Source: a phage | Strand: one strand, 5' to 3' | Sequence record: PX104378.1 | DNA: 64,000 nucleotides | Shown here: piece after piece, positions 1-64,000 of the stretch | Layout of the letters: each line of letters begins with the position of its first letter | How positions within the stretch are numbered: the stretch's first letter is position 1 | Notes under the pieces: model-generated | What the model saw: only the letters and a program-made list of their open reading frames with translations | The model's database searches: none | What the model was told of the DNA's origin: nothing | Program-made: the position numbers and the translations under genes

Positions 1-401
1 ACAATTTCTGATATCTCGTCGGTCATGTCTTCTTCCCCTAAGAGAGCACCATTTACCCATTCGTATTGTTCAGACACATAATCACAGATTGCATTATATT
101 CTGCTGGGGTTATGTTGTTATGTTTGTAATATTTGAATACATTATCTCCAAAATCTTCGGAGTGTACTTCATACATCACATTAATGATTTTCTTGACAAA
201 TCCATAATCTTGTGTCTCGCGCTCAAGGAAGCGGATAATCTTCACATAATCATCAAAGTTAATCTGATCGCTGATCATCTCAGTGATCATGTAACCATTA
301 ATACCCTCAATGCCATATGTTTCGATGTAATTATCCATACGTTCCATCATTGATTCGCGTGAATCTTCTGAAAGACGAAAATCCTGTAATTGTTTGAACA
401 T
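1..401 (-). CDS. hypothetical acidic protein, 3' end beyond window edge
   Basis: ATG at 401 with GGGAGG SD 8 nt upstream; frame open to position 1 (MFKQLQDFRLSEDSRESMMERMDNY...). Confidence 0.5.
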   Translation of the reverse strand, partial: MFKQLQDFRLSEDSRESMMERMDNYIETYGIEGINGYMITEMISDQINFDDYVKIIRFLERETQDYGFVKKIINVMYEVHSEDFGDNVFKYYKHNNITPAEYNAICDYVSEQYEWVNGALLGEEDMTDEISEI

Positions 402-423
402 TTTAAACCTCCCATATAACAGA

Positions 424-455
424 AAACGGGGCTAGTATAAAACTAGTCCCCGTTT
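424..455 (-). terminator. rho-independent terminator after alt
   Basis: near-perfect hairpin AAACGGGGCTAGT/ACTAGTCCCCGTTT followed on minus strand by UUUCUGUU. Confidence 0.6.
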
Positions 456-479
456 GAGTCAACCATTATTTCTTAAAAA

Positions 480-2531
480 TTACATTTTAAATTTATCTGG
501 CATTGCGTCTACAGATACCAGATCAGCGATAAGCTGACGTAGAGTTGCCTTATCTGCTTTCTTACGTTCGGTTTTAGCTTCGGTAATAAAGCTGGAGAAA
601 GACAGGTCAGAAGCAGGTTTAACAACACCTTCACGGATGAATGCATCACCGTCCGCGATCATCTCGCCAGATTCTTGTAATGCTGCCAGTTCATTTTTGT
701 TCATAATATGTGCCTCAATGTAATAAGTTTCTTGTGAATCCGTCGATGCCGTAGCACGAGTTACCGTATCAAAGGATAACACAACACCGCGAGGAAGTAA
801 AATCTCGCATTCTTTGTAAGCAAATGCTTTGTTACCTACTGGCAATACGGGGATGTTTTCCGCGCCAGCAATGGAGAAAGCAACATTAGCGCCACCTTCA
901 CCGCGAGATCCAGCCATAGAATCTACACCAGCAACGGCACTAGCCACGTTTGCATTCCAGCCGCCAAAAATGTTAGGTGCAAGGGAAGTGCTCACATAGT
1001 TTTTAAAGTAAAACGCTTTTTGCTTACGTGCAGTTTCCCACATTTGCGACCGGAAGTCCATACCACGATACAGAATAGTACCAGGATCAAGTTTAACGCC
1101 ATAGTTGGAGAAGGCATTATCCAGTGCATCGCACATCTTGACCAATTCTTCTGGATCTGCGATGCCTTCAAACTCTTCCAGCTTACGGTCGGTTAGGAAG
1201 TTGTTCATATTGATGTATGCTGCATCGGCATATTCGCTCAACACAAAACCTTCCGCGCCCGGCAGATCAAGATCAATATCTGCCATCATTTCACCCATGT
1301 TGCTAGCAATTGCTTCAAACATACCGGAAGCAACATTACGTAGGGCATCGGTTTTAATCTGTGTGATGTGACTACGCAGCATTTCAGCTTTTACATCTGC
1401 TGGCATAGACTGGTCTACTCGATCCATTGCCAGGGCGGTGATCTTGTTTTCGAATACTTCCTCGCTCATGATTTCTTTTAAGCGTTTGATTGATGCTGCG
1501 ATAACTTCCGCAGACAACGGATCATATTGATCCTGAACTTTTACCAGTTCGCTTACTGCATATTTTGCATCGGCTTCGCTTTCAAAAATAGTACGCATGA
1601 AACCATAGCGAGTGATAATATCACTTGTCCAGTCATTCAGAGAACGAGCGGTTGAACGTTCTAAGGCTTGACGATCAATCAGAGTATTAAACTGTTTCTT
1701 AGGTTCGGCTTCGGTGATATCTTCTTCTGGTTTAAGATTAATTTTTTCTGGATGATTCACGTAGTCGCTGTTATATGTCGCTTGAGTTTTCAGCATTTCT
1801 TCTTTAGTCAAACGAGATTTAGCCGCTACGCGTTGTTCCGCTTCCGCGTTTCGTTCTTCTTCTGACACAAGACTAGCCGCATACGCCTCATCTTTAGTCA
1901 GAGATTCACCAGTAGCCTTAGATACCCAGCGATCACCTAAATCACTTTCTACTTTAGTGAACAAGGATTCATCAAGTTTAATCCCTTTAATCTTATCAAT
2001 CGCCATCCCGCGACGCTTGACAACAACTAAAGCGATCTTTTTGCTGGTCATTACTTCCTGCTGGAATACTTCAAACTTCGGTGTACGACGCACCAAACGC
2101 TCTATAACGCGCTTAACCAGTTCGGTCTTACCTTTCATGCGGGATACGTTAAAACGGAACATAACAGCGTCTAATTGCGCTTTACGGGCTGTTTCCATAA
2201 CCACATCAAAAGCACTTGCCATAACTGCAATCGGGTTATCGCCTAGACCATTTTTAAGCTGTACAATACGACCGCTTTTGTTCATTTCGCACAGTACAAC
2301 ATGTGCGGTCTTGTCACCCATACGAATGATTTTAGGTGTTTTGTTGGTGAAGTTACAAAGACGGACAATCACATCTTTATCGCGTGTCTGTACTGCAAAA
2401 AGCTGTTTAGGATTCTGCTTAGGCTTTAAGCACTGTACCGGAGCAATACTGCCAAAGTTTTCTTCCTCTTCCGTCAACAGCCATTTCTCGAAAGATTCAA
2501 TCATTAGATCGTCGATTTCTAAGTTAAACAT
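480..2531 (-). CDS. alt: Alt-like ADP-ribosyltransferase (virion protein)
   Basis: 683 aa (T4 Alt 682 aa); C-terminal R-S-ExE ART signature (YRGMD, STS, ECEILLPRG); GAGGA SD. Confidence 0.85.
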   Translation of the reverse strand: MFNLEIDDLMIESFEKWLLTEEEENFGSIAPVQCLKPKQNPKQLFAVQTRDKDVIVRLCNFTNKTPKIIRMGDKTAHVVLCEMNKSGRIVQLKNGLGDNPIAVMASAFDVVMETARKAQLDAVMFRFNVSRMKGKTELVKRVIERLVRRTPKFEVFQQEVMTSKKIALVVVKRRGMAIDKIKGIKLDESLFTKVESDLGDRWVSKATGESLTKDEAYAASLVSEEERNAEAEQRVAAKSRLTKEEMLKTQATYNSDYVNHPEKINLKPEEDITEAEPKKQFNTLIDRQALERSTARSLNDWTSDIITRYGFMRTIFESEADAKYAVSELVKVQDQYDPLSAEVIAASIKRLKEIMSEEVFENKITALAMDRVDQSMPADVKAEMLRSHITQIKTDALRNVASGMFEAIASNMGEMMADIDLDLPGAEGFVLSEYADAAYINMNNFLTDRKLEEFEGIADPEELVKMCDALDNAFSNYGVKLDPGTILYRGMDFRSQMWETARKQKAFYFKNYVSTSLAPNIFGGWNANVASAVAGVDSMAGSRGEGGANVAFSIAGAENIPVLPVGNKAFAYKECEILLPRGVVLSFDTVTRATASTDSQETYYIEAHIMNKNELAALQESGEMIADGDAFIREGVVKPASDLSFSSFITEAKTERKKADKATLRQLIADLVSVDAMPDKFKM

Positions 2532-2564
2532 TTTATATCCTCTAGTTGATAACCTATAAACCTA

Positions 2565-2572
2565 TATTTATG
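2565..2572 (-). promoter_or_regulatory. possible late promoter for alt
   Basis: CATAAATA on minus strand (7/8 match to T4 late TATAAATA) about 34 nt upstream of alt ATG. Confidence 0.3.
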
Positions 2573-2573
2573 A

Positions 2574-2596
2574 AAAAGGGGCTTTACGCCCCTTTT
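2574..2596 (-). terminator. GC hairpin terminator
   Basis: GGGGC-TTTAC-GCCCC stem flanked by A/T runs, directly after stop of 2598..2810. Confidence 0.5.
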
Positions 2597-2597
2597 A

Positions 2598-2810
2598 TTA
2601 TAATGCACCATCAAGCAATTGCTCTAAGGTGTATCCTGAATAGTCTTTTTCAATCAGGATATATTTTCCTACTCGTTTAATCCAGCCACGCATTTCAACG
2701 TATTCTGCGTAGTTGATGGTACGAGTTGTTCCATCTTCCAGTAATGCAGTACCGATTTCGTTGATGCGGTCATAAGTTACGTCGGTAATGATGATTTCGA
2801 TGTTAGCCAT
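2598..2810 (-). CDS. hypothetical early protein (70 aa)
   Basis: ORF starting MANIE, preceded by conserved leader and GGAG SD of a promoter cassette. Confidence 0.55.
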   Translation of the reverse strand: MANIEIIITDVTYDRINEIGTALLEDGTTRTINYAEYVEMRGWIKRVGKYILIEKDYSGYTLEQLLDGAL

Positions 2811-2846
2811 TTGATACTCCTTAGTAGTTCGTTTCGGTATGTGTGC

Positions 2847-2875
2847 ATTATAGGGGATCGATGATCCCCTGTCAA
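2847..2875 (-). promoter_or_regulatory. sigma70-type early promoter cassette
   Basis: minus strand TTGACA-GGGGATCATCGATCCCC(17)-TATAAT; palindromic spacer with two GATC. Confidence 0.6.
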
Positions 2876-2882
2876 CAACTTT

Positions 2883-3401
2883 TTAGTTATTTTTTAATTG
2901 CTCATCTTGCAATAAAGCAATCACATGCTGGCGATGTTCTTCCGATTGAGGCACACCGAAAAAGTTTGTTTTGTAGAAATACTCTAATCGGTCTTCTCGT
3001 GTGCTCTCTTCCATCATGATCGCGGGTAGTCCGAGATTTCGGAAACGTCGCTTTTCTGCTGGCGTAAAATCGCTGTAATACAGCATAGAATCATCATTAC
3101 CAGCAATGCTAAACTCATCCTTCATGAAGGAGAATATTGCGTTTAAACGCTGTTTACCGTCCACTATTTCGATTTCATAGCGAGAGCCATCATCAATCTT
3201 AGCCATTGCGATAGCACCAACCGGAAAATCATTAATCAGGTTTTCGATAAACATACGTTTGTTTTCGGTGTCCCATACCAAAGGACGCTGATAATCTGGG
3301 TTCATGTTGATATAGCCATCTTCTAACCACGCCTCATAAACAGAGATGACAAAGTTTTTAGTATTGGTATAGTAACGGCGTTTAGGAGTTAAACGGTTCA
3401 T
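2883..3401 (-). CDS. standalone DUF262 / ParB-like domain protein
   Basis: 172 aa; YQRPLVW and IVDGKQRLNAIF match the DUF262 QR..VW and DGQQR motifs; no DUF1524/HNH partner domain. Confidence 0.6.
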   Translation of the reverse strand: MNRLTPKRRYYTNTKNFVISVYEAWLEDGYINMNPDYQRPLVWDTENKRMFIENLINDFPVGAIAMAKIDDGSRYEIEIVDGKQRLNAIFSFMKDEFSIAGNDDSMLYYSDFTPAEKRRFRNLGLPAIMMEESTREDRLEYFYKTNFFGVPQSEEHRQHVIALLQDEQLKNN

Positions 3402-3577
3402 AGTGTGCTTACCTTTTCAATATATGCGTCCGCATACTGGCGAATGCTCATTTCTTCTCGTACTGCTGCTACAAATTCTTTCATGGATTCAAACCATTTG
3501 TAGGTGTCGCGATACATGACCAACTCTTCCCAAGTAAGATCGCAAATCTCTTTACCGTGTAGTTGTGGTGTTATCAT
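3398..3577 (-). CDS. small hypothetical protein (59 aa)
   Basis: ATGA start/stop overlaps with both neighbours (translational coupling); not in ORF track because under 60 aa. Confidence 0.4.
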   Translation of the reverse strand: MITPQLHGKEICDLTWEELVMYRDTYKWFESMKEFVAAVREEMSIRQYADAYIEKVSTL

Positions 3578-3912
3578 AATATAGTTCTCCTGAATGGATC
3601 ATCACGTAAATCAATATCTTTTAAGAACTCATCCCATGAATAGCGGATATTGTTCTTAATTCTCCAGATAAGCGCAGGGATTGAACGCTCTCCCATCTGG
3701 AAGTATGGATCGTATGATCCGTATGCCCAATATGCTACTACAATTCCACAATCAGCGCAATAGTATTCTATTTCACTTGCTGGCGACAAAAGTCCATCAA
3801 TATGATCAGTGATCTTGCTTTCGATGTTATGGCTATGACAATCAGGGCAACGGATGCAATGACCTTGTTTATCGTAATTTGACGTTAGCGAATACTTAAA
3901 CAATCTCATCAT
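3574..3912 (-). CDS. Cys/His-rich Zn-binding protein (112 aa)
   Basis: CIRCPDCHSH ... CADCG cysteine/histidine cluster; 4-nt overlaps with flanking genes. Confidence 0.5.
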   Translation of the reverse strand: MMRLFKYSLTSNYDKQGHCIRCPDCHSHNIESKITDHIDGLLSPASEIEYYCADCGIVVAYWAYGSYDPYFQMGERSIPALIWRIKNNIRYSWDEFLKDIDLRDDPFRRTIL

Positions 3913-4625
3913 AGATCCTTATTGGCTTCAAATACTGCCTTTGCGAATCCTCGCGGGGTAAGTGACCTGATAGTCTTTGTTCTGGTTCCTTTCCCGCCTA
4001 GCTTAGAATGCTGTTTACTGTACCCTTTCTCAATCGGCAACGGTTTCTTTTCTGGCATTATAAAGCCTTGTCCGGTCCATAAGCAAGTCTTTTTCGGGTA
4101 CATATCACGGGCGGCAATATACTCAGGAAACGTAGGATGTATATCATCTTCCGGCAAATAACCGCCATATTCCCACGGGTGGAACATGTAATCAGGCTTA
4201 CGCCACATGCTAGAGATAACGCTTACAGGATTCTCTATCATGTAGGGAACTCCTAGCCATTCACCCAAATAAGCGGTTATTTTAGCTGCCCGTACATCAT
4301 GAACTTGAATTAATGGTCCTTGCTCTCGTTTCTTTCGTTCAAAGTGTGCAGCGCCACTAACAGCTAAATTGGTACACGGTGGGAATGCAAAGATAATATC
4401 CGGTTTCCCCCATTCAAGGTCCATTGCTCTTTCCAGCCAATTCAAATCAATCCATGTGTTTACATAGGTAATGTTTGGATGTTCAAATCGGGTATTATAT
4501 TTTTTGTATGTACCGTGGTCGCCGTCGTCAGCATTGAAGCAGATCACCTTATGACCTGCTTTAGCCCATTCTAGCCCCATTATCCCCGATCCGTCAAAGT
4601 TGCAGAATATTAATTTTTGTTTCAT
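3909..4625 (-). CDS. truncated C5-cytosine methyltransferase-like protein
   Basis: 238 aa; FCNFDGSGIMG (motif I FxGxG), FPPCTNLAVSG (motif IV PC), YMIENP (motif VI ENV-like); no TRD or motifs IX-X. Confidence 0.5.
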   Translation of the reverse strand: MKQKLIFCNFDGSGIMGLEWAKAGHKVICFNADDGDHGTYKKYNTRFEHPNITYVNTWIDLNWLERAMDLEWGKPDIIFAFPPCTNLAVSGAAHFERKKREQGPLIQVHDVRAAKITAYLGEWLGVPYMIENPVSVISSMWRKPDYMFHPWEYGGYLPEDDIHPTFPEYIAARDMYPKKTCLWTGQGFIMPEKKPLPIEKGYSKQHSKLGGKGTRTKTIRSLTPRGFAKAVFEANKDL

Positions 4626-4867
4626 ATACGCCCCTTTAACCCAACACAGATTTTAGAAGGTTCTTTACCGTGCCACATTAAGTAAAGTCCGTTAGTGCGG
4701 CCTTGTTTTGTATATGATTCTTTTCTAATCTTCTTATAGTGTCGTGCTTCCTCAACCGATTGTTTAGAATACCAATCATAAAGGAAGATGAACAAAGGCC
4801 AACCATTAGCGGCCTTAATGCAGTTATTAAGAAATTCCTTATTGCGTTTAATTAATTTTCTTTTCAC
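4622..4867 (-). CDS. hypothetical basic protein (81 aa)
   Basis: ORF with 4-nt overlaps to both neighbours. Confidence 0.5.
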   Translation of the reverse strand: MKRKLIKRNKEFLNNCIKAANGWPLFIFLYDWYSKQSVEEARHYKKIRKESYTKQGRTNGLYLMWHGKEPSKICVGLKGRI

Positions 4868-5115
4868 GCTGCCCCCGTTGGTTTGATAGTAACAGAATCT
4901 AAAAGACCTTTGTTAGCCAGTTCGCGGCAAGTTTTCAGATCCGCAACTTCCCAGCCAGCCGCAATCAGGTTATCTATGAGGCTGTTAGCAACTTCCTCGC
5001 TCATGAAAGAGCACTGTTTGCCGATGGTGTAGCGTACACGCTGTAATTTCAGTTTACGGAAGCCTTTAACGTTCAGGTCTTTAGCGATTTTCTTTGCGGT
5101 TTCGATGTTAGCCAT
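4864..5115 (-). CDS. hypothetical protein (83 aa), first gene of coupled operon
   Basis: starts MANIE; conserved leader AGGAGAATCAAACAATG downstream of promoter cassette. Confidence 0.55.
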   Translation of the reverse strand: MANIETAKKIAKDLNVKGFRKLKLQRVRYTIGKQCSFMSEEVANSLIDNLIAAGWEVADLKTCRELANKGLLDSVTIKPTGAA

Positions 5116-5155
5116 TGTTTGATTCTCCTAAGTGGTATCTCGTCTTGATGGTTGT

Positions 5156-5184
5156 ATTGTAGGGGAGTTATCCTCCCCTGTCAA
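5156..5184 (-). promoter_or_regulatory. sigma70-type early promoter cassette
   Basis: TTGACA-GGGGAGGATAACTCCCC(17)-TACAAT on minus strand. Confidence 0.55.
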
Positions 5185-5198
5185 CACTTTTTATAAAA

Positions 5199-5366
5199 TT
5201 ATTTGTTAATTTCTGGTGCGTTGCTAGGATAGTAACCTTCTTTAACTCCGAGGTATTTCGCAACCATCCCTACAATCTTCTGTGCTACTACAATGTCAAA
5301 TTTCAGATAATCTTCGCCGTGGGTTTCAATGATATATGCTTCACATGCTGCTTTAGTCTCGAACAT
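5199..5366 (-). CDS. small hypothetical protein (55 aa), paralog of 8461..8628
   Basis: MFETKAACEAYIIETHGEDYLKFDIVVAQKIVGMVAKYLGVKEGYYPSNAPEINK; nearly identical to the 8461..8628 product. Confidence 0.5.
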   Translation of the reverse strand: MFETKAACEAYIIETHGEDYLKFDIVVAQKIVGMVAKYLGVKEGYYPSNAPEINK

Positions 5367-5399
5367 TTTGATTCTCCTATTTCGTTTCGGTATGTGTGT

Positions 5400-5428
5400 A
5401 TTATAGGGGATCTCCCGATCCCCGTCAA
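5400..5428 (-). promoter_or_regulatory. sigma70-type early promoter cassette
   Basis: TTGACG-GGGATCGGGAGATCCCC(17)-TATAAT on minus strand. Confidence 0.55.
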
Positions 5429-5442
5429 CAACTTTTTTAAAA

Positions 5443-5724
5443 TTATTCGTGATTAGTTTCGATGTTGTACATTTTGCACCAGTTCAGCCAATCGCCCAGA
5501 TCTTGATAGTTGATGCTTTTATCTGCGGCCATCGTTTTTGTCTTGATACCCATATGTGCGTTATGAGTAAGCATTTTTACAGTGAACTCAATTTTATCGC
5601 CTTTAGCTTTAACATCAACCAGTTTGGTCCACTGGCTACCAGCACCGCGAATGTTCATACCAACGATGTTTCCGATGTATGCTTCTTTGTTTTTCAGGAT
5701 TTCGGTTGCTTTGATGAATTTCAT
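5443..5724 (-). CDS. hypothetical protein (93 aa)
   Basis: ORF behind cassette leader GGAGAATCAAAAATG. Confidence 0.55.
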   Translation of the reverse strand: MKFIKATEILKNKEAYIGNIVGMNIRGAGSQWTKLVDVKAKGDKIEFTVKMLTHNAHMGIKTKTMAADKSINYQDLGDWLNWCKMYNIETNHE

Positions 5725-5757
5725 TTTTGATTCTCCAGTTCGTTTCGGTATGTGTGT

Positions 5758-5786
5758 ATTATGCTATGTTCTTACTTTGGTGTCAA
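5758..5786 (-). promoter_or_regulatory. sigma70-type early promoter cassette
   Basis: TTGACA-N17-CATAAT on minus strand. Confidence 0.55.
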
Positions 5787-5795
5787 CAACTTTTT

Positions 5796-6065
5796 TTAGA
5801 TATTTTCAGAAATAAATTTTAAAACTTGACGTAAATGTTTCTCATCTTTGATGGTAGCCGGAAGTTCTTCTTTTACTTCCTGTGCAAGATAGATATTTCC
5901 GTTCCAAGTGAAAGATCCGTCTTCGTTTACTCGATAGCTGAACATCCACTCGCAATCATTTTCGATTTCATATACACACAGAAGGGTGTAATCGTTAAAG
6001 CTATTGATTTCAAGGTCGAAGCCGTGACGTTTTGCAAAGTTGGTAGTGGTTTTAGTCAGTGCCAT
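5796..6065 (-). CDS. hypothetical protein (89 aa)
   Basis: ORF behind cassette leader AGGAGAATCAAACAATG. Confidence 0.55.
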   Translation of the reverse strand: MALTKTTTNFAKRHGFDLEINSFNDYTLLCVYEIENDCEWMFSYRVNEDGSFTWNGNIYLAQEVKEELPATIKDEKHLRQVLKFISENI

Positions 6066-6105
6066 TGTTTGATTCTCCTAAGTGGTATCTCGTTTCGATG
6101 TGTGT

Positions 6106-6134
6106 ATTATGCTATAGGCTAGACCAGGTGTCAA
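6106..6134 (-). promoter_or_regulatory. sigma70-type early promoter cassette
   Basis: TTGACA-N17-CATAAT on minus strand. Confidence 0.55.
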
Positions 6135-6160
6135 CAACTTTTTTTAATTTTTTTGGAAAT

Positions 6161-6185
6161 AAAAAAGCCGACGCTAAGGTCGGCT
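6161..6185 (-). terminator. rho-independent terminator
   Basis: AGCCGAC-GCTAAG-GTCGGCT hairpin followed on minus strand by UUUUUU. Confidence 0.6.
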
Positions 6186-6192
6186 AATAAAA

Positions 6193-6501
6193 TCATTTAG
6201 ACAAATAATCATTCTGTGCAATCCGGTCGGCGTATGCTGGTGTTACGTCAATCGCAATCACTTTAACGCGTGCTTTCTTGCGACCTGGGTTTTCTCGTAA
6301 CCAGTGCTCATGACCGTGAACATTTTTATACTGCGATGCTTCTTCGAAGGTACGGATCGGACCTGGGTAATCAGCGTAAAGGATCTCTAGATCTTCGGTG
6401 ATGTAAAAATATACATCGTAATTGCTGTTCTCTAGCTTAAGCAGAGACTTTCGGAACATTGGGAGATTTTCGCGGGTAAATTCAAAGATATTATCTTTCA
6501 T
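6193..6501 (-). CDS. HxHW-family small protein, copy 1 (102 aa)
   Basis: HGHEHW ... VKVIAIDV motif shared with five paralogs; GAGGA SD. Confidence 0.6.
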   Translation of the reverse strand: MKDNIFEFTRENLPMFRKSLLKLENSNYDVYFYITEDLEILYADYPGPIRTFEEASQYKNVHGHEHWLRENPGRKKARVKVIAIDVTPAYADRIAQNDYLSK

Positions 6502-6515
6502 AGTATTATCCTCAA

Positions 6516-6536
6516 TAGTTGGATGAAAAGGGGGCT
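6516..6536 (-). terminator. GC hairpin terminator
   Basis: GGGGGC-TTAAC-GCCCCC followed on minus strand by UUUU. Confidence 0.55.
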
Positions 6537-6551
6537 TAACGCCCCCATATA

Positions 6552-6839
6552 TTAAAACAGTCCTTCTTGTACGCCGTAGTAGAGTTCGTCGCTGATAATT
6601 TCATTAATGCGACGGTGTGCATATTCCTGATTTGCGAAGTTGTCAGCAAGTTCTACTTTAGTTTCGCCGTCATGAGTCCATTTAGTGATAACTTTACCAT
6701 CTGCAAATTTGAAGTTGAACTCTTTAGCTACTGCATCGCGTACCAGACGTGCAAACTTGTTGTTACGGATTGCATTATCGGTTTCGTGTGCAGCGTGAGC
6801 AAATTTGTTAACTTTCAGCGTGATAGTGATGTATGCCAT
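6552..6839 (-). CDS. hypothetical protein (95 aa)
   Basis: ORF behind cassette leader TAGGAGAATCAAATTATG. Confidence 0.55.
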   Translation of the reverse strand: MAYITITLKVNKFAHAAHETDNAIRNNKFARLVRDAVAKEFNFKFADGKVITKWTHDGETKVELADNFANQEYAHRRINEIISDELYYGVQEGLF

Positions 6840-6885
6840 AATTTGATTCTCCTAGTTAGAAAGTGTATCTCGTTTCGATGGGTGT

Positions 6886-6914
6886 ATTATGCTATACACC
6901 CGATCTTATGTCAA
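6886..6914 (-). promoter_or_regulatory. sigma70-type early promoter cassette
   Basis: TTGACA-N17-CATAAT on minus strand. Confidence 0.55.
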
Positions 6915-6920
6915 CACTTT

Positions 6921-7199
6921 TTATAAAATAATTTTTTGATATTTTTCTATGATGTTCGTGTAATCCACATCAACCGCTATCACCGTTGCTTCGAATCCAC
7001 CGTTTAGCCAATGGCTATGGTCATGATCGTGAAAGAAACCAAGACCAGTACGAAGACCTTCTTTATATTCGGCGCGTACATTTAGATCATCATCGATAAA
7101 CAGATAAAACCATGAATTTTTACTAGGATTGATGATACAACCTTTCAGATTAGGGAGAATATCACGACTAAGAATAAACTTATCACCTACTTTGAACAT
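6921..7199 (-). CDS. HxHW-family small protein, copy 2
   Basis: HDHDHSHW ... TVIAVDV; start moved to internal ATG (MFKVGDKF) that has a GAGGA SD. Confidence 0.55.
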   Translation of the reverse strand: MFKVGDKFILSRDILPNLKGCIINPSKNSWFYLFIDDDLNVRAEYKEGLRTGLGFFHDHDHSHWLNGGFEATVIAVDVDYTNIIEKYQKIIL

Positions 7200-7203
7200 A
7201 ATA

Positions 7204-7524
7204 TTAGTCCTCACTTATAAGGTCAAACCAATTGTTTTTCGCATAATGCTTAATGCGTGCTTGATCTGCTTCTGCTGGTGATAGATTCCATGCAACCACT
7301 ACAACTTCTGACGCATCGTCATCCGTTTCTGATACCCAATGATTATGATTCATACAATTGTTTGCTATCGCGTGAGCAAATGATTTCATCACTGGAGACG
7401 TATAATCATAGTAACGGATTTTCAGATTTTCATCAACGTACAAATAGATCGTATAAGGTTTATATTCAGTAACCAGTAACAGACAGTTACGCAATTCTGG
7501 GAAAATATTTTTAGTTAATTTCAT
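7204..7524 (-). CDS. HxHW-family small protein, copy 3 (106 aa)
   Basis: NHNHW ... VVVVAWN; GGAGAA SD. Confidence 0.55.
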   Translation of the reverse strand: MKLTKNIFPELRNCLLLVTEYKPYTIYLYVDENLKIRYYDYTSPVMKSFAHAIANNCMNHNHWVSETDDDASEVVVVAWNLSPAEADQARIKHYAKNNWFDLISED

Positions 7525-7739
7525 ATTCTAGTTCTCCGTAATACACGGTAATCCATTTTTTCTTCATACTTTGTATCTTTCCAACACACAATCCCGTTTA
7601 CTGTGCAATCTTTGGAATTGACGAATGATTCATATTGTTCTGCATCTTCCATCATTGCATGAGCGGTCTTTTCATCGAATATATCGCAGATCGCTTTATA
7701 TGCTCGATAATCTTTAAATTTGCTCATAATTAAGACCAC
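7521..7739 (-). CDS. hypothetical protein (72 aa), tandem paralog A
   Basis: MSKFKDYRAYK... shares N-terminus and C..W..T.Y pattern with 7730..7939. Confidence 0.5.
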   Translation of the reverse strand: MVLIMSKFKDYRAYKAICDIFDEKTAHAMMEDAEQYESFVNSKDCTVNGIVCWKDTKYEEKMDYRVLRRTRI

Positions 7740-7939
7740 TCAAGAGTTTTTGAAAACACATCTATCCATTGTTGAGTATATGCGGTTTCTTTCCATGATA
7801 CAATACCAGTCGAATAATGGTTTTTGTTTCCAGAAAAGGACGGGCATTTTGAGGCATCTTCCATCATCTTTTCGGCGAACTCTGGTTCGTATACTCGCAA
7901 GATCTGTTGATATGCTTTATAATCTTTAAATTTGCTCAT
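7730..7939 (-). CDS. hypothetical protein (69 aa), tandem paralog B
   Basis: MSKFKDYKAYQ... paralog of 7521..7739. Confidence 0.5.
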   Translation of the reverse strand: MSKFKDYKAYQQILRVYEPEFAEKMMEDASKCPSFSGNKNHYSTGIVSWKETAYTQQWIDVFSKTLEWS

Positions 7940-8204
7940 AATTGTTAACTACCTTATCAGCTTCTTTTATTGTTTTTACATCAACTGCGATAATCCGTAA
8001 AGGTTCGTCGAAGGTCCACCAATGATCGTGATTATCAGCTTGTGATTTATCACCAAAGGAATCACGAATATCATTTTTACATTTATAGCTAATGTGACCT
8101 TCATAGTCAACATAAAGGTAATTATCAAAAATCGGCGTTTTTAAGATCATACCGAAAAATCTTTCTTTGTGTGTCTTATCCAGCGTTGCAGTAATTCGCA
8201 TCAT
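7926..8204 (-). CDS. HxHW-family small protein, copy 4 (92 aa)
   Basis: DNHDHWW ... RIIAVDV; AGAGGA SD. Confidence 0.6.
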   Translation of the reverse strand: MMRITATLDKTHKERFFGMILKTPIFDNYLYVDYEGHISYKCKNDIRDSFGDKSQADNHDHWWTFDEPLRIIAVDVKTIKEADKVVNNYEQI

Positions 8205-8216
8205 AATATATTCCTC

Positions 8217-8396
8217 TTAGAAAGGGATGGTCATTTCTTGAGCTTGTACATTCTCGTTAGGATTAAACTTCATCCAACCGATATTGTCTACCAGCATATG
8301 CACATTTTTATCATATCCTACGTGAGTAGTCAATACTGTATGTGCTTTACCTTCAACGATGATTTCCATGTACTTCTGAACTTCGATAGCTTTCAT
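8217..8396 (-). CDS. small hypothetical protein (59 aa)
   Basis: MKAIEVQKYMEIIVEGKAHTVL...; cassette leader GGAGAATCAAAATG. Confidence 0.45.
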   Translation of the reverse strand: MKAIEVQKYMEIIVEGKAHTVLTTHVGYDKNVHMLVDNIGWMKFNPNENVQAQEMTIPF

Positions 8397-8428
8397 TTTG
8401 ATTCTCCGTTTGTTGTCTTGATGGGAGT

Positions 8429-8457
8429 ATCTTACTACTCCCTTTAATCATTGTCAA
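8429..8457 (-). promoter_or_regulatory. sigma70-type early promoter cassette
   Basis: TTGACA-N17-TAAGAT on minus strand. Confidence 0.5.
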
Positions 8458-8460
8458 CGA

Positions 8461-8628
8461 TTATTTGTTAATTTCCGGTGCGTTGCTTGGATAGTAACCT
8501 TCTTTAACACCCAGATATTTTGCAACCATTCCGGTGATCTTCTGTGCTACTACGATATCGAATTTCAGGTAGTCTTCACCGTGGTTTGCTACAATGTATG
8601 CTTCGCATTCTGCTTTAGTCTGGAACAT
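8461..8628 (-). CDS. small hypothetical protein (55 aa), paralog of 5199..5366
   Basis: MFQTKAECEAYIVANHGEDYLKFDIVVAQKITGMVAKYLGVKEGYYPSNAPEINK; start taken at internal ATG behind the cassette leader. Confidence 0.5.
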   Translation of the reverse strand: MFQTKAECEAYIVANHGEDYLKFDIVVAQKITGMVAKYLGVKEGYYPSNAPEINK

Positions 8629-8662
8629 TTTTGATTCTCCTATATCTCGTTGGTATGTGTGC

Positions 8663-8692
8663 ATTATAGGGGATCGGTGACCCCCCTGTCAA
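8663..8692 (-). promoter_or_regulatory. sigma70-type early promoter cassette
   Basis: TTGACA-GGGGGGTCACCGATCCCC(18)-TATAAT on minus strand. Confidence 0.55.
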
Positions 8693-8699
8693 CAACTTT

Positions 8700-9002
8700 T
8701 TATTCTTCGTCTTTATCTTTATATGCGTATTTCATAAATTTGTCTGCCACTTCGTCCGCGTTTTCAGGTTCTACGTCTGACGCTAGGACAACAGCTAGTT
8801 CGGTTTTGTCGTTTCCATCATACCAATGATTATGAGTGTCGTTTTCTTCGATATAAAACGAATCATTTGGATATGGGCGACAATATACGTCTAAATTCCC
8901 ATCGATATAAAAGATCCAATCCGAATACAAAATGATTGTTTTAGCCAGATTTTTATTGTCTCTTACAAAAGGTTCCGCGACAAATAGCTTAGTTTGTTCC
9001 AT
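8700..9002 (-). CDS. HxHW-family small protein, copy 5
   Basis: THNHW ... LAVVLASDV; start at internal ATG (MEQTKLF) with GAGGAG SD. Confidence 0.55.
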   Translation of the reverse strand: MEQTKLFVAEPFVRDNKNLAKTIILYSDWIFYIDGNLDVYCRPYPNDSFYIEENDTHNHWYDGNDKTELAVVLASDVEPENADEVADKFMKYAYKDKDEE

Positions 9003-9018
9003 AGTAATCTCCTCAAAA

Positions 9019-9210
9019 TTATACAACTTCGTAAACTTCCCAATGTCCAACACCGGAACGCTTAACGAAAAGGTTTTCTTTGATGTTATTCATAAACGTC
9101 TGGATGGATTTAATGCGGTTGGAAGGTTTCCAGTCTTCGTTGGCATTGCGGCGATACATAATAACATTACCAGTTCTCTTATATTCAGCAACCATTTTAA
9201 GACCACACAT
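9019..9210 (-). CDS. hypothetical protein (63 aa)
   Basis: ORF with GAGGA SD 9 nt upstream. Confidence 0.4.
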   Translation of the reverse strand: MCGLKMVAEYKRTGNVIMYRRNANEDWKPSNRIKSIQTFMNNIKENLFVKRSGVGHWEVYEVV

Positions 9211-9267
9211 AATATTATCCTCAATTTATGGGAGAGTATTACCCCTCCCAATGATTGTTATATTACA

Positions 9268-9588
9268 TCACACAAAATGGCGTTTCAATGCTTCTTTTGC
9301 GGTTCCGCTAAGACTTTCGATCTCGCCTGGCATAACATCAACTGCCAGAACTTCTACAACATCCTCTGACCCCAACCAGTGAGTATGACCTTTGTAGAAC
9401 TTGATAACCAGACTACCTTCCTCATCCCATTTAACGCTATCGCTAGCCCACCACACATCACCGTCGATAAAGTTGATGTAAAGCACACTACGCCACATTG
9501 AATTAATTACTTTCAATACTGCGCCTTTCATATCTTCCACGGTGTGGTCTTCCATTTTGAAGACCTCGCCTACCTGAACTTTTGCCAT
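9268..9588 (-). CDS. HxHW-family small protein, copy 6 (106 aa)
   Basis: GHTHW ... VLAVDV; GAGGTGA SD. Confidence 0.6.
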   Translation of the reverse strand: MAKVQVGEVFKMEDHTVEDMKGAVLKVINSMWRSVLYINFIDGDVWWASDSVKWDEEGSLVIKFYKGHTHWLGSEDVVEVLAVDVMPGEIESLSGTAKEALKRHFV

Positions 9589-9605
9589 TTAGTCACCTCT
9601 CTTTA

Positions 9606-9785
9606 TTACATAACAATCACGCCAGCCGTTGAAAGTTGATGTTTCAACTGAGCATTTTCTGCTACTGTCAAATCAATGATTTCTTGTGACGCTGCAATCA
9701 TATAACCATTGGTGATATTGTTTTGCATCAGTTCAATGGTTTCTTCGTTGTAGCGGATTTTAGCGATGATTTCGTTGAAGTTCAT
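9606..9785 (-). CDS. small hypothetical protein (59 aa)
   Basis: MNFNEIIAKIRYNEETIELMQ...; cassette leader TAGGAGAATCAAACATG. Confidence 0.45.
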   Translation of the reverse strand: MNFNEIIAKIRYNEETIELMQNNITNGYMIAASQEIIDLTVAENAQLKHQLSTAGVIVM

Positions 9786-9819
9786 GTTTGATTCTCCTAG
9801 TTCGTTTCGGTATGTGTGT

Positions 9820-9848
9820 AGTATAGGGGATCACCGATCCCCTGTCAA
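9820..9848 (-). promoter_or_regulatory. sigma70-type early promoter cassette
   Basis: TTGACA-GGGGATCGGTGATCCCC(17)-TATACT on minus strand. Confidence 0.55.
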
Positions 9849-9861
9849 CAACTTTTTTGAA

Positions 9862-10338
9862 TTATTTTTCTTGATGCTCGCGCTCGTACTTTTCGAAATA
9901 AAATTCTACTGGCTGGTCGTGGATTGACAGTAAGCCAAAGCGTTTAGCCGCTCGCAACCCCATATTGCGCTGAATGTACTTCTGGAAGTTCTCGCGTATA
10001 CACTTACGCCAGTATTCTAAGCCCATACAGCTTTTATAAAGATTGCATTGCACACACGCCGGATTCATGTTATCAAGTATATCATGCTCCGGTTTATGCA
10101 TTCCTACAACCTTATACTTCCACGATCCATCATCATTACGGGCAATTCGTCCATTTTCATCATAGACTACTTTTGAGCGTCGTAATACTGGTTTGATGTG
10201 GTCTGCGTGCCAGCGATCCCCTAGTTCCTCGCCACAATAGGCACAACGTCCACCATATTTCATTTTCAGGATCTGGCGTTGCTCTTTCTTTGACAATTTT
10301 TTAGGTTTAGGGGCTTTCGCCCCTTCATTATCACACAT
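9862..10338 (-). CDS. HNH endonuclease (homing-endonuclease-like)
   Basis: 158 aa; CAYCG ... WHADHIKP ... NMNPACVQCN (HNH with flanking Cys pairs); start overlaps ligase stop by 8 nt. Confidence 0.7.
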   Translation of the reverse strand: MCDNEGAKAPKPKKLSKKEQRQILKMKYGGRCAYCGEELGDRWHADHIKPVLRRSKVVYDENGRIARNDDGSWKYKVVGMHKPEHDILDNMNPACVQCNLYKSCMGLEYWRKCIRENFQKYIQRNMGLRAAKRFGLLSIHDQPVEFYFEKYEREHQEK

Positions 10339-11833
10339 CGAATACCTCTTTTACTGTATTTGCAGTGGTCTTGTCGTAGCGAATACGTTTGATGATCGGG
10401 AGAAATAAAGAGAACTCCGGTTCATCTTCTTTACGTGATTTGCTGCGGATATACCCGTTGCATGTCATCTCAATGACTTTTCCAATCAGGTTATGACGGT
10501 CAGCCCATAACATTTCTCGGTCAAGTTCATTTCGACGATCGAACGGAATTACACGTTCGATACCATCATCACCTTTTTCGGTTGTAGTGTCGGTTAATCC
10601 CGATCCGGTGTTAGTCATCATTCGTCCACACGCACTACGGACAGTAAAACCGCCTACCTTATTGGGGTCTTTACTATGCGGATATACATCAACAATTTCC
10701 GCGTCGAAGTCAATCACTTCTTTAAATTTAACCTGATCTTTACTACGGCGATCTTCAAATACACCATGCAGATTTTTAAGGATAATACCTTCTAAGCCCA
10801 TGTTTACATAGCGATGATATACTTCGCGAGCTTCATCGATATTGTTAACTACAGTATTTTCGATTATCTGAACACGAGGATCGTTAAGTTCTTCAACAAT
10901 CTGTTTTAGTTCTTCGAATCGATCTTTATATTGCTTCGTTGCTCTCTCGTTTCCGTAATACACATCACGGTCGATAACATCCCAGACAGTGTAAACAATA
11001 CATTGGGCTTCTTCTTTTGGAATAGTTCCTTTCAGTGATTTGTTGAGGATACCATTTCCGGTCTGACGATCCGCAACAACGGATTCTTTTACTGCTTCCG
11101 CTACTGGCGTTAATGGTATTTCCTCTTCTTCAAATATCCATGACAGAGTACCATCATAAACGCTCTCAACGAAGTTCTGCGCTGGTGTTTGCGAAAGGGT
11201 AGGCATATATACCAATTCGCCATCTAGAACAATTCCACGGCCTCGTAGACGCTCTAAAACAGAAAACAAATCATCCAGCCCCTGGTAGGTATTACCTGAA
11301 CGGGTATAGATTGCTAATGTTTCCCCGTCAATATCAGCCATACCACGAGCGCCATCACTTTTAAGCTGTGCATATGCCGGATATTTGATATTAGCAATAG
11401 CCTTATCAGAATATGACGATGCAAGGTGGCATGGTTGCTGGGGGATCAGTTTCTTCCATACCTTGTTTGCAGTGGTAGCGGAACAACCGCATTCCAGATC
11501 ACGATTCAGGACCATCATTGCAACTTTAGCATCATCTTCTGACAAGCAAGTCAGAGTATCGGTAACTAGCTGTAATGCTGCATTACCAGTTACTTGACGC
11601 GTGGCAAGTTTATTTTTAAAGACCTGCAATGCACCGGATAAAGACAATACAGACGAATAGCGCGATGGTTTATCGTATTTCTTTACGCCAAACGTAACCT
11701 GTTTGCAATATGCCAGATAAAAGCATTCTTTCAGCGTTTCATTGCTTGCAGATTCTTTCAGGATCTTTTCTTTCAGCGATGTTTTGTCGGTCGCTGCAAG
11801 CTGGTTAATGATATTAAGAATTGACATTTTCAC
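10331..11833 (-). CDS. 30: ATP-dependent DNA ligase
   Basis: 500 aa; KSDGARG adenylation motif (KxDG); N-terminal half aligns with recalled T4 gp30 (...TGNAA..., ...RDLECG..., LASSY). Confidence 0.9.
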   Translation of the reverse strand: MKMSILNIINQLAATDKTSLKEKILKESASNETLKECFYLAYCKQVTFGVKKYDKPSRYSSVLSLSGALQVFKNKLATRQVTGNAALQLVTDTLTCLSEDDAKVAMMVLNRDLECGCSATTANKVWKKLIPQQPCHLASSYSDKAIANIKYPAYAQLKSDGARGMADIDGETLAIYTRSGNTYQGLDDLFSVLERLRGRGIVLDGELVYMPTLSQTPAQNFVESVYDGTLSWIFEEEEIPLTPVAEAVKESVVADRQTGNGILNKSLKGTIPKEEAQCIVYTVWDVIDRDVYYGNERATKQYKDRFEELKQIVEELNDPRVQIIENTVVNNIDEAREVYHRYVNMGLEGIILKNLHGVFEDRRSKDQVKFKEVIDFDAEIVDVYPHSKDPNKVGGFTVRSACGRMMTNTGSGLTDTTTEKGDDGIERVIPFDRRNELDREMLWADRHNLIGKVIEMTCNGYIRSKSRKEDEPEFSLFLPIIKRIRYDKTTANTVKEVFDV

Positions 11834-12293
11834 CTCGTTTTGTTAAACGTTCACGAATATCATTGAGGATACTACAAAATTCCGATTCGGTCAATATGGT
11901 CTTTAACGGATCAGTTCCACCTATGCTATGACGCAATTTCTTATTTCCGGTAGCGAGTAATGCTTTACAAAATTCTGGGTTATTCCGTGCCATCGTAACA
12001 AATGCCAGATGTACCAGTCTGTAATAATGCTCACTCATTCTATGAATCGGGCGACCCTGAAAATATAGCATGTGATTCTCTATCTTTTCAGCCCTTCCGG
12101 TTCTTTTTGCTTTGCCACCGTGCATCAAAAAGATTTCTCTTTGTCTCTGAGGGTTCTTAAATCTTAGCCCCTGTAAAAATCCTTCTGTGCTGTTAATATC
12201 GCAACCAAATAGACGGAATGGTCTTTTATTGAAATTACTCAATTCACCCGATGGATAAGGTCCACCCGCATAGATATCAATTTCAGAAGTCAT
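11814..12293 (-). CDS. NADAR / YbiA-like (DUF1768) protein
   Basis: 159 aa; ELSNF ... STEGFLQGLRF ... ALLATGNKKLRH parallels E. coli YbiA FSNF ... TSEHYFQAQKF ... ALLLATAPAKLVEH. Confidence 0.55.
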   Translation of the reverse strand: MTSEIDIYAGGPYPSGELSNFNKRPFRLFGCDINSTEGFLQGLRFKNPQRQREIFLMHGGKAKRTGRAEKIENHMLYFQGRPIHRMSEHYYRLVHLAFVTMARNNPEFCKALLATGNKKLRHSIGGTDPLKTILTESEFCSILNDIRERLTKRGENVNS

Positions 12294-12447
12294 TGAAACT
12301 AATCTCGCTAATCATAGAGAACGGATCATAATCGTCATGAGGAATATCGATAGTAATCGAATGAGGATTTACCCATACACCAAACTGGTCTTCTTCGGTG
12401 AATACTTCGGTATGGATTTCGTGGATGTTTACATTCATAGTTTTCAT
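12283..12447 (-). CDS. small acidic hypothetical protein (54 aa)
   Basis: AAGGAA SD; stop overlaps start of NADAR-like gene. Confidence 0.4.
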   Translation of the reverse strand: MKTMNVNIHEIHTEVFTEEDQFGVWVNPHSITIDIPHDDYDPFSMISEISFNDF

Positions 12448-12499
12448 AATAAAATTCCTTAATAATCAATAACTTACAAAATCATATAGCCAAAATATA

Positions 12500-12518
12500 G
12501 GCGGGATTATTTCCCGCC
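12500..12518 (-). terminator. rho-independent terminator after gene 31
   Basis: GGCGGGA-TTATT-TCCCGCC hairpin directly after stop. Confidence 0.5.
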
Positions 12519-12529
12519 GTTTAAAATCA

Positions 12530-12853
12530 TTAACCGTAAACTACCACAATATTCTGTTTGTGCGTTACAGTCCATTTCAGGTCGATCTCTTCTTCCTTCT
12601 TAACGCCGTTAATAACGTCTGGATGAGGAACTTTATTCATCTTGCCATGTGGCAGTAGAACAATTTTACCCAGCAATTCTTTATCTACAGTTTCACCAAT
12701 ATCAATAATCTTACCTACCAGCGGAATCTCGCCCATAGTGCGCTTTTGCTCAATAATGATCCCCATAGAGCTTTTTACTTCGGTCCCTGCGCTTTCTGCT
12801 TTAGCTTCGATAATTACATAATCACCAAGTGCTTTAGGAGTTTTAACGGTCAT
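12530..12853 (-). CDS. 31: co-chaperonin GroES-like gp31
   Basis: 107 aa; GDYVII, SMGIII, KVPHPDV parallel T4 gp31 GEYVIL, SGLIIG, NVPHPFV. Confidence 0.8.
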   Translation of the reverse strand: MTVKTPKALGDYVIIEAKAESAGTEVKSSMGIIIEQKRTMGEIPLVGKIIDIGETVDKELLGKIVLLPHGKMNKVPHPDVINGVKKEEEIDLKWTVTHKQNIVVVYG

Positions 12854-12894
12854 AATTTTATTACCTCTTCAAATCAATACAGTTTAATGATGAA

Positions 12895-13215
12895 TTATTT
12901 ATAAATTTCGACGATCTGCGCTGGAGTCAGCCCGTCTACATTAATCAGACTATCAAGCCCAAAACTACGGAAACCTTCAACTGCAATTTCATATACTGGC
13001 AAAGATGTTTCTGATTCTTTACGCGGTTTTTCAACATTCGGAACTAACCACTTTTCGTATGTTTCAAACGGCATCAGTGCCGGATCTCTCGTAGCGATCA
13101 TCTCGCGGACAGTACCATCTTTCTTAGTAAACTGCAAAGAGTGAGTACCGACCGAAAACATTTTCTTTAGTGCTTCACGAAGTGCGATATTATCAATTTG
13201 TTCGGTCATTATCAA
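12895..13215 (-). CDS. hypothetical protein (106 aa)
   Basis: ORF overlapping the 3' end of cd by 23 nt. Confidence 0.5.
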   Translation of the reverse strand: MIMTEQIDNIALREALKKMFSVGTHSLQFTKKDGTVREMIATRDPALMPFETYEKWLVPNVEKPRKESETSLPVYEIAVEGFRSFGLDSLINVDGLTPAQIVEIYK

Positions 13216-13708
13216 TACCCTTCAAATCAGTCAATAATGCTTTTGGAATACGCGTGATCGTAATATCTGCATTATTAAGAATATCAGCCCAATCACGCCC
13301 ACCATTTCGATCATATGTGTCGCAATAGTATAGATGTTTAATTCCACTGTTTGCAATTGCTTTAGCGCAATCTGGACACGGTGAAGCAGTACACCACATA
13401 CTAGCACCTTCAATCGATACACCGCTACGGGCAGCAAACAAAATAGCATTTAATTCAGCATGGATCTCGTTTTTCTGTGACCATGCACTATGTTCTGGTC
13501 GTTTTTCTGGGATCATTTTGCCGTCATCATCCAGCCAACCGCTTTTATGTGCATGACAGCTACAATTTACTTGCCCTGCTGGAGTGCCGTTAAATCCAGT
13601 AGAAATGATTCGCCCGTCTTTTTCAATTAGTGCGCCTACCTTCCACGAAACGCATTTAGAGTTCTTTGCGATTAGATAGGCGATCTGCATGTAAGTTTGT
13701 GACAACAT
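13193..13708 (-). CDS. cd: dCMP deaminase
   Basis: 171 aa; HAELNAI and SPCPDCAKAI zinc-ligand motifs (HAE ... PCxxC). Confidence 0.9.
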   Translation of the reverse strand: MLSQTYMQIAYLIAKNSKCVSWKVGALIEKDGRIISTGFNGTPAGQVNCSCHAHKSGWLDDDGKMIPEKRPEHSAWSQKNEIHAELNAILFAARSGVSIEGASMWCTASPCPDCAKAIANSGIKHLYYCDTYDRNGGRDWADILNNADITITRIPKALLTDLKGIDNDRTN

Positions 13709-13729
13709 AATATAATCCTCACATATTAA

Positions 13730-13933
13730 TTAACCGTATACGCGAAAGTATTCTACTGATCCGTCGCTATACTGTTTTACATTGAATGTATTCACACCAT
13801 GATCATTGCTCATAATGACATATACACTACGACGCTCATCACCAAACGGGTTAACTGGTGCGGGTTCAATTTCAACATTAAAACCACGTTTAGCAAGTGC
13901 TTCGCCTAATTGCTTGAGTTTATCGGTAAACAT
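13730..13933 (-). CDS. hypothetical protein (67 aa)
   Basis: ORF; stop overlaps pseT start region. Confidence 0.5.
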   Translation of the reverse strand: MFTDKLKQLGEALAKRGFNVEIEPAPVNPFGDERRSVYVIMSNDHGVNTFNVKQYSDGSVEYFRVYG

Positions 13934-14832
13934 TAAAAGTCTCCGTAGTTAACCTGAAAACATTCTACACCAATTGATCGGTACATGTCAACCACTTGAT
14001 CACGGTCATCTACTGCCAACACAACATGATAACGCGGTGCAATTTCAGAGAAGAAAATCTCTTTCTTCACTTCATGATCAGGACGACGATCATTAGTTTC
14101 ACGTTGAAAGTGATCACTAGGTTCGATACCTTGTTCACGCAACCATTGCAGCGTATCTTCCTCGCAAACATCCTCACGTCCTGAGCACGTAATGATACGA
14201 TAGCCATTATCACGATACAGTTTAAGCATTTCGATCACTTGCGGACGCGGTTTATCTTCTTTGACCTTTGTCCAGTCAAACGGATGACGACCGCCCTTAT
14301 CCGCTAATGTTCCATCAATATCAAAGATCACTGCCTTCGGCAGCATGGTATTCGGTTTGTATACTTCTTGACCCATATATTCCTGCATCAGATAAAATTG
14401 GTTACGCAAATGAGAAAGTGGAATTGCTTTCTCGCCGCGATAGAAATTACGTTTCTTTAGTGTCTCAAATGATTCATTGAACACTTGTTCAGTATACACC
14501 GCGTTAAATTCTTTTGCAAGTTCTTTGTAGAATACACGATGTTTTTCTTTCAGGTTGGTATCGGAGATAATGATACTCAATCCGCGTGATAGAGTCTCAC
14601 GAGCAATCATTCTCTGAATAGACTCTACCAGCTTTTCTTTTTCCTTAGTATACTTGTATTTCAAAAGTGAGTCAACACCAAACAACATAAGACGAAGATC
14701 ATCGCGATTCACATTACGATAATTACTAAACCGTTTACATGTTTCCATAGCCCATGTAGTTTTACCGGACCCAGAACAACCAACGGTTAAAATCACTTCA
14801 CATTTCGGCATTATTTCTCCTTCGGTTTGCAC
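13933..14832 (-). CDS. pseT: polynucleotide 5'-kinase / 3'-phosphatase
   Basis: 299 aa; P-loop GCSGSGKTT; phosphatase DxDGT (VIFDIDGTLA); collinear with recalled T4 Pnk to the C-terminal QVNYGDF. Confidence 0.9.
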   Translation of the reverse strand: MQTEGEIMPKCEVILTVGCSGSGKTTWAMETCKRFSNYRNVNRDDLRLMLFGVDSLLKYKYTKEKEKLVESIQRMIARETLSRGLSIIISDTNLKEKHRVFYKELAKEFNAVYTEQVFNESFETLKKRNFYRGEKAIPLSHLRNQFYLMQEYMGQEVYKPNTMLPKAVIFDIDGTLADKGGRHPFDWTKVKEDKPRPQVIEMLKLYRDNGYRIITCSGREDVCEEDTLQWLREQGIEPSDHFQRETNDRRPDHEVKKEIFFSEIAPRYHVVLAVDDRDQVVDMYRSIGVECFQVNYGDF

Positions 14833-15263
14833 CGTTCCTCATTAAGTTCTTTGCGATAATAACACATGATCAACTTACTTTCAAGTGTATATCTCTTAAT
14901 ATCCGCAAGCCAGACTCTGAATTTTTGGGAGTCCTCCCACGACATAGAAACTCTAGGTTTACCGTCTATTGTATCCACTTTCAGGTTAATGTCAACTTTT
15001 TCTATTGGTGCTGGTAGTGGAGGATGTAATTTCGGTTCCTGTGAATAATGGTCCATTGTACACGAAGAAAGAGCAAATACAATAGGCACAGCGAAGACAT
15101 GGATTATGGCGGTCTGAAAATTCTTATGTGCTTTCTTAAACATCCAGTGTATCACGAAAATTGAAAACACCATAAGGATAATAATGCTTGCACCTATCCC
15201 CAGATAATCAACCAGATTAAAATTGCTTATCTGCTCTTGCGTAGGCAATATTTCTATGCTCAT
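14811..15263 (-). CDS. membrane protein, possible o-spanin-like component
   Basis: two hydrophobic segments; internal Met followed by a lipobox-like FALSSC and Pro-rich PPLPAPIEK; GGAGG SD at first ATG. Confidence 0.4.
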   Translation of the reverse strand: MSIEILPTQEQISNFNLVDYLGIGASIIILMVFSIFVIHWMFKKAHKNFQTAIIHVFAVPIVFALSSCTMDHYSQEPKLHPPLPAPIEKVDINLKVDTIDGKPRVSMSWEDSQKFRVWLADIKRYTLESKLIMCYYRKELNEERCKPKEK

Positions 15264-15583
15264 TTAGTAGCCTCCTTTAATTCTTCGGTAAACTCCTTAA
15301 ATGAATCATTAAGCTGTTTCTCTACCAACTTGGGTTTTTGTGCTACTACATAGCCTCGTGTAGCGTCTTTCATTGCTTTGTTTTGTTCTTCGGCAAACTT
15401 AGTTCTTATTCCGTACATCTCCTTTTGTAGTGAGTCTACGACCTTCATCTTTTCATCTGTCTTTTTCTTATACTCTGTAAATTCCTGATTCAGTCGATCT
15501 ACCTCCTTTTTATTTTCCCACCACATATTGCCACCTATCCCCAACAACACAGATATGATAACAATGTATATCAGCTTTGACAT
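15260..15583 (-). CDS. i-spanin-like protein (N-terminal TM plus coiled coil)
   Basis: start at internal ATG (MSKLIYIVIISVLLGIGG) downstream of terminator hairpin; the predicted Lys/Glu-rich helix is periplasmic. Confidence 0.45.
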   Translation of the reverse strand: MSKLIYIVIISVLLGIGGNMWWENKKEVDRLNQEFTEYKKKTDEKMKVVDSLQKEMYGIRTKFAEEQNKAMKDATRGYVVAQKPKLVEKQLNDSFKEFTEELKEATK

Positions 15584-15603
15584 ATTACCCCCAACGACAA
15601 AAG

Positions 15604-15621
15604 GCGGGGAACTAGCCCCGC
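15604..15621 (-). terminator. rho-independent terminator after rnlA
   Basis: GCGGGG-AACTAG-CCCCGC hairpin followed by UUUUGUCG. Confidence 0.55.
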
Positions 15622-15627
15622 TTATTA

Positions 15628-16797
15628 TTACCAATCAATCTTATCAGCCGGAATTAGTTTCTTATAATTCCGTAGATAGTAAGTTTTCATTGAAGCCAGA
15701 ATACGGTCATAATCAAGACCATCAAATGCAATCATCAGACACATGAAAATATATGCTTGTGCATCACCATGTTTACGTGATTCGATAGTCGCATTGGATG
15801 CATATGTCTTTCTGTCTTCTCCCGCGTGTGCGTTATAAAATTCTGTTGCTGTCGTAAAGGCATTGCGAAGAATGGACCTGAATGCTTCCTCGAATAGCTC
15901 GATTCGTTCCAGTGCTTCCGGTTCGCCTTCATATGCAGCACGCAAATCATCGGTTTCGCTTTCTACGACATAGTAGATCAGGTTATTAGGAAACATCGAT
16001 GTGTTTTTAATGTTATGCACACCAATATACCATTCACTCTTCACCTTGAACATTTGACCGTCTTTAGTGCGTGCAACAATTCCTTCGATACCTTCTGCGG
16101 TCCTAACTTCATCAAGAATATTGCTAAAACGCGCTGAATCAACCTGTAACGCATTTACCATATGAGGACGTAGGATTGCATCAGCAAATAGCATTTGATG
16201 CGGTACATACTCTCCTGTGACGTTATGGCGTACATTCAGAAGTGTCAGCGACGGTTCAGAATATTCTACAACAATTCGGTTGCTGGGTGCTGTATATTCA
16301 AAGTTGAAAGTATAATCAGACCCAATATCGGCGATCTTAGCGCGTAGATCCGCATACTTCTCTGAATACAGAAGACCGTTTGCTCTCTCTGCCTGGCTTG
16401 AGTACAAGGCCGCTTTAGACTTCAACTGAACATAGCCGTTATCAATGTATGTGCTTACTAGACTACCGTCCATTTTGTCCATGACCATTTCCACATCTTC
16501 CGGCTTAAAGCGAGCGCGATCATTCTCACCCAAATTAAAAAACTTCTCCATAGGACGAGATGCAATGCGGACCGGACGACCTTTATCGTCAATTTCAAAC
16601 ATGATCCCGCGACACTCTAACGCATCTGGTTTATTCCACATTTCCGGTTTGCTCAAGTACAGATAGCTAAAAATGCGCATACGGGTTTGCATCGCCGTAA
16701 TTTCATCTTTGTAATAGAACGTATCAGATCCGTCACATAGTGCCATCAGATTTTTGAACAATGCTAAAATTTTTTTGTTGTTTTCTTTTGTTGACAT
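15628..16797 (-). CDS. rnlA: RNA ligase 1
   Basis: 389 aa; DALECRGIMFE..VRIASRPMEKFFNLGEN and FEYTAPSNRIV match recalled T4 Rnl1 (gp63). Confidence 0.9.
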   Translation of the reverse strand: MSTKENNKKILALFKNLMALCDGSDTFYYKDEITAMQTRMRIFSYLYLSKPEMWNKPDALECRGIMFEIDDKGRPVRIASRPMEKFFNLGENDRARFKPEDVEMVMDKMDGSLVSTYIDNGYVQLKSKAALYSSQAERANGLLYSEKYADLRAKIADIGSDYTFNFEYTAPSNRIVVEYSEPSLTLLNVRHNVTGEYVPHQMLFADAILRPHMVNALQVDSARFSNILDEVRTAEGIEGIVARTKDGQMFKVKSEWYIGVHNIKNTSMFPNNLIYYVVESETDDLRAAYEGEPEALERIELFEEAFRSILRNAFTTATEFYNAHAGEDRKTYASNATIESRKHGDAQAYIFMCLMIAFDGLDYDRILASMKTYYLRNYKKLIPADKIDW

Positions 16798-17194
16798 AAT
16801 TTGTGTTCCATTCCGGTTTAAATTTGGTGATCAAAACAGGTTCTTCGATATCGGCAGTGCTTATAATATCTTTACCCGTTGGATTCTCTATGTACAACTC
16901 AAAGCACTGGCGGTAATAGAATGTTACTGTCTTCCCTTCCTCTAGCGCCTTATGAATATTCTTACTCTTGCGAGTATCCGCCGTTGGTGTCTGTCTGTTA
17001 ATGCTAGTCCGGTAATAGTTGATCCGCTTTCTGAGATTAACAGTCTGACCAATATATACCAGTTCATCATCAACCACAATAGCGTAAAGAACATTTAAAC
17101 GGTTCTTCTGAGGCGGTAGAATCACATCACCATCTTTACACTCTAAACATGAATATTTAACGAATCCATAGTTTTCTATTAGCTCATTAATCAT
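16733..17194 (-). CDS. denA: endonuclease II (GIY-YIG)
   Basis: VLYAIVVDDELVYIGQTVNLRKRINYYRTSINR nearly identical to recalled T4 DenA; 3' end overlaps rnlA start by 65 nt. Confidence 0.8.
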   Translation of the reverse strand: MINELIENYGFVKYSCLECKDGDVILPPQKNRLNVLYAIVVDDELVYIGQTVNLRKRINYYRTSINRQTPTADTRKSKNIHKALEEGKTVTFYYRQCFELYIENPTGKDIISTADIEEPVLITKFKPEWNTNYVNKRKQQKNFSIVQKSDGTM

Positions 17195-17218
17195 TATCCT
17201 TTCCTCACGTCACAACAA

Positions 17219-17238
17219 AGGCGGGATTTCTCCCGCCC
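17219..17238 (-). terminator. rho-independent terminator
   Basis: GGCGGGA-TTTC-TCCCGCC hairpin followed by UUUGUUGUG. Confidence 0.55.
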
Positions 17239-17244
17239 ACCTTA

Positions 17245-17643
17245 TTAACTTTCCAGAATATCGCGAGCTTCGTTACGCTCCTTGATGATTTTCAGGACAA
17301 ATTCCAGTTTTTCTTTGTTCAGTGTTCCGTTTTCCATTGCTTCTTTGACGGTAAACACTCCGCCACCTTGCCCGTATACAGTGACAGTGATTTCACCTAA
17401 CATCGTGGTATGAAAACCGCCAATTTTCGGTGATTCGAAAGAAACAATTACCTCGCGGACAGTATTACCGTCGTTGATTTCTGAGAGGGTAATGTCGTTT
17501 TTGTAGGCGGTTGCTTTAACCATACGGATCAGCATAGTCTGATCTGGGGAGATGGTCATTTTGTCCATTGCATGTTGCAATGCAGCGTAACCGAAAACTT
17601 TAACGAAATCCAGAACGTCTTTGCGAGTTTGAAATTTAATCAT
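17245..17643 (-). CDS. hypothetical protein (132 aa)
   Basis: ORF behind cassette leader TAAGGAGTATCAAGATG. Confidence 0.55.
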   Translation of the reverse strand: MIKFQTRKDVLDFVKVFGYAALQHAMDKMTISPDQTMLIRMVKATAYKNDITLSEINDGNTVREVIVSFESPKIGGFHTTMLGEITVTVYGQGGGVFTVKEAMENGTLNKEKLEFVLKIIKERNEARDILES

Positions 17644-17684
17644 CTTGATACTCCTTAGTAAGTTAGTTTCGTTTCGATGGGGGT

Positions 17685-17713
17685 ATATTACTACCCCCGT
17701 TCCATGCTGTCAA
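17685..17713 (-). promoter_or_regulatory. sigma70-type early promoter cassette
   Basis: TTGACA-N17-TAATAT with GGGGGTAGTAATATACCCCC stem-loop. Confidence 0.5.
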
Positions 17714-17932
17714 CTACTTTTTAATGACAAGTTCGAATTTTGCTACCTTGCGTCCTCTTTTATTGAAAGCAACCCACGGACGGTTTTCAATGTAGAACAA
17801 TTCTTCGCCAATAAAGAATACTGGCTGATTGTAAAGGCGACCCATCAGGTCACGCTGGCGAATGGTAGTAGATTCGTATACTTCTCCTACTACAAAGTGT
17901 TTGCTGATAGAGTCGGTGCAAGTAAATTTCAT
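17714..17932 (-). CDS. hypothetical protein (72 aa)
   Basis: ORF behind cassette leader AGGAGAATCAAAATG. Confidence 0.5.
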   Translation of the reverse strand: MKFTCTDSISKHFVVGEVYESTTIRQRDLMGRLYNQPVFFIGEELFYIENRPWVAFNKRGRKVAKFELVIKK

Positions 17933-17965
17933 TTTGATTCTCCTTTGTTTCTTTTCGATGGGGGT

Positions 17966-17994
17966 ATATTACTACCCCCGTTATTCAGTGTCAA
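17966..17994 (-). promoter_or_regulatory. sigma70-type early promoter cassette
   Basis: TTGACA-N17-TAATAT; near-duplicate of the cassette at 17685. Confidence 0.5.
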
Positions 17995-18001
17995 CTACTT
18001 T

Positions 18002-18220
18002 TTACTTGTTGTATTCATTCCACCATTGGGTGAGCTTATCAATTATTTTTGTGTTTCTATCCAACTTATCCCACCGTTTTCGAGGGTTTATCAACCGGAA
18101 TAGGTAAGGTGTACTTGTTAAGTGGACTCGGTCAATATAGTGATTGATGTACTGTTTTTCGATTCTAAGTTTCATCTTTTTACGATGAAAATATGCAATG
18201 ACTTGTTCTTCTGTTTCCAT
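18002..18220 (-). CDS. hypothetical protein (72 aa)
   Basis: ORF with GGAGGAA SD. Confidence 0.5.
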   Translation of the reverse strand: METEEQVIAYFHRKKMKLRIEKQYINHYIDRVHLTSTPYLFRLINPRKRWDKLDRNTKIIDKLTQWWNEYNK

Positions 18221-18244
18221 ATGTTCCTCCGTTTCGATGTGCGT

Positions 18245-18273
18245 ATTATGCTATGGCAAGATCCTATTGTCAA
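18245..18273 (-). promoter_or_regulatory. sigma70-type early promoter cassette
   Basis: TTGACA-N17-CATAAT on minus strand. Confidence 0.5.
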
Positions 18274-18320
18274 CACCCAATAACAAAAAAGTCGCCACTA
18301 TGGGCGACTTTGAACAAACA

Positions 18321-18797
18321 TTAATCATGACCGTGATTTGCAATATCCGCTCGCGTCGTATCTTTGTGATTTCCTACGTCAAAGACACGATAACCATTTT
18401 CACGCAAAACTTTAATCACTTCTGGGTTATCTTCGAATACTCCCACCACTTCATCTTTATCAAATGATTTAATTACTTCCAGTTTGATGTGATAGTCTTT
18501 ACGGGAATCGGTACGGCCTCTCATAAAGATTTTATCAAAACACACCCCGTTAGAAATTAACCAATCCAGTGTTTCCATGTAAGCATGTGAACTTCGTCCG
18601 GTGAGGATGTAAATCAAATGCCCGTTGTCGGAAAGAGCATTGATAACACGGATTACATCGTAAATGGGGGAATCTCCCCCACATGCCTTGTTATATTCGA
18701 TCCATGACTCGACTTTATCAAGATTTTCGGTTGGCATCTTTGCTAGTCGATGCGTTGGATCTGTGATCGTAAAATCTAAATCGACAAAATATATCAT
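18321..18797 (-). CDS. HAD-superfamily phosphatase-like protein
   Basis: 158 aa; N-terminal FVDLDFTIT (DxDxT), later LTGRS and DNPEV; resembles the Pnk phosphatase domain; 4-nt overlap with nrdB. Confidence 0.55.
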   Translation of the reverse strand: MIYFVDLDFTITDPTHRLAKMPTENLDKVESWIEYNKACGGDSPIYDVIRVINALSDNGHLIYILTGRSSHAYMETLDWLISNGVCFDKIFMRGRTDSRKDYHIKLEVIKSFDKDEVVGVFEDNPEVIKVLRENGYRVFDVGNHKDTTRADIANHGHD

Positions 18798-19954
18798 AGA
18801 TATTTCCCGAATCGGTTGTAGTCGTCGTCTGTTAAATCGGTATTAACCTGAGATACCAGATACATGATCTCTACTTCTTGCGCCGCGTTTTGAACTTCGT
18901 CAGAGTTTAACCACTTACGCATCCACGGTAAAGGATGACGACGAACACTAAACGGGCTTTTCAGTCCGGCAGCACGCATACGGGAATCTGCCAGGTATTC
19001 TACATAGGTTTTCAGAATTTCCGGTGACAGATTAGGAATTGCCCCCATTGCGAATAAGTGATCTACCCATTCTTTTTCTTGCTCGACAACATCCAGAAAG
19101 ATTTTCGTTGCTTCGTCTTCAAGTTCTTCCGCAATCTGTTTCCACTCATCACCATCAGCCCCCGTTTGCCATTGACGAATAATGTATTGTGTGCCTTTTA
19201 AGTGAAGTTGTTCATCACGCGCAATAAATTTCATGATCTTCGCGTTGCCTTCCAGTAAACCACGTTCGGCAAAGCTGAAAGTACACGCAAAGGACACATA
19301 AAAACGGATTGCTTCCAGTGCATTGACGCAGTGTGCACACAGATAAATCGAAGCCATCAGATCTCGTTTTGTATCTTCAAAAAATCTTCTTGCATCATCT
19401 AATGCTGTCGGGTCGTCTCGTTCTTCCCAATAGCGGAGATCTTCTTTTGCGTTCTCATACTTACGAATCCAATAGAGAACATCATCATAATATTGCCCGA
19501 TAGATTCTGCTCGCTTCATGATAGCCGGGTTATCGATGATCTGGTCGAACTCACTAGCCGGATCAATGAAACAGTTACGCATAATGTGAGTATAACTGCG
19601 GCTATGAATCGTTTCGCTGAATGTCCATGTTTGCAACCATGTATCAAGAGTCGGATCGGATACAATTGGACCAAATGCTGCGGACGGTGCGCGACCTTGA
19701 ATAGAATCAAGTAATGTCTGATACTTCAAGTTTTCTGTGAAGAAACGCTTTTCAACGTCACCCATATTAAGATATTGAATACGGTCGGTTGCAAGTGAAA
19801 TTTCTTCGGGACGCCAGAAAAATGACAGAGATTTTTCGATCAGTTCTTCAAATACTTGATGACGCTGAATATCATAGCGAGCGATACCCAACCCACTACC
19901 CAGAAACATCGGTTCGTTCATAATATCAACATGTTCGCGGTTAAATACGCTCAT
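18794..19954 (-). CDS. nrdB: ribonucleotide reductase beta subunit
   Basis: 386 aa; uninterrupted ORF, so no intron as in T4 nrdB; class Ia R2 size and sequence character. Confidence 0.85.
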   Translation of the reverse strand: MSVFNREHVDIMNEPMFLGSGLGIARYDIQRHQVFEELIEKSLSFFWRPEEISLATDRIQYLNMGDVEKRFFTENLKYQTLLDSIQGRAPSAAFGPIVSDPTLDTWLQTWTFSETIHSRSYTHIMRNCFIDPASEFDQIIDNPAIMKRAESIGQYYDDVLYWIRKYENAKEDLRYWEERDDPTALDDARRFFEDTKRDLMASIYLCAHCVNALEAIRFYVSFACTFSFAERGLLEGNAKIMKFIARDEQLHLKGTQYIIRQWQTGADGDEWKQIAEELEDEATKIFLDVVEQEKEWVDHLFAMGAIPNLSPEILKTYVEYLADSRMRAAGLKSPFSVRRHPLPWMRKWLNSDEVQNAAQEVEIMYLVSQVNTDLTDDDYNRFGKYL

Positions 19955-19969
19955 TAATTCACCTCACTA

Positions 19970-20137
19970 TCACTTTTTAACACAAAAGAACTTAGTATTT
20001 CTGTTTATTTCGTTATCCTGTTGCAATTCCTGCACGGCTTCAAAACAACTTTGATGTGATGAAAACTCCACGCTGGTAACAGTTCCTTTATTATATAAGC
20101 CTACGCTAACGGAAAGCAATAACCATATTGTGGCCAT
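19970..20137 (-). CDS. small protein with hydrophobic N-terminus (55 aa), paralog A
   Basis: MATIWLLLSVSVGLYNKG...; 1-nt stop/start overlap with paralog B. Confidence 0.4.
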   Translation of the reverse strand: MATIWLLLSVSVGLYNKGTVTSVEFSSHQSCFEAVQELQQDNEINRNTKFFCVKK

Positions 20138-20310
20138 TAGTTCACCTTCTGCTTTTCAACACAGTACAGATTCATAAAGCGTTTATTGTCTTCGCGGATA
20201 ATCTCGCGAGCTTTAACGCAATCCTGCTTTGTTGCAAATTCAATGCTTGACATATTTCCGTAATTATACATTGAATTGCTGATTGCAATCAATAACCATA
20301 CAGTAGCCAT
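20137..20310 (-). CDS. small protein with hydrophobic N-terminus (57 aa), paralog B
   Basis: MATVWLLIAISNSMYNYG...; shares MAT-WLL, S-EF and C..K pattern with paralog A. Confidence 0.4.
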   Translation of the reverse strand: MATVWLLIAISNSMYNYGNMSSIEFATKQDCVKAREIIREDNKRFMNLYCVEKQKVN

Positions 20311-20477
20311 TATTCGACAACCTCAAAGCATTTATCATCAGGAAGAATAGCCCATTCTACGCCGTATTCATCCTCAACGTAGTAGCAAGCCCCATCATGT
20401 CGAGCATCATATACATCACCGACAACAAAGCTATCGGCTAGTTCAAAATCTACAGCAACACATTTTAATTTGATCAT
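20310..20477 (-). CDS. small hypothetical protein (55 aa)
   Basis: start at internal ATG (MIKLKC) with GAGGA SD. Confidence 0.45.
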   Translation of the reverse strand: MIKLKCVAVDFELADSFVVGDVYDARHDGACYYVEDEYGVEWAILPDDKCFEVVE

Positions 20478-20508
20478 AATAAAATCCTCACTTGTTTTTG
20501 ATGGTTGA

Positions 20509-20537
20509 ATTATAGCGGGGATTTCTCCCCGCGTCAA
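20509..20537 (-). promoter_or_regulatory. sigma70-type early promoter cassette
   Basis: TTGACG-CGGGGAGAAATCCCCGC(17)-TATAAT immediately after nrdA stop. Confidence 0.55.
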
Positions 20538-20545
20538 CACTTATT

Positions 20546-22789
20546 TTACAGCTTGCAAGATGAACATTCGCTAGCGTCTTCCGTACCATCAGCACCATCA
20601 CGCACGTTAGCGTAATACAGTGTCTTGAGGCCGTAATATTGAGCAAACAACATATCATCTAATACATCAGCAATATCGACTTTACCAGTCTTATAAGTGC
20701 TTGGATCGTAGGATGTATTGGAACTAATCGCCTGATCTACAAACTTCTGCATGATCGCTGCCAGTGTCAGATAAGGCTTGTTACCTTTCTTGATCAGTGT
20801 CCAAAGCAGGTCAATAACATCAGCATTATTCTCTACGTTCGGAATAACCTGATTAAATTGCCCTTCTTTCGATCCTTTAACCGATACAATCCCGCGAGGC
20901 GGTTCAATACCGTTTGTACTGTTAGACACCTGAGAAGACGACTCACAAGGCATCAGCGCCGAAAGCGTACTGTTACGAATGCCATATTTTTTCAGGTCTT
21001 CGCGCAGTTCTTCCCAATCCATCTCATACACCGGGTCAACCAGTTCATCTACTGTCTTTTTGTACCAGTCGATAGGCAGTTCACCGCGTCCATAACGTGT
21101 TTCGTGTATCAGTTCGCAAGCACCTTTCTCTTTAGCCAGTTGCACACTAGCCTTAATCAGAGCATATTGCAAGCGTTCAAACGTTTTATGCGTAAACTCG
21201 TTAGCGTCTTCATATGTGAAGAAATTATCCGCCAGATATGATGCAAAGTTAGTCACACCAACACCCAGAGAGCGACGTTTTTTGGCTGTCAGAGCTTGTT
21301 CTACAGGATAATCCTGATAATCTAACAGGTTGTCAAGTGCACGCACCATAACCATAGCGATCCGCTCTACTTCTTCCATATTTTCGATATCGAAATTACC
21401 TAAAACATATGCTGCCAAAGTACATAGGCTGATCTCTGAATCATCACGACCCATCGGTTTTGTCGGCAGAGCAATTTCACAACACAGGTTAGATTGTTTA
21501 ATCGGTGCTACATTACGAATAAACGCCCCGTGATTGTTCATGTTGTCTGTGAACGCTGGATAGATTCGACCAGTGTTAAAACGTTCAATTGCCACCGCTA
21601 AAAACAGGTCTTCGGCTTTAACACGAGTTTTACGAACACTCGGATCTTTTTCCAGTTTTTCGTAAAGCTGGCGGAAACCTTCCTCATCTCGGAAGTACAG
21701 ATCCCACAACAAGCCACCCGCAACATCTGGACTAAACAGAGTAATGTAATCCCGTTTAAGGAATCGCTCTACCATCAGGTTATTAATCTGTACGCCGTAG
21801 TCAAGATGGCGAATGCGGTTATCTTCCACGCCCTTATTGTTCTTTAACACAATCAGACTTTCAAACTCTAAATGCCACATTGGGTAATAGAGTGTCGCTG
21901 CCCCGCCACGAATACCGCCTTGTGAGCATGACTTAACGGCAGTCTGAAAATGTTTCCAGAATGGGATAACGCCAGTATGACGAACTTCACCATGCCCGAT
22001 CTTAGATCCTTCCGCGCGAATCATACCAGCATTGATACCGATGCCAGCACGCTTGCTAATATACTTGATGATTGCATTTGCGGTTTCATTAATACCCTGC
22101 AATGAATCATCAGATTCGATCACCACACACGAACTAAATTGTCGTGTTGGAGTACGCACACCAGCCATAATCGGAGTAGGCAGAGAGATTTGCTTATTCG
22201 CAACAGCATTATAAAAATCAATCACATGTTCAAGTCGATTTTCTGTCTCTTCTTGATGCAAGCACATACCGATCAGCATATACGCAAATTGCGGTGTTTC
22301 GATGATTTTCTTAGTGCTGCGATCCTGAACAAGATACTTCTCTTTTAACTGCATTGCACCCGCATAGGTCATTTTAAAATCAAGTTTATGGTCGATGAAT
22401 TTCTCCAGATATTCCACTTCTTCACGGGAATATTTTTGCAGAATTTCGCGATCATATTTTCCGGTTGCAATATTACGCTCAATATGGCTATAAAAATCAA
22501 TAGGTTGGAATTGACCGTATACTGATTTACGAAGTGCGAACATTGCAAGGTTACTTGCTACATATTGATAATCAGGTGTTTCTACAGTAATGTTATCTGC
22601 GGCGACCTTAATCAATACTTTCTGGATATCATTGGTAGACATACCTTCTGTCAGAAGTGGTTCAACCATATCAAACAATTCATATGGATCAACGTTATGA
22701 CCTTCGGCTGCCGCTTCCAGAATTTTCATTACTTTTTCTTTTTCAAACGGAACAGTCAGACCGGAAGACTTAACAACATTTTTAATCAT
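20546..22789 (-). CDS. nrdA: ribonucleotide reductase alpha subunit
   Basis: 747 aa (T4 NrdA about 754); N-terminal ATP-cone; C-terminal Cys pair in SECSSCKL. Confidence 0.9.
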   Translation of the reverse strand: MIKNVVKSSGLTVPFEKEKVMKILEAAAEGHNVDPYELFDMVEPLLTEGMSTNDIQKVLIKVAADNITVETPDYQYVASNLAMFALRKSVYGQFQPIDFYSHIERNIATGKYDREILQKYSREEVEYLEKFIDHKLDFKMTYAGAMQLKEKYLVQDRSTKKIIETPQFAYMLIGMCLHQEETENRLEHVIDFYNAVANKQISLPTPIMAGVRTPTRQFSSCVVIESDDSLQGINETANAIIKYISKRAGIGINAGMIRAEGSKIGHGEVRHTGVIPFWKHFQTAVKSCSQGGIRGGAATLYYPMWHLEFESLIVLKNNKGVEDNRIRHLDYGVQINNLMVERFLKRDYITLFSPDVAGGLLWDLYFRDEEGFRQLYEKLEKDPSVRKTRVKAEDLFLAVAIERFNTGRIYPAFTDNMNNHGAFIRNVAPIKQSNLCCEIALPTKPMGRDDSEISLCTLAAYVLGNFDIENMEEVERIAMVMVRALDNLLDYQDYPVEQALTAKKRRSLGVGVTNFASYLADNFFTYEDANEFTHKTFERLQYALIKASVQLAKEKGACELIHETRYGRGELPIDWYKKTVDELVDPVYEMDWEELREDLKKYGIRNSTLSALMPCESSSQVSNSTNGIEPPRGIVSVKGSKEGQFNQVIPNVENNADVIDLLWTLIKKGNKPYLTLAAIMQKFVDQAISSNTSYDPSTYKTGKVDIADVLDDMLFAQYYGLKTLYYANVRDGADGTEDASECSSCKL

Positions 22790-22859
22790 ATTACCTCACT
22801 TCATATTTTAGCAGGAACAAGTTTATCCTCCATATTGGGGGGCTTTCGCCCCCTTTTGT

Positions 22860-24092
22860 TTATACTGCCATTTGAGCGGTGATTGCTGGATGGCTTTGAT
22901 AGTTGTGAATTTTAAAGTCTTTCGGAGTCTTTGTCAATACCTCATCTAAAGATTTAAATTCCGGCAACTCAATTGTTGGTTTATCAAACGGAACACGGCT
23001 TAACTGTTCAATAACTTGATCAAAATGGTTTTTGTAAATGTGAGTATCTCCACCAGAGAAAATCAGTTCTCCTACCTCAAGATCACACATTTTCGCTATG
23101 ATGTGAGTTAACAGCGCATAGCTGGCAACATTAAAGGGCAAGCCCAAAAAGCTGTCTACGCTTCGCTGAAACCACATACAAGACAGTTTACCTTCATTGA
23201 CATAGAATTGCACGAACGGATGACATACACCTAATACAGCATTATGTGTTCCTTGTACGTTCCATGAGTCAATAATGATCCGGCGATCCGTTGGATTGTT
23301 TTTAATTTGTTCAATCACGTTTTGTAATTGGTCTTCCCAAATCTTCGGGCGATAGACATATTCTTCATCGTCTTTAGTGCTCGATGTGTCTACGTCCATA
23401 CTAGCAAAAATCGTGGTATCTGGTGCTAAAATATCCCCACCCAGATAATCACTATCAAGTAGATAACCGAAATAACCATCATCTACCCATTCCTGGAATC
23501 CCCACAAGCAATATGCATCATTAACAAAATTAGATTGAGTCTTCCAGTGGTCTGCTACTAAGAATAGATTATATTCAGAATCAAACTCTTCATAACGCAT
23601 ACCACGCCAGATAGCACATAAACGGTCTTCTGTGTCGTTGGTTGGCGTAAAGTCTTCTACCCACGGGTGTTTAAATGTATGTGTATATTTGCTCTTAACG
23701 CGCTTAATTTTGATTTCACCGTGTGGGTGAATCGGTTTGCGTCGCCACGCCATACCATACATATTGCCGACATTATAACCATTGAATCGCAAAGGATTCT
23801 TTTCTTTCATATCAAGACAGTTGCCGCGCCAAATGTCGAAGGCTTCTTCGTCAAACTTACCGCGTGTAATTTCCTGTAAGCGACGGCGGTCAAGTGATCC
23901 CTCCATAAACCATATCAACTCGCCAATTACAGAGGCTGTAGCCATCTTTTTAGTGGTCAGTAAGGGGAAACCCTTTCTTAAATCAATTCGCATCTCTGCG
24001 CCGAATTTAGAGAGCGTACCTACCCCCGTGCGGTCTTCACGAGGCCAGCCATTATCAAGAACATCACGCAACAGTTTCAAATATTCTTTCAT
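22860..24092 (-). CDS. td: thymidylate synthase with large internal insertion
   Basis: 410 aa; TS motifs DRTGVGT, TTKK, DRRIIIDSWN, VCHPFVQFYV, GLPFNVASYALL; about 115 extra residues between the YG.AWRR and QLQNVIEQIK blocks. Confidence 0.8.
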   Translation of the reverse strand: MKEYLKLLRDVLDNGWPREDRTGVGTLSKFGAEMRIDLRKGFPLLTTKKMATASVIGELIWFMEGSLDRRRLQEITRGKFDEEAFDIWRGNCLDMKEKNPLRFNGYNVGNMYGMAWRRKPIHPHGEIKIKRVKSKYTHTFKHPWVEDFTPTNDTEDRLCAIWRGMRYEEFDSEYNLFLVADHWKTQSNFVNDAYCLWGFQEWVDDGYFGYLLDSDYLGGDILAPDTTIFASMDVDTSSTKDDEEYVYRPKIWEDQLQNVIEQIKNNPTDRRIIIDSWNVQGTHNAVLGVCHPFVQFYVNEGKLSCMWFQRSVDSFLGLPFNVASYALLTHIIAKMCDLEVGELIFSGGDTHIYKNHFDQVIEQLSRVPFDKPTIELPEFKSLDEVLTKTPKDFKIHNYQSHPAITAQMAV

Positions 24093-24333
24093 CCCACATC
24101 ACCTTTTTCTTATTGATTGCTTTCTTACGCAGTTTTGCGACTGTCTCGTCAATATCGATAAAGACAACGCCAGGATCGAATACAGTAACAGGTCTTGAAA
24201 TGTCGCTATTTTCCTGTACTGGAAGCCATGACGCTTTAGCTTCATCATAGAGATATTGTAACCCGTAATAATCTACGGCTACTGCGTAGTTTTCACTGGT
24301 AGCTGACCATAATTGAATAATGGTTATTTTCAT
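24064..24333 (-). CDS. hypothetical protein (89 aa)
   Basis: ORF overlapping td start by 29 nt; start taken at MKITIIQ. Confidence 0.4.
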   Translation of the reverse strand: MKITIIQLWSATSENYAVAVDYYGLQYLYDEAKASWLPVQENSDISRPVTVFDPGVVFIDIDETVAKLRKKAINKKKVMWDERIFETVA

Positions 24334-24425
24334 TATTGTTCCCGTCCACAATGTAAACACCGACTACCAGCAAACATCAAAGATTCACCACAATGTTTGC
24401 ACTCATAATCTGTCAGAATTTTCAT
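24333..24425 (-). CDS. tiny zinc-ribbon peptide (30 aa)
   Basis: MKILTDYECKHCGESLMFAGSRCLHCGREQ (two CxxC pairs); 1-nt overlaps with both neighbours; speculative. Confidence 0.3.
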   Translation of the reverse strand: MKILTDYECKHCGESLMFAGSRCLHCGREQ

Positions 24426-24426
24426 G

Positions 24427-24996
24427 TTACGCCTTCTTACGTTCCAAAATTTGCTCACTGATCAGGTAATTATCAAGGAAGTAATTATGTTCTTCTTTGG
24501 TTACAAAGTCAAAATATAATTCCTGAATCATTTCCTTAGAGATACCAACATCATATTCAAATGGATCGTTGATTCCTGAACGTTGAACATACGTTAACAC
24601 AATACGGTCCGAAAAGTCAACCGCTTTTTCAATCAGGGAAGGTCCACCGATAACACTTACCAAACCTTGCGTTTTCTCCAGGACTTTTAACAGATCCTTT
24701 AATTCAATTCCAGTATACACATCTGGTTGGTCGCCGTTTTTGGCTTTCGGTGTCGGCTTGCTGGCATCGGTACTAATAACCACATTCACACGACCTTCCA
24801 GTGCTTTAGGAAGACTTTCAAAGGTATTACGTCCCATTACAACCGCCGCAAGACCAACATCTCCCATAGTGCGCATTTTAAAGTTTTCCATATCTTTTTT
24901 GATTGGACGACCCCACGGTAAACCGCCTTTAAAACCAAACGCCCAATTTTCATCTGACATTTTAGTGTCACCAATCGCAAATACACATTGAATCAT
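24427..24996 (-). CDS. frd: dihydrofolate reductase
   Basis: 189 aa; GGLPWGRPIKKDMENFK, VVMGRNTFESLP, VIGGPSLIEKA (DHFR motifs). Confidence 0.85.
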   Translation of the reverse strand: MIQCVFAIGDTKMSDENWAFGFKGGLPWGRPIKKDMENFKMRTMGDVGLAAVVMGRNTFESLPKALEGRVNVVISTDASKPTPKAKNGDQPDVYTGIELKDLLKVLEKTQGLVSVIGGPSLIEKAVDFSDRIVLTYVQRSGINDPFEYDVGISKEMIQELYFDFVTKEEHNYFLDNYLISEQILERKKA

Positions 24997-25009
24997 AATA
25001 TATCTCCTA

Positions 25010-25339
25010 TCAGATCATTTTAAAGTAGTTTTCGTTAACGTTTTCTTCATTAATTTCTGATTTAAACACTGTGCCATCATCAGGACAGACATAATATCGT
25101 TCTGAATAGTCACGATACTTTTTCAGTAGGCTGACACCAACGTTAACACCATTTTCCCAGAAACGAAAGATAATTTTATCGGCAGTGTAACGATAATCAC
25201 TTTGAATCAGGCTACCATCACCGCGACGAGACTCATAAATTGTAATACAATTGCGGTTGGCTGTATTAAGACATTCCTCAATAGTACCACAAGACAGAAT
25301 TTCGATTGATCCGTTAACTTCTTGTTCTACAGTCCACAT
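25010..25339 (-). CDS. hypothetical protein (109 aa)
   Basis: ORF with GAGGA SD. Confidence 0.5.
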   Translation of the reverse strand: MWTVEQEVNGSIEILSCGTIEECLNTANRNCITIYESRRGDGSLIQSDYRYTADKIIFRFWENGVNVGVSLLKKYRDYSERYYVCPDDGTVFKSEINEENVNENYFKMI

Positions 25340-25361
25340 AATGTAATCCTCACTTTGTATT

Positions 25362-25691
25362 TCACTGTTTTTTGCTCATATTATATGCTTCTAGTGACAG
25401 GTCGTCAACCATCGAAGAAATCTCATTAAGAAAATCTTTTTCCATATATGCCATCAAAGAGTTTGATTCTTTGATATGTTGTATAGCAGTCTCACTTAGA
25501 ACTCCTTCCCCTAAAAATAATGCAACAAGAACACTATCTGGGATATGAATCTCATCATAATCATCGATTCCTTTCTGTACTCGAATAGTGGCTTTTGTTG
25601 TGTTGTGTGTCATGTCTAATTTTGAGAAAAGTTCTACGTTCGGATACTTGTTACTTTTCTTATGCAGTGTCGCGTTCAATAACATAGGCAA
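25362..25691 (-). CDS. hypothetical protein (109 aa)
   Basis: ORF with GGAGGAA SD behind promoter cassette. Confidence 0.5.
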   Translation of the reverse strand: MPMLLNATLHKKSNKYPNVELFSKLDMTHNTTKATIRVQKGIDDYDEIHIPDSVLVALFLGEGVLSETAIQHIKESNSLMAYMEKDFLNEISSMVDDLSLEAYNMSKKQ

Positions 25692-25715
25692 GTTCCTCCA
25701 TTGTTTCGATGTTTG

Positions 25716-25743
25716 TATTATACAATACTATGTTACTTTGTCA
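25716..25743 (-). promoter_or_regulatory. sigma70-type early promoter cassette
   Basis: TTGACA-N16-TATAAT on minus strand. Confidence 0.5.
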
Positions 25744-26362
25744 ACTCTTTTTCAAAAGATTTTACGATATACATGATAGTGCTCAATTCGGACGGTGCTA
25801 CTGTTTCTGTGTAGCCATCCGGCATATCTTTTTTTGAGATATAGGAAGTTTTACCTTTCATCGCTTCCTTGATCTTGTTCTCTAATTCTAAGATCTTTTG
25901 ACCGTCTTGTAAAGTCAATTCATAAAAGATCTCATGGTCGAATTTAGAAACACGAGATTGGTCTTTCATTCGTGCTTTAGTTGTTAAGTTAGTTATTCCA
26001 AATTTAACACCAACAAAATTATTATTGTTGATTAGTCTCTGGATATACAGAGTTCCAATTTTTAATGTATTGTATCCATAGTGGGCACATTTAGGGCAAC
26101 GTCTTCCTTTCTGAAACTCCATTATTGGTTGAGTGTATGTATGCCCTTCGCTACATGTCAAATTTAATTTTGTCTTATTACCTTTCCATTCTCCAATGAA
26201 TCCATTGAAGGTTATATTTTCTTTTTCAAAGACTGGTTTCAATCTTTCATAATATTCAATTGGCGATATAGAACGATTGCTTTTTCTTACCCATTCAATC
26301 TCATGTGCTTGACGTACTAACATAATTTTATCCTCCGTTGTTTCGATGAGTTCATTATACAT
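25733..26362 (-). CDS. Zn-finger protein, possibly nuclease-like (209 aa)
   Basis: CSEGH ... CPKCAH Cys/His cluster, then LYIQRL ... GVKFGIT block loosely resembling GIY-YIG. Confidence 0.45.
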   Translation of the reverse strand: MYNELIETTEDKIMLVRQAHEIEWVRKSNRSISPIEYYERLKPVFEKENITFNGFIGEWKGNKTKLNLTCSEGHTYTQPIMEFQKGRRCPKCAHYGYNTLKIGTLYIQRLINNNNFVGVKFGITNLTTKARMKDQSRVSKFDHEIFYELTLQDGQKILELENKIKEAMKGKTSYISKKDMPDGYTETVAPSELSTIMYIVKSFEKELTK

Positions 26363-26382
26363 TACCTCGCCAACATGTCAAC
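26355..26382 (-). promoter_or_regulatory. sigma70-type early promoter cassette
   Basis: TTGACA-N16-TATAAT on minus strand. Confidence 0.5.
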
Positions 26383-26405
26383 ACCTTTTTCATAAATTTT
26401 TAGGC

Positions 26406-26433
26406 AATAAAAAAGCCTCCCCGAAGGGAGGCT
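26406..26433 (-). terminator. rho-independent terminator after gene 32
   Basis: GCCTCCC-CGAA-GGGAGGC hairpin followed on minus strand by UUUUUUAUUG. Confidence 0.7.
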
Positions 26434-26443
26434 GTAAAATTCA

Positions 26444-27391
26444 TTACATCGCTAACAGAGAGTCCAGGTCATCCAGATCAGAAGCGGAGGAAGTACCGCC
26501 ACCCAGGTCCAGAGATGCCATCAGATCATCAGCGGAAGAATCGGATGTTGTGCTAGTTGCGGTAGTACCAGCGTCGAATGCATTCATCTGTGCATCGAAA
26601 TCGTCAAGCTGGTTGTTAATCGCTGCCGCAGCACCAGAAGCCGCAGCACCAGCTACCAGGCTTACACCTTTAACTTTCTTAAATTTAGCATCCAGTTCCT
26701 CGAAAGATTTAAACTGGTCTTTTGCTACGATAACATCAATATCTACCATGTTTTCGAACAGATATTTCTGGAATGCTTCATCTTCGATGTTCGGAATCGC
26801 TGATTGCTGCATGAAACGTGAATCATCGTAGTTCAGGAATTTATCTACTTTCTTAGCTTTCAGAAGGAAGTTAGCGCCTTCGAACGGACATACGATGTTT
26901 ACAGGTTTTTCGCCCAATTCCGTGTTTACGTTGCTCATTGCCAGAATCTTATCATAAATTTTCTTACCGAAGCGGTATTTAAATACTTTACCTTCGTTTT
27001 CCGGCGCTTTCGGATCTTTCATTACCAGAATGTTTGCGAAGTAAGAAGATTTACGCTTAACATCTTGATATTCTTTATTGTTGGTGTTGTACAGATCATT
27101 TTCGCTAATGTATTTGCACACAGGGCAAGAATCAAAATCACCGTGGGTGCTAGGGCAGTTTTCCCAATAATACTTACCATTTACTTTGAAAGAATGGTTT
27201 ACAAGGTTGATGATCGGTAAACCGTCTTCGGTGCGTGCTGGAAGAAAACGAATCACCGCTTCACCGTTACCCGCCGCGTCAGTTTTAATCTTCCACTCTT
27301 TCGGATCTTCTTTGGAGAAGCCGTTGCTACCTTTCAGTGCTGCCAGTTGAGCTTGCAGTTTGGAAGAATCTTGACGACGAAAAATGTTCAT
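26444..27391 (-). CDS. 32: ssDNA-binding protein gp32
   Basis: [35 protein letters not shown] and acidic C-terminal tail match recalled T4 gp32; start at MNIF with AGAGG SD. Confidence 0.9.
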
Positions 27392-27433
27392 AATTATACC
27401 TCTTTTATACATTAACTATTAATTTGCTAGACT

Positions 27434-27461
27434 ATTATACAGATTTAAATTTACTTGTCAA
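27434..27461 (-). promoter_or_regulatory. sigma70-type promoter upstream of gene 32
   Basis: TTGACA-N16-TATAAT overlapping the 3' end of gene 59. Confidence 0.5.
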
Positions 27462-28138
27462 CTATTTGTTTCGGCTTTTAATTGAGATATTTCTTTACAC
27501 TCTTTAACTACTTTAACAAATAATGCTCTTGCTTTTGCGGCGTCAATAACAAGTAGTTTCTTGTACGCCTTCATTTTAACACTATAAGTTTGCCAAATCA
27601 AGTCTTTGGCTACCTTGTCGTGTTCGTCGATTATATTTAGAAAGCTATCTAACAACATAAACGACTCAAACGATATAATCCGATTTTGCAGTAGTTTAAA
27701 GATACCGCTAGTTTCGGTTGCGGGATTGTATGTAATTAGCTCTTTAAGAGTAACCCCGCGTTTCTCTGAGAAGTATACCAGACTTTTAATGTCATCGTCA
27801 AATCGTGTTGCAGCATCAGTGATCTTACCGATATACTCCATGTAAAATCCGTATGCGTCAACATCGGTGATTTCACCTACCCATGCATCGGTATTAGCTA
27901 CCAGATTGCTTAGGAATAGGAAGTATAATTCTCTTAGATTGTACTTTTCCGCTAATTTTGCGAAATAATACTTATCTCTGCGTTTATTGAATGCGGCATC
28001 AGACAACCGCATCCTCCAATTGTATTTTACGCAATCATAACGCCCGTTCATATGAGCTTTCATCATGCAATATAACATATACACAGATTTAGCATTAATT
28101 CGCATATCTGGATCTGGAGGAAGACGGTTTCTGATCAT
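27458..28138 (-). CDS. 59: helicase loader gp59
   Basis: 226 aa; KSVYMLYCMMKAHMNGRYDCVKYNW, FLSNLVANTDAWVG, SFESFMLLDSFLNIIDEHD match recalled T4 gp59. Confidence 0.85.
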   Translation of the reverse strand: MIRNRLPPDPDMRINAKSVYMLYCMMKAHMNGRYDCVKYNWRMRLSDAAFNKRRDKYYFAKLAEKYNLRELYFLFLSNLVANTDAWVGEITDVDAYGFYMEYIGKITDAATRFDDDIKSLVYFSEKRGVTLKELITYNPATETSGIFKLLQNRIISFESFMLLDSFLNIIDEHDKVAKDLIWQTYSVKMKAYKKLLVIDAAKARALFVKVVKECKEISQLKAETNS

Positions 28139-28147
28139 ACATACCCC

Positions 28148-28417
28148 TTAAATATCGAGAGTGTTGGTCGGTTCGTCGATCACTCCCTTCCTGAGCGTTC
28201 TATTCACTATACATTCTTGTGTGATCTTGTCAATAATGGACACCGGAATATACTTCTGATAGTGACCATATTCTATAGAGTTTTCCTCTACAAACTGAGT
28301 TGTCGCTTCAAGATAAGTCAATCCCTCTTCAACAACCAGTTTTTCGATTGCAAGACCGTTTGCTGTTTTATTCGCGGCTTTTACCGCATGTTCATTAAGC
28401 ATTGAACACCCGATCAT
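28148..28417 (-). CDS. 33: late transcription co-activator gp33
   Basis: YLEATTQFVEENSI and C-terminal PTNTLDI match recalled T4 gp33; N-terminus shorter than T4. Confidence 0.65.
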   Translation of the reverse strand: MIGCSMLNEHAVKAANKTANGLAIEKLVVEEGLTYLEATTQFVEENSIEYGHYQKYIPVSIIDKITQECIVNRTLRKGVIDEPTNTLDI

Positions 28418-28670
28418 AGAGTTCTACCGCTTCATCGCGTTCTGCTTCGAAGGTTTCTCGCTGTTGCTGGTGATACAGTTTAAACAGAATGCCCCACATT
28501 TTACCATCTACGCCTAATTCTTCTTTAGCACGCTGTTTGATCTCTTTGATCTTATCGCCATATGCTTCTTGAATGGTTTTCTGATCGCTGGCTTCTTTAA
28601 TCAGTTGTGCCAGGGTATTTCCGTGCACTGCTTCGTCAAATACTACTTTTTCTTTTTTCTGTTCAGTCAT
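28395..28670 (-). CDS. dsbA: dsDNA-binding protein DsbA-like
   Basis: 91 aa, position between 33 and rnh, helical charged protein; assignment mainly by synteny. Confidence 0.55.
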   Translation of the reverse strand: MTEQKKEKVVFDEAVHGNTLAQLIKEASDQKTIQEAYGDKIKEIKQRAKEELGVDGKMWGILFKLYHQQQRETFEAERDEAVELYDRVFNA

Positions 28671-28674
28671 AATA

Positions 28675-29274
28675 TTAACCCTCTTTAGTCATTAATTGAA
28701 AACCACGTTCAGCTTTTGAGATTTCGCTAGGACTTAAATCGTCACCCACATATTCTAGCATCATTTCTCGGATAATGTCAAGTGCTTTTTCATCACCTGA
28801 TTTTAACTCGAACTCAAGTTCATAATGAGCAGTGTCGCCCAATCCTTCGCCTACTTTGCCATAATAGAAAGTGTCTTTGCACATTTCCACTATACCGCAA
28901 CCCATATCTAGAGTCAATGACTTGCGATATGTCATTACTTGCATTATTGTAGTGATATAGTCGGAGTTTACCCCTAGACTATCAATAAAATGGACGAACT
29001 CATCCCAATTTGAAAATGTCATTTCCTCGCGGTTGAATAGTCCAGATTCATTATCACCCATTTTGACCATGATCTCTGATTTTCGACAGTCAAGTCGTGC
29101 ATAAATTCCTTTTTGACGTAGCGCATGATCTTCGGTATCATAATAAAATTCGTGTTTTAGAATGTTATCACGGTCTACGAGATTGTACCCGTCATACATT
29201 GCTACCCACAAATCACAGATGGTTTCGACGCCAATTTGTGAGTGTGCATAGTATTTTAATTCAAGTTCTTTCAT
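28675..29274 (-). CDS. CYTH-domain (triphosphate tunnel metalloenzyme) protein
   Basis: 199 aa; N-terminal ELELKYY (CYTH EIExK-type motif) and later YELEFELK acidic strand. Confidence 0.5.
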   Translation of the reverse strand: MKELELKYYAHSQIGVETICDLWVAMYDGYNLVDRDNILKHEFYYDTEDHALRQKGIYARLDCRKSEIMVKMGDNESGLFNREEMTFSNWDEFVHFIDSLGVNSDYITTIMQVMTYRKSLTLDMGCGIVEMCKDTFYYGKVGEGLGDTAHYELEFELKSGDEKALDIIREMMLEYVGDDLSPSEISKAERGFQLMTKEG

Positions 29275-29284
29275 GTGTCAACCC

Positions 29285-30232
29285 TTAGAACTCACCAATT
29301 TTCTGCAACATTTTAACTAACGCATTTGTTACAAAATAGTTATAAATTTTACCGCGTGGTGCTGGTTTAGATTTTTCCCATGACTCCAGAATCTGATTCT
29401 GAATATTGTCTGGGATGTAATCGAAATCAATAAGTTCGCGGTTTTCATCAAATCGACGTGCTTCTTCCTCTGTCATCAAAGACTTTGGATCTTCGGCATC
29501 GAAGATTTGCTCTAACCATTTGGTCGCAACTGGTTTAGCTCGTTCACCTTCCAATCGAGAGATAATAAAATCACTACGGCACTTGACAGAAGCTACACCG
29601 TCTTTTGCGTCACCCTTAACACATTTTACCATAAGGTCTTTGTACGGGCTACCGTATTTGCATTTCTTCCATGCTTTTTGTACTGGTGCCCACTGCTTCA
29701 CATTTTTGTATTTGTGCAACTGTGTGTAGTCACCATCGCCGGAGTTGATCAGCACCTGACGACCTTCTACAGAAAACTTTTTAGTTAGCACAGCGATTAT
29801 ATCATCCGCTTCAACTTTGTCAACCTTAATAACGTGATAAGGCATGTTCTCTTTAAACTCTTCGGTGATCTTATTGATCGCAGCAAAGATCATCTCCCAA
29901 TCACGCGGATCTGCGTCTCGTTTTTCCTTACGGTTGCGTTTATAGTAAGGGGCGATATCACGTCGCCAGTAACCTTTGCTTGAATCAAAAGCAAGTACCG
30001 TAATAGGGTATTGCTCTTTGAATTTTGTCATATTATAACGCATGGTGTCAAGAATAAGATGACGGATCATGCCTTCACTAATAGGATCTTCCGGTTTAAA
30101 GGTATGCGAGATAGTAGCAATCATAAGCTGCGACATATCAATCAAATGCACACCTTCCGGTAGTTTATCTTCTGGGTCATCGAAGAAATCATTAAGTGTA
30201 GCGGTAGTTTTTGTAAACGGGTTATACGTCAT
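29285..30232 (-). CDS. rnh: RNase H (5'-3' exonuclease / flap endonuclease)
   Basis: 315 aa; GYWRRD, YYKRNR, VEADDIIAVL, NSGDGDYTQLHKY.NVKQW, IDFDYIPDNI match recalled T4 RNase H. Confidence 0.9.
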   Translation of the reverse strand: MTYNPFTKTTATLNDFFDDPEDKLPEGVHLIDMSQLMIATISHTFKPEDPISEGMIRHLILDTMRYNMTKFKEQYPITVLAFDSSKGYWRRDIAPYYKRNRKEKRDADPRDWEMIFAAINKITEEFKENMPYHVIKVDKVEADDIIAVLTKKFSVEGRQVLINSGDGDYTQLHKYKNVKQWAPVQKAWKKCKYGSPYKDLMVKCVKGDAKDGVASVKCRSDFIISRLEGERAKPVATKWLEQIFDAEDPKSLMTEEEARRFDENRELIDFDYIPDNIQNQILESWEKSKPAPRGKIYNYFVTNALVKMLQKIGEF

Positions 30233-30234
30233 AA

Positions 30235-30420
30235 TTAAGTTCTCTCCACTCTCACAACAACATATTCGCCAAACGAGTTAGATACTTCACGATCATAACC
30301 GTACTTCTCCATAACTCGCAGAATTGCATTGTTTAATTCGGCACGGAAATAATTGTAATCCTTATCTGGGATTCTGTCAACTATCCATTTTGCACCGTCT
30401 GACAAATCAACTTTAACCAT
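30235..30420 (-). CDS. small hypothetical protein (61 aa)
   Basis: ORF directly downstream of rnh. Confidence 0.4.
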   Translation of the reverse strand: MVKVDLSDGAKWIVDRIPDKDYNYFRAELNNAILRVMEKYGYDREVSNSFGEYVVVRVERT

Positions 30421-30458
30421 AATATATCATCCTCTTTTGTTTCTATCAAGCCTTATTT

Positions 30459-30466
30459 TATAAATA
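30459..30466 (+). promoter_or_regulatory. T4-type late promoter
   Basis: exact TATAAATA about 29 nt upstream of gp34 ATG; AAGGAG SD at 30481. Confidence 0.7.
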
Positions 30467-30494
30467 TGAACATACTATAAAAGGAGACCCAATA

Positions 30495-33400
30495 ATGGCA
30501 GATTTTTCTCAACATTTCAAGGCCACATTTGGCTTTGACGCTGGTAATGAAAAGGTCGTCAATGTAGCATTGGCTGATAAGAATGTCAACACCGATGCGG
30601 TCAACGTTGAATTTTTCAATTACCATAATGGTATTACTCAGTATGACACAACTCGCGGTTATGATCAATACGGAACTACAATCTATCAAAACCGTCCGTA
30701 TTATGCAAAAGAAGATATCACAAAGCCAGCAGGTGATTTTGACCCGACTAAATGGCAAGCACTGCGCACCGATCCACGTTGGGATTATATTGCAGCAACT
30801 TCCGGTGATACTCCTTTAAAGTCTGGTGATTATATCGCAGCAGATGGTCAATTTGCAAACTTGACTTTCTCCATGCCAAACAAACCAGCAGAGGGAGACA
30901 CTATAACAGTAAAAGATATCGGTGGCAAGTGTGGTGTTAATGAATTATCGTTCTTGAGTTCAGGTCATGAGTTTTATCATAACGGTAATGTGTATAACCG
31001 CAAATGGTATTGCACTACCCCGTATGCAATGAACTATTTCATCTTTGTTCGTAATCGTTGGCATGTTTATCAGACAGGAACAGAGCCACGCGGTGTGTAC
31101 GCACAGCCAGCGATTGATGCTATTCAAATGCAGAATGGTGATCAGGTATTTCGTCGTAGTTCGTTGGGTAATATTACCTTAGTGCTTCCTAAGTTTGCCA
31201 ACAATGGCGACATGATCCAGACCACAGACCTTGACGGGTTAACCGCAACCAACCACGTTACGGTTAAAGTTCATGAGCACGCAGAAGAACAATCAATTGG
31301 CACGTTCGGATTAAAAGAGATTATCGGTAAGCGTAGCGGTCATGGTGTATTCATCTTTGATAAGCCTGAAAACTTATGGCGTGTGTGGGATGGTGATCAG
31401 TCTGTTCGTCTTAAACCGATCATCGATGACACTCGCTTGCAACCTAATAGTTATGTTGCTGTATTTGGTGATCATGATGTTACTCTGACGCTACCGACCA
31501 ATGTCGAGCCGGGTGATCGTATTCAAGTTTCTATGCAGTATATGCACGGAAACCAGAATTGCCGTATTATCACCGCCGCAGAGGATACAAAAATCCTTAT
31601 GCAGAAAAATATGGTTCAGTTTCCTAAGCGTAGCGAGTACCCATTCAACGGGACCGAGACATGGAAGGAAGTGTCTGAATTGTCGTTCAATGCGGCTAGT
31701 GATTATGTACCTTATCTGGAGTTCTCTTATTCAGAAGGTGATGATGGTAAAAAACACTGGTTGGTAGCACATGCTCACCCGATTGTAGAACGAGTAGATC
31801 CGACTCGTAAAGCGCGTGTTGGTGTAATTGCACTGGCTACCCAGACTGAAACGAATAAAAACCATGAAGAGAATCCTAGCGACGAAGTTGCAGTAACACC
31901 AAAAATGCTGGCTAATAAAACCGCCAACGAAACTCGACGCGGTATTGCTCGCATTGCGACTCAGGAGGAAACGCATCAAGATACTGGTTCCAGCTTCCTG
32001 GATGATGTTATCGTTACGCCTAAAAAGTTAAATGATTGTGTTGCTACCGAAGCCCGTCGTGGTGTGATGGAAATTGCAACTCAACATGAAACCAACGAAG
32101 GTTTAGACGATACTCGCGCAATAACTCCTAAGAAGTTAGAAGAACGTCGCGCGTCCGAGGATCTTGCTGGTATTGCTGAAATTGTTCAGGTAGGCGGTAA
32201 TGCTGCCGCTCGAAGGGGTGAAGCTGGCACGGGGATCTATAACATAAACGACCACGCTAAAATCGTTACTCCGCAAAACATCAACGAAGTCAAGGCGACA
32301 GAAACTTCCCGTGGTGTTGGCTATCTGGCAACTGACGCGGAAGTGCAAGGGGCTACAGAATCAACCCCGCAAGATGCTTTACTAATCACGACTCGCACGC
32401 TAACGAAACGTACTGCTACAGAATCGCGTACTGGTATCGCTGAAATTGCAACTCAGGAAGAAACAAACTTAGGTCAGAGTGATAACCATATCATCACGCC
32501 TAAAAAGCTGCATACTCGCCGCGCAACGGAAACTTTACATGGTTTAGCAGAAATTGCAACTCAGCCGGAATTTGACGCAGGTCGTGACGATGCTCGCATT
32601 TCTACCCCATTGAAGATTAAAACCTTCTTTGAGAATGCACAGCGTTTGAAAGTAGATCCGACTCAGGGGCTTAACCTTACTGGTGATTTGTGGCAAGGTA
32701 TCATGATCAGCGGTCTGGATGCAACCGAAGACACAAAAGGTGTCGCTAAAGTTGCTACTACTCAGCTTACGGATGCTGGTCAAGATGATACTACAATCAT
32801 TACTCCTAAAAAGCTGCAAGGCAAAAAGGCCACCGAAGGTAAAGAAGGTATTATCCGAGTTGGTACTCAAGCCGAAACCGTGGCTGGTGTACTGGCTAAT
32901 GTAGCAATTTCTCCGAAGAACTTCAAATATGTTGTTCAGACAGAGGATACATGGAAAGCAACCGAAGCGCGTCGTGGTTTCTTGAAAGTTGCTACTCAGG
33001 AAAACTGTTTTGTTGGTGATAATCTGCAAGGTTCTACTCAAGAACTAGGAAACTACCAGCATGACGGAATTGCTGTTACCCCGAAAGGATTAAACTACGC
33101 ACTTGCTAATTTCTTACCTAAGATGGCAACCGCTCAGAATAGTTTGAAATTGGGTAACGTAGAGGCCGCTAAATGGGCGCGTAGAGACATTGACCAGACC
33201 ATTGAGAGCAATTACACGTTTAATAAAAACGTTAACGTGAAGGGCGATTTAGAGTGCTTAAAATCTGGTTCCTTTGAAACTCTGTTTGTGACTAAGAACT
33301 CGACTGATGATCCGAGTAATGGTCATCTGGTGTTGGGTGAGCGTGGAGTTGACGGTCACACCGGAATTACTCTGCACGGCACAACCGCATCGGAAGGTAT

Positions 33401-34235
33401 GGAAAACTCATGGTCTATTATCGTTGGTGGTACTGGAACAGCGCAAGTTGTTGATAGTGACGCTATCGCTTTCGGTAAAATCAATGATGGTGGATTCGTC
33501 GAGCATTACGCCTTTGCTATGGAACACAATGGCGACGCGGCAGCATATAGAGACTTTATTGCAGGTCGTAACCTGTATGCGAAACAAGGCGGTTTATACA
33601 TTGTTGACCAGTCTAATCCGGCAATGACTCGTTCCCCAGATGGTATGCTGAATATCGGTCACGGTGGAAGTGTTAATATCAAGGCAGGTTATCAAACGTT
33701 AACTACAGAGATCGCCGGACAGAAATATCAGATCGTACACGCAGGAAACGCAGACGAAGTTCTTAACCGTCAGTTTGTTAAGAATGCTGGCGATACAATG
33801 GTCGGTAAGCTGATTATGGATAATGCGCCTATTGTTTCTGTTAAGCATGAAGCTAGCGCGGCAACCGCTCCGGCAATCGGTAACATCGGTTTCTGGAATA
33901 TGCGCGTTACTACCCAGAACATCAAAGAAACTTATCCAGAGAAGAAAAACGGTACTCTGATGCAATGGGGTACTGACGAGGACGGGCTTACCCAGCTTTG
34001 GTCCCCTGATGGTACTCATAAACATTATATCCGTTCCGGTACTGGTGGTCAATGGACCGCATGGGGTGAAATTTACACCAAACAGAATAAGCCTACCGCT
34101 CAGGAAATCGGGGCAGTAGTTGCAGAAGGTGGTTTAATGAACTCTATGACGGTTCGTGATTGGATCAAAGTTGGTAATGTTAAAATCATCGCCAATAATC
34201 TGACTCGTACCGTAGACTTTATCTGGGAAGACTAA
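30495..34235 (+). CDS. 34: long tail fibre proximal subunit gp34
   Basis: 1246 aa; N-terminus ...DAGNEKVVNVALADKNVNTDAVNVE...YDTTRGY matches recalled T4 gp34; internal GIAEIATQ...TPKKL repeats. Confidence 0.85.
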   Translation: MADFSQHFKATFGFDAGNEKVVNVALADKNVNTDAVNVEFFNYHNGITQYDTTRGYDQYGTTIYQNRPYYAKEDITKPAGDFDPTKWQALRTDPRWDYIAATSGDTPLKSGDYIAADGQFANLTFSMPNKPAEGDTITVKDIGGKCGVNELSFLSSGHEFYHNGNVYNRKWYCTTPYAMNYFIFVRNRWHVYQTGTEPRGVYAQPAIDAIQMQNGDQVFRRSSLGNITLVLPKFANNGDMIQTTDLDGLTATNHVTVKVHEHAEEQSIGTFGLKEIIGKRSGHGVFIFDKPENLWRVWDGDQSVRLKPIIDDTRLQPNSYVAVFGDHDVTLTLPTNVEPGDRIQVSMQYMHGNQNCRIITAAEDTKILMQKNMVQFPKRSEYPFNGTETWKEVSELSFNAASDYVPYLEFSYSEGDDGKKHWLVAHAHPIVERVDPTRKARVGVIALATQTETNKNHEENPSDEVAVTPKMLANKTANETRRGIARIATQEETHQDTGSSFLDDVIVTPKKLNDCVATEARRGVMEIATQHETNEGLDDTRAITPKKLEERRASEDLAGIAEIVQVGGNAAARRGEAGTGIYNINDHAKIVTPQNINEVKATETSRGVGYLATDAEVQGATESTPQDALLITTRTLTKRTATESRTGIAEIATQEETNLGQSDNHIITPKKLHTRRATETLHGLAEIATQPEFDAGRDDARISTPLKIKTFFENAQRLKVDPTQGLNLTGDLWQGIMISGLDATEDTKGVAKVATTQLTDAGQDDTTIITPKKLQGKKATEGKEGIIRVGTQAETVAGVLANVAISPKNFKYVVQTEDTWKATEARRGFLKVATQENCFVGDNLQGSTQELGNYQHDGIAVTPKGLNYALANFLPKMATAQNSLKLGNVEAAKWARRDIDQTIESNYTFNKNVNVKGDLECLKSGSFETLFVTKNSTDDPSNGHLVLGERGVDGHTGITLHGTTASEGMENSWSIIVGGTGTAQVVDSDAIAFGKINDGGFVEHYAFAMEHNGDAAAYRDFIAGRNLYAKQGGLYIVDQSNPAMTRSPDGMLNIGHGGSVNIKAGYQTLTTEIAGQKYQIVHAGNADEVLNRQFVKNAGDTMVGKLIMDNAPIVSVKHEASAATAPAIGNIGFWNMRVTTQNIKETYPEKKNGTLMQWGTDEDGLTQLWSPDGTHKHYIRSGTGGQWTAWGEIYTKQNKPTAQEIGAVVAEGGLMNSMTVRDWIKVGNVKIIANNLTRTVDFIWED

Positions 34236-34269
34236 TTAAAGGGGGGCGAAAGCCCCCTATGGGGTTATT

Positions 34270-35409
34270 ATGACACAAGAGATAGAATTACGCAATACTG
34301 GAATTAAGTTTGCGCATTTCGACGAAGACTCTGCGACATTTACCAGCATTTCAGAAAATAACTCTGTAATGTATAAACTTGAGGTTAGAGGATCTAATGC
34401 GGATTCTACCAAACCAGCAAGGATTAGATTTAATGGAGTGGAGATCGTTGGCACTGGCTATGAAAATGGCCTAAATTTTAAAGTTCTTACTCCAACTGGA
34501 CAATTACACGAAGAAAAGGTATTCTATGGTCGCGGTGCTGTTTTGGCAATGCGTGATTATCTTTCTTTGCTGAAAGGTGATTATATCATTGCGATGGCAA
34601 CGCATGGAGAATTGTTTGCAGATCCGGTAAGTGATGATGTATTCTCTAAGCTGGGATCTGTATCATTCCCGAATCACATTTTGTTACAGCAAATGCCTCG
34701 TGTATCATATGCAGCAATTTATTCTACGAAAATGGGTAAAATTGTTTGTGAGGGTATGCAAGCGACCCACGGGGAAGGGCAAGATTCATCTATACAAATT
34801 GAGAAAGTCTATGATACTATAGATGATCTTGCTATAACAGGAACACCACAACGATTTTTAGATTATCCGGTTGAGTATGTTAGCGAAGATGCCGAACATT
34901 TCGAGCTAATACAATGGCCTCATGATGAGATCAGCGCACCACTTGAAGATTTTAACATAAAGACAGGTGACAAACTATCAATATCTTTTGAATTGTTCCG
35001 TGATAGTGCCGCAGCCGCAGCCAACGTAACAGCGCGTTTCTATCACAACTACTTCACCGATGGACAATATAAAACTGGTGTTCGATACAATGCCAGCAAA
35101 AAAGATCAATGGGAAAAGTTTGAAGCCGTCTATACCGTACCGGAAGGAGTTGATAGTGTTACCACTGGTTGCGTTAGATATCCAACCAACTCAAATGAAG
35201 GTATTGTTAAAGTTAGAAACATACTAATAACGCCGATCAGTGGAGTTGTCAAAACGACTGGTCCTACTTCCTTTGGTGTTAACGGTGTTAGAACAACTCA
35301 CATTCAGGATAACGGTGATTTTACTAACCCTGTAATGAGTCTTCTTAAACTACCCAGAGACAATAAACATATCACATCCAACAACTTTAAAGAGTTCGAT
35401 GTTGATTAA
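34270..35409 (+). CDS. 35: long tail fibre hinge protein gp35
   Basis: 379 aa (T4 gp35 372 aa); position between 34 and 36. Confidence 0.6.
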   Translation: MTQEIELRNTGIKFAHFDEDSATFTSISENNSVMYKLEVRGSNADSTKPARIRFNGVEIVGTGYENGLNFKVLTPTGQLHEEKVFYGRGAVLAMRDYLSLLKGDYIIAMATHGELFADPVSDDVFSKLGSVSFPNHILLQQMPRVSYAAIYSTKMGKIVCEGMQATHGEGQDSSIQIEKVYDTIDDLAITGTPQRFLDYPVEYVSEDAEHFELIQWPHDEISAPLEDFNIKTGDKLSISFELFRDSAAAAANVTARFYHNYFTDGQYKTGVRYNASKKDQWEKFEAVYTVPEGVDSVTTGCVRYPTNSNEGIVKVRNILITPISGVVKTTGPTSFGVNGVRTTHIQDNGDFTNPVMSLLKLPRDNKHITSNNFKEFDVD

Positions 35410-35420
35410 CATTTTTAACA

Positions 35421-35450
35421 AGCCGATCCATGTGGTCGGCTTTATTTTTA
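35421..35450 (+). terminator. rho-independent terminator after gp35
   Basis: AGCCGA...TCGGCT hairpin followed by TTTATTTTTA. Confidence 0.5.
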
Positions 35451-35569
35451 TACAGTTGGTTAAAATGTAACCAAAACGAAGAAAGATCTTTAGAATATAG
35501 AAAATTTGTTTCGGTTAAAAATTAGTCAGTGCCTCCGGCACGTCGCGAAGCGATATTTTGTTAACATTC

Positions 35570-35577
35570 TATAAATA
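35570..35577 (+). promoter_or_regulatory. T4-type late promoter
   Basis: exact TATAAATA 34 nt upstream of gp36 ATG. Confidence 0.7.
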
Positions 35578-35610
35578 CTCGGAACTATAACTAATTTTTG
35601 AGGTTACTTT

Positions 35611-37101
35611 ATGGCAGATTTGAAACATGGATCTACTGTAGGTGGATCTCCCATTTGGACGCAAGGAAACTTGACGATCCAGCCAGCGGGGGACCAGCTT
35701 TTCTACAAAGGTCATAAAATCTATACCGCTTTTGATAGACCTTCGGCTACCGATTTTGATGCTGTTAGTGCATCCGAAGGTGGCACATTTCAAAAGCAAG
35801 TTCATTTCGAGGAAGGTTTAAGCGTAGGTAGCGCATCGGCTGGAGAAACCAAAAAGAACGGTATCTTTAAAGGCCAGAGCGATGCCGCTAATTTTGACGG
35901 CGTAAGCTGGGGTTTGCATTCATGGAAGTCAATCGGCTTTGTTAATGCCCGTGATGGCGTTATAATGGCGTATATTGACACCACAACGGGCGAATTTAAG
36001 TCTAAAGGGACTATCGAAGGGACAACCATTAAAGACACTGGTCAACGCGTCTATAGCCCTGTTAATAAACCAACGAATAATGATTTGGATTTAGTTTCCC
36101 GTCGCGGTGATACTCTCACAGGAACATATAATTTAAACACTGTCACTGTTAAACTATCGGTTGATTCGAAATTAATTGCAAGGGAACGTGATTTAATTAA
36201 TTTTGATGCGACTAAGATCTATTATGGTAACGTTCTTGACACGTTGGTCTTCCGAAGTAAAGATGAGCCTACCATTTTTGTTAATGGCAAAGAAGGTCGT
36301 TTTTATCACACCAACAATAAACCAACTAAAGCCGATGTTGGACTAGGCAATGTCACCAATGATGCACAGGTTAAACGTGCTGGTGATATTATGGAAGGTA
36401 ACTTGCAAGCGCCTAGAATGTTGGCGACAAACGATCCTGCTGGTCCTAATGAATTGGTTCGTTTGAGCTACTTTGAGAAAAAATCAATGGTAGCAAATCC
36501 AACAATCATTGGAAACGTTGATTGGAACACTCTTATTAATCGCGGTATCTATCGTGTGGAAAATGCTGGATCAGGTACTAATAAACCGTCTGATAGCTAT
36601 TATAACGGCGTTTTGATGGTATATCGCCCAGAAGATGCGGTCGGTACTCGTCGAATTGTTCAGGTTTATTATCCTGAATCTATTGACCATCCGATGTGCT
36701 GGCGTTCGTGTTCTAATGAATCATGGACTGCATGGAACTATGTAGATCACCGTAAATTAGCCGATATTCGCTATGTTAACGTAACTGGCGATACCATGAC
36801 AGGACCGTTAACTGTTCCTGCTGCAAATGGCGTTAGAACAGCTAAAACTAACTATAACGGGGATAACTGTTATGCGGCGTTAAGCGGTGCTGATGGCACT
36901 GCTATGATTCACCGCATTAGTGATATTAAAGGGACCGAAAAGCTGGGGATCACCCACGACTCAAAGGTCGTGTTTTTCCGTTCTAGAAACAATACTCAAA
37001 CCGTGGACCGCTATCAGCTTTATCATGAAGGCAATAAACCTACTCCGGCTGATGTTGGAGCAGTTCCACTTAATGCGGTGATTGATTTTGGTACTTTCTA
37101 A
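35611..37101 (+). CDS. 36: long tail fibre distal connector gp36 (enlarged)
   Basis: 496 aa; N-terminus MADLKHGSTVGGSPIWTQGN matches T4 gp36 MADLKVGSTTGGSVIWHQGN; more than twice T4 length. Confidence 0.75.
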   Translation: MADLKHGSTVGGSPIWTQGNLTIQPAGDQLFYKGHKIYTAFDRPSATDFDAVSASEGGTFQKQVHFEEGLSVGSASAGETKKNGIFKGQSDAANFDGVSWGLHSWKSIGFVNARDGVIMAYIDTTTGEFKSKGTIEGTTIKDTGQRVYSPVNKPTNNDLDLVSRRGDTLTGTYNLNTVTVKLSVDSKLIARERDLINFDATKIYYGNVLDTLVFRSKDEPTIFVNGKEGRFYHTNNKPTKADVGLGNVTNDAQVKRAGDIMEGNLQAPRMLATNDPAGPNELVRLSYFEKKSMVANPTIIGNVDWNTLINRGIYRVENAGSGTNKPSDSYYNGVLMVYRPEDAVGTRRIVQVYYPESIDHPMCWRSCSNESWTAWNYVDHRKLADIRYVNVTGDTMTGPLTVPAANGVRTAKTNYNGDNCYAALSGADGTAMIHRISDIKGTEKLGITHDSKVVFFRSRNNTQTVDRYQLYHEGNKPTPADVGAVPLNAVIDFGTF

Positions 37102-37105
37102 TTTT

Positions 37106-37129
37106 AGCGGGGATTATCTCCCCGCTTTT
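37106..37129 (+). terminator. hairpin after gp36 (attenuator or terminator)
   Basis: AGCGGGGA-TTATC-TCCCCGCT followed by TTTTC. Confidence 0.5.
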
Positions 37130-37171
37130 CTAAATAATATTATTCTAATAACCGTTTAAGGATTTTATAAA

Positions 37172-39940
37172 ATGGCAGATTTAAGCAGAATCCAATTTAA
37201 ACGCACTAGCACTAAAGGTCGTCGACCTGATGCTGGTACGATGAATCCGGGTGAGTTGGCGATCAACTTAGCCGACCAATATTTGCTTACTAAAAACGAC
37301 TCAGGTGCTATTATCAATTTAAGTTGTCCTCCGGTGTATGACCGCGATGTTACAATGGCTGGTAAAGTTAAAGGTAATAATTATATCTTAAGTAAAACCG
37401 CTAACTATCTGGAAGATCAGACAGCGCGAGATCTTAACTACTTTGGTGCTTTCCGTACCAATGGTCTTGATGGTTTTCTAGAACTAACGCTAAACGTTCC
37501 TCATTCTTCTGGTGTTCAGCATGGTCGAGGATTTACTTTCCAGTATGGTCACACTGGATCGCGAGTAGAAACCTATGGCTATAATAGAGAAGGTCAAAAA
37601 GCATTCAGCTATAAAATGTATCACGAAGGTGATAAACCAACTCCAGGAGAATTGAACGTTTATAGCAAACAAGAAGTAGATAGAATGTTTGTTAAGAACG
37701 TTAAACTTGCTACAGTTCCTGGTGATACAGTTGAAGGCTATTTTAAATTAGCAACTGCAATGATTCCACAAAATGGTCGTAGTGTATTTTTCCGTATTCA
37801 TGGTGGTAACGGATATAACGTTACTGCATACGATCAAGTTGATATTGTAGAAATTGTTATTCGCAGTGGAAATAATCGCCCTAAAGGTGTTAACGTTATT
37901 GCATATCGCCGAAATACAAACAAATCATTTGATGTTTTGGCTGTTAATACTTCTGGTGATAACTATGATATCTATGTGAAATATCAGCGTTACACTGATA
38001 ACGTTATTGTTGAATTTGGTAAAAGTGTTGATGTTAATCTGGTAGTTCATGACGTTCCAGATTTTGTTGCTGAACGTCCTGCTGGTGATAATGTTATTGG
38101 CGGTCGCGCGGTAACTCTTTTCAACACCGAAAATAAACGTGGTGTGTTGAGTTTTGACGATAACACACAAAATAGCTATGATATTGTTCACTTGAGTAAT
38201 GATAAAGGTACTGGACGAAAATATATTCGTAAATTCCGTAGCAACTATAATGAAATGATCTGGCATGAGACTGTTCAAGGTTCCAGTTATCGTCTGGCTA
38301 CTGGTAGCACTGATGCTCAGGAAATTATGACTATTGAATCTAGTAGCTCAATTGCTGGAACTCATAAAGGTAATATTATTTCTGGTCGTATGCTGTTAAA
38401 TGGCGGATCTAATGCCATTACACTACGCCGACCTGCTGGTCAATCTAATCATATTGCGTTTCAAGATAATCGTACTGGAGATATTACCCGTCAAGGATGG
38501 ATCGGTTATGCAAACGCCGATACTGACGTTTTTGAATGGTATAGTGATGTAGGTGGCAGTTCTATTCGTCAACATATCGACGGACAGATCGAATTTCAGA
38601 CAGGTAACATGAAGCGAGTTTATACCAACGGTCAATTCATTTCTTTATATGCTGATGGCTTCCGTACTGTATATGGTAACTATGGATCATGGTGGCGAAA
38701 TGACGGTAGTAACGTTTATCTGATGAGCACAAAATCAGGCGACGCTATGGGTCCGTGGAATACCTTTAGGCCGTTCATATACAGTCTCGCCAATGGAAAC
38801 GTTACTCTAGGTGGTAGCGATGCTGGCAATCATTTAATGCGTCTCAATAATGAAAATCGTCAAGTAGAAATAAATGCAACAACACATTTAGGGTCTCGAT
38901 TATATTGGGAACGTAGCGAAGGATCGGCATCTAGATTTTTTATTAAGAATTGGGGTAATGGAACTTCTCGCGCTCAAGTGTGGGAACTTGCTGACGAGAC
39001 AGGTTATCATGTATATTCTCAGCGAAACGACGCGGGTGTTCTTCAATTCCGTACTGCTGGTAATTTTGAGACTGGTGGTGATGCTCAAGTAAACGGGACT
39101 TTACGTGTCACCAATGTTCTTCGAACAGATAACCAAATTCAGATTTATCGCGATAACAACAAAGAACTCTGGTTTAAGGATGCTAATGGTACTAACCGTG
39201 GTGTTATCTGGGGTGATAGCACAGGTCAAATGCGCATTCGAAACTATAACAGCGGAGAATTTGACCATGTTTTCCAGACTGGTATGATTCGCTTAGAACG
39301 TGGGTATGCAAACGGTAGCGACCGTGGTTTGATTCGCGGAGAAGTACAAGGTGGTGCTTGGTCAGAATGGAAAACTCGCGCTGCTGGCTTATTGGTTGAC
39401 TGTCCAGCTGCTCAAACTTCCGCATATAACGTATGGAAAGCGACCAAATGGGGTTTAGACCACATCGCGGCAATGGGCGTTCATGTTCCTAGTGGTGTTA
39501 TTACTAATGCTATGGCACGTCTTCATATTCATACCACAAACTTTGACTTTAACGCATCTGGTGATTTCCAAGCTGGTCGCAATGGTAACTTTAACGATGT
39601 TTACATTCGCTCTGATGCTCGCCTGAAAATCAATAAGGAAGAGTATAAGGAGAATGCCACCGATAAAGTTAATCGCTTGACGGTATACACCTATGACAAG
39701 GTTAAATCTTTAACCGACCGTACTGTCATTGCTCATGAAGTCGGTATTATTGCTCAGGATCTTGAAAAAGAATTGCCGGAAGCAGTAACAACTTCTAAGG
39801 TCGGCGATCCTGATAAGCCAGAAGAGATCTTAACAATTTCTAACTCTGCTGTCAACGCTCTTTTAATTAAGGCGTTTCAGGAAATGAGCGAAGAATTGAA
39901 AGTCGTTAAAGCTGAACTAGCGGAACTTAAAAAGAATTAA
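37172..39940 (+). CDS. 37: long tail fibre distal subunit gp37 with C-terminal intramolecular chaperone domain
   Basis: 922 aa; N-terminus QFKRTS..GRRPDAG...GELAINL matches T4 gp37; C-terminal SDARLKINKEE...GIIAQDLEKELPEAV resembles peptidase S74 domain. Confidence 0.8.
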   Translation: MADLSRIQFKRTSTKGRRPDAGTMNPGELAINLADQYLLTKNDSGAIINLSCPPVYDRDVTMAGKVKGNNYILSKTANYLEDQTARDLNYFGAFRTNGLDGFLELTLNVPHSSGVQHGRGFTFQYGHTGSRVETYGYNREGQKAFSYKMYHEGDKPTPGELNVYSKQEVDRMFVKNVKLATVPGDTVEGYFKLATAMIPQNGRSVFFRIHGGNGYNVTAYDQVDIVEIVIRSGNNRPKGVNVIAYRRNTNKSFDVLAVNTSGDNYDIYVKYQRYTDNVIVEFGKSVDVNLVVHDVPDFVAERPAGDNVIGGRAVTLFNTENKRGVLSFDDNTQNSYDIVHLSNDKGTGRKYIRKFRSNYNEMIWHETVQGSSYRLATGSTDAQEIMTIESSSSIAGTHKGNIISGRMLLNGGSNAITLRRPAGQSNHIAFQDNRTGDITRQGWIGYANADTDVFEWYSDVGGSSIRQHIDGQIEFQTGNMKRVYTNGQFISLYADGFRTVYGNYGSWWRNDGSNVYLMSTKSGDAMGPWNTFRPFIYSLANGNVTLGGSDAGNHLMRLNNENRQVEINATTHLGSRLYWERSEGSASRFFIKNWGNGTSRAQVWELADETGYHVYSQRNDAGVLQFRTAGNFETGGDAQVNGTLRVTNVLRTDNQIQIYRDNNKELWFKDANGTNRGVIWGDSTGQMRIRNYNSGEFDHVFQTGMIRLERGYANGSDRGLIRGEVQGGAWSEWKTRAAGLLVDCPAAQTSAYNVWKATKWGLDHIAAMGVHVPSGVITNAMARLHIHTTNFDFNASGDFQAGRNGNFNDVYIRSDARLKINKEEYKENATDKVNRLTVYTYDKVKSLTDRTVIAHEVGIIAQDLEKELPEAVTTSKVGDPDKPEEILTISNSAVNALLIKAFQEMSEELKVVKAELAELKKN

Positions 39941-39982
39941 GGAAAACTCCCAGGGAAGGGAAACTACTAAGGAGAAACGGCT

Positions 39983-40222
39983 ATGGTCTATAATATCGTC
40001 ATTGGTGCTTTGTCTAATTTCGGAATGAAACTATTGTCAAAGTTAATTAGTGAAAAGATGCTCACTAAAATTTTCTTCTACTGCGCTCGTCGTCTTGCGG
40101 CTTATACCAATACGCCAATTGATGATCGTTTCGTGGAAGAACTTTATAAGGAGTTTAATAAAGATCAGTCAGAAGATAGTAACGAGCAAGATAAACCTAG
40201 TGATAGTCAAGTACCTAAATAA
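39983..40222 (+). CDS. hypothetical protein with hydrophobic N-terminus (79 aa)
   Basis: AAGGAG SD; sits where T4 has gene 38. Confidence 0.45.
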   Translation: MVYNIVIGALSNFGMKLLSKLISEKMLTKIFFYCARRLAAYTNTPIDDRFVEELYKEFNKDQSEDSNEQDKPSDSQVPK

Positions 40223-40255
40223 GAGTACACTGTCATAGTTATCTTAGGGCATTAT

Positions 40256-40912
40256 ATGCAAGTTTCTGAAAAAGAGAAAGACTTTGCTATCTCAAATGTC
40301 CTGCGCGCTATTTTCACAACTAAAAGCACGGAGTTGCTCGTACTTCGTGTTTTTGCTGCCGTCGTGTTGTCCATATTAGCATTTGTCGTTTATAGTAAAA
40401 ACGAGTTATTTGCGCTTTATAAAGAGACTCGTTATGAGACTTATGCTCACGTTCTCCAGGTAGAGAAAGACCGCAATTTTGATAATGCAGCACAGGAGCA
40501 GTTACAGATAGTTCATGTGTCGGCTGATGCCGATTTTTCTGCTGTTTTTAGTTTTCGTCCGAAAAACCTAAACTATTTTGTTGATTTGGTGGCATATGAA
40601 GGAAAGCTACCGCATACAATTGACGAAAAGAATTTAGGCGGATTCCCTATCAATAAAACGAGTGAAGAATATCGTAGGCATCTTTTAGGTAAATCCTATT
40701 TTACTGATAAAGATTTCCAGTATATTCCATCGAGGGAGAAAAAATTAGAGAATATCGATATAGGGTTTATGTATTCTTGTCCTATATTCAATCTCGATAA
40801 TGTCTATTCTGGTAGTATCGCCATTGCATGGAGGAATAAACCAGATATTGACATTGAGAATTTAGATACTCTTTGCAATCAATCTGCCAGAATCCTCGGA
40901 AGGATCAGATAA
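40256..40912 (+). CDS. t: holin
   Basis: 218 aa (same as T4 T); one TM segment; EQLQIVH.S..ADFSAV.SFRPKNLNYFVD..AYEGKLP and ARILGR match recalled T4 holin. Confidence 0.85.
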   Translation: MQVSEKEKDFAISNVLRAIFTTKSTELLVLRVFAAVVLSILAFVVYSKNELFALYKETRYETYAHVLQVEKDRNFDNAAQEQLQIVHVSADADFSAVFSFRPKNLNYFVDLVAYEGKLPHTIDEKNLGGFPINKTSEEYRRHLLGKSYFTDKDFQYIPSREKKLENIDIGFMYSCPIFNLDNVYSGSIAIAWRNKPDIDIENLDTLCNQSARILGRIR

Positions 40913-40916
40913 CTTA

Positions 40917-40950
40917 AAGGGGAAGCCTTTCGGCCTCCCCTTCTTTTTTA
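40917..40950 (+). terminator. bidirectional rho-independent terminator
   Basis: AAGGGGAAGCC-TTTC-GGCCTCCCCTT hairpin followed by TCTTTTTTATT, between convergent genes. Confidence 0.7.
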
Positions 40951-41196
40951 TTGGCGCATAGAAGCCCCTGAATCACATTTTGACGCTGTATGATGAAAAC
41001 ATGTAGCGTACCAGTCATCGGCTTGCTTGTCTTCGTCAGAGAACGCGTAATTTCGTTGTATACCGTTTTCTACTTTGACCAGTGCAATAGCTGTTTCTGG
41101 AAGATCAATCAATCGGACAAAATCACCATCTTCCCATTCTACACGAGCAATATCATAACCCATCTCAAAATAAACAATCGCTTGCTCTAATCTCAT
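40948..41196 (-). CDS. hypothetical protein (82 aa)
   Basis: ORF; last gene of minus-strand block converging on t. Confidence 0.45.
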   Translation of the reverse strand: MRLEQAIVYFEMGYDIARVEWEDGDFVRLIDLPETAIALVKVENGIQRNYAFSDEDKQADDWYATCFHHTASKCDSGASMRQ

Positions 41197-41525
41197 TCTG
41201 GAAACTTCCCGTAAATGTTCTCTGCCAACATACGCGCATCGCTAATGATATCTTTCATGCTATGACCGTAGTGTTCAGCCATTGAGTTGACACAATCAAC
41301 AAAGAAATTATAACGGCGACGGTTTAAGATTTCTTCTCTGCTATAGTTTTCATATTTGACGGTCGAGTGTGCTTTCTCGATTGCCTTTATCGCTATATTG
41401 ACTTCATTGATAATGGTTTTAGCATTGTATGCACCACGACGGATCAGGATATTTGTCAATTCTCTTGCAATATCTTGCAATTCTTCATATTCATGTTCAA
41501 ACATAATCAACCTCTCAAAATACAA
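41193..41525 (-). CDS. hypothetical protein (110 aa)
   Basis: ORF with 4-nt overlap to downstream gene. Confidence 0.5.
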   Translation of the reverse strand: MYFERLIMFEHEYEELQDIARELTNILIRRGAYNAKTIINEVNIAIKAIEKAHSTVKYENYSREEILNRRRYNFFVDCVNSMAEHYGHSMKDIISDARMLAENIYGKFPE

Positions 41526-41529
41526 TCCC

Positions 41530-41862
41530 TTACAGATGAAAACCTGTTACGATCACCGCATCGATCGTACCGCTAGGAATAAACGGTTCGCCCTCTTTTA
41601 TTTCAACTTTGAATTGATGCCATTTCGCTAATACTTCTTCCGGTACACCCAGCGATTCGGCGTCTGCTTTAGTTTCATCCATAATCCAACTAGGCTGCAT
41701 GAGAGCATAGTTTACATAGTCCATTTCTGGTGTCATGTCATCAATGTTAATATATTTGCAGTTGACGCGTTTCAGAATTTCAAATTCTTTATTGTCAACC
41801 TGTACCATGTATAATTCAGTAGTTTCTGGAATCAGTTCCCACACAATCAGTACATTTTTCAT
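41530..41862 (-). CDS. hypothetical protein (110 aa)
   Basis: ORF. Confidence 0.5.
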   Translation of the reverse strand: MKNVLIVWELIPETTELYMVQVDNKEFEILKRVNCKYINIDDMTPEMDYVNYALMQPSWIMDETKADAESLGVPEEVLAKWHQFKVEIKEGEPFIPSGTIDAVIVTGFHL

Positions 41863-41870
41863 AGTTCACC

Positions 41871-42239
41871 TCACTTAACAAAGATTTTCTTTAATGCTTT
41901 CAGGATCGTTGCTTCCGGCGCTTCTTCCGGTGGAGGAAGCAATTCTACCACTTCCTCTTCCAACTCGATATAGTCTACCAGATATTCTACATAGAATGCA
42001 AGTGCTTCCATGAAATTAGATGCTACATCCGATTCACCACAAGCTCCTACATGCATTGTATAAACATCACTGCGATCAAGTTTGTGGATGCTTCCCAGAT
42101 AGTTTCGGTTATACCAGACTTCCCACACTTTCAGCTTTCCGGTTTTGGTTGCTGTTTTATAATCGGTTTCGTAATGATGCAATTGACGTTGCAAATCATT
42201 GATAATAACACATTTTTCGTAATTGCTTTGAATTTCCAT
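41871..42239 (-). CDS. hypothetical protein (122 aa)
   Basis: ORF. Confidence 0.5.
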   Translation of the reverse strand: MEIQSNYEKCVIINDLQRQLHHYETDYKTATKTGKLKVWEVWYNRNYLGSIHKLDRSDVYTMHVGACGESDVASNFMEALAFYVEYLVDYIELEEEVVELLPPPEEAPEATILKALKKIFVK

Positions 42240-42249
42240 GATGTAATCC

Positions 42250-42441
42250 TCACTTATCGTTAAGAAGTTCTAAAACTTTCTGTCGTACTTTGTCAATATT
42301 AGTTGATTCAAAAACTGTACGGTATCCCCAGCGTTGACCGTATGAGCGCGAGCAATCCCCATATCCCCATTGTTCAACCTGATAGTATTCAAGGAATGGG
42401 TGTTGCCGAACTATGATACCATCACGGTTAAAAATTACCAT
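42250..42441 (-). CDS. hypothetical protein (63 aa)
   Basis: ORF. Confidence 0.4.
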   Translation of the reverse strand: MVIFNRDGIIVRQHPFLEYYQVEQWGYGDCSRSYGQRWGYRTVFESTNIDKVRQKVLELLNDK

Positions 42442-42464
42442 AATATAATCCTCATGTCAACAAC

Positions 42465-42764
42465 TTATTTTCGGTTGTGGTCACGATATGTTTTAAAATA
42501 TCCCTCGTACCACGGTAAAACATCTGGATTTTTACCACTATACAGACCTTTAACCATCATGTCAATAAGACCGTCCGGTGTTTGATAATTACCAGCTTTT
42601 ATAAGCTCTCTGATTAAAATTTCCTTGTATATGTCTTTCGGATCTTCGTAATCAACTTGTATTGTGGTTGTTGTCCCGCTTAATTTGGTTTCTGGAGTAT
42701 CTTGCATCGCCTTCCACCAATCTTTTGTAATCTTCATGCTGTTGAATTTCATAATTATCTGCAC
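42465..42764 (-). CDS. hypothetical protein (99 aa)
   Basis: ORF overlapping the 3' end of 42755..43522. Confidence 0.45.
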   Translation of the reverse strand: MQIIMKFNSMKITKDWWKAMQDTPETKLSGTTTTIQVDYEDPKDIYKEILIRELIKAGNYQTPDGLIDMMVKGLYSGKNPDVLPWYEGYFKTYRDHNRK

Positions 42765-43522
42765 CCGTACTGGTCAACATAGGTTTTAGAGTGTCCTTGT
42801 TCGCGGACTTCTAAGCGAATGATATCGCTATCCTGTTCACGCCACACATAATACTTTTTATTTTCTTTCCAGCCGCTAAAAACGATCATTCCGTTGTCAT
42901 CAACTACTCGTTTTGTGTTTGCCTTATGAACATCATTATTGTCGATGTATGTAAAATGGATAATCTGACCATCTTTTACTTTCAGAGTCAATTCACCTGG
43001 ATTGTATTCTTTATAAAAAGGCTGTTCTTTCGGCTTAGTGTTTGCTCCGTCGATATTTTTCCATTTAAAGTGAGATTCACATTGCAAGGTAAACTCGCTG
43101 GTTTGTGGTTTCTTTTCTTTCTTCGGTTGCTCTACCACTTTTTCTTCCTGTTTCGGTTGTTCTTCTTCAACCTTCGCAGAAGTCTCTGAATCGCTTTCTG
43201 ACGCTGTTTCTTCTTTAGGTAATACATTCATCAAGTTTTGGATTTGAGCGTTATATACAGCCTCCAGTGGCTGAATCTGCCCGATATTGATCATTGTATC
43301 ACGAACGGTTTTATTCCAGTTGCGTTGCTCTTGTTTCAGAGACGGATCAATCTTAACAGCCTTAACATATACTTCATGGAGTTTAGAATCCAGTGCGGAG
43401 ATTGACTCATTAGCACAAATAAACTTCTCTGATTTGGTAGTGGCTTTAGCGCAATCGAAGGACGCAGCATTAGCACCGAATGCAGTAGCAGAAAGAACGA
43501 TAGCAGCGATAATGTTTTTCAT
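42755..43522 (-). CDS. secreted protein with DUF1311 (LprI-like) N-terminal domain
   Basis: signal peptide MKNIIAAIVLSATAFGANA; then FDCAKATT.SEKFICANESISALDSKLHEVY ... EQRNW typical of DUF1311. Confidence 0.55.
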   Translation of the reverse strand: MKNIIAAIVLSATAFGANAASFDCAKATTKSEKFICANESISALDSKLHEVYVKAVKIDPSLKQEQRNWNKTVRDTMINIGQIQPLEAVYNAQIQNLMNVLPKEETASESDSETSAKVEEEQPKQEEKVVEQPKKEKKPQTSEFTLQCESHFKWKNIDGANTKPKEQPFYKEYNPGELTLKVKDGQIIHFTYIDNNDVHKANTKRVVDDNGMIVFSGWKENKKYYVWREQDSDIIRLEVREQGHSKTYVDQYGCR

Positions 43523-43556
43523 AATATATTCCTCAGTGTTTTGTCTTGATGTGAGT

Positions 43557-43585
43557 ATCTTACTACTCCCTTAATCCGGTGTCAA
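43557..43585 (-). promoter_or_regulatory. sigma70-type early promoter cassette
   Basis: TTGACA-N17-TAAGAT on minus strand. Confidence 0.5.
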
Positions 43586-43592
43586 CTACTTT

Positions 43593-43748
43593 TTAAATTT
43601 CTTCTACAGTAAAGTCTTCAATGTTGTTGTGCTCGGCGAACGTTGCCAGACCAGCATTCCATGCATCATCCTCAGAGAAGAATACACCGTAACGTTCATA
43701 TCCCTTAGCGCCTTCAAATTTAACCAGTAATTTGTGAGTATGTTTCAT
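43593..43748 (-). CDS. small hypothetical protein (51 aa)
   Basis: start at MKHTHKL behind cassette leader GAAGGAGAATCAAAATG. Confidence 0.4.
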   Translation of the reverse strand: MKHTHKLLVKFEGAKGYERYGVFFSEDDAWNAGLATFAEHNNIEDFTVEEI

Positions 43749-43779
43749 TTTGATTCTCCTTCGTTGTCTTGATGAGTTC

Positions 43780-43808
43780 ATTGTAGGGGATCGCCGATCC
43801 CCTGTCAA
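43780..43808 (-). promoter_or_regulatory. sigma70-type early promoter cassette
   Basis: TTGACA-GGGGATCGGCGATCCCC(17)-TACAAT on minus strand. Confidence 0.55.
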
Positions 43809-43818
43809 CAACTATTTT

Positions 43819-44031
43819 TTAATTTTTACCCGCTCGTGCATTAATACGCATTTTCTGAATAGCCATGATCTGGCTTACTGCTTCTTCTTTACGTTCTTGC
43901 GTGATAACGTGACCAGATTCCGCAAACTCTCCCGCAACTTCTTCTACGATCTCGCGAACTTGAGAACATCCAAAGATGCGGTTTCCTTCGTAGCTCATAA
44001 ATTCAGTCACTACTTGCTCAATAGATTTCAT
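43819..44031 (-). CDS. hypothetical protein (70 aa)
   Basis: ORF behind cassette leader GAAGGAGAATCACATG. Confidence 0.5.
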   Translation of the reverse strand: MKSIEQVVTEFMSYEGNRIFGCSQVREIVEEVAGEFAESGHVITQERKEEAVSQIMAIQKMRINARAGKN

Positions 44032-44064
44032 GTGATTCTCCTTCTTTCGTTTCGGTATGGGAGT

Positions 44065-44093
44065 ATATTACTACTCCCGTTTCTTTACGTCAA
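44065..44093 (-). promoter_or_regulatory. sigma70-type early promoter cassette
   Basis: TTGACG-N17-TAATAT on minus strand. Confidence 0.5.
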
Positions 44094-44100
44094 CTGGTTT

Positions 44101-44343
44101 TTAGAAATTTTTCGCTTCTTCTTCGGTCATCATAACCGCGCATTCGTGCATAACTTTGAAAACCGGATCAATCATGTCAAATGCTTCACGGGACAGTTTA
44201 CGAGAAGCGATTTTGATTGCTTCTACGTCTTCTACTACAGGAACAAAAACAGTTTTCAGTTCGTCGAGGACGGCAGCTTCTTTTTCATTCAGGAAGATCC
44301 CAGCGTCGTACAGTGCAACTTCGATAACATTAACTTTAACCAT
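44101..44343 (-). CDS. hypothetical protein (80 aa)
   Basis: start at MVKVNVIEV with GGAGGAA SD. Confidence 0.5.
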   Translation of the reverse strand: MVKVNVIEVALYDAGIFLNEKEAAVLDELKTVFVPVVEDVEAIKIASRKLSREAFDMIDPVFKVMHECAVMMTEEEAKNF

Positions 44344-44377
44344 TTTTATTTCCTCCAGTTCGTTTCGGTATGGGAGT

Positions 44378-44406
44378 ATAATACTACCGATGACCTTTGG
44401 CGTCAA
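44378..44406 (-). promoter_or_regulatory. sigma70-type early promoter cassette
   Basis: TTGACG-N17-TATTAT on minus strand. Confidence 0.45.
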
Positions 44407-44608
44407 CTGCTTTTTTATTATTTTCGTGAAAATTTTTCGTCGCCTCATGTGCTTTTCGCTGGGCTTCTTGTTGTGCTTGCTGGCGTGCTGCCTCTTGCGA
44501 TGCCATAACGGAAGCATTTGCGGCAGTTACAGCCGCTACCATCGCTGCGGTATTGGCATTTACAGTACATGCGCTCGCCAACAAAGCAATTGCAATCATT
44601 TTCTTCAT
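44384..44608 (-). CDS. small secreted protein (74 aa)
   Basis: N-terminal signal-like MKKMIAIALLASACTVNA; AGGGGA SD; 3' end overlaps next promoter cassette. Confidence 0.45.
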   Translation of the reverse strand: MKKMIAIALLASACTVNANTAAMVAAVTAANASVMASQEAARQQAQQEAQRKAHEATKNFHENNKKAVDAKGHR

Positions 44609-44775
44609 AATTTCCCCTTTAGGTTATCTTCGACCTTCATCCATTCCGCATATTCTTGCGCGGCTACTTTCGGAATTAGGCCGTCTTCGTACATTGCCTC
44701 AAGTAATTCTTCGTCGGTGGGCTTATACCCCAGATAAGCCGCAACCTGATTTTTCCAAATCTTATACCAGTTCAT
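44605..44775 (-). CDS. hypothetical protein (56 aa)
   Basis: start taken at MNWYKIW; weak SD. Confidence 0.35.
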   Translation of the reverse strand: MNWYKIWKNQVAAYLGYKPTDEELLEAMYEDGLIPKVAAQEYAEWMKVEDNLKGKL

Positions 44776-44779
44776 ATTA

Positions 44780-45052
44780 TCACCAATCAAGAGCGCGTGT
44801 CTCTGCGTCTTCCCATGCTTGATCCATAACAGCCTTGAAAACATATTCTAAGGTATCATCTTTCGAGAATCCGAAGATCTTAGACGGAATATCTTCAATT
44901 GCTACTCCAGCAACTTCCGCATTACGTGCCTGGCAATAATGCAACTCTAAGTTATCGAGATAACGACCGCCTAATTTCTCCATATCGTCCCAGCATTTCC
45001 AGTAACCTACTTTATCGGCAATTGCTAACACTTTGCTGTTTTTGTTGCTCAT
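44780..45052 (-). CDS. hypothetical protein (90 aa)
   Basis: start at MSNKNSK behind cassette leader AAAGGAGAATCAAAGATG. Confidence 0.5.
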   Translation of the reverse strand: MSNKNSKVLAIADKVGYWKCWDDMEKLGGRYLDNLELHYCQARNAEVAGVAIEDIPSKIFGFSKDDTLEYVFKAVMDQAWEDAETRALDW

Positions 45053-45083
45053 CTTTGATTCTCCTTTTGTTTGGTATGTGTGT

Positions 45084-45112
45084 ATTATGCAATGTTTGAT
45101 TATGGAAGTCAA
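45084..45112 (-). promoter_or_regulatory. sigma70-type early promoter cassette
   Basis: TTGACT-N17-CATAAT on minus strand. Confidence 0.5.
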
Positions 45113-45125
45113 CAACTTTTCAAAT

Positions 45126-45151
45126 AAAAAAGCCGACCACAAGGATCGGCT
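45126..45151 (-). terminator. rho-independent terminator
   Basis: AGCCGA...TCGGCT hairpin followed on minus strand by UUUUUUAUUUG. Confidence 0.5.
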
Positions 45152-45161
45152 TAATAATCAG

Positions 45162-45554
45162 TTACTTACTAAATTTCTTTTTGGCTTCGTCTACTGCATG
45201 AGATGCCAGTACCGCCGCCGCATGTGCGCTTTTATCTGTGTTACAGAGAACACCCAAATAAACATCACGCCAAAGTTTAATCATCTCATAGATCATATCA
45301 ATATCATTTTCTTGTTTGTTGGCGATGCTACTTGTCGTTATCTGGTAAGGCAACGGTTTAATCTGTACTGGATCTGCCATTGGGCTAATCGGTTTCGGTT
45401 CGGTCATAATAGGTGCTGTTGGTGATGTTTTCCATACGCTATCATGCCACGGTTTAATCGTTGTATCGTACAGTTTGTAAGGATTTTTATCTGGATTAAC
45501 CATCCATGCATGATGATTACCCAAACCATTTGAAGTGATGCGTCGTTCAGTCAT
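45162..45554 (-). CDS. hypothetical protein (130 aa)
   Basis: ORF. Confidence 0.5.
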   Translation of the reverse strand: MTERRITSNGLGNHHAWMVNPDKNPYKLYDTTIKPWHDSVWKTSPTAPIMTEPKPISPMADPVQIKPLPYQITTSSIANKQENDIDMIYEMIKLWRDVYLGVLCNTDKSAHAAAVLASHAVDEAKKKFSK

Positions 45555-45557
45555 AAT

Positions 45558-45761
45558 TTATTTCCTCTCTGAAAACTCTTTCATCAAGTTGTCGATCTTT
45601 GCTCTGTGATCTGGCGTGTTTGTCATCTCTGCTAATTTGCTCAGAGATTCACTGGTGATCCGGTTGGATTCTTCCAGTGTTTCAACGACCATTGGCACAA
45701 TCTTTTTATTTTTGTACACAAATGCAATATAACCGCCTTCTGGATATTCTTTCATAATCAA
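45558..45761 (-). CDS. hypothetical protein (67 aa)
   Basis: ORF with 4-nt overlap to gene 52. Confidence 0.5.
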   Translation of the reverse strand: MIMKEYPEGGYIAFVYKNKKIVPMVVETLEESNRITSESLSKLAEMTNTPDHRAKIDNLMKEFSERK

Positions 45762-47119
45762 CCCTTCTTAAGTTCTTTAAGATCTTTCTTATATTCTTTC
45801 ATTGCGGTCGTCTTTGTCCAATACTCATATTCACTATGATGTTTATCGGCATCTTTGACCAGTCGATCATACTCTTCTTGAGTAACGCTATACAATGGCA
45901 TAGAAACGAGCTTATCGGCGTATGGACGCAGTTTTTCATGTCCATTGATGGATTGCATTACCTCGGCCTTTTTCTTGCCCTGTATCGCGATTTCGCCCTT
46001 AATTACGCGGTCGATAAATTCGGCTTTAGCCATTGCATAATTGTATGCTTCCAGTGTTTCCGCTTGCATCAATTCAATGCGTTTATCAACATACCCTAAG
46101 CGGATTTCGACGAATCGGCGAATCAGGTCGCTAGCTTTCTCGAATACTTCTACTAAACCACGTTCGTTAACTACTACGATATTCTGGGCTACTAACTGCG
46201 TTAGTTTAAAATCCTTCATGATTTGCTCATGTCGAGCGGATTCATCTTCGCTTTTGAAATAATCACGTTTCAGTGTTACCTCAAATCTGAATCCGTCCTT
46301 AGAGCAACGGTCATTATACGATACAATCAGATCTTTTTCTTCCAGTGCATCCAGTACCGCTACATATTCTTCACGGTCGAACTTATAAGGAACTTCTGAT
46401 ATTGTCAGTTTAGTCTTGCCGTTTAGTTCATATGTACCCTCAAGAATCACACCATCGCGATCATCTCGCGGGATAACTTTACCCGTGAATTTCGGGAATT
46501 GAACACTAGGTTCTTTATCCAGTTTTCCGGCAAGTGCTAGCTCTGTGCATTCAATAAGGCTTTCCAGTGAATGCGGTAAAATGTCAGTTTTATACCCTGT
46601 AGCAATACCACTAATACCATTAGCCAATACCATTGGCACAACTGGCAAGTAGAACGCTGGCGGGATGTGTTCCAGATCTTCGTGCTTAGGTGCGCAATTC
46701 ATATCTTTATAGATTTTAAAGAAGTTTTCATGCACACGAGCAAAGATATAACGTGCCGCACCTGCTTTCTGGACTAAACGCGATCCGAAGTTACCTTGAC
46801 CGTCAAGCAGTGGAGTATTATTGCTCCATGTATTTGCCATGAGTGATCCGGCTTCTACGGCATTAGTTTCCCCGTGGTGATACCCCAACTCAGCGACACC
46901 AGATCCAATATCTGCCATCTTACGGAATTTCTTACGGTCGCCTTTACTCTTTTGCAAAGCACATTCCATAACAAAGCGTTGCACTGGTTTAAGACCATCC
47001 ACTAATTGAGGAATCCCGCGTTCCTCGGCAGAATAGATCGCATATTCCTTAGCTTCATTATGTACAATGCTTTCAAGGCTACGGTAAGTAACTGATTTAT
47101 TCATCTTCACCTCATACAC
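45758..47119 (-). CDS. 52: DNA topoisomerase II medium subunit (GyrA-like)
   Basis: 453 aa; KPVQRFV, GELGYHHGE, LLDGQGNFGSR, RYIFAR, IPPAFYLP match recalled T4 gp52. Confidence 0.9.
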   Translation of the reverse strand: MYEVKMNKSVTYRSLESIVHNEAKEYAIYSAEERGIPQLVDGLKPVQRFVMECALQKSKGDRKKFRKMADIGSGVAELGYHHGETNAVEAGSLMANTWSNNTPLLDGQGNFGSRLVQKAGAARYIFARVHENFFKIYKDMNCAPKHEDLEHIPPAFYLPVVPMVLANGISGIATGYKTDILPHSLESLIECTELALAGKLDKEPSVQFPKFTGKVIPRDDRDGVILEGTYELNGKTKLTISEVPYKFDREEYVAVLDALEEKDLIVSYNDRCSKDGFRFEVTLKRDYFKSEDESARHEQIMKDFKLTQLVAQNIVVVNERGLVEVFEKASDLIRRFVEIRLGYVDKRIELMQAETLEAYNYAMAKAEFIDRVIKGEIAIQGKKKAEVMQSINGHEKLRPYADKLVSMPLYSVTQEEYDRLVKDADKHHSEYEYWTKTTAMKEYKKDLKELKKG

Positions 47120-47474
47120 GCTTACAAATCACATTCTTTACTTTATCAGATTTATCAGCCCAATCCAATAGCCATTTTAACGGAAGGATTGAAACAATAA
47201 ACGGGGCAGCAATCAAAGCAAACATGATACACCTGATAATCAGGAAAACGCAAGTGACAAAACTAGCGATAGTGATCCCGACAAAACAAAATACCATAGA
47301 AAACAGAGTAATGATATAGAAAGGCCAGAATACCCACTCCCGCATCTTAACGCCTTTGTATTCTCTGAATTGCTTAAAATCTACAAACAACTCTCGGATA
47401 GACGCGTACAGGACTGAAAAATCATCTTTCATTGCTCTGAATGAGCAATCTTCTATTTTAGAATGACCTAGCAT
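47112..47474 (-). CDS. membrane protein (120 aa)
   Basis: two to three hydrophobic segments (FWPFYIITLFSMVFCFVGITIASFVTCVFLII...). Confidence 0.5.
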   Translation of the reverse strand: MLGHSKIEDCSFRAMKDDFSVLYASIRELFVDFKQFREYKGVKMREWVFWPFYIITLFSMVFCFVGITIASFVTCVFLIIRCIMFALIAAPFIVSILPLKWLLDWADKSDKVKNVICKRV

Positions 47475-47476
47475 TA

Positions 47477-47770
47477 TTAACCGCCTTTAACCATTGATAC
47501 CGGAATTGTTTTCTGATTTGTGTATAACTGGCCTACTTCAATTTTTTCTTGAATCACCACGACGTTACAATATCCACTGTCTTTAAGTTTTCTGATAATG
47601 ACTCGCTTTTGTTCGTCGGTGATAGGATTGACTGTTCTCACCAATTCACCACAAATAATAGCACCATCTTTACAATTACCAGTAACTTTCATGCTACGAC
47701 CGTGAACAACAACCACGTCACCGTAAATCACATTTTCGTCGTCGTATTTGGTAATAATCGTGACCGTCAT
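47477..47770 (-). CDS. hypothetical protein (97 aa)
   Basis: ORF. Confidence 0.5.
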   Translation of the reverse strand: MTVTIITKYDDENVIYGDVVVVHGRSMKVTGNCKDGAIICGELVRTVNPITDEQKRVIIRKLKDSGYCNVVVIQEKIEVGQLYTNQKTIPVSMVKGG

Positions 47771-47785
47771 AATGTTATTCCCTCT

Positions 47786-47809
47786 AAGAAAGGCCGCGCA
47801 AAGCGGCCT
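47786..47809 (-). terminator. hairpin terminator
   Basis: AGGCCGC-GCAAA-GCGGCCT hairpin after stop of 47817..48143. Confidence 0.45.
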
Positions 47810-47816
47810 ATGTTTA

Positions 47817-48143
47817 TTATTGTTCTACAGTATAGCCGTTGTTTTCAAGCCATGCAATAACAATCTTTTCGCCAATTTCATCGAGCATTTCATCAGCGCC
47901 ATATTCTTTAATGAAAGTCGATGGATCATTATTGCTTACTACGTGCTGGATCACAACATGTTCAGGAATTGCGTCTAGCAGTTCACTATGATCATACTCA
48001 TTAACGATATCTTCAACACTAACATTATTAACCAAATCAACATCATCCATAGTCACAGTAACGCGACCGGACGGACGCAATGAATATTGGCTACTTTCAA
48101 CTTCAACATGTGCACTTTCGCAAGTAACTTTAATATCAATCAT
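47817..48143 (-). CDS. hypothetical acidic protein (108 aa)
   Basis: ORF. Confidence 0.5.
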   Translation of the reverse strand: MIDIKVTCESAHVEVESSQYSLRPSGRVTVTMDDVDLVNNVSVEDIVNEYDHSELLDAIPEHVVIQHVVSNNDPSTFIKEYGADEMLDEIGEKIVIAWLENNGYTVEQ

Positions 48144-48157
48144 AATTAATTCCTCTA

Positions 48158-49159
48158 TTAGTAATGGCTAAAACCTTCGGTTACATCTTCAACCACATAG
48201 TAACGATGACAGCGCATTTTGGCATTCGCATAATCTTTCGGGATACTTACAACGTGACGCGGATCAACTTTGCATTTAATGATTCGGCCTCGCCCACCGC
48301 CATAGTGCGGAATATAGTGTTTCGCTGCAACGTGGAGGCCATTAGAGCAAGTGCGATCATCATCTGGGTCCACGTCTTTACGTTTCATTTTAACCGTGCG
48401 CCCTGGGCTATTATCAAACGTATGCGTAAAGAAATCTTTATAATCAACATCAACACGTTTCCATGCATAGAAACAACCATCTTCCCCGATCTCAATGTCG
48501 TTGTGCTCTAAGAAGTCAAACAGACGATCTACCGCCTTACGGCTAGGATTCTTCTTGCACTTCTCAAAGAAGTTCAGATAGTGCGTATATGGCTTATTCT
48601 CTTTAATCGACTCCACAACTCGACGAGTCAGATTATTATCAAGAACAATATTATGATAATACACAATGCCATTTTCGATACGGAAAGCGCCGTGATAATA
48701 TACTTCAACCGCTTTCTTAATGTCAATCAGCGTAATAGCTTTGATGAAATCATTCTGTTTAATCGCTTCCAGTGCTTCATTAAAGTTAACATGTGATGGA
48801 TCAGCAGTATAAACAATGTCACCACATGTAATAGTAATGAATTTAGATGAGGCTATTGCTACGATTTTTGAGGAAGTAGTTACGGGCTTTTTTGCGCGTT
48901 CACCGCCTTTTCCTTTACTGGTTTTACGGCGTGCTTTACGTTTTTCTAGTGCCTTGCGACCTTCCGCTACTGCGTCTTTCTGAATCAGTAATACACGGGA
49001 GGCAGTGCGACGAGATACACCAAATGCTGCCGCAAGTGCTTCGCGGGTAGTAAACTTACCTTCACCCCACTGTTTAGCCAGTTTGATTTGTTTTGCAGAG
49101 TCCAGACATTGAACGTTACGGTCAGAGACGGTGATTTTTGCTTTAGTCATATTATTCAT
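48158..49159 (-). CDS. rIIB: rIIB-like membrane-associated protein
   Basis: 333 aa; AVDRLFDFLEHNDIEIGEDGCFYAWK, TFDNSPGRTVKM, SIPKDYANAKMRCHRYYVVEDVTE match recalled T4 rIIB. Confidence 0.7.
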   Translation of the reverse strand: MNNMTKAKITVSDRNVQCLDSAKQIKLAKQWGEGKFTTREALAAAFGVSRRTASRVLLIQKDAVAEGRKALEKRKARRKTSKGKGGERAKKPVTTSSKIVAIASSKFITITCGDIVYTADPSHVNFNEALEAIKQNDFIKAITLIDIKKAVEVYYHGAFRIENGIVYYHNIVLDNNLTRRVVESIKENKPYTHYLNFFEKCKKNPSRKAVDRLFDFLEHNDIEIGEDGCFYAWKRVDVDYKDFFTHTFDNSPGRTVKMKRKDVDPDDDRTCSNGLHVAAKHYIPHYGGGRGRIIKCKVDPRHVVSIPKDYANAKMRCHRYYVVEDVTEGFSHY

Positions 49160-49212
49160 TCCTCTATTAGTTGGGCGACTCTCGCCGCCCGATTCACATC
49201 ATTATACCAGAA

Positions 49213-49344
49213 TTATTTTGCTTCTACAACCTTGCGGATTGTGCGGTCTGATACATTATAGATTCGTGCCAGTTCGCCTTTAGTCAAGCCGCGAGCGTAT
49301 TGTTTACGGATGGTTTCTTTCTGGATAGCGGTCAGTTTAGTCAT
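49213..49344 (-). CDS. small helix-turn-helix protein (43 aa)
   Basis: MTKLTAIQKETIRKQYARGLTKGELARIYNVSDRTIRKVVEAK; HTH-like; between rIIA and rIIB. Confidence 0.4.
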   Translation of the reverse strand: MTKLTAIQKETIRKQYARGLTKGELARIYNVSDRTIRKVVEAK

Positions 49345-49355
49345 AATATCACCTC

Positions 49356-51464
49356 TTAAAATTTAACATTCTTAACCAGTTTCATAAAGTCTTGTGCGCG
49401 TTTGTCGTTATGCAGAATACGATACCAGTTATCTACAATATCATACAGTAACGGGCTATTCTCTTTAAACTTCGCACAAACTGCTTTAATTCGTTCGTTT
49501 GCTGCCGTGAATTTTTCATCACAAATCTTTTTAGTTTCTTCGTCCATAATCCAACGAGTACGAAGGAGTAACTTGGAAACCTCTTTATTATAATGACGAC
49601 CGTACAGTCTGTCAATAAATTCTGGAATACAGCGTTCTAATTCATCGTCATGAAACAACATAGTGATCACACCCAGATATTCGCCATACCCCAGATGATT
49701 GGTCTTAACCTTCTTAGCCAGACCAGCCAGCTTACCGCGAACAAATTCTAGCGCACATTCCAATTGTTCGTCAACGAGATATTTTTGTGTCTCATTACGG
49801 GTAATAATATACTTTGTTACCCCGAAGTAGTCAAGCGCTGTGTGTAATGTATTTTCACTATAGATCGATTGACGGCTACGGCTTTCGAATGCATCACCCA
49901 CGCGGAACATGTGCAAGCCTGATAACTCGCGAATCTCTGCCGCTTTCATGTGATGGCTGGTTTTATGCCAACTGTCACCAATCTTTTCCATGATATACAC
50001 GTTAGGCAGCTTAGGAGTAGCTTCACGCTGTACACGTTCGGCCTTCTCCGGCTTAACTGCTTTAGCACGCAGATCATCGGCCTCGGACACTTTAATCACG
50101 GTCATTTCCGATTCATCATAATACTGTTTGATGTACTCGAAAGTCTCCATATGTTTTTCGTTTCTCTGACGGAACACCAGTACCTTTTTATTGATGCCGT
50201 ATTCTTGGACCATGCCGTTAAGAGTCAGTGCACGTAGTTTCGGTTTATCGGTATCATCAATTACACACAGAATATCTTCTTTATGCATCCATACAAAATG
50301 CGTAATGTTGTATTGACTGCTAACGAAAGCAGGGCGCAATTTACTGATTGTGTGACGAGTACGATACAGAGTATACACCTGTCCTTCTACGTCATTTGGC
50401 GAATCTTTACCCGCATTCACAAACTTATTATAGATTGCTACCGGATCATCCCACTGTCCGATCTTACCCATTTTGCTAATAATATTGCGTTGAGTCGATG
50501 AATACTCGCTCATAAATTGCGCAAGTTTACGCTCTGTTTCAATGCTGGCGATCTTTTCTTTAACCTTTTCCAACATCATTTCATTGATTTCTGCAATGCG
50601 TTTTTCGATGTTCGCTTTAGTCTCAATTGACAAGTGAACTTCTTCACGCGATGGCATCAGGTCCAGATCACCTAACTCGAAATTGATGTAAATGGTCTGG
50701 TGCTGGCGGTTTACAGCTTCTAACCATGTTCCGCGAACATATTCATACGGGATCGGATACTGGATCTTACCCATGATTGCATATACCACATAGGAATCGT
50801 TATCACGTCCATTACACACATAATAATTATCAAAGCTAGGGAAATAATTAATTTCGATGGCATTGATATTAGGTTTGTGTTCCCCAAAATGACGCAGTAC
50901 AAATTGTGCTTCTCGATGCCATGTCTGAATATCTTTTTCCTTCACCGGAATAGTGATTTTCAGACCGTTGTCTTCATAGGTCGGTTCGTCGAAAATCTGC
51001 ACCATTTTCGGCATAGAGTTTTGCACGAATGCAGTAAAGCCATAAGCGCGACCATTGTAGTAGTTTACGATTGTAAAGGTGTCGGTGTAGCTATAAGCAG
51101 ATTTCGCACCTAAACCAAAAGATCCGATATAATCATTAGTCTGGTCTTTGGTTGATTCAAAGTAAACAGTAAACAGTTGTTCTAATTCTTTCTTAGACGG
51201 AATACCCGTACCATAATCACGCACAGAGAAATACGGTTCGATTGCAGTCGGTAAATGAATATCAAACGGACGATCTAAGGTTCCGGCTTCTTTGTGAGTG
51301 TCGGTAGCATTACATGAATACTCACGGACGCAAGCACGCTCACAATATTGATAAGTGTTCTTAGAAAGCACCATAAAAGCCTTGCTACTTGCTTTCAGAG
51401 AAAAATCAACCGCACCGCTCAGGTCACTACCAAATACTTCTTCATTATCAATATGCATTTTCAT
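49356..51464 (-). CDS. rIIA: rIIA-like protein (GHKL ATPase-like N-terminus)
   Basis: 702 aa (T4 rIIA 725); DYGTGI and GSFGLGAKS GHKL-type motifs; adjacent to rIIB. Confidence 0.75.
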   Translation of the reverse strand: MKMHIDNEEVFGSDLSGAVDFSLKASSKAFMVLSKNTYQYCERACVREYSCNATDTHKEAGTLDRPFDIHLPTAIEPYFSVRDYGTGIPSKKELEQLFTVYFESTKDQTNDYIGSFGLGAKSAYSYTDTFTIVNYYNGRAYGFTAFVQNSMPKMVQIFDEPTYEDNGLKITIPVKEKDIQTWHREAQFVLRHFGEHKPNINAIEINYFPSFDNYYVCNGRDNDSYVVYAIMGKIQYPIPYEYVRGTWLEAVNRQHQTIYINFELGDLDLMPSREEVHLSIETKANIEKRIAEINEMMLEKVKEKIASIETERKLAQFMSEYSSTQRNIISKMGKIGQWDDPVAIYNKFVNAGKDSPNDVEGQVYTLYRTRHTISKLRPAFVSSQYNITHFVWMHKEDILCVIDDTDKPKLRALTLNGMVQEYGINKKVLVFRQRNEKHMETFEYIKQYYDESEMTVIKVSEADDLRAKAVKPEKAERVQREATPKLPNVYIMEKIGDSWHKTSHHMKAAEIRELSGLHMFRVGDAFESRSRQSIYSENTLHTALDYFGVTKYIITRNETQKYLVDEQLECALEFVRGKLAGLAKKVKTNHLGYGEYLGVITMLFHDDELERCIPEFIDRLYGRHYNKEVSKLLLRTRWIMDEETKKICDEKFTAANERIKAVCAKFKENSPLLYDIVDNWYRILHNDKRAQDFMKLVKNVKF

Positions 51465-51478
51465 AATATAATCCTCAC

Positions 51479-51736
51479 TTAATTAAAATCTTCTTTGTCC
51501 ATCTCTGCGTAGATTACATCCCACGCCCATAAATCAATAAACGCATTATATGTCACGGTGCAATCGTTGTCAATCACTTCTTTCGCATATTTCTTGATGT
51601 TTTCGTAGGAAACTTGCGGATCAATTTTGTTCTTCCGAAGGTGCGCATATTCATACCTCAAACATTTCATAAACAGGTCCATCGATTTCTTTTCTCGATG
51701 ACACTTGGCGAACATAAAATCAAAACTTCGACTCAT
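51479..51736 (-). CDS. hypothetical protein (85 aa)
   Basis: ORF. Confidence 0.45.
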   Translation of the reverse strand: MSRSFDFMFAKCHREKKSMDLFMKCLRYEYAHLRKNKIDPQVSYENIKKYAKEVIDNDCTVTYNAFIDLWAWDVIYAEMDKEDFN

Positions 51737-51746
51737 TTTCTACTCC

Positions 51747-51941
51747 TTACACATTTTCAATCACCCATTGCAGATGGGCTTCTGCGTCAACCAGTTCAGC
51801 GCGGCTTTTCTCTAAGCACTTGCTGTATTCTTTACGTTCCCAATCAGCAATTTCGTTTTTCAGGACTTCTTCATAGTAAGCAATTACGCCTTTCAGATCG
51901 GAAACTCTACGGCTTGCCAGTTCGATGTAATGGTTACGCAT
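51747..51941 (-). CDS. hypothetical protein (64 aa)
   Basis: ORF. Confidence 0.4.
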   Translation of the reverse strand: MRNHYIELASRRVSDLKGVIAYYEEVLKNEIADWERKEYSKCLEKSRAELVDAEAHLQWVIENV

Positions 51942-52182
51942 TTTGATTCTCCTTTGTTACTAGATAACGAATTTGGTCTTGCATTGCGATCAGTTCCCAG
52001 CGTGCTACTTTCATCATGGAAACTGACTCTTTGAACATAATATTAGCTTTTTCCTTTTCCCCTGTCAAGTAGATTTCTGAAATTTTTTCACAAAATTTTT
52101 GAGTTTCTTCATTCTTAAACGGTTTCATATAAGTCAACCTTTTGTTTTCGATGGGGATATTATGATATATCCCCGATCTCAT
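51934..52182 (-). CDS. hypothetical protein (82 aa)
   Basis: ORF. Confidence 0.45.
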   Translation of the reverse strand: MRSGIYHNIPIENKRLTYMKPFKNEETQKFCEKISEIYLTGEKEKANIMFKESVSMMKVARWELIAMQDQIRYLVTKENQNA

Positions 52183-52194
52183 GTCAACAACTTT

Positions 52195-52494
52195 TTAATC
52201 TTTTTTCAGTGCATCCATTACTCGCGCTGCGATCAGTTCTCGTAAGCACTGATAACCATGATATTTGATGGCAATGTCACGCAGATCATTAACCAGTTCC
52301 CGTACTTCATGGTCTTTCAAATCGTCTCTGTATTTCGATTTAACCGTGTCTTTAGGTGGATTGCGGATAACCTGAAAACCTTGTTCTGCAATCACTGCGG
52401 CTTCGCGCTGGCGTTCATGTTGTACTGTATTTTTGATCAGGTCTGCTTCCATGAACTTTGCCATACTCATCATCATGTTATTCTTTTTGCTCAT
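52195..52494 (-). CDS. hypothetical protein (99 aa)
   Basis: start at MSKKNNMMM with GAGGA SD downstream of promoter cassette. Confidence 0.45.
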   Translation of the reverse strand: MSKKNNMMMSMAKFMEADLIKNTVQHERQREAAVIAEQGFQVIRNPPKDTVKSKYRDDLKDHEVRELVNDLRDIAIKYHGYQCLRELIAARVMDALKKD

Positions 52495-52528
52495 CGTTAA
52501 ATCCTCATAAAAGAAAAGGGAGACTCCC

Positions 52529-52556
52529 ATTATAGAGAATCTCCCTTGTATGTCAA
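52529..52556 (-). promoter_or_regulatory. sigma70-type early promoter cassette
   Basis: TTGACA-N16-TATAAT directly after gp39 stop. Confidence 0.5.
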
Positions 52557-52559
52557 GTG

Positions 52560-54383
52560 TTATGATTGCATCCAAATTTTGCGTTGATCTGCATCTTCAC
52601 TATAGAGCAAATCGAATAGCTCTTTATAGTTTTCCGGCAACGTGATGATCTCCATTACAGGATCGTTGATCACGCGATGATAGTCTGATTCTGTGAGCGA
52701 TGCTAAACCTTTGATATATCGAATGTTGTAACCTTTGATATTATCGCGATCGTTCTCAAAATCTTCTAGGTCATAATACCATCGAACATCATCACCTTTC
52801 TTTGGTTCCGCAATGATAATAGGTGTTTTGATAAACCGGATTCGACCATCTTCGAACAATTCAGGCCAACGTGCAAAGAAAGAGATCAGACTAGGCTTAA
52901 TAGACCCGATCCCGTCAGTATCAGCGTCTGTCATAATCGCAATATTTTTGTATTGCATAACTTCCAATGCATCAACACCAAATTGCAGACCAGTGATCGC
53001 CATGATGTTAAAAATTTCGGCGTTCTTAACGATCTTTGCCTCCGGTTGTTCCCACGTTGTAAGAGTTTTGCCTCGCAACGGGAAACCGCCATGTAAATCT
53101 TGATCACGTACAGAGATCAGATAGTTGATCGCGGAATCACCTTCCGTCAAAAACAGGGTAGTTTCTGCGTCAGTTCCAATAAGGTTAGCTTTAACGTGTT
53201 TTGCTACCTTAGCCCGTTTCGCTGCCTTTGCTGCCTTAGTCGCTGCCGCTTTATCTGCTGCCTCTTTGCGTGCCAGGACTACAGCAATAATAGGCATGAT
53301 AATGTTTTCTTTCTTCGCAATGACTTTAGCCAGTTTTTTAAAATCCAGATCAATGTGTCGCTTGATATCACCAGTTGGATTAGTCAAGCGTTCTTTTGTC
53401 TGTGAATCAAAACGAAGATTAGGCAATTCACGAACAATAAGAATACAGGTCAATCCAGACTTAACCGCAGCTTTAGTAACATCAACCTTATATTCTTTCT
53501 TGATTCGTTTTACAATCTCTTCACAAAGATCATCTGTCACGTAGTCTACGTGCGTTCCCCCGTTTTTGGTAAACAGACCATTAGCAAAGGATACTGATTT
53601 AAAACCTTCTCCCTCGACCGCAGGAACTAGGGCAAGTGAAAAGTTTTTATCTTCAATGACAAACGGATCATCATTGTATAGTTTAGCATAATCCTTGAAC
53701 TTACTAACAATACGTTTACCATTAAACTTAAACGTGATCTTAGGAAAGATTACGCTCAATGATTGCAGACGATCATGAACAATATCTAAAACAGAGTTGT
53801 CCATCATATAACCTTCGAAGTGGTCGAAGTCTGGGCAAAATGTAACCTTCGTTCCCTTCAATTTTGATGGTTTCGACGACCATGTGATATTTTCAGCACC
53901 GTTTGTGCATTGAACGGTCATTTCTGTTTCACCGTCACAGGTCACACCAGTAAACCAATCGCTAAAGAAGTTTGACAACGACGATCCTACGCCGTTCATC
54001 CCTTGCGTTAGTCGATTTGTATCATCAAAGTTAGACCCTGCTTTTGTTCGTGTCCATGCGGCTACAGGTTGCGGAATCTGCGTACCCTCTGGGGTAGTAA
54101 CCATATGTTGAGGAATACCGCGACCATTGTCTGTTACCGTAACAATATTGTTTTGGATATCGACGCTAATCACATTGGCAAATTCAAAGTTAGTGCGGAT
54201 CGCCTCGTCTACAGAGTTGTCGATGATCTCATCAATGATTTTAACCAGTCCAGGAACGTATGAAATTTTTGTCCATTTACCGAACAGGAAACGTTGATGT
54301 TCTTCGTAAGTTGTTGATCCTATATACATTCCTGCACGCTTAAGGACATGTTCACGATCAGATAAAATGCGGAACTCACTCAT
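52560..54383 (-). CDS. 39: DNA topoisomerase II large subunit, fused 39/60 form (GyrB-like)
   Basis: 607 aa; GHKL ATPase motifs (EIIDNSVDEA, DNGRGIP, GLTQGMNGVGSSL) plus TOPRIM region in one ORF. Confidence 0.9.
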   Translation of the reverse strand: MSEFRILSDREHVLKRAGMYIGSTTYEEHQRFLFGKWTKISYVPGLVKIIDEIIDNSVDEAIRTNFEFANVISVDIQNNIVTVTDNGRGIPQHMVTTPEGTQIPQPVAAWTRTKAGSNFDDTNRLTQGMNGVGSSLSNFFSDWFTGVTCDGETEMTVQCTNGAENITWSSKPSKLKGTKVTFCPDFDHFEGYMMDNSVLDIVHDRLQSLSVIFPKITFKFNGKRIVSKFKDYAKLYNDDPFVIEDKNFSLALVPAVEGEGFKSVSFANGLFTKNGGTHVDYVTDDLCEEIVKRIKKEYKVDVTKAAVKSGLTCILIVRELPNLRFDSQTKERLTNPTGDIKRHIDLDFKKLAKVIAKKENIIMPIIAVVLARKEAADKAAATKAAKAAKRAKVAKHVKANLIGTDAETTLFLTEGDSAINYLISVRDQDLHGGFPLRGKTLTTWEQPEAKIVKNAEIFNIMAITGLQFGVDALEVMQYKNIAIMTDADTDGIGSIKPSLISFFARWPELFEDGRIRFIKTPIIIAEPKKGDDVRWYYDLEDFENDRDNIKGYNIRYIKGLASLTESDYHRVINDPVMEIITLPENYKELFDLLYSEDADQRKIWMQS

Positions 54384-54482
54384 TATTAAACCTCTTCATA
54401 ACATAACCATAACTTACTGCAACCGCCACAAAGACGGCTGCAACAATCATATTAAAAATTGAGTGATTGTCAAGTATATGAC

Positions 54483-54656
54483 TCATGACACGCGCACATT
54501 TTTATCGTAATACCCGCCATTAATCCCGCGCGGGGCAGTCAATCCCTGTTTGCATTCTTTACCACATTCAGGGCATTCTGCCTTTTCACGCTCGGAAATT
54601 TTGCGGATTTTCTGAAATTGACCGTGTTCTTCACAAGAATAATCATATAATGGCAT
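54483..54656 (-). CDS. FmdB-type zinc-ribbon protein (57 aa)
   Basis: MPLYDYSCEEHGQF ... CPECGK (CxxH ... CxxC); GGGGA SD. Confidence 0.5.
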   Translation of the reverse strand: MPLYDYSCEEHGQFQKIRKISEREKAECPECGKECKQGLTAPRGINGGYYDKNVRVS

Positions 54657-54657
54657 A

Positions 54658-55326
54658 TTATCCCCTTTGTTTCTTAACTGAATTTGGATCTGGATTTTCT
54701 GGTAGGTCTTCCAGACCCATAGCATAACGTTGTGCATAGATTAGCATAAGAATATCGCGAGCGCAATCATGAATTGCATCATGCGCGATAAATCCGTCTA
54801 GCGTACCCATTGGTAACGGACACTCACACATCCCGCGATGCATCAATGTACGCTCAATGGCGGTGCGAACATCTCGGATGTTCCAGAATCGCACAGGTTC
54901 AAGGCTGAACGTCTCTCGTGTATTGTGTGCACGGCGGATCATATCAACTAGTAACGGAATATCAAACGCATTACCGCGTGACCACATTACTGATTTAACC
55001 GGATCTACTCCTACAGATTCACAGAATGCGTTAAAACGCGCTAAACCTTCTTTAGTTGATACTTCCGTACCATTTGTAATTAATTGCTTTCTCATGCCTT
55101 CTGAGGCGGTATTCTTCCACCATTCAACCACACCATGATCAAAGATCCTTACACCTTTCTGGGAAGGAATATCAAATTTTACCAGAAAGGAATTGTCAAC
55201 CAGTTCTTTAAAAGTCGGTGGATTATGTGGGTCTTCTTTAAATCCGATTGCCGCCATATTGATCACCGCCCCATCAGGCGGATAACCTAAACTTTCAAAG
55301 TCAATCATTAAATCCATTGGAAGCAT
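54658..55326 (-). CDS. dexA: exonuclease A (DnaQ-like 3'-5' exonuclease)
   Basis: MIDFESLG (Exo I DxE), EWWKN, FDIPLLVD, TLDGFIAHDAIHDCARDI, RYAMGLED; position between 39 and dda. Confidence 0.75.
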   Translation of the reverse strand: MLPMDLMIDFESLGYPPDGAVINMAAIGFKEDPHNPPTFKELVDNSFLVKFDIPSQKGVRIFDHGVVEWWKNTASEGMRKQLITNGTEVSTKEGLARFNAFCESVGVDPVKSVMWSRGNAFDIPLLVDMIRRAHNTRETFSLEPVRFWNIRDVRTAIERTLMHRGMCECPLPMGTLDGFIAHDAIHDCARDILMLIYAQRYAMGLEDLPENPDPNSVKKQRG

Positions 55327-55327
55327 T

Positions 55328-55570
55328 TTAAATATCCTCCGCGATGTGTCGGAATAACTCCAGATCGTTTTTATCCAGAATGAAACCGCTACAATCAATA
55401 ATTCCTTTACCGTAATTATCGGTTAATAGTCGGTCCGTTGCCATGTATGCGCGTACCTTGTGGTTAAAATTCATTACATGTTGTGTATAGTCACAATGAA
55501 TCTTTTGACGGTTCCACGCGACAATTGATTCAAGATGAATTACCTTAGAGATATCGTTAATAACAACCAT
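55328..55570 (-). CDS. hypothetical protein (80 aa)
   Basis: ORF between dda and dexA. Confidence 0.45.
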   Translation of the reverse strand: MVVINDISKVIHLESIVAWNRQKIHCDYTQHVMNFNHKVRAYMATDRLLTDNYGKGIIDCSGFILDKNDLELFRHIAEDI

Positions 55571-55571
55571 A

Positions 55572-55739
55572 TCAAAAACCTCGCTTAGTGAAATGTTCGA
55601 TCATTTTATTGATACATGCAGCTTCACTATCGCCGGACACGTTCCAGCCGTACAGACCCCATCTAAAGCACATGGTAACAGTTCCATTGTGACGGCTTAC
55701 CGTCACATCATTAAATTCTGGGATACTTCGCATAATCAT
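55572..55739 (-). CDS. small hypothetical protein (55 aa)
   Basis: MIMRSIPEFNDVTVSRHNG...; GAGGAAA SD. Confidence 0.35.
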   Translation of the reverse strand: MIMRSIPEFNDVTVSRHNGTVTMCFRWGLYGWNVSGDSEAACINKMIEHFTKRGF

Positions 55740-55749
55740 AATAATTTCC

Positions 55750-57141
55750 TCAAATATAGTCTACTCGATACCGCGCACGGGTAACACCCACATATAATAA
55801 CTGCATTGCCAATTCAAAGTCAACATTGTCTGTACACATGCAAGGAGTATACAGGAACACGCGGTCTACGCTGATCCCTTGTGACTTATGAATGGTGCAA
55901 GCTGGTAATGCTTTTACATTCAAGAACATACGTTTCATCGTCCAGAAGGAATCCCAATCTGGTTTAAATTTTGGATTCTCTTTCTTCATTTCGCGATATT
56001 GTCCGGCGACCGTATTCAGATAGATAGAGAAAATGTTCTTCTGACGTTGTTCTGTCAGAATGTTGATTTCTACTAAATCCGGTTTATCTGTAGTGATTCC
56101 GACTGCATCTAAACCGACTTTCTGATTTAGGATTTCTTTGTCTTCGTCATCATCGACGCTTTCCACTTTCAGAGTATAGCCTAAAACTGGTTGCGGATCT
56201 ACCCCCGTGCAACGTAATGTAAATTCACGCGGGATGACCTCTTTAACTCGGATCATCTCACCATTGTTAAAAATAACATTGGGAATCTTCTTCCCGCGTT
56301 CATCTCGCATATATTCGATCAACGGTTCCTGAGTAACCAGAATTTCATCTACAATCACTGGTTCATCGGTGTTATAAACGCGCTTACGTACAATTTCATT
56401 TAGTTTTTCGACGCTCTTGTTAGTGTAAGCCAGAATACGGTTTTCTAGAAGGTCTTCCGGCGTTTTAACGGTTTCGAAATAATGCTTCATAAACTCCGGC
56501 AGAGTTGAGCTATGGAATACACCCTCGTTACCGCACTGCTTTTCGAATACCCATTTACCGTTACGGACAGCGGTCGCCACATCAATTATTGGCGCATTAG
56601 ATCGTTTAATCTCTGTAAGTTCTACATTCTGGAATCTTTCATCTGTGAAGAAAGGAGAGATCGACGTTGCACCGCTCGGATCAACTGGTCGTAACTGGTA
56701 CAGATCACCCACGGCAATAATAACAATTCGACCGTTGATACTCTTCATGAGAATATCAAATAGTTTCTTATCGACCATACTCGCTTCATCAACAATGATG
56801 ATCTGAACATCATCTAGTTTAGGAGTATCCTTTTGCTCAAATACTTGAGTATCTTCATAGTTGGTCGGGTTTAGTCGCAGTAGTGCATGTAAAGTAAATG
56901 CTTGACGACCTACCGCCTTACTCAAAACTTTTTTAGCCTGGTGGGTAGGCGTTGCCAAAACCACACCAGTTACACCACGGCGGACCATTTCCTGGACAAT
57001 GAATTTCATCATTGCGGTTTTACCAGTACCCGCCGCACCACGGACAGTTGTATGCTTCTTTTGTTCAATGCGTTTCATTAGAACATCAAAAGCATGTTTT
57101 TGTCCGTCTGTCAACATATCGAAAGTTAATACTCTGCTCAT
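55750..57141 (-). CDS. dda: Dda DNA helicase (SF1B)
   Basis: 463 aa; Walker A GAAGTGKT, DEASMVD, KRSNAPIIDVATAVRNGKW, LYVGVTRARY match recalled T4 Dda. Confidence 0.9.
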   Translation of the reverse strand: MSRVLTFDMLTDGQKHAFDVLMKRIEQKKHTTVRGAAGTGKTAMMKFIVQEMVRRGVTGVVLATPTHQAKKVLSKAVGRQAFTLHALLRLNPTNYEDTQVFEQKDTPKLDDVQIIIVDEASMVDKKLFDILMKSINGRIVIIAVGDLYQLRPVDPSGATSISPFFTDERFQNVELTEIKRSNAPIIDVATAVRNGKWVFEKQCGNEGVFHSSTLPEFMKHYFETVKTPEDLLENRILAYTNKSVEKLNEIVRKRVYNTDEPVIVDEILVTQEPLIEYMRDERGKKIPNVIFNNGEMIRVKEVIPREFTLRCTGVDPQPVLGYTLKVESVDDDEDKEILNQKVGLDAVGITTDKPDLVEINILTEQRQKNIFSIYLNTVAGQYREMKKENPKFKPDWDSFWTMKRMFLNVKALPACTIHKSQGISVDRVFLYTPCMCTDNVDFELAMQLLYVGVTRARYRVDYI

Positions 57142-57455
57142 TATCCTAAAATCCTCACCTTGCGAACACAGATAGTATTGAGTTCTCGCCGTACCCGTTC
57201 TTTTTCATATTCAGGAATTTTGTATTCTATACCATCCCGAACAATTTCAGAAGACCGGATTATACCAAATTTTCGTTTAGGCACAACCTTGTATTTCGGT
57301 TCACCTGCCAATAGACTCTCACAATAATCTATCTGATCACACATTGACGCTAACGCAGCATCATGAGTTTCGCAAGTTAGGACGCGACCTTTCGCGTCCA
57401 CTGAGTATTGAAAGAATCCGTCTTTATCACGATAACATACAGCAAATACATGCAT
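57141..57455 (-). CDS. hypothetical protein (104 aa)
   Basis: ORF; start/stop abut neighbours. Confidence 0.5.
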   Translation of the reverse strand: MHVFAVCYRDKDGFFQYSVDAKGRVLTCETHDAALASMCDQIDYCESLLAGEPKYKVVPKRKFGIIRSSEIVRDGIEYKIPEYEKERVRRELNTICVRKVRILG

Positions 57456-58210
57456 TATAAACCTACCTTCGCTTTCATCAATTCAATCCACGACGCATCA
57501 ATCGGAAGCCCGTATTTCACGCGTTCTTTTTGTGCTGGCGTTAAGTTCTCATACTTAGAAAGAGATTCAATCAAAACGCTGGTATATTTTAGCACGATTT
57601 CGGTATTGTTTGCAATAGCCTTGAGTTTTTCCTCTTTCTTGTTGATTTCGCTAAGGGCTTGCTTGAGATCTGCAATTTTCTGATAACGTTCTTCCATACG
57701 GAAGAGAGTATTTTTAATCGCTCGCTCGGCTGCCTCTGCTTTCTCCGGTTCGTTGTGCTTTTTGTGGCGCTCGATTGCTAATTTCTTTTCTTCGATTGCC
57801 ATTTCCTGATTTTTGATGCGATTCTCGTTAAGTTCGATCCACTCGATGTACTTTGCACGTAGGGCGATCTCATCATCAGAAAGTTTACCGTTAGTTCCTA
57901 GTTCCTGGATCTCTTTAAGAGATTCGATAGTGTGATTGCCACGGAAAGAATTGTATTTCAGTTTAACCGGAATTACATTGCCATCAACATATCCCAGATT
58001 GCAATCAATGCGCTCTAAGGAGAGTCCGTCATCACCTTCACCGAAAGCCTCACCTGAATATGCGCAATGAGTCTGACGGTAAATGTTACGCACAGTGACT
58101 AAGCTCATAGAGAAGTCTTTGTTGCGACGTGAAGCGCCAGCCATGATAGAGTTCAGACGGAAAACAACCAGCGCCAATTCTTCGTTAGATTTAAAAGCAA
58201 ACAGTTTCAT
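57455..58210 (-). CDS. hypothetical coiled-coil protein (251 aa), srd-position
   Basis: Cys-containing N-terminal domain, Lys/Glu-rich central helix; sits where T4 carries srd; not recognised. Confidence 0.5.
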   Translation of the reverse strand: MKLFAFKSNEELALVVFRLNSIMAGASRRNKDFSMSLVTVRNIYRQTHCAYSGEAFGEGDDGLSLERIDCNLGYVDGNVIPVKLKYNSFRGNHTIESLKEIQELGTNGKLSDDEIALRAKYIEWIELNENRIKNQEMAIEEKKLAIERHKKHNEPEKAEAAERAIKNTLFRMEERYQKIADLKQALSEINKKEEKLKAIANNTEIVLKYTSVLIESLSKYENLTPAQKERVKYGLPIDASWIELMKAKVGL

Positions 58211-58271
58211 AATTGATTCTCCTTAGTTGGTATGTGTGTATTATTGTCTATCTGGTTTGTGCTGTCAACAC

Positions 58272-58775
58272 TTAAATTAAAGAAAATTTGTAAATCTCTA
58301 TCAGGTCGCCGTTACATGCGTAAACTTCCTCGATCTCATCAAGGATCATGGTCGTCCCTGTCTTGTATATGCACTCGCGCTCATCCGCCAACATAGCATA
58401 CAAAGACAGTCGAGTAGTCGGATTGTCATACTCTTTAGACACCACTCGATCAATAGCATGTTCGTAATAATTCATGCAAGGCTTGGTAGGTTTTATTGCA
58501 ATAATCTTTCCTGTTGCATAAACATCGGTTGCAAAGTCCTCTGCTGTTGATTGCAGTGGCGTAAAGCTCATAGGACGCTCTACAACGAAAGAATCGCCTA
58601 CAATTAAGGTATCCAGCTTACGGCCTTCTCTTTTGCTCACACCGCGATACAAGGCTTCATGATGCACTAACCGTTCAGTCTTTTCAATCAATCCATTAAG
58701 GATCGACATATCGATATTTTCTTTAGAGTTCATCACTTCATCAATGATGTTAAGTTCTTCTGGTGTAAATTGCAT
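58272..58775 (-). CDS. modA: ModA/ModB-like ADP-ribosyltransferase
   Basis: R-S-ExE pattern (LYRGV ... PLQSTAED ... ADERECIY); between dda and 56 as in T4; start at MQFTPEE with GGAGG SD. Confidence 0.6.
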   Translation of the reverse strand: MQFTPEELNIIDEVMNSKENIDMSILNGLIEKTERLVHHEALYRGVSKREGRKLDTLIVGDSFVVERPMSFTPLQSTAEDFATDVYATGKIIAIKPTKPCMNYYEHAIDRVVSKEYDNPTTRLSLYAMLADERECIYKTGTTMILDEIEEVYACNGDLIEIYKFSLI

Positions 58776-58808
58776 AATAAAAAGCCTCCAATCTTTCGAC
58801 GGGAGGCA

Positions 58809-58836
58809 TAATAAAACCATTATAGAGTAGTGTCAA
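58809..58836 (-). promoter_or_regulatory. sigma70-type early promoter
   Basis: TTGACA-N16-TATTAT on minus strand. Confidence 0.4.
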
Positions 58837-58843
58837 CTAATTT

Positions 58844-59368
58844 TTAGTAGCCGCGTTCTTGACGGGCGAAGTTTTCAGCATTTTTCAGATAGTACAGCTT
58901 GAAGATATCCTTAGCGGTTAAACCTAAGCCCAGCATTTTAATCAGCACAAAATGCCAGATATCGATCAATTCCATCGCAATTTCGGTTTTATCGTCATCT
59001 GACAGATCAGCAAATTTACGCGCTCGTGCTTCGCCGTGGTTCTTCTTCCACACTTTAGTAATTGCGCTTGCATCTTTGCCATTTGACATGCCACCCAGGG
59101 CAACATAAAGTTCTCGTGTCTCGTCGTCGATTGCGTCATCCCATAGCTTCATCCAATCAAGGATCTCCCCGCAAGTTTCCAGCTTATCAGGATGCGGCAC
59201 CCACTCAAATTTATCAGCTAGTGCGACCTGTAAGCCTTTTTGCATATCTAACATTACTTGCAGCGGATCTTTGCCGCTAGTGATTGCCTCGGAATACGCA
59301 ATACCAGCTTTAGACATAGTTTCGTCGCTAACCAGACCAGCACAAGAATTAAATTCTGACATATTCAC
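58844..59368 (-). CDS. 56: dCTP pyrophosphatase (dCTPase)
   Basis: 174 aa; DPLQVMLDMQ, HPDKLET, IFKLYYLKNAENFARQERGY nearly identical to recalled T4 gp56. Confidence 0.9.
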   Translation of the reverse strand: MNMSEFNSCAGLVSDETMSKAGIAYSEAITSGKDPLQVMLDMQKGLQVALADKFEWVPHPDKLETCGEILDWMKLWDDAIDDETRELYVALGGMSNGKDASAITKVWKKNHGEARARKFADLSDDDKTEIAMELIDIWHFVLIKMLGLGLTAKDIFKLYYLKNAENFARQERGY

Positions 59369-59376
59369 CTCATTAA

Positions 59377-60405
59377 TTAAAATTTACAATATTTCATAAA
59401 CCGCATTTTAGCCATCAGACCTTGTACGGTGTTCTCTTTGATATATTCCATGATCTGGTCGCGTGTAGCGCCCTCGTCCTGAATCATGGCGTTAACGTCT
59501 TTAGAATGCCACGGACAACGATCCCACAAAACAATCTTTTCCCCTGCATTGATAAACTTTTCCAGTCGGTGCATTGTATCGGCTGACCGTGGTTCCGCAT
59601 CAAGTACAAACACTCGCTGGTCTGGGAAAGGGATTTCATCTAATCCCAAAGTACCGCCAGTAATTGCACACCCGTTATCAATAAACAATGAATCGATCGG
59701 ACCTTCTAAGAAATACACTGGCTTGCTCGGATCGGCGCGTTCAAGACCATAGACCTTACTCGCTAACTCGTGAGTTTTAATCGTCATATATTTGGTCTTT
59801 CCGTAATCCTTTCTCAATGCTCGCCCCTGAATGGATTCTATCTTGTTCTCACGGTTAAAGATAGGAATCACTAAACGCGGTTCAGGTTGCGGATTCTTAA
59901 AAGTATCAGCCTTAATGTGATTTGCTACCTTTTGCCATTCTCTCGTGAAATACAGAAGATCCCATTTATCGTGGGGAATGCAACGATCACTGACATACTT
60001 TATTATAGGATGATTAGCCGGAAGAGTATCTAATCTCTCGCAGAAAGGCAATGTTTGCACTTTCTTAATCTCCGGCTTTTCTACCTTTTTCAGTGGCTTG
60101 ACCGTGGTGTTCTTGTGGTCGCCTTGTTCCTTCCGTCTCTCCATAAGCCATTCCCTGAATAGGTCCGGCTTATACTGTTTGAGAAATTCACCTAACGGCT
60201 GATTGTAGTTACAGTTGAAACATCCGGCTCGCAAACTATCTTTATAGGTATAGATACGGAATCGCGCTTGAGTATGATTTTTCTTTGAGTCACCGCAGAT
60301 CGGACAACTACAGACCAGCGTAAATGAGCTAGTATGCAACCGTTTAAAATTTCGTTCGCCGTATATGGCTTTTTCCGCTATTTCATAATCTGCGTAGTAA
60401 ATCAT
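59377..60405 (-). CDS. 61: DNA primase
   Basis: 342 aa (same as T4 gp61); zinc ribbon CPICGDSK ... CFNCNY; EPRLVIPI, LEGPIDSLFI, QGLMAKMR. Confidence 0.9.
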   Translation of the reverse strand: MIYYADYEIAEKAIYGERNFKRLHTSSFTLVCSCPICGDSKKNHTQARFRIYTYKDSLRAGCFNCNYNQPLGEFLKQYKPDLFREWLMERRKEQGDHKNTTVKPLKKVEKPEIKKVQTLPFCERLDTLPANHPIIKYVSDRCIPHDKWDLLYFTREWQKVANHIKADTFKNPQPEPRLVIPIFNRENKIESIQGRALRKDYGKTKYMTIKTHELASKVYGLERADPSKPVYFLEGPIDSLFIDNGCAITGGTLGLDEIPFPDQRVFVLDAEPRSADTMHRLEKFINAGEKIVLWDRCPWHSKDVNAMIQDEGATRDQIMEYIKENTVQGLMAKMRFMKYCKF

Positions 60406-60414
60406 ATTAACCTC

Positions 60415-60618
60415 TTATAGCTCAAATTTCATGAAAGTTCCCACACTTTCATTTTCATTCTCTCCGTTTTCATCTAAGCCAAATTTATAGACACTACCAT
60501 CTGGCGATGTGTAAGAGAATACACGAAAACGGCCTACCGGATCAAGTTCTGTAAATTCATATTCTTTTCCGGCTTCAAAAAGTGCATATGTGCTTTTAAG
60601 ACATTTCATCGTAATCAT
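60415..60618 (-). CDS. hypothetical protein (67 aa)
   Basis: ORF. Confidence 0.45.
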   Translation of the reverse strand: MITMKCLKSTYALFEAGKEYEFTELDPVGRFRVFSYTSPDGSVYKFGLDENGENENESVGTFMKFEL

Positions 60619-60806
60619 TTAAGCGCCACCGACAACAGAATGAGAACTACACCAACATACATTGTGATCTCGGATAACTTTTCTGTTTTTGTTTTGTGTC
60701 CAGATAATCCGAAAACAACAACACCGATAATAGCGGACAGCAAGCCAACGATAAACATGATGATACTAAGCACCGTCTTTCTCCTTCTTGCGTTTTTCTT
60801 TACCAA
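60615..60806 (-). CDS. small membrane protein, two TM segments (63 aa)
   Basis: LSIIMFIVGLLSAIIGVVVFGL and ITMYVGVVLILLSVAL hydrophobic helices. Confidence 0.5.
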   Translation of the reverse strand: MVKKNARRRKTVLSIIMFIVGLLSAIIGVVVFGLSGHKTKTEKLSEITMYVGVVLILLSVALK

Positions 60807-60938
60807 CTATACTAGGTCCACGATTGGTAATAGATCCGCTCGTTTCCCCTGCTGCGATCTTCTCAGGATTGCCGCCAGCATCGCCAGCGGTCATATCTTC
60901 TTTGAGTTTATTTTCTTCAACAAACTGTTTAAAGCCAA

Positions 60939-61313
60939 TCATAGAATAATCTCTTTTAGTAAGTCAACAATCTGGTCTTTCGTCAGTTTATCCTGATTCT
61001 CTACAATCTTGATAACACAAGCGTTAACATCTTTGCGAGTCACGCGGGAGATCGTTTTAATACGATGAAACGGTTCGTAGAAATATACTGCTTCATTATA
61101 GAGCGCAGCAATTTTTCGACGCATTTGATCTTTATCAGCCAGAAAAACAATTGCAGTTTTCGGATCTACACCAGCCACATCATAAAGTTCGGCGACTCCC
61201 CAGCGTCCTTCCGGTTCAACCATACCAGCATGTTTACCGTTAATAAAGATAAGAATGTCTCCGTTATTTGCGGTTTTAAATGCTACATCTTCCGGTGTAA
61301 TCATATTTTTCAT
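60939..61313 (-). CDS. hypothetical protein (124 aa)
   Basis: ORF. Confidence 0.5.
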   Translation of the reverse strand: MKNMITPEDVAFKTANNGDILIFINGKHAGMVEPEGRWGVAELYDVAGVDPKTAIVFLADKDQMRRKIAALYNEAVYFYEPFHRIKTISRVTRKDVNACVIKIVENQDKLTKDQIVDLLKEIIL

Positions 61314-61332
61314 AATATAGTCTCCTTATAGG

Positions 61333-61968
61333 TCAAGCGAACGTAGAAAGCAAATGTTTTGTTTCTTTCAGTTGTCGTTCAAGATCTTTGCGTTTCTCTT
61401 TAAGTTGCATTTTAGCATTGTTTCGCTGTTTTTCAACATCTTTATCGATGTGCTTAGTCCAATTATCAATATCAGAATAAGTTGGCATACCCAATTCTAA
61501 ACCTAATGCGGTTGGATACAGGGTAACAGTCCATAAACCGCTAATCTTCTTAAATAGGTCATGGTGTAGTGTACTACCTACATCTTCCGGTGTCAACTCT
61601 TTTTCTTCTTTCAGTGGTGGGATCTCGTCATATGGTTCCAGTGCATTTACTTTAATATCAGATACCTCATCAAAGAATCCGCGTACATCCGCAGGAAATA
61701 CACAAGCAATTTCCCAACCGTGATCACGCAGAGAAGTAATATTTTTCACTCCCCCACCATGTGTGATGATTGATGTGACATTGCCATCAAGGTCCACCGA
61801 ATTTACGAGAAATGGCTTATCGTCTGTCAGATCATTATAAAACTGTGCTTCGGCTGTAGTCATCTCCAGAAACAGATCTCGGATCGGACGACCATCAGGT
61901 GCGTTACCTTCCTTGAGAGTATAAAAGCGACTTACGATCCATTTTGGCGGTAAAGCATTAGCGATCAT
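61333..61968 (-). CDS. hypothetical protein (211 aa)
   Basis: ORF with basic coiled-coil C-terminus. Confidence 0.5.
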   Translation of the reverse strand: MIANALPPKWIVSRFYTLKEGNAPDGRPIRDLFLEMTTAEAQFYNDLTDDKPFLVNSVDLDGNVTSIITHGGGVKNITSLRDHGWEIACVFPADVRGFFDEVSDIKVNALEPYDEIPPLKEEKELTPEDVGSTLHHDLFKKISGLWTVTLYPTALGLELGMPTYSDIDNWTKHIDKDVEKQRNNAKMQLKEKRKDLERQLKETKHLLSTFA

Positions 61969-62018
61969 GTTATATCTCCTATCAAATCATTCACCAGCGC
62001 CCCGTAGGGCGCATTTTA

Positions 62019-63431
62019 TTAGAAAGTCATGTTATTTGCTAGCTCGTCGAGTTTTTCGCGTTTCTCGGCTTGCTGTGCGCTTTGTGGTTTAACTTGTGCA
62101 TTCTCCTGATCGGCGATCTGGTTTGGAACTTCATACCAACGCTGATTTCCTTTTTTCACACCAACATTAAACCGTGAATAGTAGTTCTTATCACCGTAAC
62201 GAGATTTAATCTGCTTGAGTAGTTGAACACCCATTTTTGCAAGGTCTTCGGTTTCAATTACACCCAACATAAAATCGGCTGTAGCCGGAAGACCTGCTGA
62301 TTCAGCGGTATCACTCATGTTAAGGTCGGAAGCATCCCAACCAGCACGGGTAGTCTGTGCCGCAGTCCAACCAACAACATCCCACTTAACAAAAAATCCT
62401 CGCAGTTCTTCCGCAATCGCCTTAACTAGTGTGTAACTATTTTCAGAGTATACACGCAAGCGAGACGATGCGCAAATCCCCAGATAGTCAACAATCACAA
62501 CATCAGGTTTAAACTGTTTCTTGAGTCGCAATTCATTCATTAACGCCTCAAAGTGATTGGAGTTCGCGCCACCAGTCGGATACTGCTTGATCATCAATTT
62601 TCCAACCGGACGATCTCCGATCTTCTTATTCTTAACACGCTTCATACGTGCGGAATATTCCGCAAAAGAAACATTACCATTATCCAATTCATCTAATGTA
62701 AGGTCAAGCAAGTTTGCGTCAATACGTTTGGCTACGACATGCTCTGCCATCTCCATTGAGATATACAATACATCATAACCACATTCCATATAATCCGCAG
62801 CAAGAGAACACAATCCAAGCGATTTACCAACGTTTACACCAGCAAGCAACACATTTAGCGTTTTTCTTTCCGCCCCTCCTTTCGTGATTTTGTTCAACAT
62901 CGGCAGTTTAAACGGGATCTTATTCGCTTTAGTCTGATATAGCAAGAATCGTTTTTCGAAGTCATTAAACCAGTCATGACCTACATCAGAATCAAACGTA
63001 ATGGATAGTGCTTCCTGCATGATCTCAGGAATAGCTCCCTCGCCAGGCAATTTCTTATTCTGTTTCTCTTTTGGTAGTTGTGCGTTCGCTTGAATCTCTA
63101 GCGCCCGTGACATTGCATTATACATGGCACGGTCACGAATAAATTTTTCGGTTTCCTTCATTAACCAATCAAGGTCTTCCGGTGTATTCTCAAGCGAATC
63201 AAGAAGAGTTTTAGCCCCTTCATATGTTGTCTGATTGCCTCTCTCCTTGTCTAAAGCAATCTGTAATGCAGTTGGCGTAGGAATATTGGAATATTCGTCT
63301 ACGTGCTTTTTAATCAGCTTATAAATCAGTTTTTCTTCGTCTTCGGTGAAGTAGTCCGCTTTAAGGTGAGGCCATACATTCGTAAAGAATGCGCCATTGT
63401 AAATCAACTGTGAAAAGATAGTTTTAATCAT
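62019..63431 (-). CDS. 41: replicative DNA helicase (DnaB-like)
   Basis: 470 aa; Walker A GVNVGKS, YISMEMAE, KQYPTGGA, VVIVDYLGIC, SAGLPATADFMLGVIETE match recalled T4 gp41. Confidence 0.9.
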   Translation of the reverse strand: MIKTIFSQLIYNGAFFTNVWPHLKADYFTEDEEKLIYKLIKKHVDEYSNIPTPTALQIALDKERGNQTTYEGAKTLLDSLENTPEDLDWLMKETEKFIRDRAMYNAMSRALEIQANAQLPKEKQNKKLPGEGAIPEIMQEALSITFDSDVGHDWFNDFEKRFLLYQTKANKIPFKLPMLNKITKGGAERKTLNVLLAGVNVGKSLGLCSLAADYMECGYDVLYISMEMAEHVVAKRIDANLLDLTLDELDNGNVSFAEYSARMKRVKNKKIGDRPVGKLMIKQYPTGGANSNHFEALMNELRLKKQFKPDVVIVDYLGICASSRLRVYSENSYTLVKAIAEELRGFFVKWDVVGWTAAQTTRAGWDASDLNMSDTAESAGLPATADFMLGVIETEDLAKMGVQLLKQIKSRYGDKNYYSRFNVGVKKGNQRWYEVPNQIADQENAQVKPQSAQQAEKREKLDELANNMTF

Positions 63432-63745
63432 ACATAGCCCCCAACTACACGCATAACAAAGGTCTTGAGTTTATACCAGAAAGTTTCTTTTTTCAACTTT
63501 TCTTCTGCTTCTTTGATCTGCGCTGTTAACGCCTTAATGACGTGAGGATATACCACATCACGATCTGACGGCGTGGAGTAGTCGACCACAATACCTTTAG
63601 TGTCTGGATCGTATTCAACATTATGAATATAGACAATATGATGCTCTCCCTCTTCATCAACAATTATCAGTTCCTGAATAACTGTCTTCATTGCTTCTTG
63701 AATCAAGCCGTGTGCTTCTTCTAAACTTGTTGGTTTCTTATCCAT
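63428..63745 (-). CDS. hypothetical protein (105 aa), gene-40 position
   Basis: between 41 and putative uvsX as T4 gene 40; sequence not recognised. Confidence 0.45.
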   Translation of the reverse strand: MDKKPTSLEEAHGLIQEAMKTVIQELIIVDEEGEHHIVYIHNVEYDPDTKGIVVDYSTPSDRDVVYPHVIKALTAQIKEAEEKLKKETFWYKLKTFVMRVVGGYV

Positions 63746-63800
63746 AATATAATCCTCTCTAGATATGAAAAAGGGGCACGTAGCCCCTTTACTACCATTG

Positions 63801-64000
63801 TTATGCTAACATATCTTCGATTTCTTTGTCAACTGCTTCGTCGCTGATCACTTGCCCCAGCTTATAATGATCGTTGATTGCTTCGTTAAACTTATCGTTT
63901 GTCAGAAGTGGTTTCCAGAACTCAATGCTATTGGTTTCTTTAGCACGGAACTTGCGTTCTTCGGTTTCCATCTCTCCGGTCTCAGTATTCAGGATTGAAC
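63801..64000 (-). CDS. uvsX: C-terminal fragment of an ORF, probably uvsX recombinase
   Basis: frame open to window edge; ...KFRAKETNSIEFWKPLLTNDKFNEAINDHYKLGQVISDEAVDKEIEDMLA*; called by synteny only. Confidence 0.45.
   Translation of the reverse strand, partial: SILNTETGEMETEERKFRAKETNSIEFWKPLLTNDKFNEAINDHYKLGQVISDEAVDKEIEDMLA

Follow-up and report, generated by a model that had tools for sequence, protein, structure and literature searches.

The 64,000-nt stretch of phage DNA analysed here (the window) encodes a 172-aa protein that, to judge from its sequence, is a complete but stripped-down ParB-DUF262 core. This view is based on three intact DUF262 motifs, an NsnA profile that spans them, relatives that end shortly after them, and the structural matches of a predicted model. 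The protein belongs to a large and old clade, found in phage-type contexts in every case examined, in which the nucleotide pocket has been kept and everything else discarded. The domain identity is solid; the mechanism is inferred, and we tentatively put forward an autonomous NTP-gated ParB-fold switch that would serve as an accessory conflict gene. Coordinates are collected in Table 1.

Table 1. Coordinates in the window of the DUF262 gene, its motifs, the flanking promoters and the upstream ORFs.
Feature	Position	Strand	Basis
Stand-alone minimal ParB-DUF262 protein CDS, 172 aa, 20.5 kDa, pI 5.05	2883..3401	-	ORF list, Pfam, PHROG, PADLOC
DUF262 motif I QRxxxW = QRPLVW, residues 38-43	3273..3290	-	Translation; alignment
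DUF262 motif II DGxQR = DGKQR, residues 81-85, predicted phosphate-binding centre	3147..3161	-	Translation; alignment
DUF262 motif III FxxxN = FYKTN, residues 142-146	2964..2978	-	F142 and N146 invariant in alignment
Clade-specific GVPQSEEH that immediately follows motif III, residues 149-156	2934..2957	-	Alignment
Basic N-terminal tail, residues 1-28, pI 9.4	3318..3401	-	Low AF2 confidence; pI calculation
Putative sigma-70-type (T4 early-type) promoter TTGACA-17-TACAAT, 11/12 matches	5156..5184	-	Consensus match
Putative perfect sigma-70 promoter TTGACA-17-TATAAT, 12/12, G+C-rich inverted repeat in spacer	2847..2875	-	Consensus match
Dcm-like DNA methyltransferase, 238 aa	3909-4625	-	phrog_757 'DNA methyltransferase', E=1e-90; no Pfam match
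Zn-ribbon protein, 112 aa	3574-3912	-	PHROG 2993; sub-threshold Zn_Ribbon_TF
59-aa ORF	3398-3577	-	ORF list

The open reading frame runs from ATG to TAA, and Pfam placed its product in PF03235 (GmrSD_N, formerly DUF262) with an E-value of 4.1e-20 and a score of 73.2 bits where the gathering score is 33.2, in an alignment confined to profile positions 5-105 of 199. The DUF262/ParB assignment made in the sequence-only reading is thus upheld, as are the two motifs named there, QR..VW and DGKQR, which lie within YQRPLVW (residues 37-43) and VDGKQRL (residues 80-86). That reading had also taken the protein to lack a nuclease partner domain, and indeed neither DUF1524 nor HNH was detected in it by Pfam, nor any nuclease match in the six flanking ORFs scanned. 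No NCBIfam model matched the protein. Among the PHROGs, phrog_1583 (function unknown) was matched at E=4e-53, the phage protein covering positions 9-183 of a 417-position profile. Residues 13-150 aligned with positions 47-188 of the 385-position NsnA profile of PADLOC (E=1e-20), all three motifs being spanned. NsnA was the best PADLOC match in all 82 family members tested (7 of 7 and 75 of 75 in the two classes described below), with PD-T4-2_A as the second-best profile for the short class; the GmrSD-type profiles HEC-05/06 and SspE were far weaker (HEC-05/06 E of about 1e-3 for the window protein). A PDB search with the single DUF262 sequence returned chance-level sliding-clamp matches only. 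A profile search, which was necessary to reach DndI, BrxU and SspE, identified DndI (9jfl), an 818-aa DUF262 protein, BrxU (7p9k) and SspE, all with large insertions relative to the phage protein.

DUF262 domains have been defined by the motifs QRxxxW, DGxQR (the nucleotide-binding centre) and FxxxN (PMC12065111). All three are present in the 172-aa protein and near-universal in its clade. When the window protein was aligned with six relatives at 35-56% identity, QRPLVW, DGKQR, F142, N146 and GVPQSEEH were all invariant. Of 256 family members, 255 keep QRxxxW and 248 keep DGxQR, in the form DGKQR in 244 of them; the strict pattern G[VIL]PQSxEH was found in 159 of the 256. In the short class, residues conserved to at least 95% occur in motifs only, with F142 and N146 reaching this level, as do G149 and H156, and with V150, P151, Q152 and S153 at 80-95%. 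FYKTN lies opposite FIRMN of BrxU in a profile alignment, as part of a second domain match that is not significant by itself. The C-terminal end comes 16 residues past GVPQSEEH in the window protein, the family median being 11-12 residues. DGKQR together with GVPQSxEH, and a protein end about 11 residues later, make up what the alignments present as the signature of the clade. Nine synonymous codon differences and one non-synonymous difference separate the gene from that of phage W115, which indicates that it is under purifying selection.

The phage belongs to Krischvirus (RB49/Phi1-like) and shares 97-98% identity with kaaroe and FL04. The DUF262 proteins of other Krischvirus genomes are 99-100% identical to that of the window, and proteins at least 95% identical and of equal length occur in 57 records. 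By tblastn, homologues were found in 306 phage records, each one inspected being about 160-177 aa. Carriers include RB16-like phages, Slopekvirus-type Klebsiella phages, Morganella, Pectobacterium and Erwinia phages and the temperate Salmonella phage ST64B, and, at greater distance, phages of Bacteroides, Sinorhizobium, Brevundimonas, Moraxella and Tenacibaculum. Most are strictly lytic; the gene is also present in temperate phages and prophages, for example ST64B and a Salmonella cluster of 366 members. Klebsiella, Escherichia and Enterobacter phages of the therapeutic type commonly encode a member of the family. Labels are inconsistent across records ('hypothetical', 'ParB-like partition protein', 'chromosome partitioning protein', 'DefenseFinder protein'), and several records already carry 'DUF262 domain protein'.

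When 1.84 billion cluster representatives were searched exhaustively with a profile, 17,138 matched at E<=1e-3, and thousands of metagenomic proteins contain the same minimal domain. The best 150 of these 17,138 (E<=1.5e-27) showed two architectures: a short class of about 160-190 aa, in which the domain stands alone, and a long class of about 270-290 aa, in which it is C-terminal, behind an N-terminal extension. No C-terminal DNA-binding or nuclease module was present in these 150 representatives, and PF03235 was the sole Pfam domain in the relatives checked, those with short C-terminal tails included. The sequence-only reading had allowed that the gene might be a fragment of one that is full length in close relatives; this was ruled out by the length distribution and architectures of the relatives, which are short or N-terminally extended and never full-length GmrSD. 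Recent capture from E. coli was likewise rejected, no DNA-level relative having been found in 5,426 complete E. coli genomes. Since the clade is old and phage-specific, its NTP-binding residues are near-perfectly kept and E. coli holds no nucleotide-level relative, the gene does not resemble a copy of a host enzyme that was acquired recently and is now decaying.

The AF2 model of the window protein was of moderate confidence (pLDDT 72), with pLDDT <50 at residues 1-24 and 26-28. It places a single terminal helix (residues 154-171) after the core, and no helical middle (ParBDB-like) domain. Foldseek comparison of this model with the PDB gave weak matches to ParB/Noc N-domains, DndI, PadC, KorB, BrxU and sulfiredoxin (best E=8.6e-3; sulfiredoxin 3hy2, E=0.87), and many uncharacterised viral 'GmrSD N-terminal domain' models were matched at E-values down to 6e-9. 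The fold is of the ParB/Srx type. A DNA-mimic reading was set aside, the protein being just mildly acidic (pI 5.05) with a folded ParB core. The N-terminal tails of the short class have a median pI of 8.4; N-terminal parts are mildly basic (median pI about 8.3, with pI >8 in just 50-61%), and nucleic-acid binding is therefore weakly supported. There is no cysteine in the full 172-aa sequence. The N-terminal extension of the long class, which had no Pfam match, is predicted to form a Tudor/SH3-like (Tudor/SH3/KOW-like) barrel. Tudor/SH3 barrels bind proteins too.

On the minus strand, the upstream promoter (5184-5156) is followed by ORFs for the 83-aa, 81-aa, 238-aa Dcm-like, 112-aa Zn-ribbon and 59-aa products and then by the DUF262 gene. 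From 5115 down to 2883 the ORFs all run in one direction, most of them overlapping the next where stop meets start, and this promoter most likely heads the transcription unit that contains the DUF262 gene, which has its own Shine-Dalgarno-like AAGG and start codon. The 59-aa ORF is a 177-bp insertion that is missing from W115. The second promoter begins 8 nt past the DUF262 stop codon and leads into a 70-aa ORF and an Alt-like ADP-ribosyltransferase gene; it is kept in W115, with paired changes in the inverted repeat, and marks the end of the DUF262 unit and the start of the next. Such a setting is typical of T4-type early accessory arrays and, together with the sigma-70-type promoters, suggests early expression.

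Seven loci (the window, ST64B, RB16, PMBT1, Morganella Mm5, POP12 and Erwinia SNUABM_01) were compared all-against-all, and the only ORF common to the window and any of the six distant loci was the DUF262 gene. A dedicated partner gene alongside it was rejected on this ground. The Dcm-like methylase was rejected as a functional partner: its family occurs in 1,526 phage records, mostly of phage types with genera not among the listed DUF262 matches, and the window methylase is not related to the one that lies near the Erwinia homologue. The Zn-ribbon neighbour, otherwise found only in 9g-like and Felix-O1-like phages and merely sub-threshold for Zn_Ribbon_TF, was rejected as a hidden HNH partner. 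Since the DUF262 gene is the sole ORF common to the seven loci and its neighbours have unrelated distributions, it moves from phage to phage as a one-gene cassette that has no dedicated partner. The ST64B homologue is situated between the repressor and int, in the early-left region. In metagenomes, relatives of both classes form part of extended runs of small genes, all in one direction, on large contigs of phage-like character, often near RNA-repair or nucleotide-metabolism genes (RNA ligase, RtcB, Thg1, Tpt1, NudE and CCA-adding enzyme), and one relative is two genes from a Tad2-like gene.

The rationale first offered for the gene, a relation to GmrSD enzymes that attack modified T-even DNA, proved a misfit. 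RB49 lacks hydroxymethylase and glucosyltransferase genes and its DNA contains neither hmC nor glucosyl-hmC (PMC4041780), so that an RB49-like phage is not a GmrSD substrate; the NsnA profile, moreover, lies closer to the protein than the GmrSD profiles do. Records named 'Escherichia phage' account for 55 of the 306 carriers, against 47 Escherichia-named records that matched the Krischvirus region, which suggests that T4-type (hmC) coliphages, very numerous as they are, essentially lack the gene.

The reading that we tentatively prefer, that the protein acts alone as an NTP-gated switch, is drawn from the established behaviour of the ParB fold. N-domain engagement in ParB is NTP-driven, the oligomeric state and nuclease gating of BrxU and SspE are NTP-controlled, and PadC, Srx and SerK exemplify adaptor or enzyme roles of the fold (PMC12704722). 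By homology, the phage DUF262 protein is expected to bind NTP, to dimerise and to bind nucleic acid. NTP in the Box I-III pocket would cause ParB cores to associate with one another, as happens in BrxU and between ParB N-domains; the N-terminal tail, which is mildly basic, would engage nucleic acid or a host factor, a job that the fused Tudor/SH3/KOW-like barrel would do in the long class; and NTP hydrolysis would reset the switch. Nucleotide specificity is described as not predictable from sequence (PMC12704722). DNA cleavage by the protein itself is most likely not its role. Genomic location, the sole basis in this instance, makes a part in phage-host or phage-phage conflict early in infection probable. 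The invariant polar PQSxEH beside this pocket may reflect catalysis acting on some substrate instead of a simple switch.

An alternative to which we assign a low probability is mimicry of a sensor domain, in which the free ParB-DUF262 head would heterodimerise NTP-dependently with host DUF262 immune proteins, or compete for their ligand or partner, so that sensing is uncoupled from the effector. This widens the decoy or dominant-negative role put forward in the sequence-only reading; the DNA-end binder also put forward there is conceivable too. Candidate targets are Menshen NsnA, PD-T4-2, Dazbog, BrxU/GmrSD, SspE/DndI and DUF262-Schlafen. The homology to the sensor domain of these systems, with NsnA first in every member tested, agrees with such mimicry, as do the early accessory character of the gene and the Tad2-like gene near one relative. 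DUF262-DUF262 partnerships exist, the ParB_n-only GmrS1 being found beside GmrSD2 (PMC12373910), and orphan homologues of defence components are reported as counter-defences in T4-like phages (PMC11825919). Putative co-transcription with the Dcm-like methylase may also be relevant, Dazbog (DUF262) having been reported as responsive to phage C5-methylation (bioRxiv 10.1101/2022.08.27.505566), but the methylase adjacency is Krischvirus-specific, and to a lineage without hmC GmrSD itself is no threat (PMC4041780). An ancient clade spread across Bacteroides, Sinorhizobium, Brevundimonas, Moraxella and Enterobacteria phages is, moreover, a poor fit to the mimicking of one fast-evolving host protein. 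Also against mimicry, the clade is strongly conserved in the pocket, relatives that have any C-terminal module appear only below the best 150 representatives, and E. coli genomes contain no DNA-level relative. Those GmrSD-family inhibitors that we encountered, namely T4 Ip proteins (PMC12373910) and an enterococcal phage protein (PMC11322646), are described as small or injected proteins of phages and not as homologues of DUF262. T4 IPI* is another of this kind. That the mini-DUF262 clade as a whole constitutes a widespread, unrecognised class of phage counter-defence, with free sensor heads that poison DUF262 defences (Menshen/NsnA-like foremost) through NTP-dependent ParB-type dimerisation or soak up the activating ligand, seems to us doubtful.

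It is comparably unlikely that the protein is an autonomous enzyme that, by means of its NTP pocket, phosphorylates, nucleotidylates or cleaves a particular target from host or phage, be it protein, nucleotide, tRNA/RNA or DNA, after the model of the single-domain ParB/Srx proteins sulfiredoxin and SerK, or of ParB-like nucleases and Osa. The near-invariant, clade-specific polar block PQSxEH by the NTP pocket, with H156 at least 95% conserved, would suit catalysis; so would the single-domain architecture, which resembles that of Srx (PMC12704722), and the presence of the pNOB8 'ParB domain protein nuclease' among the structural matches. However, the catalytic-cysteine motif GCHR of sulfiredoxin is missing from the phosphate-binding loop, which instead reads DGKQR, and the DUF262 domains characterised to date are described as NTPase sensors or regulators, not effectors (PMC12065111). 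The recurrence of RNA ligase, RtcB, Thg1, Tpt1, CCA-adding enzyme and NudE near relatives also favours an enzyme, but these genes are not conserved partners and are common in accessory regions of large phages anyway.

Still less probable is a phage-borne exclusion or defence module that senses the DNA of competing phages (e.g. modified T-even DNA) and blocks them via an effector supplied in trans by phage or host. Many defence systems use DUF262 domains as sensors, 'DefenseFinder protein' is the label that annotation pipelines give to the homologues in Klebsiella phages, and the gene is carried by temperate phages or prophages as noted above; yet no effector gene co-occurs at the seven loci, most carriers are strictly lytic, and the ST64B copy lies in the early-left lytic operon rather than at a position typical of a lysogen-expressed moron. 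Finally, the restriction of the Pfam alignment to the first half of the PF03235 model and the partial coverage of the phrog_1583 profile could suggest a decayed remnant (pseudogene) of a full-length GmrSD-type gene, but this is highly improbable for a gene under purifying selection that has its own AAGG and start codon, a promoter directly after its stop, all three motifs intact and, in hundreds of phages with 30-56% identity, a constant length of 160-190 aa.

As a domain family DUF262 is well known. We found no paper that describes or tests the stand-alone phage clade; a literature search returned no functional study of a phage stand-alone DUF262 protein, and such proteins are not discussed in the GmrSD phylogenomics paper. 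DUF262/ParB-type NTPase heads do the sensing in many systems directed against phages, namely GmrSD/BrxU, SspE/DndI, Menshen, PD-T4-2, Dazbog and DUF262-Schlafen. The clade delimited here comes in two architectures, one with a Tudor/SH3-like barrel that Pfam leaves unannotated. Should its members antagonise or imitate these sensors, they would represent a new counter-defence principle and a simple probe of DUF262 switching; should they instead be autonomous switches or enzymes, they would be the smallest functional form of DUF262, well suited as a model for biochemical work on the family.

Compared with canonical ParB, the protein has no PF02195 match, no HTH and no parA-like neighbour, and the likeness is at the level of the fold only. 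As a precedent for autonomous action, short single-domain phage ParB-fold proteins have been proposed as possible independent functional units (PMC12704722), in a survey of the ParB-CTPase fold that searched PF02195 (ParBc) and not PF03235; the window protein has no ParBc match. GmrSD, BrxU and SspE are 560-820 aa, with large inter-motif insertions, a helical middle domain, a DUF1524/HNH nuclease and DGQQR in the second motif, whereas the phage protein has none of these features and carries DGKQR. No GmrD-like nuclease, fused or adjacent, was seen in the protein, its six flanking ORFs or the longer relatives, and there is no conserved neighbour; the GmrSD substrate, glucosyl-hmC DNA, is absent from the Krischvirus/RB49 lineage. 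DndB, a DUF262-like regulator of the dnd operon, is likewise a nuclease-less NTP-binding protein of ParB/DUF262 type and acts via DNA binding rather than cleavage, but its greater size, its helical domain at the C-terminus and its tie to dnd genes have no counterpart in the phage protein. GmrS1 of ECOR17, which in two-gene type IV systems (GmrS/GmrSD) is the subunit with ParB_n only (PMC12373910), shows that a nuclease-less DUF262/ParB_n protein can be functional as a partner; it is bacterial, however, and adjoins and depends on the GmrSD2 nuclease gene, a neighbour that the phage gene lacks at the loci examined. In NsnA of Menshen, a protein of about 385 aa, a ParBDB DNA-binding domain is obligatory at the C-terminus; the phage protein has no sequence left for it beyond the matched part of the profile, since it stops after the ParB core. 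NsnA also shares an operon with NsnB, an ABC ATPase, and with the effector NsnC, whereas the neighbours of the phage gene (methyltransferase-like, Zn-ribbon, small ORFs and Alt) include nothing like NsnB or NsnC. What NsnA and the phage protein have in common is the pocket formed by QRxxxW, DGxQR and FxxxN (PMC12065111).

Immediately upstream of the DUF262 gene lies a 59-aa ORF that constitutes a 177-bp insertion, is missing from phage W115, and matched nothing in Pfam or PHROG. The region is covered completely (100%) in phages kaaroe and FL04 and only to 92-93% in most Krischvirus records, a gap that is probably due to this insertion. Further upstream in the same direction, the Dcm-like protein has counterparts in 1,526 phage records, with neither a Pfam-A match nor a sequence relative in the PDB, and FDGSG, PPC and ENP motifs can be discerned in it by eye. 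Since DNA of RB49, a phage of the same genus, is cut by HpaII, described in that study as sensitive to methylated cytosine (PMC4041780), both the methylase activity and the specificity of this short family are regarded as putative.

Features of the window around the DUF262 gene
Feature	Position	Strand	Basis or character
Sigma-70 promoter, perfect TTGACA-17-TATAAT	2847-2875	-	sequence match
59-aa ORF	3398-3577	-	flanked by the Zn-ribbon and DUF262 genes
Dcm-like protein, 238 aa	3909-4625	-	PHROG 757 'DNA methyltransferase', E=1e-90
Paralogue set 1	6193-6501, 6921-7214, 7204-7524, 7926-8204	-	His-rich 'H.H.HW', then '(V/I)IA(V/I)DV'
Paralogous pair 2	7521-7739, 7730-7939	-	'SKFKDY(R/K)AY' at start

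On the other side, the promoter that follows the DUF262 gene has nearly its whole 17-nt spacer taken up by a G+C-rich inverted repeat, GGGGATCATCGATCCCC, which is kept in W115 with its central bases changed (GGGGGATCGGTGATCCCC). Lying between the DUF262 unit and the gene that comes after it, the site could combine the roles of terminator, operator and promoter. Elsewhere in the window, small paralogous ORFs, seen in ORF translations only, lie over 6193-8204 on the minus strand: a tandem set of four and a second, separate pair.

Public records disagree in labelling the homologues, which appear as 'DefenseFinder protein', 'ParB-like partition protein', 'chromosome partitioning protein' or 'hypothetical protein' (records PP889466.1 and PQ187642.1, and the protein of Pantoea phage Phynn). 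Because a ParBc match, an HTH and a ParA partner are all absent, the partition-protein labels are unsupported.

In unrelated large phages (loci L003, L004, L007, L008, L014 and L016), RNA-repair and nucleotide genes repeatedly lie within a few kb of DUF262 homologues; those that recur encode RNA ligase, RtcB with DUF488, Thg1, HD_4, Tpt1 (PTS_2-RNA), tRNA nucleotidyltransferase and NudE. L014 also carries a Tad2-like gene two genes upstream of its DUF262 homologue. None of these is conserved among the neighbours of the DUF262 gene in the window, so their proximity may reflect mere sharing of accessory regions.

The long class of homologues, represented by P0029 (L014, 7001-7861) and about 146 related metagenomic proteins, carries an N-terminal extension of ∼85-130 aa that is a conserved domain with the motifs vGd.V, IGaNPF and LeSIlf and has no Pfam annotation. 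Structure prediction assigns this extension, at high confidence, a beta-barrel fold of the Tudor/SH3/KOW-like kind, in fusion with the mini-DUF262 core.

Follow-up and report, generated by a model that had tools for sequence, protein, structure and literature searches.

A predicted compact Dcm-like methyltransferase of the PHROG 757 family in a six-gene unit of an RB49-like Krischvirus

Organization of the locus

The window analyzed here is a stretch of 64,000 nucleotides of phage DNA (PX104378.1), the source of which is a Krischvirus, an RB49-like phage. A unit of six open reading frames (ORFs) was found on its minus strand at positions 2883..5115, with a 4-nt start/stop overlap at each junction (ORF coordinates, domain searches). 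In the order of reading, the unit comprises orf83 (4864..5115), orf81 (4622..4867), the methyltransferase gene that is the subject of this report (3909..4625), a gene for a Zn-ribbon protein of 112 aa (3574..3912), which overlaps the methyltransferase gene by 4 nt, orf59 (3398..3577) and a gene for a DUF262-only protein (2883..3401). A candidate sigma-70-type early promoter, TTGACA-17-TACAAT, is located at the head of the unit (5156..5184, minus strand) and is defined by its match to the consensus (11/12) only. The next strong promoter-like site, with a 12/12 match, is located at 2875-2847. (Note that the region as a whole shows no enrichment of promoter-like sites, with 14 found vs. 10.0 +/- 3.3 in shuffles.) Judging from the sequence, the six-gene unit is likely early and translationally coupled.

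The methyltransferase gene starts with ATG and encodes a product of 238 aa. An earlier reading of the window, made from the letters alone (hereafter the sequence-only reading), had reported the same product at the same positions, which is confirmed by the ORF list of the window; the strand (minus) is added here. The gene itself is already known, as dozens of Krischvirus genomes carry it under the label of a DNA or C5-cytosine methyltransferase, the orthologue in RB49 being RB49p189. With the gene annotated and a member of the family characterized experimentally, the present analysis carries little weight as a discovery, and its value is mainly corrective.

Family membership and conserved motifs

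The protein matched PHROG 757 ('DNA methyltransferase') with E = 1e-90, aa 1-237 being aligned with profile positions 12-220 of 247, and it is 97-99% identical to Krischvirus proteins labelled DNA methyltransferase, Dcm or C-5 cytosine DNA methylase. A total of 7,322 homologues with a length of 219-259 aa were found. The family consists of 1,170 clusters at 50% identity, the representatives of which mostly measure 200-260 aa, and is present in 1,526 phage genomes, or approximately 3% of the sequenced phage genomes; among the matches listed, its carriers include Drexlerviridae, Vequintavirinae, Klebsiella siphoviruses and Krischvirus. The sequence-only reading had regarded the product as truncated. 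This is not borne out: 105 residues follow the ENP motif, 219-259 aa is the norm of the family and PHROG 757 is matched from end to end. Sequence comparison thus identifies the protein as a complete representative of a compact and very common phage family of Dcm-like enzymes.

Short length should accordingly not be equated with truncation, the more as this abundant family of compact C5-methyltransferases is barely seen by Pfam PF00145. The 238-aa protein scored 13.4 bits against this model (cut-off 22; E = 0.052), with only aa 10-100 covered, and one of 62 family members reached it at E < 0.01. The NCBIfam search with the 238-aa protein yielded zero matches, and the sequence search of the PDB yielded no C5-methyltransferase from either the single protein or the 62-member family profile, so that the family is connected to solved enzymes by fold comparison only. 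Because the PF00145 and PDB sequence searches fall short, assignment to the C5 class rests on the fold, the register of the motifs and one experimentally studied orthologue.

The motifs FDGSG (aa 10-14), PPCT (aa 82-85) and ENP (aa 131-133) are present in the order previously reported; all positions that follow are on the minus strand. The equivalent of motif I, F10-D-G-S-G14 (4584..4598), is the SAM-binding loop after strand 1 and is invariant in close homologues, whereas distant members retain G14 in 71% of cases and vary at G12. The equivalent of motif IV, P82-P-C84-T (4371..4382), holds the catalytic cysteine, C84 being found in 98 of 100 representatives, and in the equivalent of motif VI, E131-N-P133 (4227..4235), E131 is 100% and P133 99% conserved. 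Downstream of ENP, the strictly conserved strand KKT-C-L-W (aa 178-183) opens with K178-K179-T180 (4086..4094), the start of strand 7 and the positional equivalent of motif VIII, in which K178 and T180 are 97% conserved. A short variable loop at approximately aa 186-212 (3990..4070), which exceeds the rest of the protein in variability and has the lowest model confidence, occupies the position of the target recognition domain; only about 35 residues lie between the KKTCLW strand and the C-terminal block I219-R-S-L-T-P-R-G226 (3948..3971). This block, which extends as IRSLTPRGFAxAV over aa 219-231, resembles motif IX, is invariant in the alignment of close homologues and is followed by a terminal helix; its R220 is kept in 96% of the distant members.

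A set of 62 diverse homologues shows no variation at C84, E131, P133, K178, T180, W183 and R220, and among 99 cluster representatives these residues are 96-100% conserved. When the family profile was compared with the single sequence of E. coli Dcm using hhalign, motifs I, IV and VI were in register, with ENP opposite the ENV of Dcm, although the match was statistically weak (E = 0.011, probability 3.7%) and is taken as no more than supportive. Given their conservation in homologues, the FDGSG, PPC and ENP motifs are not regarded as chance matches.

In this subfamily, strand 2 is followed by Asn31, whereas Asp is found at the same place in 92% of the distant members, an observation that runs counter to the view of the protein as an active enzyme. 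The lack of the usual acidic residue could indicate a pseudoenzyme, i.e., a catalytically dead binder of DNA or SAM with another role, and 5mdC was not detected in the DNA of Krischvirus TB34 (PMC13390438). However, the same Asn (in the string 'CFN') is found in the enzymes of K42, KarlJaspers and aaroes, which are described as active, and Cys84, ENP and KKT are strictly conserved across more than 1,000 clusters. A pseudoenzyme is accordingly held to be very unlikely. The 'non-catalytic binder' offered by the sequence-only reading is contradicted by the invariant catalytic residues; that reading had named loss of both the Cys and the glycine loop as evidence against a methyltransferase, and the Cys is kept throughout the family, the loop being relaxed at G14 and G12 in distant members only.

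Predicted structure and comparison with known enzymes

The AF2 model of the protein (pLDDT 88.1, pTM 0.88) has a seven-stranded class I fold, with a pLDDT of 63 at aa 201-210 in the recognition loop and a helix at residues 225-235 at the C-terminus. A Foldseek comparison of the model with the PDB yielded DNMT3A, DNMT3B or DNMT1 for all of the top 24 matches, with E down to 3e-8. As far as a predicted model can tell, the protein is a class I methyltransferase most like the solved C5-methyltransferases, and the unrelated fold that would have spoken against the sequence-only reading was not seen.

Like the catalytic domains of DNMT3A and DNMT3B (PDB 6u8p, 4u7t, 6kdt and others), the protein has the class I fold, PC and ENV-type motifs, and an unusually short recognition region in place of a large target recognition domain. 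The identity to these domains is only 14-18%, however, and the TM-scores are only 0.44-0.50; moreover, the DNMT3 enzymes possess motifs VIII and X in canonical form, measure about 280 aa and act as DNMT3A/3L oligomers on CpG. The PF00145 enzymes, such as E. coli Dcm, M.HhaI and M.HaeIII, have motif I, PC (IV) and ENV (VI) in the same order and register as the phage protein, and the same chemistry would be expected. They differ by QxRxR as motif VIII, which is KKT here, and by a large target recognition domain (approximately 90 residues in M.HhaI), which is replaced here by about 35 aa, the phage protein being approximately 100-230 residues shorter. The name 'Dcm-like' denotes an assumed specificity and not a close kinship with the host Dcm.

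The experimentally studied orthologue is the Dcm-like enzyme of phage K42, for which KarlJaspers (Bas06) serves as the reference genome, the K42 genome being 95.4% identical to it and the enzymes of the two phages nearly identical. The 238-aa protein shows 56% identity to the KarlJaspers enzyme over its full length (E = 2e-91). Both are single-gene enzymes of the same architecture (236 vs. 238 aa) and share the Asn after strand 2 (the 'CFN' found also in aaroes) and the IRSLTPRGFA block. They differ in the phage (a Drexlerviridae siphovirus vs. a T4-like member of the Straboviridae), in the neighboring genes (a helicase region vs. the Zn-ribbon/DUF262 unit) and in the recognition loop, of which two subtypes were found, DNPGW in K42, aaroes and KarlJaspers and GYSxQ here. 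The dcm gene of K42 has 711 bp and encodes C82, E128, K175 and K176 (Wang et al., 10.1101/2023.08.16.553469; according to a reference list, this preprint later appeared in Cell Rep 2024). These residues align with C84, E131, K178 and K179 of the protein described here, which are 97-100% conserved among the cluster representatives. Expressed alone, K42 Dcm raised the 5mC content of msDNA as measured by LC-MS, the activity was lost in the quadruple mutant C82A, E128A, K175A, K176A, in which all four residues were changed together, and K175 and K176 were named as substrate-binding residues (10.1101/2023.08.16.553469). By analogy with this 56% identical orthologue, for which it was shown by others, the protein alone would be capable of C5 methylation of DNA.

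These data bear on another suggestion of the sequence-only reading, that of a split enzyme completed by the Zn-ribbon protein (3574..3912). The missing DNA recognition would then come from this neighbor, and the DUF262 protein might contribute as well. The Zn-ribbon gene shares 4 nt with the methyltransferase gene in one unit, the pairing of the two is conserved within Krischvirus, and nucleic acids are often bound by Zn ribbons. The 112-aa protein itself matches only Zn-ribbon families (Pfam Zn_Ribbon_TF with E = 1e-4, below the cut-off). However, the K42 orthologue was active alone from a plasmid (10.1101/2023.08.16.553469), and the motif IX-like block is kept in the methyltransferase, so that no catalytic motif is missing. 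The Zn-ribbon family, with 358 phage records including Krischvirus, Nonagvirus and Felixounavirus, is mostly found in other phage groups than the methyltransferase, and among the matches listed (358 and 1,526 records) the two families overlap essentially only in Krischvirus. In aaroes and WalterGehring, the flanks of the methyltransferase gene were devoid of a Zn-ribbon gene out to 3 kb, and the KarlJaspers annotation lists no such gene. (In WalterGehring, tblastn aligned the Zn-ribbon protein with the antisense strand of the methyltransferase gene; this match was dismissed as chance, its E = 0.002 having been obtained in a tiny database.) Because Krischvirus is the only group in which the Zn-ribbon gene was found to accompany the methyltransferase gene, a split enzyme is considered decidedly unlikely. 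Split enzymes such as M.AquI, which consists of two polypeptides, likewise have a polypeptide that is short compared with the classical enzymes; in the compact family, by contrast, a single chain is active (K42 Dcm), one protein holds both the N- and the C-terminal conserved blocks, and a co-conserved partner gene was not found in the Zn-ribbon distribution and neighborhood comparison.

In a protein without a large target recognition domain the choice of substrate is formally open, and a substrate other than DNA might be considered, either RNA or tRNA, as in the case of Dnmt2, or free nucleotides. To our knowledge, however, nucleotide-level methylation or hydroxymethylation of cytosine is carried out by enzymes with the thymidylate synthase fold, and the only gene of this type in RB49 is td. 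The best structural matches are DNA enzymes, and the 56% identical orthologue methylates msDNA in vivo (10.1101/2023.08.16.553469). Such a substrate is hence regarded as most improbable.

The protein probably acts as a DNA cytosine-C5 methyltransferase of the PHROG 757 family that depends on SAM, is catalytically competent and needs no partner. For this particular protein, we infer the activity, the target motif and an anti-restriction role. If the protein follows the chemistry common to C5-methyltransferases, a cytosine would be flipped out and attacked at C6 by Cys84 (PPC loop), with Glu131 (ENP) protonating N3 and SAM donating its methyl group to C5. Contacts to DNA may be provided by a conserved segment (aa 149-177) inserted between strands 6 and 7, by Lys178 and Lys179, and by the loop of approximately 35 aa that replaces the large target recognition domain. 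A specific short motif would be methylated in replicating phage DNA as well as in host DNA, and the most likely benefit would be protection from the cognate restriction enzymes of the host. A more speculative proposal, which we hold to be unlikely, is that DNA is read in an unconventional manner, via the strand 6-7 insertion or a DNMT3-like dimer, and that in Krischvirus the activity or targeting is modulated by the coupled Zn-ribbon and DUF262-only proteins, e.g., by directing methylation or by blunting modification-dependent restriction of the GmrSD or BrxU type.

Cytosine status of the phage DNA

A homologue of T4 gp56, an all-alpha NTP pyrophosphatase (dCTPase/dUTPase in T4), is encoded on the minus strand at 58844..59368. 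It shares 51% identity with T4 gp56 (match at window positions 58847-59362) and matches Pfam dUTPase_2, PHROG 173 and NTP-pyrophosphohydrolase families. The sequence-only reading had recognized this gene correctly but had concluded from the dCTPase that cytosine is replaced, which would leave a DNA methyltransferase with little substrate. The second step does not hold. In tblastn searches of the complete RB49 genome, homologues of T4 gp42, alpha-gt and beta-gt, the genes that the same reading had proposed to look for, were not found: gp42, searched against RB49 and the window, yielded only a weak match to td (E = 0.008-0.009), and alpha-gt and beta-gt yielded nothing better than E = 0.7. In the RB49 synteny, uvsX lies directly before gene 43, and the syntenic slots for the hmC genes are empty. 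Published work reports the hmC genes to be absent in Krischvirus, HpaII and NheI cut RB49 DNA (PMC4041780), and the DNA of TB34 was canonical by HPLC-MS, with no modified base found (PMC13390438). The genome also shows strong avoidance of restriction sites, which is typical of unmodified DNA.

Of the T4 hmC pathway (gp56, gp42, alpha- and beta-glucosyltransferases), RB49 thus has the gp56 homologue, together with cd, td, frd and gene 1, whereas its whole genome lacks gp42, alpha-gt and beta-gt, and its DNA is canonical. Because RB49 has no gp42 or glucosyltransferases and canonical cytosine has been published, cytosine is a plentiful substrate. The gp56 homologue most likely serves here in the exclusion of dUTP and the supply of dUMP/dCMP. 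More generally, a gp56 homologue in T4-like phages does not imply the replacement of cytosine.

In other phages, routes exist that combine a methyltransferase with TET and glycosyltransferase enzymes, and the protein described here might likewise carry out the first step of a post-replicative route from 5mC via 5hmC to glycosyl-hmC. This would explain Krischvirus SAP, whose cytosines were reported to be fully modified (glucosylated hmC) with no homologue of gp42 or a glucosyltransferase, the pathway being called unknown (PMC13390438). However, the methyltransferase proteins of TB34 (unmodified) and SAP (reportedly modified) are identical, all cytosines would be beyond the reach of a motif-specific methyltransferase, and reading through the RB49 annotation turned up no dioxygenase or glycosyltransferase gene. 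In addition, the modification profile of SAP equals that of seven Tequatrovirus phages of the same collection (PMC13390438), which suggests an admixture in the sample. A methyltransferase that feeds such a pathway appears extremely unlikely, even less likely than the unconventional reading of DNA proposed above. A difference in the methyltransferase was also rejected as the cause of the contrast between TB34 and SAP, as the proteins are identical; the sole local difference is a 79-bp promoter-like insertion.

Target specificity

CCWGG is depleted in the phage to 0.38-0.43 of expectation (69 sites in 164 kb). A phage that fully protects CCWGG would not obviously need to avoid it, and in this respect the depletion runs against a protective methyltransferase. 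An excess of CTWGG/CCWAG, as a sign of deamination of 5mC at CCWGG, was not found, and CTTGG/CCAAG is itself depleted; for these reasons the specificity cannot be fixed by site statistics. The finding that TB34 DNA lacks a modified base by HPLC-MS (PMC13390438) also runs against the main reading; it fits a rare site and fits equally well little or no activity on phage DNA.

By analogy with the K42 enzyme, CCWGG is only a guess as the target of the 238-aa protein. Because the recognition loop differs (GYSxQ vs. DNPGW), the specificity may differ from that of K42 Dcm, whose own specificity for CCWGG was assumed from the host Dcm and tested only indirectly, via mutants of the msDNA stem (10.1101/2023.08.16.553469). 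The chance that the protein is an active DNA C5-methyltransferase with another short motif or a relaxed specificity, owing to its tiny, divergent recognition loop, is put at slightly below even. Residues 186-212 form the only block that strongly diverges from K42 and KarlJaspers and coincide with the lowest confidence of the model. The host Dcm of MG1655 left msDNA poorly methylated, whereas the phage enzyme raised 5mC (10.1101/2023.08.16.553469), which hints at a different or broader site. The depletion of CCWGG in the phage and the growth of RB49 on the E. coli B lineage, a carrier of Ec86, point in the same direction. On the other side, the cutting of RB49 DNA by HpaII and NheI (PMC4041780) and the lack of a 5mdC peak for TB34 (PMC13390438) indicate that methylation is not widespread, and there is no positive pointer to any alternative motif.

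The Ec86 observation also runs against the main reading. BL21(DE3) is a strain of the B lineage. This strain carries the native retron Ec86, which is triggered by the Dcm-like enzyme of K42 (10.1101/2023.08.16.553469). (A retron paper in PLoS Biol 2025, PMC12548924, was set aside, its subject being the N6-adenine methyltransferase of Bas51, which belongs to another family.) RB49 was propagated on E. coli B (PMC4041780), of the lineage that carries Ec86, which is unexpected if the enzymes of RB49 and K42 act identically.

Classification and features

The methyltransferase gene (3909..4625, minus strand, ATG start; 238 aa) belongs to a known, very abundant family of compact phage C5-cytosine DNA methyltransferases. 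It is an ordinary member of that family and had already been annotated; the enzyme is not truncated, nor does it lack substrate. The motifs were confirmed by reading the DNA of the minus strand: F10-D-G-S-G14 (FxGxG; nt 4584-4598), P82-P-C84-T (nt 4371-4382) and E131-N-P133 (nt 4227-4235). The sequence-only reading had regarded the protein as truncated, a view that does not hold: ENP is followed by 105 residues, and such a short length is common to the family. These residues comprise the stretch K178-K179-T180-C-L-W, then a short loop of variable sequence, and the block I219-R-S-L-T-P-R-G-F-A. This block is conserved in the homologue alignment, and we take it to resemble motif IX of C5-methyltransferases.

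Over a 2.4-kb segment that surrounds the gene, the window shares 97-98% identity with 58 Krischvirus genomes, among them those of RB49, kaaroe, ECD7, GEC-3S and TB34. The RB49 orthologue is RB49p189 (717 bp, annotated as 'DNA methyltransferase'); orthologues in other records are named 'Dcm' or 'putative C-5 cytosine DNA methylase'. The protein barely touches Pfam PF00145 (13.4 bits, the cut-off being 22; E = 0.052; aa 10-100) and matches PHROG 757 ('DNA methyltransferase') end to end (E = 1e-90). A large protein database yielded 7,322 homologues, all 219-259 aa long among the matches listed, and when 50%-identity representatives were scanned exhaustively with HMMER, 1,170 clusters emerged, mostly of 200-260 aa. 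Because homologues and cluster representatives are equally short, the length is the native architecture of a compact family. The gene was found by tblastn in 1,526 of 50,697 phage genomes (hosts: Escherichia 576, Klebsiella 521, Salmonella 109, and others); carriers include Drexlerviridae, Vequintavirinae, phAPEC8-like phages and Krischvirus.

Among 99 distant representatives, conservation was 98% for C84, 100% for E131, 93% for N132, 99% for P133, 97% each for K178 and T180, 99% for W183 and 96% for R220. In this set, FxGxG has a variable first glycine, and G14 is kept in 71%; at residue 31, 92% of these distant members have Asp, and the subfamily of the window protein has Asn.

Structure and activity

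The AlphaFold2 model (21-sequence alignment; pLDDT 88.1, pTM 0.88) shows seven strands interleaved with helices, plus a C-terminal helix (225-235); confidence is weakest at aa 91-100 and 201-210. The top 24 PDB matches (Foldseek) were DNMT3B, DNMT3A and DNMT1, with E-values down to 3e-8 and TM-scores of 0.44-0.50; the authors of a study of retron Ec86 likewise superposed an AlphaFold2 model of the Dcm of phage K42 on DNMT3A (10.1101/2023.08.16.553469). BFVD matches were other small phage 'cytosine methylases' first and canonical viral C5-methyltransferases next. Sequence-only searches of the PDB, with the single protein and with the family profile, reached no solved C5-methyltransferase; hhalign against E. 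coli Dcm gave a weak match (E = 0.011) with motifs I, IV and VI in register. BFVD also has the compact methyltransferase fold as a single domain within helicase-like proteins of 1,100-1,400 aa from uncultured Caudovirales (A0A6J5SE15, A0A6J5NPY6; 24-26% identity, TM-score about 0.62).

In the Ec86 study, escape mutants were isolated from K42, whose genome is 95.4% identical to that of KarlJaspers/Bas06, and every escaper was mutated in a 711-bp 'dcm' gene; K42 Dcm expressed alone raised 5mC in msDNA as measured by LC-MS, whereas the C82A/E128A/K175A/K176A mutant gave no rise (bioRxiv 10.1101/2023.08.16.553469). The KarlJaspers product, a 236-aa 'Dcm-like C5 cytosine methyltransferase', shares 56% identity with the window protein in a full-length alignment (E = 2e-91); C84, E131, K178 and K179 of the latter align with the residues mutated in K42 Dcm. 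The compact family thus comprises bona fide stand-alone DNA C5-methyltransferases, and the window enzyme is probably active in this way.

Gene unit

A promoter-like site (TTGACA-17-TACAAT, 11/12; 5184-5156, minus strand) is followed by orf83, orf81, the methyltransferase gene, a Zn-ribbon gene (112 aa; 3574..3912), orf59 and a DUF262-only gene, each overlapping the next by 4 nt; the next promoter-like site, a perfect one, lies at 2875-2847. This six-ORF unit looks like a T4-type early unit.

It had been suggested that the Zn-ribbon protein completes a split methyltransferase. Members of the Zn-ribbon family were found in 358 phage genomes, chiefly those of Krischvirus, Nonagvirus and Felixounavirus; the latter two groups are not among the sampled methyltransferase carriers. 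No Zn-ribbon gene was found within 3 kb of the methyltransferase gene in phages aaroes and WalterGehring, and none is annotated beside that of KarlJaspers. These distributions, and the fact that K42 Dcm acts alone, argue against a split enzyme.

For the first product of the unit, orf83 (4864..5115, minus strand; 83 aa; PHROG 14908), PADLOC gives a weak match (E = 2.5e-5) to the C-terminal part of RT_UG35, its model of a DRT defence reverse transcriptase. The 59-aa ORF (3398..3577, minus strand) is present in the window, kaaroe and FL04 (99-100% query coverage) and missing from that place in RB49, TB34 and the majority of the other Krischvirus genomes (93% coverage), a small indel polymorphism within the unit. 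The last product (2883..3401, minus strand; 172 aa) consists of a DUF262/GmrSD_N (ParB-like) domain only (Pfam E = 4e-20). Its PADLOC matches are confined to the N-terminal halves of two defence proteins, NsnA (E = 1e-20) and PD-T4-2_A (E = 5e-12), and it may act as a decoy or regulator tied to modification-dependent restriction.

Cytosine substrate

The gp56 (dCTPase/dUTPase) homologue (58844..59368, minus strand; 51% identity to T4 gp56) is real, but the cytosine replacement deduced from it, which would leave the methyltransferase little substrate, is contradicted by gene content and published DNA data. The complete RB49 genome was put together from five loci and searched with T4 proteins for gene 42 and the glucosyltransferases, as the sequence-only reading had proposed, and neither was found: the sole gp42 match was the paralogous thymidylate synthase (E = 0.008), and beta-gt and alpha-gt gave nothing better than E = 0.7. 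The same search readily detected gp56 and Dam (39922-40734 of the RB49 record, in locus L005; 45% identity to T4 Dam). Since one small ORF alone lies between uvsX and gene 43, the T4 beta-gt/42 slot is empty, and only a-gt.4 and a-gt.5 are left near gene 55.

RB49 DNA is cleaved by HpaII and NheI and was described as unmodified (PMC4041780), TB34 DNA is canonical by HPLC-MS (PMC13390438), and Krischvirus was reported to lack 5hmdCMP synthase and glucosyltransferases (PMC13390438) and hmC-related genes (PMC12115623). In the window and RB49, restriction sites are avoided to an extreme degree (observed versus expected: CTGAAG 1 vs 77, TCCGGA 0 vs 65, GAATTC 2 vs 46, ACTGGG 0 vs 44, GACATC 2 vs 50), with ratios of 0.41 for GGCC, 0.38 for CCWGG and 0.29 for CCAAG/CTTGG; no depletion is seen for GATC, and there is a Dam gene. 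We infer that DNA which is left unmodified and meets type II enzymes would show such a pattern. As gene absences, published data and site avoidance agree, cytosine substrate is abundant. The gp56 homologue is kept in a cytosine-DNA phage without gene 42, and RB49 also retains cd, td, frd and gene 1; the substrate preference of the homologue may have shifted towards dUTP.

Krischvirus SAP was reported in 2026 to carry hmC and gentiobiosyl-hmC, whereas TB34, 99.96% identical, does not, and the SAP profile is that of Tequatrovirus phages of the same collection (PMC13390438). The SAP and TB34 methyltransferase proteins are identical, so this gene does not explain the difference. The sole difference in the 3-kb region compared is a promoter-like 79-bp SAP insertion (564-642 of SAP locus L012 vs 563 of TB34 locus L011), containing ...CCCCTGTCAACAATTTTTTAG..., which separates the DUF262 gene from the small ORF next to it.

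Target site

The only strongly divergent segment between the window protein and the K42/KarlJaspers enzyme is the short recognition loop, of the GYSxQ subtype in the former and of the DNPGW subtype in K42, aaroes and KarlJaspers. The CCWGG specificity of K42 Dcm was carried over from the host Dcm and backed only by msDNA stem mutants (10.1101/2023.08.16.553469), and is therefore treated here as unproven; that the window enzyme targets CCWGG has, at best, somewhat less than an even chance. CCWGG is depleted (31 observed vs 72 expected in the window, 69 vs 180 in RB49), and site counts in both showed no excess of its deamination products. BL21(DE3) is a B-lineage strain. RB49 was propagated on E. 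coli B (PMC4041780), and native Ec86 is present in BL21(DE3) and triggered by K42 Dcm (10.1101/2023.08.16.553469); it follows that the specificity is not the same or that the phage escapes the retron. No 5mdC was reported in TB34 DNA (PMC13390438), which is compatible with a rare target site or low activity.

In the Vequintavirus WalterGehring/Bas51 (locus L003, 379-1704), the Dcm-like gene lies 1.3 kb downstream of an N6-adenine methyltransferase gene, whose product triggers retrons Asa1 and Squ1 (PMC12548924); given the triggering of Ec86 by K42 Dcm, both clustered methyltransferases belong to retron-trigger-linked families.

Other genes

RB49p143 (74465-75304 of the RB49 record; 24465-25304 of its locus L006), annotated as 'DNA methyltransferase, similar to rRNA guanine-N2-methyltransferase', lies within the baseplate gene module; with the T4-type Dam gene, it brings the additional methyltransferase-like genes of RB49 to two. 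Five paralogous ORFs of 92-117 aa at 6193..9053 of the window (6193..6501, 6921..7214, 7204..7524, 7926..8204 and 8700..9053, minus strand) all carry an HxHW motif together with a V(I/V)A(I/V)DV-like strand; together with near-duplicate small ORFs (5199..5366 and 8461..8664; 7521..7739 and 7730..7939), they form a multi-copy gene family of the early region.

What the first reader, a model, noticed from the sequence alone, without database searches (positions are those of the whole stretch)
5199..8692. Near-identical 55-aa gene present twice, each behind its own promoter cassette
The products of 5199..5366 and 8461..8628 differ at only a handful of positions, and both genes sit directly behind the GGGGATC-type cassette. 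This looks like a recent cassette-mediated duplication.
Basis: seen in the sequence. Interest (0 to 1): 0.4.

Follow-up and report, generated by a model that had tools for sequence, protein, structure and literature searches.

The report
Old duplicated small gene behind PeSL promoters
A 55-residue early gene of an RB49-like (Krischvirus) coliphage is present twice, each copy behind an already described "PeSL" promoter/stem-loop cassette, but the duplication is ancient rather than recent, so this is an ordinary example of a known phage gene-shuffling system.

Summary
Window 5199-5366(-) and 8461-8628(-) encode 55-aa proteins identical at 49 of 55 residues. Each follows a near-consensus sigma70 promoter with a GGGG...CCCC stem-loop between -35 and -10.

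The window is a Krischvirus. The genes are RB49 ORF191 and ORF205. The cassettes are the PeSLs of Arbiol et al. 2010, who cloned PeSL206/205 as a strong promoter and recovered ORF191 in a mini-circle.

"Recent" is refuted:
- 17 of 23 changed codons are synonymous (pS 0.56, dS about 1.05, 95% CI 0.5 to saturated; dN/dS 0.05).
- Orthologues across the genus differ by dS 0.095 or less.
- By my reckoning from the search totals, 52 of 59 Krischvirus records carry both copies.

"Cassette-mediated" is plausible but unproven. Homology runs from the PeSL to the stop codon, yet each cassette resembles a cassette of an unrelated gene more (88%, 81%) than its partner (77%).

New details:
- Contiguous gene-conversion tracts between the copies.
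- Two junction types for deletion of the 3.26-kb block between them (Cognac, FL04).
- Precise excision of copy A leaving a chimeric PeSL (Brandy, JK32, UPWr_E1).

The protein's function is unknown (PHROG 8009).

The parts
5199..5366 (-). Copy A, a 55-aa early ORF. It is the orthologue of RB49 ORF191 (RB49p191) and belongs to PHROG 8009.
   Evidence: ORF list. 98-100% aa identity to RB49p191 and other Krischvirus orthologues. PHROG 8009 at E=7e-38.
5367..5438 (-). PeSL cassette in front of copy A (PeSL193/191 in this phage). SD 5374-5378, -10 TATAAT 5400-5405, stem-loop GGGGATCGGGAGATCCCC 5406-5423, -35 TTGACG 5423-5428, A-rich UP region 5429-5438.
   Evidence: Sequence. Promoter scans. Cassette RNA fold -14.9 kcal/mol, z=-3.0.
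5116..5198 (-). Next PeSL downstream of copy A (PeSL191/190), driving the ORF190 homologue at 4864-5115. It marks the 3' boundary of the copy A module. -35 is at 5179-5184 and -10 TACAAT at 5156-5161.
   Evidence: fold -19.4 kcal/mol, z=-5.2. In Brandy, JK32 and UPWr_E1 its 3' half is fused to the 5' half of A's PeSL.
8461..8628 (-). Copy B, a 55-aa early ORF. It is the orthologue of RB49 ORF205 (RB49p205) and belongs to PHROG 8009.
8629..8701 (-). PeSL cassette in front of copy B (PeSL206/205). SD 8637-8641, -10 TATAAT 8663-8668, stem-loop GGGGGGTCACCGATCCCC 8669-8686, -35 TTGACA 8687-8692, A-rich UP region 8693-8701.
   Evidence: 12/12 match to consensus, spacer 18; -14.0 kcal/mol. PeSL206/205 was cloned and gave about 13,000 Miller units of lacZ (PMC2839356); the paper does not say from which of phi1 or RB49 it came.
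8397..8460 (-). Promoter directly downstream of copy B (TTGACA-17-TAAGAT, 8429-8457). It drives the ORF204 homologue at 8217-8396 and marks the 3' boundary of the copy B module.
5367..8460 (-). The interval bracketed by the two direct repeats, which start 3262 nt apart. It holds the homologues of RB49 ORF193-204, including several H-x-H-W paralogues. This block together with one repeat copy (3.26 kb in all) is missing in phages Cognac and FL04.

Best explanation
The two genes are ancient paralogues, RB49 ORF191 and ORF205, in a hyperplastic region of a Krischvirus genome. Each is a self-contained PeSL + ORFan module: an AT-rich UP element, a near-consensus sigma70 early promoter with a G/C stem-loop in its spacer, a shared type of 5'UTR and SD, and a small ORF.

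The most likely origin (inferred) is homologous recombination between PeSLs. Either an excised ORF191 mini-circle reinserted at another PeSL, or an unequal exchange occurred between PeSLs. This happened long before the sampled genus diversified.

Since then three things have happened.
- Both copies have stayed under strong purifying selection, and each kept its own fixed amino-acid differences. B is the more derived copy.
- The copies have occasionally exchanged short tracts by ectopic gene conversion.
- As direct repeats 3.26 kb apart, they have served as substrates for deletion of the block between them. The PeSLs flanking copy A have mediated its precise excision.

Shown here: the paralogy, the module boundaries, the age, the purifying selection, the mosaic tracts and the deletion junctions. 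Taken from the literature: the promoter and terminator activity of PeSLs and mini-circle formation, including a circle that carried ORF191. Inferred: the original duplication route, and that the protein is a small helical early, host-directed factor.
For: Identity of the locus:
- The window region is 92-97% identical to Krischvirus genomes.
- Copy A is RB49p191 and copy B is RB49p205.
- The PeSL definition, the promoter assay of PeSL206/205, and the mini-circle containing ORFans 191-194 come from PMC2839356.

Age and selection:
- dS is 1.05 (95% CI 0.50 to saturated), dN is 0.055, and omega is 0.05 with an upper 95% bound of 0.14.
- Orthologue dS is at most 0.095.
- Of the 54 Krischvirus records listed, 47 show two places and 7 show one. 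From the totals of that call (59 Krischvirus-level records, 118 places) I reckon 52 of 59 carry both copies.

Common origin of A and B:
- A and B share many states against every outgroup, including H16, E18 and Y38, and against the siphoviruses also the PEINK tail.
- A keeps the outgroup states E3, E14 and T15. B keeps only E7.
- In Logan contig L015 the single homologue lies directly after an ORF194 homologue, as copy A's neighbourhood does.

Gene conversion:
- At 26 A/B diagnostic sites, PTE-Eco09_A is 'bbb' at its 5' end and also has a B-type 5'UTR.
- PTE-Eco09_B and Brandy_B carry six contiguous A-type sites. The chance that six sites drawn at random from 26 are contiguous is 9e-5.
- Cognac carries a 'bbb' patch and MIZ4_B ends in 'aa'.

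Deletions:
- Cognac and FL04 both read [ORF206][one copy][ORF190]. Their crossover points differ: at the SD in Cognac, and in the -35/stem-loop in FL04.
- Brandy, JK32 and UPWr_E1 read [ORF193][ORF190], joined by one chimeric PeSL. The switch falls between the -10 box and the SD.
Against: - The cassette similarity is family-wide rather than pair-specific, so the involvement of PeSLs in the original duplication is circumstantial.
- With only 55 codons the dS estimate has a wide interval, and the A/B/outgroup polarity rests on a handful of sites.
- No mini-circle or transcript data exist for this particular phage.
- Gene conversion complicates any dating.
- The protein's function is completely unsupported by homology: no Pfam match, no PDB match, and no significant fold match.
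Confidence: 0.8

Rival explanations
1. Independent acquisition (xenologues). The two copies were never duplicated in place. Two already diverged alleles of the same small gene were captured separately from other phages, each inserted at a PeSL, for example through mini-circles.
For: Synonymous sites are near saturation. The cassettes are not each other's closest relatives. The gene family also occurs in unrelated siphoviruses (Swiduovirus swi2, Skatevirus SeSz-2) and in an unknown Logan phage, so it does move horizontally. PeSL mini-circles are reported to be packaged into virions (PMC2839356).
Against: A and B are 89% identical and share the C-terminal PEINK tail against the siphovirus homologues, plus many residues against every known outgroup homologue, which are 70-83% identical to A. 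No donor lineage carrying only a B-like allele was found in 50,697 phage records, 5.8 billion proteins or 1.84 billion cluster representatives.
Confidence: 0.12
2. Recent cassette-mediated duplication. One copy was made from the other shortly before this phage was isolated.
For: The proteins are 89% identical and the module architecture is the same.
Against: The CDS differs at 26 of 168 nt, and 17 of the changed codons are synonymous. The same A and B alleles sit at the same two loci across a genus whose orthologues differ by dS of at most 0.095. The downstream flanks are unrelated.
Confidence: 0.02
3. The repeat is maintained for what it does as DNA. The two PeSL+ORF repeats act as recombination handles that make the intervening 3.3-kb ORFan block an excisable and exchangeable super-cassette. 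On this view the protein matters less than the repeat.
For: There are two junction types for deletion of exactly this block (Cognac, FL04). Mosaic exchange between the repeats is seen. T4-type recombination needs less than 50 bp of homology (PMC2839356 discussion).
Against: dN/dS of 0.05, together with saturated synonymous sites, shows that selection acts on the protein rather than on DNA identity. The 15% divergence lowers recombination efficiency. Deletions are an expected by-product of any direct repeat.
Confidence: 0.06

Closest known systems
PeSL (promoter-early stem-loop) + ORFan cassettes of phages RB49 and phi1 (Arbiol, Comeau, Kutateladze, Adamia, Krisch 2010, PMC2839356; extended in Comeau et al. 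2014, PMC4122927)
   Same: It is the same genus and the same loci. Both have an AT-rich region, TTGACA-N17/18-TATAAT, a GGGG-loop-CCCC stem-loop between -35 and -10, an SD, and a small ORFan. PeSL206/205 (copy B's cassette) was the promoter assayed in that paper. ORF191 (copy A) was inside the sequenced '192H' mini-circle. The chimeric-PeSL deletion junctions found here fall in the same -10-to-SD zone as the published crossovers.
   Different: The two PeSL papers describe insertions, deletions and replacements. In their text the stems 'paralog' and 'gene conversion' do not occur, and 'duplicat' occurs once, for duplicate cultures. So the ORF191/ORF205 paralogy, the conversion tracts and the inter-copy deletions are additions rather than restatements.
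Morons of lambdoid phages (Hendrix et al. 2000)
   Same: Both are single small accessory genes carrying their own promoter and terminator, inserted between other genes.
   Different: Morons are thought to arrive by illegitimate recombination without conserved flanking linkers. Here the conserved regulatory cassette itself supplies the homology (PMC2839356 discussion).
Integron gene cassettes
   Same: Both involve small promoter-associated modules that can exist as excised circles and reinsert at a conserved site.
   Different: No integrase or attC/attI sites are present. Exchange appears to use general homologous recombination. Each module carries its own promoter.
Direct-repeat-mediated deletion and ectopic gene conversion between paralogues (general homologous-recombination behaviour; T4 HPR deletions of Mosig et al. 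1998, as cited in PMC2839356)
   Same: The deletion takes out the segment between two direct repeats and leaves one hybrid copy. Short contiguous tracts are transferred between the copies.
   Different: Nothing differs in mechanism. It is simply documented here for this gene pair across natural isolates.

Membership tests
PeSL regulatory cassette (Arbiol et al. 2010) | Near-consensus sigma70 -35 and -10 hexamers with a spacer of about 17 nt | tested here: met
   A: TTGACG-17-TATAAT (11/12). B: TTGACA-18-TATAAT (12/12). The pattern is enriched 33 versus 2.6 expected.
PeSL regulatory cassette (Arbiol et al. 2010) | AT-rich region upstream of -35 that contains the stop codon of the preceding gene | tested here: met
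   A reads TAATTTTAAAAAAGTTG and B reads GAATAAAAAGTTG, immediately 5' of TTGAC.
PeSL regulatory cassette (Arbiol et al. 2010) | Stable polyG...polyC stem-loop within or next to the promoter (most common class: between -35 and -10) | tested here: met
   A 7-8 bp stem lies between the hexamers. The fold is -12.4 to -14.1 kcal/mol for the promoter segment and -14.0 to -14.9 for the roughly 50-nt cassette RNA, with z = -1.7 (B) and -3.0 (A).
PeSL regulatory cassette (Arbiol et al. 2010) | Shine-Dalgarno sequence and start codon of a small ORFan at the 3' end; location in a hyperplastic region | tested here: met
   AGGAGAATCAAA(A)ATG precedes both copies. The region lies between the Alt genes and DNA ligase/gp31 and is packed with hypothetical ORFs that vary between isolates.
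PeSL regulatory cassette (Arbiol et al. 2010) | Promoter activity in vivo | not testable with these tools
   The evidence is from the literature only. PeSL206/205 gave about 13,000 Miller units (PMC2839356). The window's cassette differs from RB49's mainly in the stem-loop (its 5' arm and loop) and in the upstream A-rich region.
PeSL regulatory cassette (Arbiol et al. 2010) | Terminator/attenuator activity of the stem-loop | not testable with these tools
   It was shown only for PeSL211/210. The consensus terminator scan did not call either cassette, because neither has a T-run after the stem.
PeSL regulatory cassette (Arbiol et al. 2010) | Recombination between neighbouring PeSLs produces indels of whole modules and leaves one chimeric PeSL | tested here: met
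   In Brandy, JK32 and UPWr_E1 the 84-nt ORF193-ORF190 spacer consists of A's UP, -35 and stem-loop with -10 box, joined to ORF190's UTR and SD. The A locus has four length states: 84, 327, 689 and 868 nt.
Recent segmental duplication | Near-identity at synonymous sites and in the flanks, and absence of one copy from close relatives | tested here: not met
   pS is 0.56 and dS 1.05. Both copies are present in 47 of the 54 listed Krischvirus records, and by reckoning from the totals in 52 of 59. The downstream flanks are unrelated.
PHROG 8009 (phage protein family of unknown function) | Full-length match to the family profile | tested here: met
   E = 6.8e-38 for A and 1.2e-38 for B, covering profile positions 1-55 of 55.

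The most novel reading that the evidence does not exclude
The diverged pair of PeSL+ORF repeats is kept because it has two roles. It encodes two sub-functionalised small early proteins. The A-specific and B-specific residues at positions 3, 7, 13-15 and 32 are fixed across the genus, and the GYYPSN tail is invariant, which might dock on a host target. At the same time it bounds a 3.3-kb block of H-x-H-W paralogues that can be excised or exchanged as one super-cassette. That would make it a natural composite mobile cassette in a strictly lytic phage.
Probability: 0.12. Interest if true: 0.45.

Novelty: new member of a known kind. Interest (0 to 1): 0.25.

Why it matters
The main value is as a clean natural illustration of the published PeSL shuffling model. 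One gene pair shows module duplication, ectopic gene conversion, deletion between repeats and precise module excision across about 60 sequenced isolates. This complements the PCR-based evidence of 2010.

In addition, it flags a small early protein that is strongly conserved under purifying selection and kept in two copies, and which has no known function. It does not open a new kind of biology.

Tried and rejected
Function of the protein:
- Pfam gave no hit.
- PHROGs gave only family 8009, of unknown function, plus a weak match to phrog_485.
- The 5.8-billion-protein search gave 4 clusters.
- An exhaustive profile search of 1.84 billion representatives gave 9 hits. Only about 4 are true short homologues; the rest are partial matches in long proteins.
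- A PDB sequence search gave 0 hits.
- AlphaFold2 gave a two-helix hairpin with a disordered tail, at mean pLDDT 67 and pTM 0.37.
- Foldseek against viral structures gave nothing below E=1.8, so no fold-based inference was drawn.

Other searches:
- An IMG/VR scan returned only 2 loci, so annotated GenBank records were used instead.
- I looked for a third copy in the window; tblastn finds only the two.
- I tested whether upstream homology is specific to the pair. It is not, so the cassette cannot be used to define duplication boundaries.
- The siphovirus homologue (swi2) has an ordinary promoter region without a GGGG...CCCC stem-loop. The Logan homologue is translationally coupled to the upstream gene and has no PeSL.
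- The two PeSL papers do not mention paralogy or gene conversion, and a search for ORF191/ORF205 returned no paper containing either term. In Nolan et al. 2006 the only passage matching 'paralog' or 'duplicat' concerns the alt and motB paralogues.


Full report
**1. What is in the sequence**

All genes in this part of the window run on the minus strand. Window 5199-5366 and 8461-8628 each encode a 55-residue protein. The two products are identical at 49 of 55 positions with no gaps, E=1e-37.

Each start codon is preceded by AGGAGAATCAAA(A), a 5'UTR of about 30 nt, and a near-perfect sigma70 promoter. Copy A has TTGACG-17-TATAAT at 5400-5428. Copy B has TTGACA-18-TATAAT at 8663-8692.

The promoter spacer in each case is a G/C stem-loop: GGGGATCGGGAGATCCCC for A and GGGGGGTCACCGATCCCC for B. 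Upstream of each lies an A-rich element, AAAAAGTTG.

The promoter pattern is strongly over-represented in the window, with 33 matches against 2.6 expected. Of these, 31 are on the minus strand.

The 67-aa version of copy B in the mechanical ORF list starts at an ATG inside the -10 box and can be disregarded.

**2. Identity of the locus**

The region is 92-97% identical to RB49-like coliphages of the genus Krischvirus, family Straboviridae. In RB49 the two genes are ORF191 (RB49p191, copy A) and ORF205 (RB49p205, copy B), and both are annotated as hypothetical.

The "GGGGATC cassette" is the PeSL, or promoter-early stem-loop, described by Arbiol et al. 2010 for RB49 and phi1. A PeSL comprises an AT-rich region, a sigma70 consensus promoter, a polyG/polyC stem-loop that is most often between -35 and -10, an SD, and the start of an ORFan (PMC2839356).

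That paper used exactly these elements:
- PeSL206/205, the cassette in front of copy B, was cloned and gave about 13,000 Miller units.
- The sequenced "192H" mini-circle contained ORFans 191-194. [quoted passage not shown]

The window has the phi1 topology, in which ORF192 is absent between ORF193 and ORF191.

**3. Boundaries of the repeat**

Aligned on the coding strand, similarity begins at AAAAAGTTGTTGAC, about 72 nt upstream of the ATG. It ends just after the stop codon, at TAAT, where each copy abuts a different downstream promoter. The repeated unit is about 242 nt, made of one PeSL plus the ORF. The two units are in direct orientation and start 3262 nt apart.

The upstream part is not specific to this pair. 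Over the cassette, A versus B is 77% identical. A is 88% identical to the cassette at ATG 9785, and B is 81% identical to the cassette at ATG 2810. Those two cassettes drive unrelated ORFs, since tblastn finds only two copies of the 55-aa gene in the window.

The flanks are therefore consistent with a PeSL-bounded module but do not prove that the cassette was co-duplicated.

**4. Age of the duplication**

The CDS is 142/168 identical.
- Of the 23 codons that differ, 17 are synonymous.
- Nei-Gojobori estimates give pS=0.56 and pN=0.053.
- These correspond to dS=1.05, dN=0.055 and dN/dS=0.05.
- Codon bootstrapping gives dS a 95% CI of 0.50 to saturated, and puts omega below 0.14.

Orthologues of A, or of B, in RB49, JSE, ECD7, G2248, MIZ4 and JK32 differ from the window's copy by dS of 0 to 0.095.

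tblastn finds the gene in 66 phage records. Seven are siphoviruses and 59 match at Krischvirus level. Of the 54 Krischvirus records listed, 47 have two places and 7 have one. From the total of 118 places I reckon that 52 of the 59 have two copies.

The duplication therefore predates the sampled diversity of the genus by a wide margin. Both copies are under strong purifying selection. "Recent" is refuted.

**5. Polarity and relatives**

Outside Krischvirus the family is tiny. It comprises 70-72% identical homologues in siphoviruses of about 45-47 kb (Swiduovirus swi2, Skatevirus SeSz-2 and relatives) and a few metagenomic proteins.

A and B share many states against all of these, including H16, E18 and Y38. 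Against the siphovirus homologues they also share the C-terminal PEINK extension. They are therefore each other's closest relatives.

At the six A/B diagnostic residues, the outgroups mostly agree with A at positions 3, 14 and 15 and with B at position 7. Copy B thus carries more derived changes.

In a Logan contig from an unidentified phage (L015), the single homologue sits directly after a homologue of ORF194 and overlaps its stop codon. No PeSL is present there. This mild synteny suggests the A locus is the older one. Both inferences rest on few characters.

**6. Ongoing exchange between the copies**

Across 11 Krischvirus loci plus the window I scored 26 nucleotide sites that distinguish consensus A from consensus B.

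Most sequences are pure A or pure B. Several carry contiguous tracts of the other type:
- PTE-Eco09 copy A has a B-type 5'UTR and B-type states at the first three CDS sites.
- PTE-Eco09 copy B and Brandy copy B have six consecutive A-type sites, at nt 51-75. The chance that six sites drawn at random from 26 are contiguous is 9e-5.
- Cognac's single copy has a three-site B patch.
- MIZ4 copy B has an A-type 3' end.

The stem-loop variants GGGGATCGGGAGATCCCC, GGGGATCGGTGATCCCC, GGGGATCACCGATCCCC and GGGGGGTCACCGATCCCC are also distributed differently between the A and B cassettes in different phages.

This is the signature of occasional ectopic gene conversion between the two modules, and among PeSLs generally.

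**7. Deletions**

Seven records have one copy.

Cognac and FL04 read [ORF206]-[one copy]-[ORF190], so the whole 3.26-kb repeat-to-repeat segment is gone.
- In Cognac the upstream flank and 5'UTR are B-type and the CDS is A-type from the first diagnostic site. The crossover was at the SD.
- In FL04 the flank and -35 are B-type, while the UTR and CDS are A-type. The crossover was in the -35/stem-loop region.
- These are two distinct junctions and so probably two independent events.

Brandy, JK32 and UPWr_E1 lack copy A precisely. ORF193 and ORF190 are separated by 84 nt that form one chimeric PeSL. It carries A's UP element, -35, stem-loop and -10, then switches at ...ACACACAT|CAAGACGAG... to ORF190's UTR and SD. 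This is the -10-to-SD zone in which Arbiol et al. mapped the crossover of one mini-circle.

MIZ4 has a larger deletion, running from after ORF193 to the ORF185-like gene next to alt.

The ORF193-ORF190 interval exists in four length states: 84, 327, 689 and 868 nt.

**8. The protein**

There is no Pfam, PDB or significant fold match. PHROG 8009 has unknown function.

AlphaFold2, run with a shallow alignment, gives two helices (residues 5-16 and 18-39) and a low-confidence tail, with mean pLDDT 67. The tail motif GYYPSN is invariant in A, B, P0003, P0005 and the siphovirus homologues.

My best guess, which is inference only, is a small early-expressed host-directed factor. Either copy can be lost in natural isolates.

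**9. Verdict**

The cassette is a known element, and the specific cassettes and genes lie in the very region where PeSL shuffling was demonstrated.

The duplication is old rather than recent. PeSL mediation of the original event is plausible but unproven. The conversion tracts and the recurrent deletions at and between the two modules are modest new comparative support for the published model.

Interest is low to moderate.

Noticed in passing
window 6196-6501, 6924-7196, 7207-7524, 7929-8204, 8703-8999, 9271-9588 (all minus strand): A six-member tandem family of 91-106-aa paralogues, 22-30% identical, with an invariant H-x-H-W motif followed by a V-x-A-x-D-V-like strand. No Pfam family matches. 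Four members lie between the two 55-aa copies and two lie just beyond copy B.
   Followed up: partly
window 7524-7727 and 7733-7939 (minus strand): Two adjacent ORFs of about 68 aa that both begin MSKFKDY-AY look like another tandem paralogue pair. They have no Pfam match.
   Followed up: no
L015 4723-5165 (Logan SRR5584643_240): In an unidentified phage contig, the single 54-aa homologue (P0003, 83% identical to copy A) directly follows a homologue of RB49 ORF194 and overlaps its stop codon. No PeSL is present. The rest of the contig matches no phage record beyond these two genes.
   Followed up: partly
window 5400-5428, 9820-9848, 2847-2875, 43780-43808, 5156-5184, 20509-20537, 8663-8692: Seven PeSLs in the window have the stem-loop between -35 and -10. 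Many further promoters share the same UP element and the ACACACATACCGAAACGA-type 5'UTR in front of unrelated ORFs. The cassette at ATG 9785 is 88% identical to copy A's. This suggests concerted evolution of the cassettes.
   Followed up: partly
window 6166-6185 and 6530-6546 (minus strand): Two classical intrinsic-terminator-like hairpins with T-runs lie inside the block between the copies. They are distinct from the PeSL stem-loops, which have no T-run.
   Followed up: no
L013 3185-3388 (G2248) and protein P0004: Some annotations and gene calls extend copy B to 67 aa or more from an ATG inside its own -10 box (MHTYQRDIGESKMFQ...). This is probably a start-codon mis-call. P0004 and P0006 also look like chimeric or truncated gene calls.
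   Followed up: partly
L004 3001-3358 (swi2) and L014 2501-2858 (SeSz-2): In the siphoviruses, the 51-aa homologue is the first gene of a short two-gene unit. It is transcribed divergently from a block of small ORFs and convergently with the large terminase gene. It is 70-72% identical to a T4-type phage gene, so the family is exchanged between unrelated coliphage and Salmonella phage groups.
   Followed up: partly
L008 8405-9046 (MIZ4) compared with L001 4102-7906 (RB49): MIZ4 lacks ORF191 through ORF186, including the DNA methyltransferase ORF189. It goes from ORF193 directly to the ORF185-like gene next to alt. The methyltransferase gene is therefore dispensable in some isolates.
   Followed up: no
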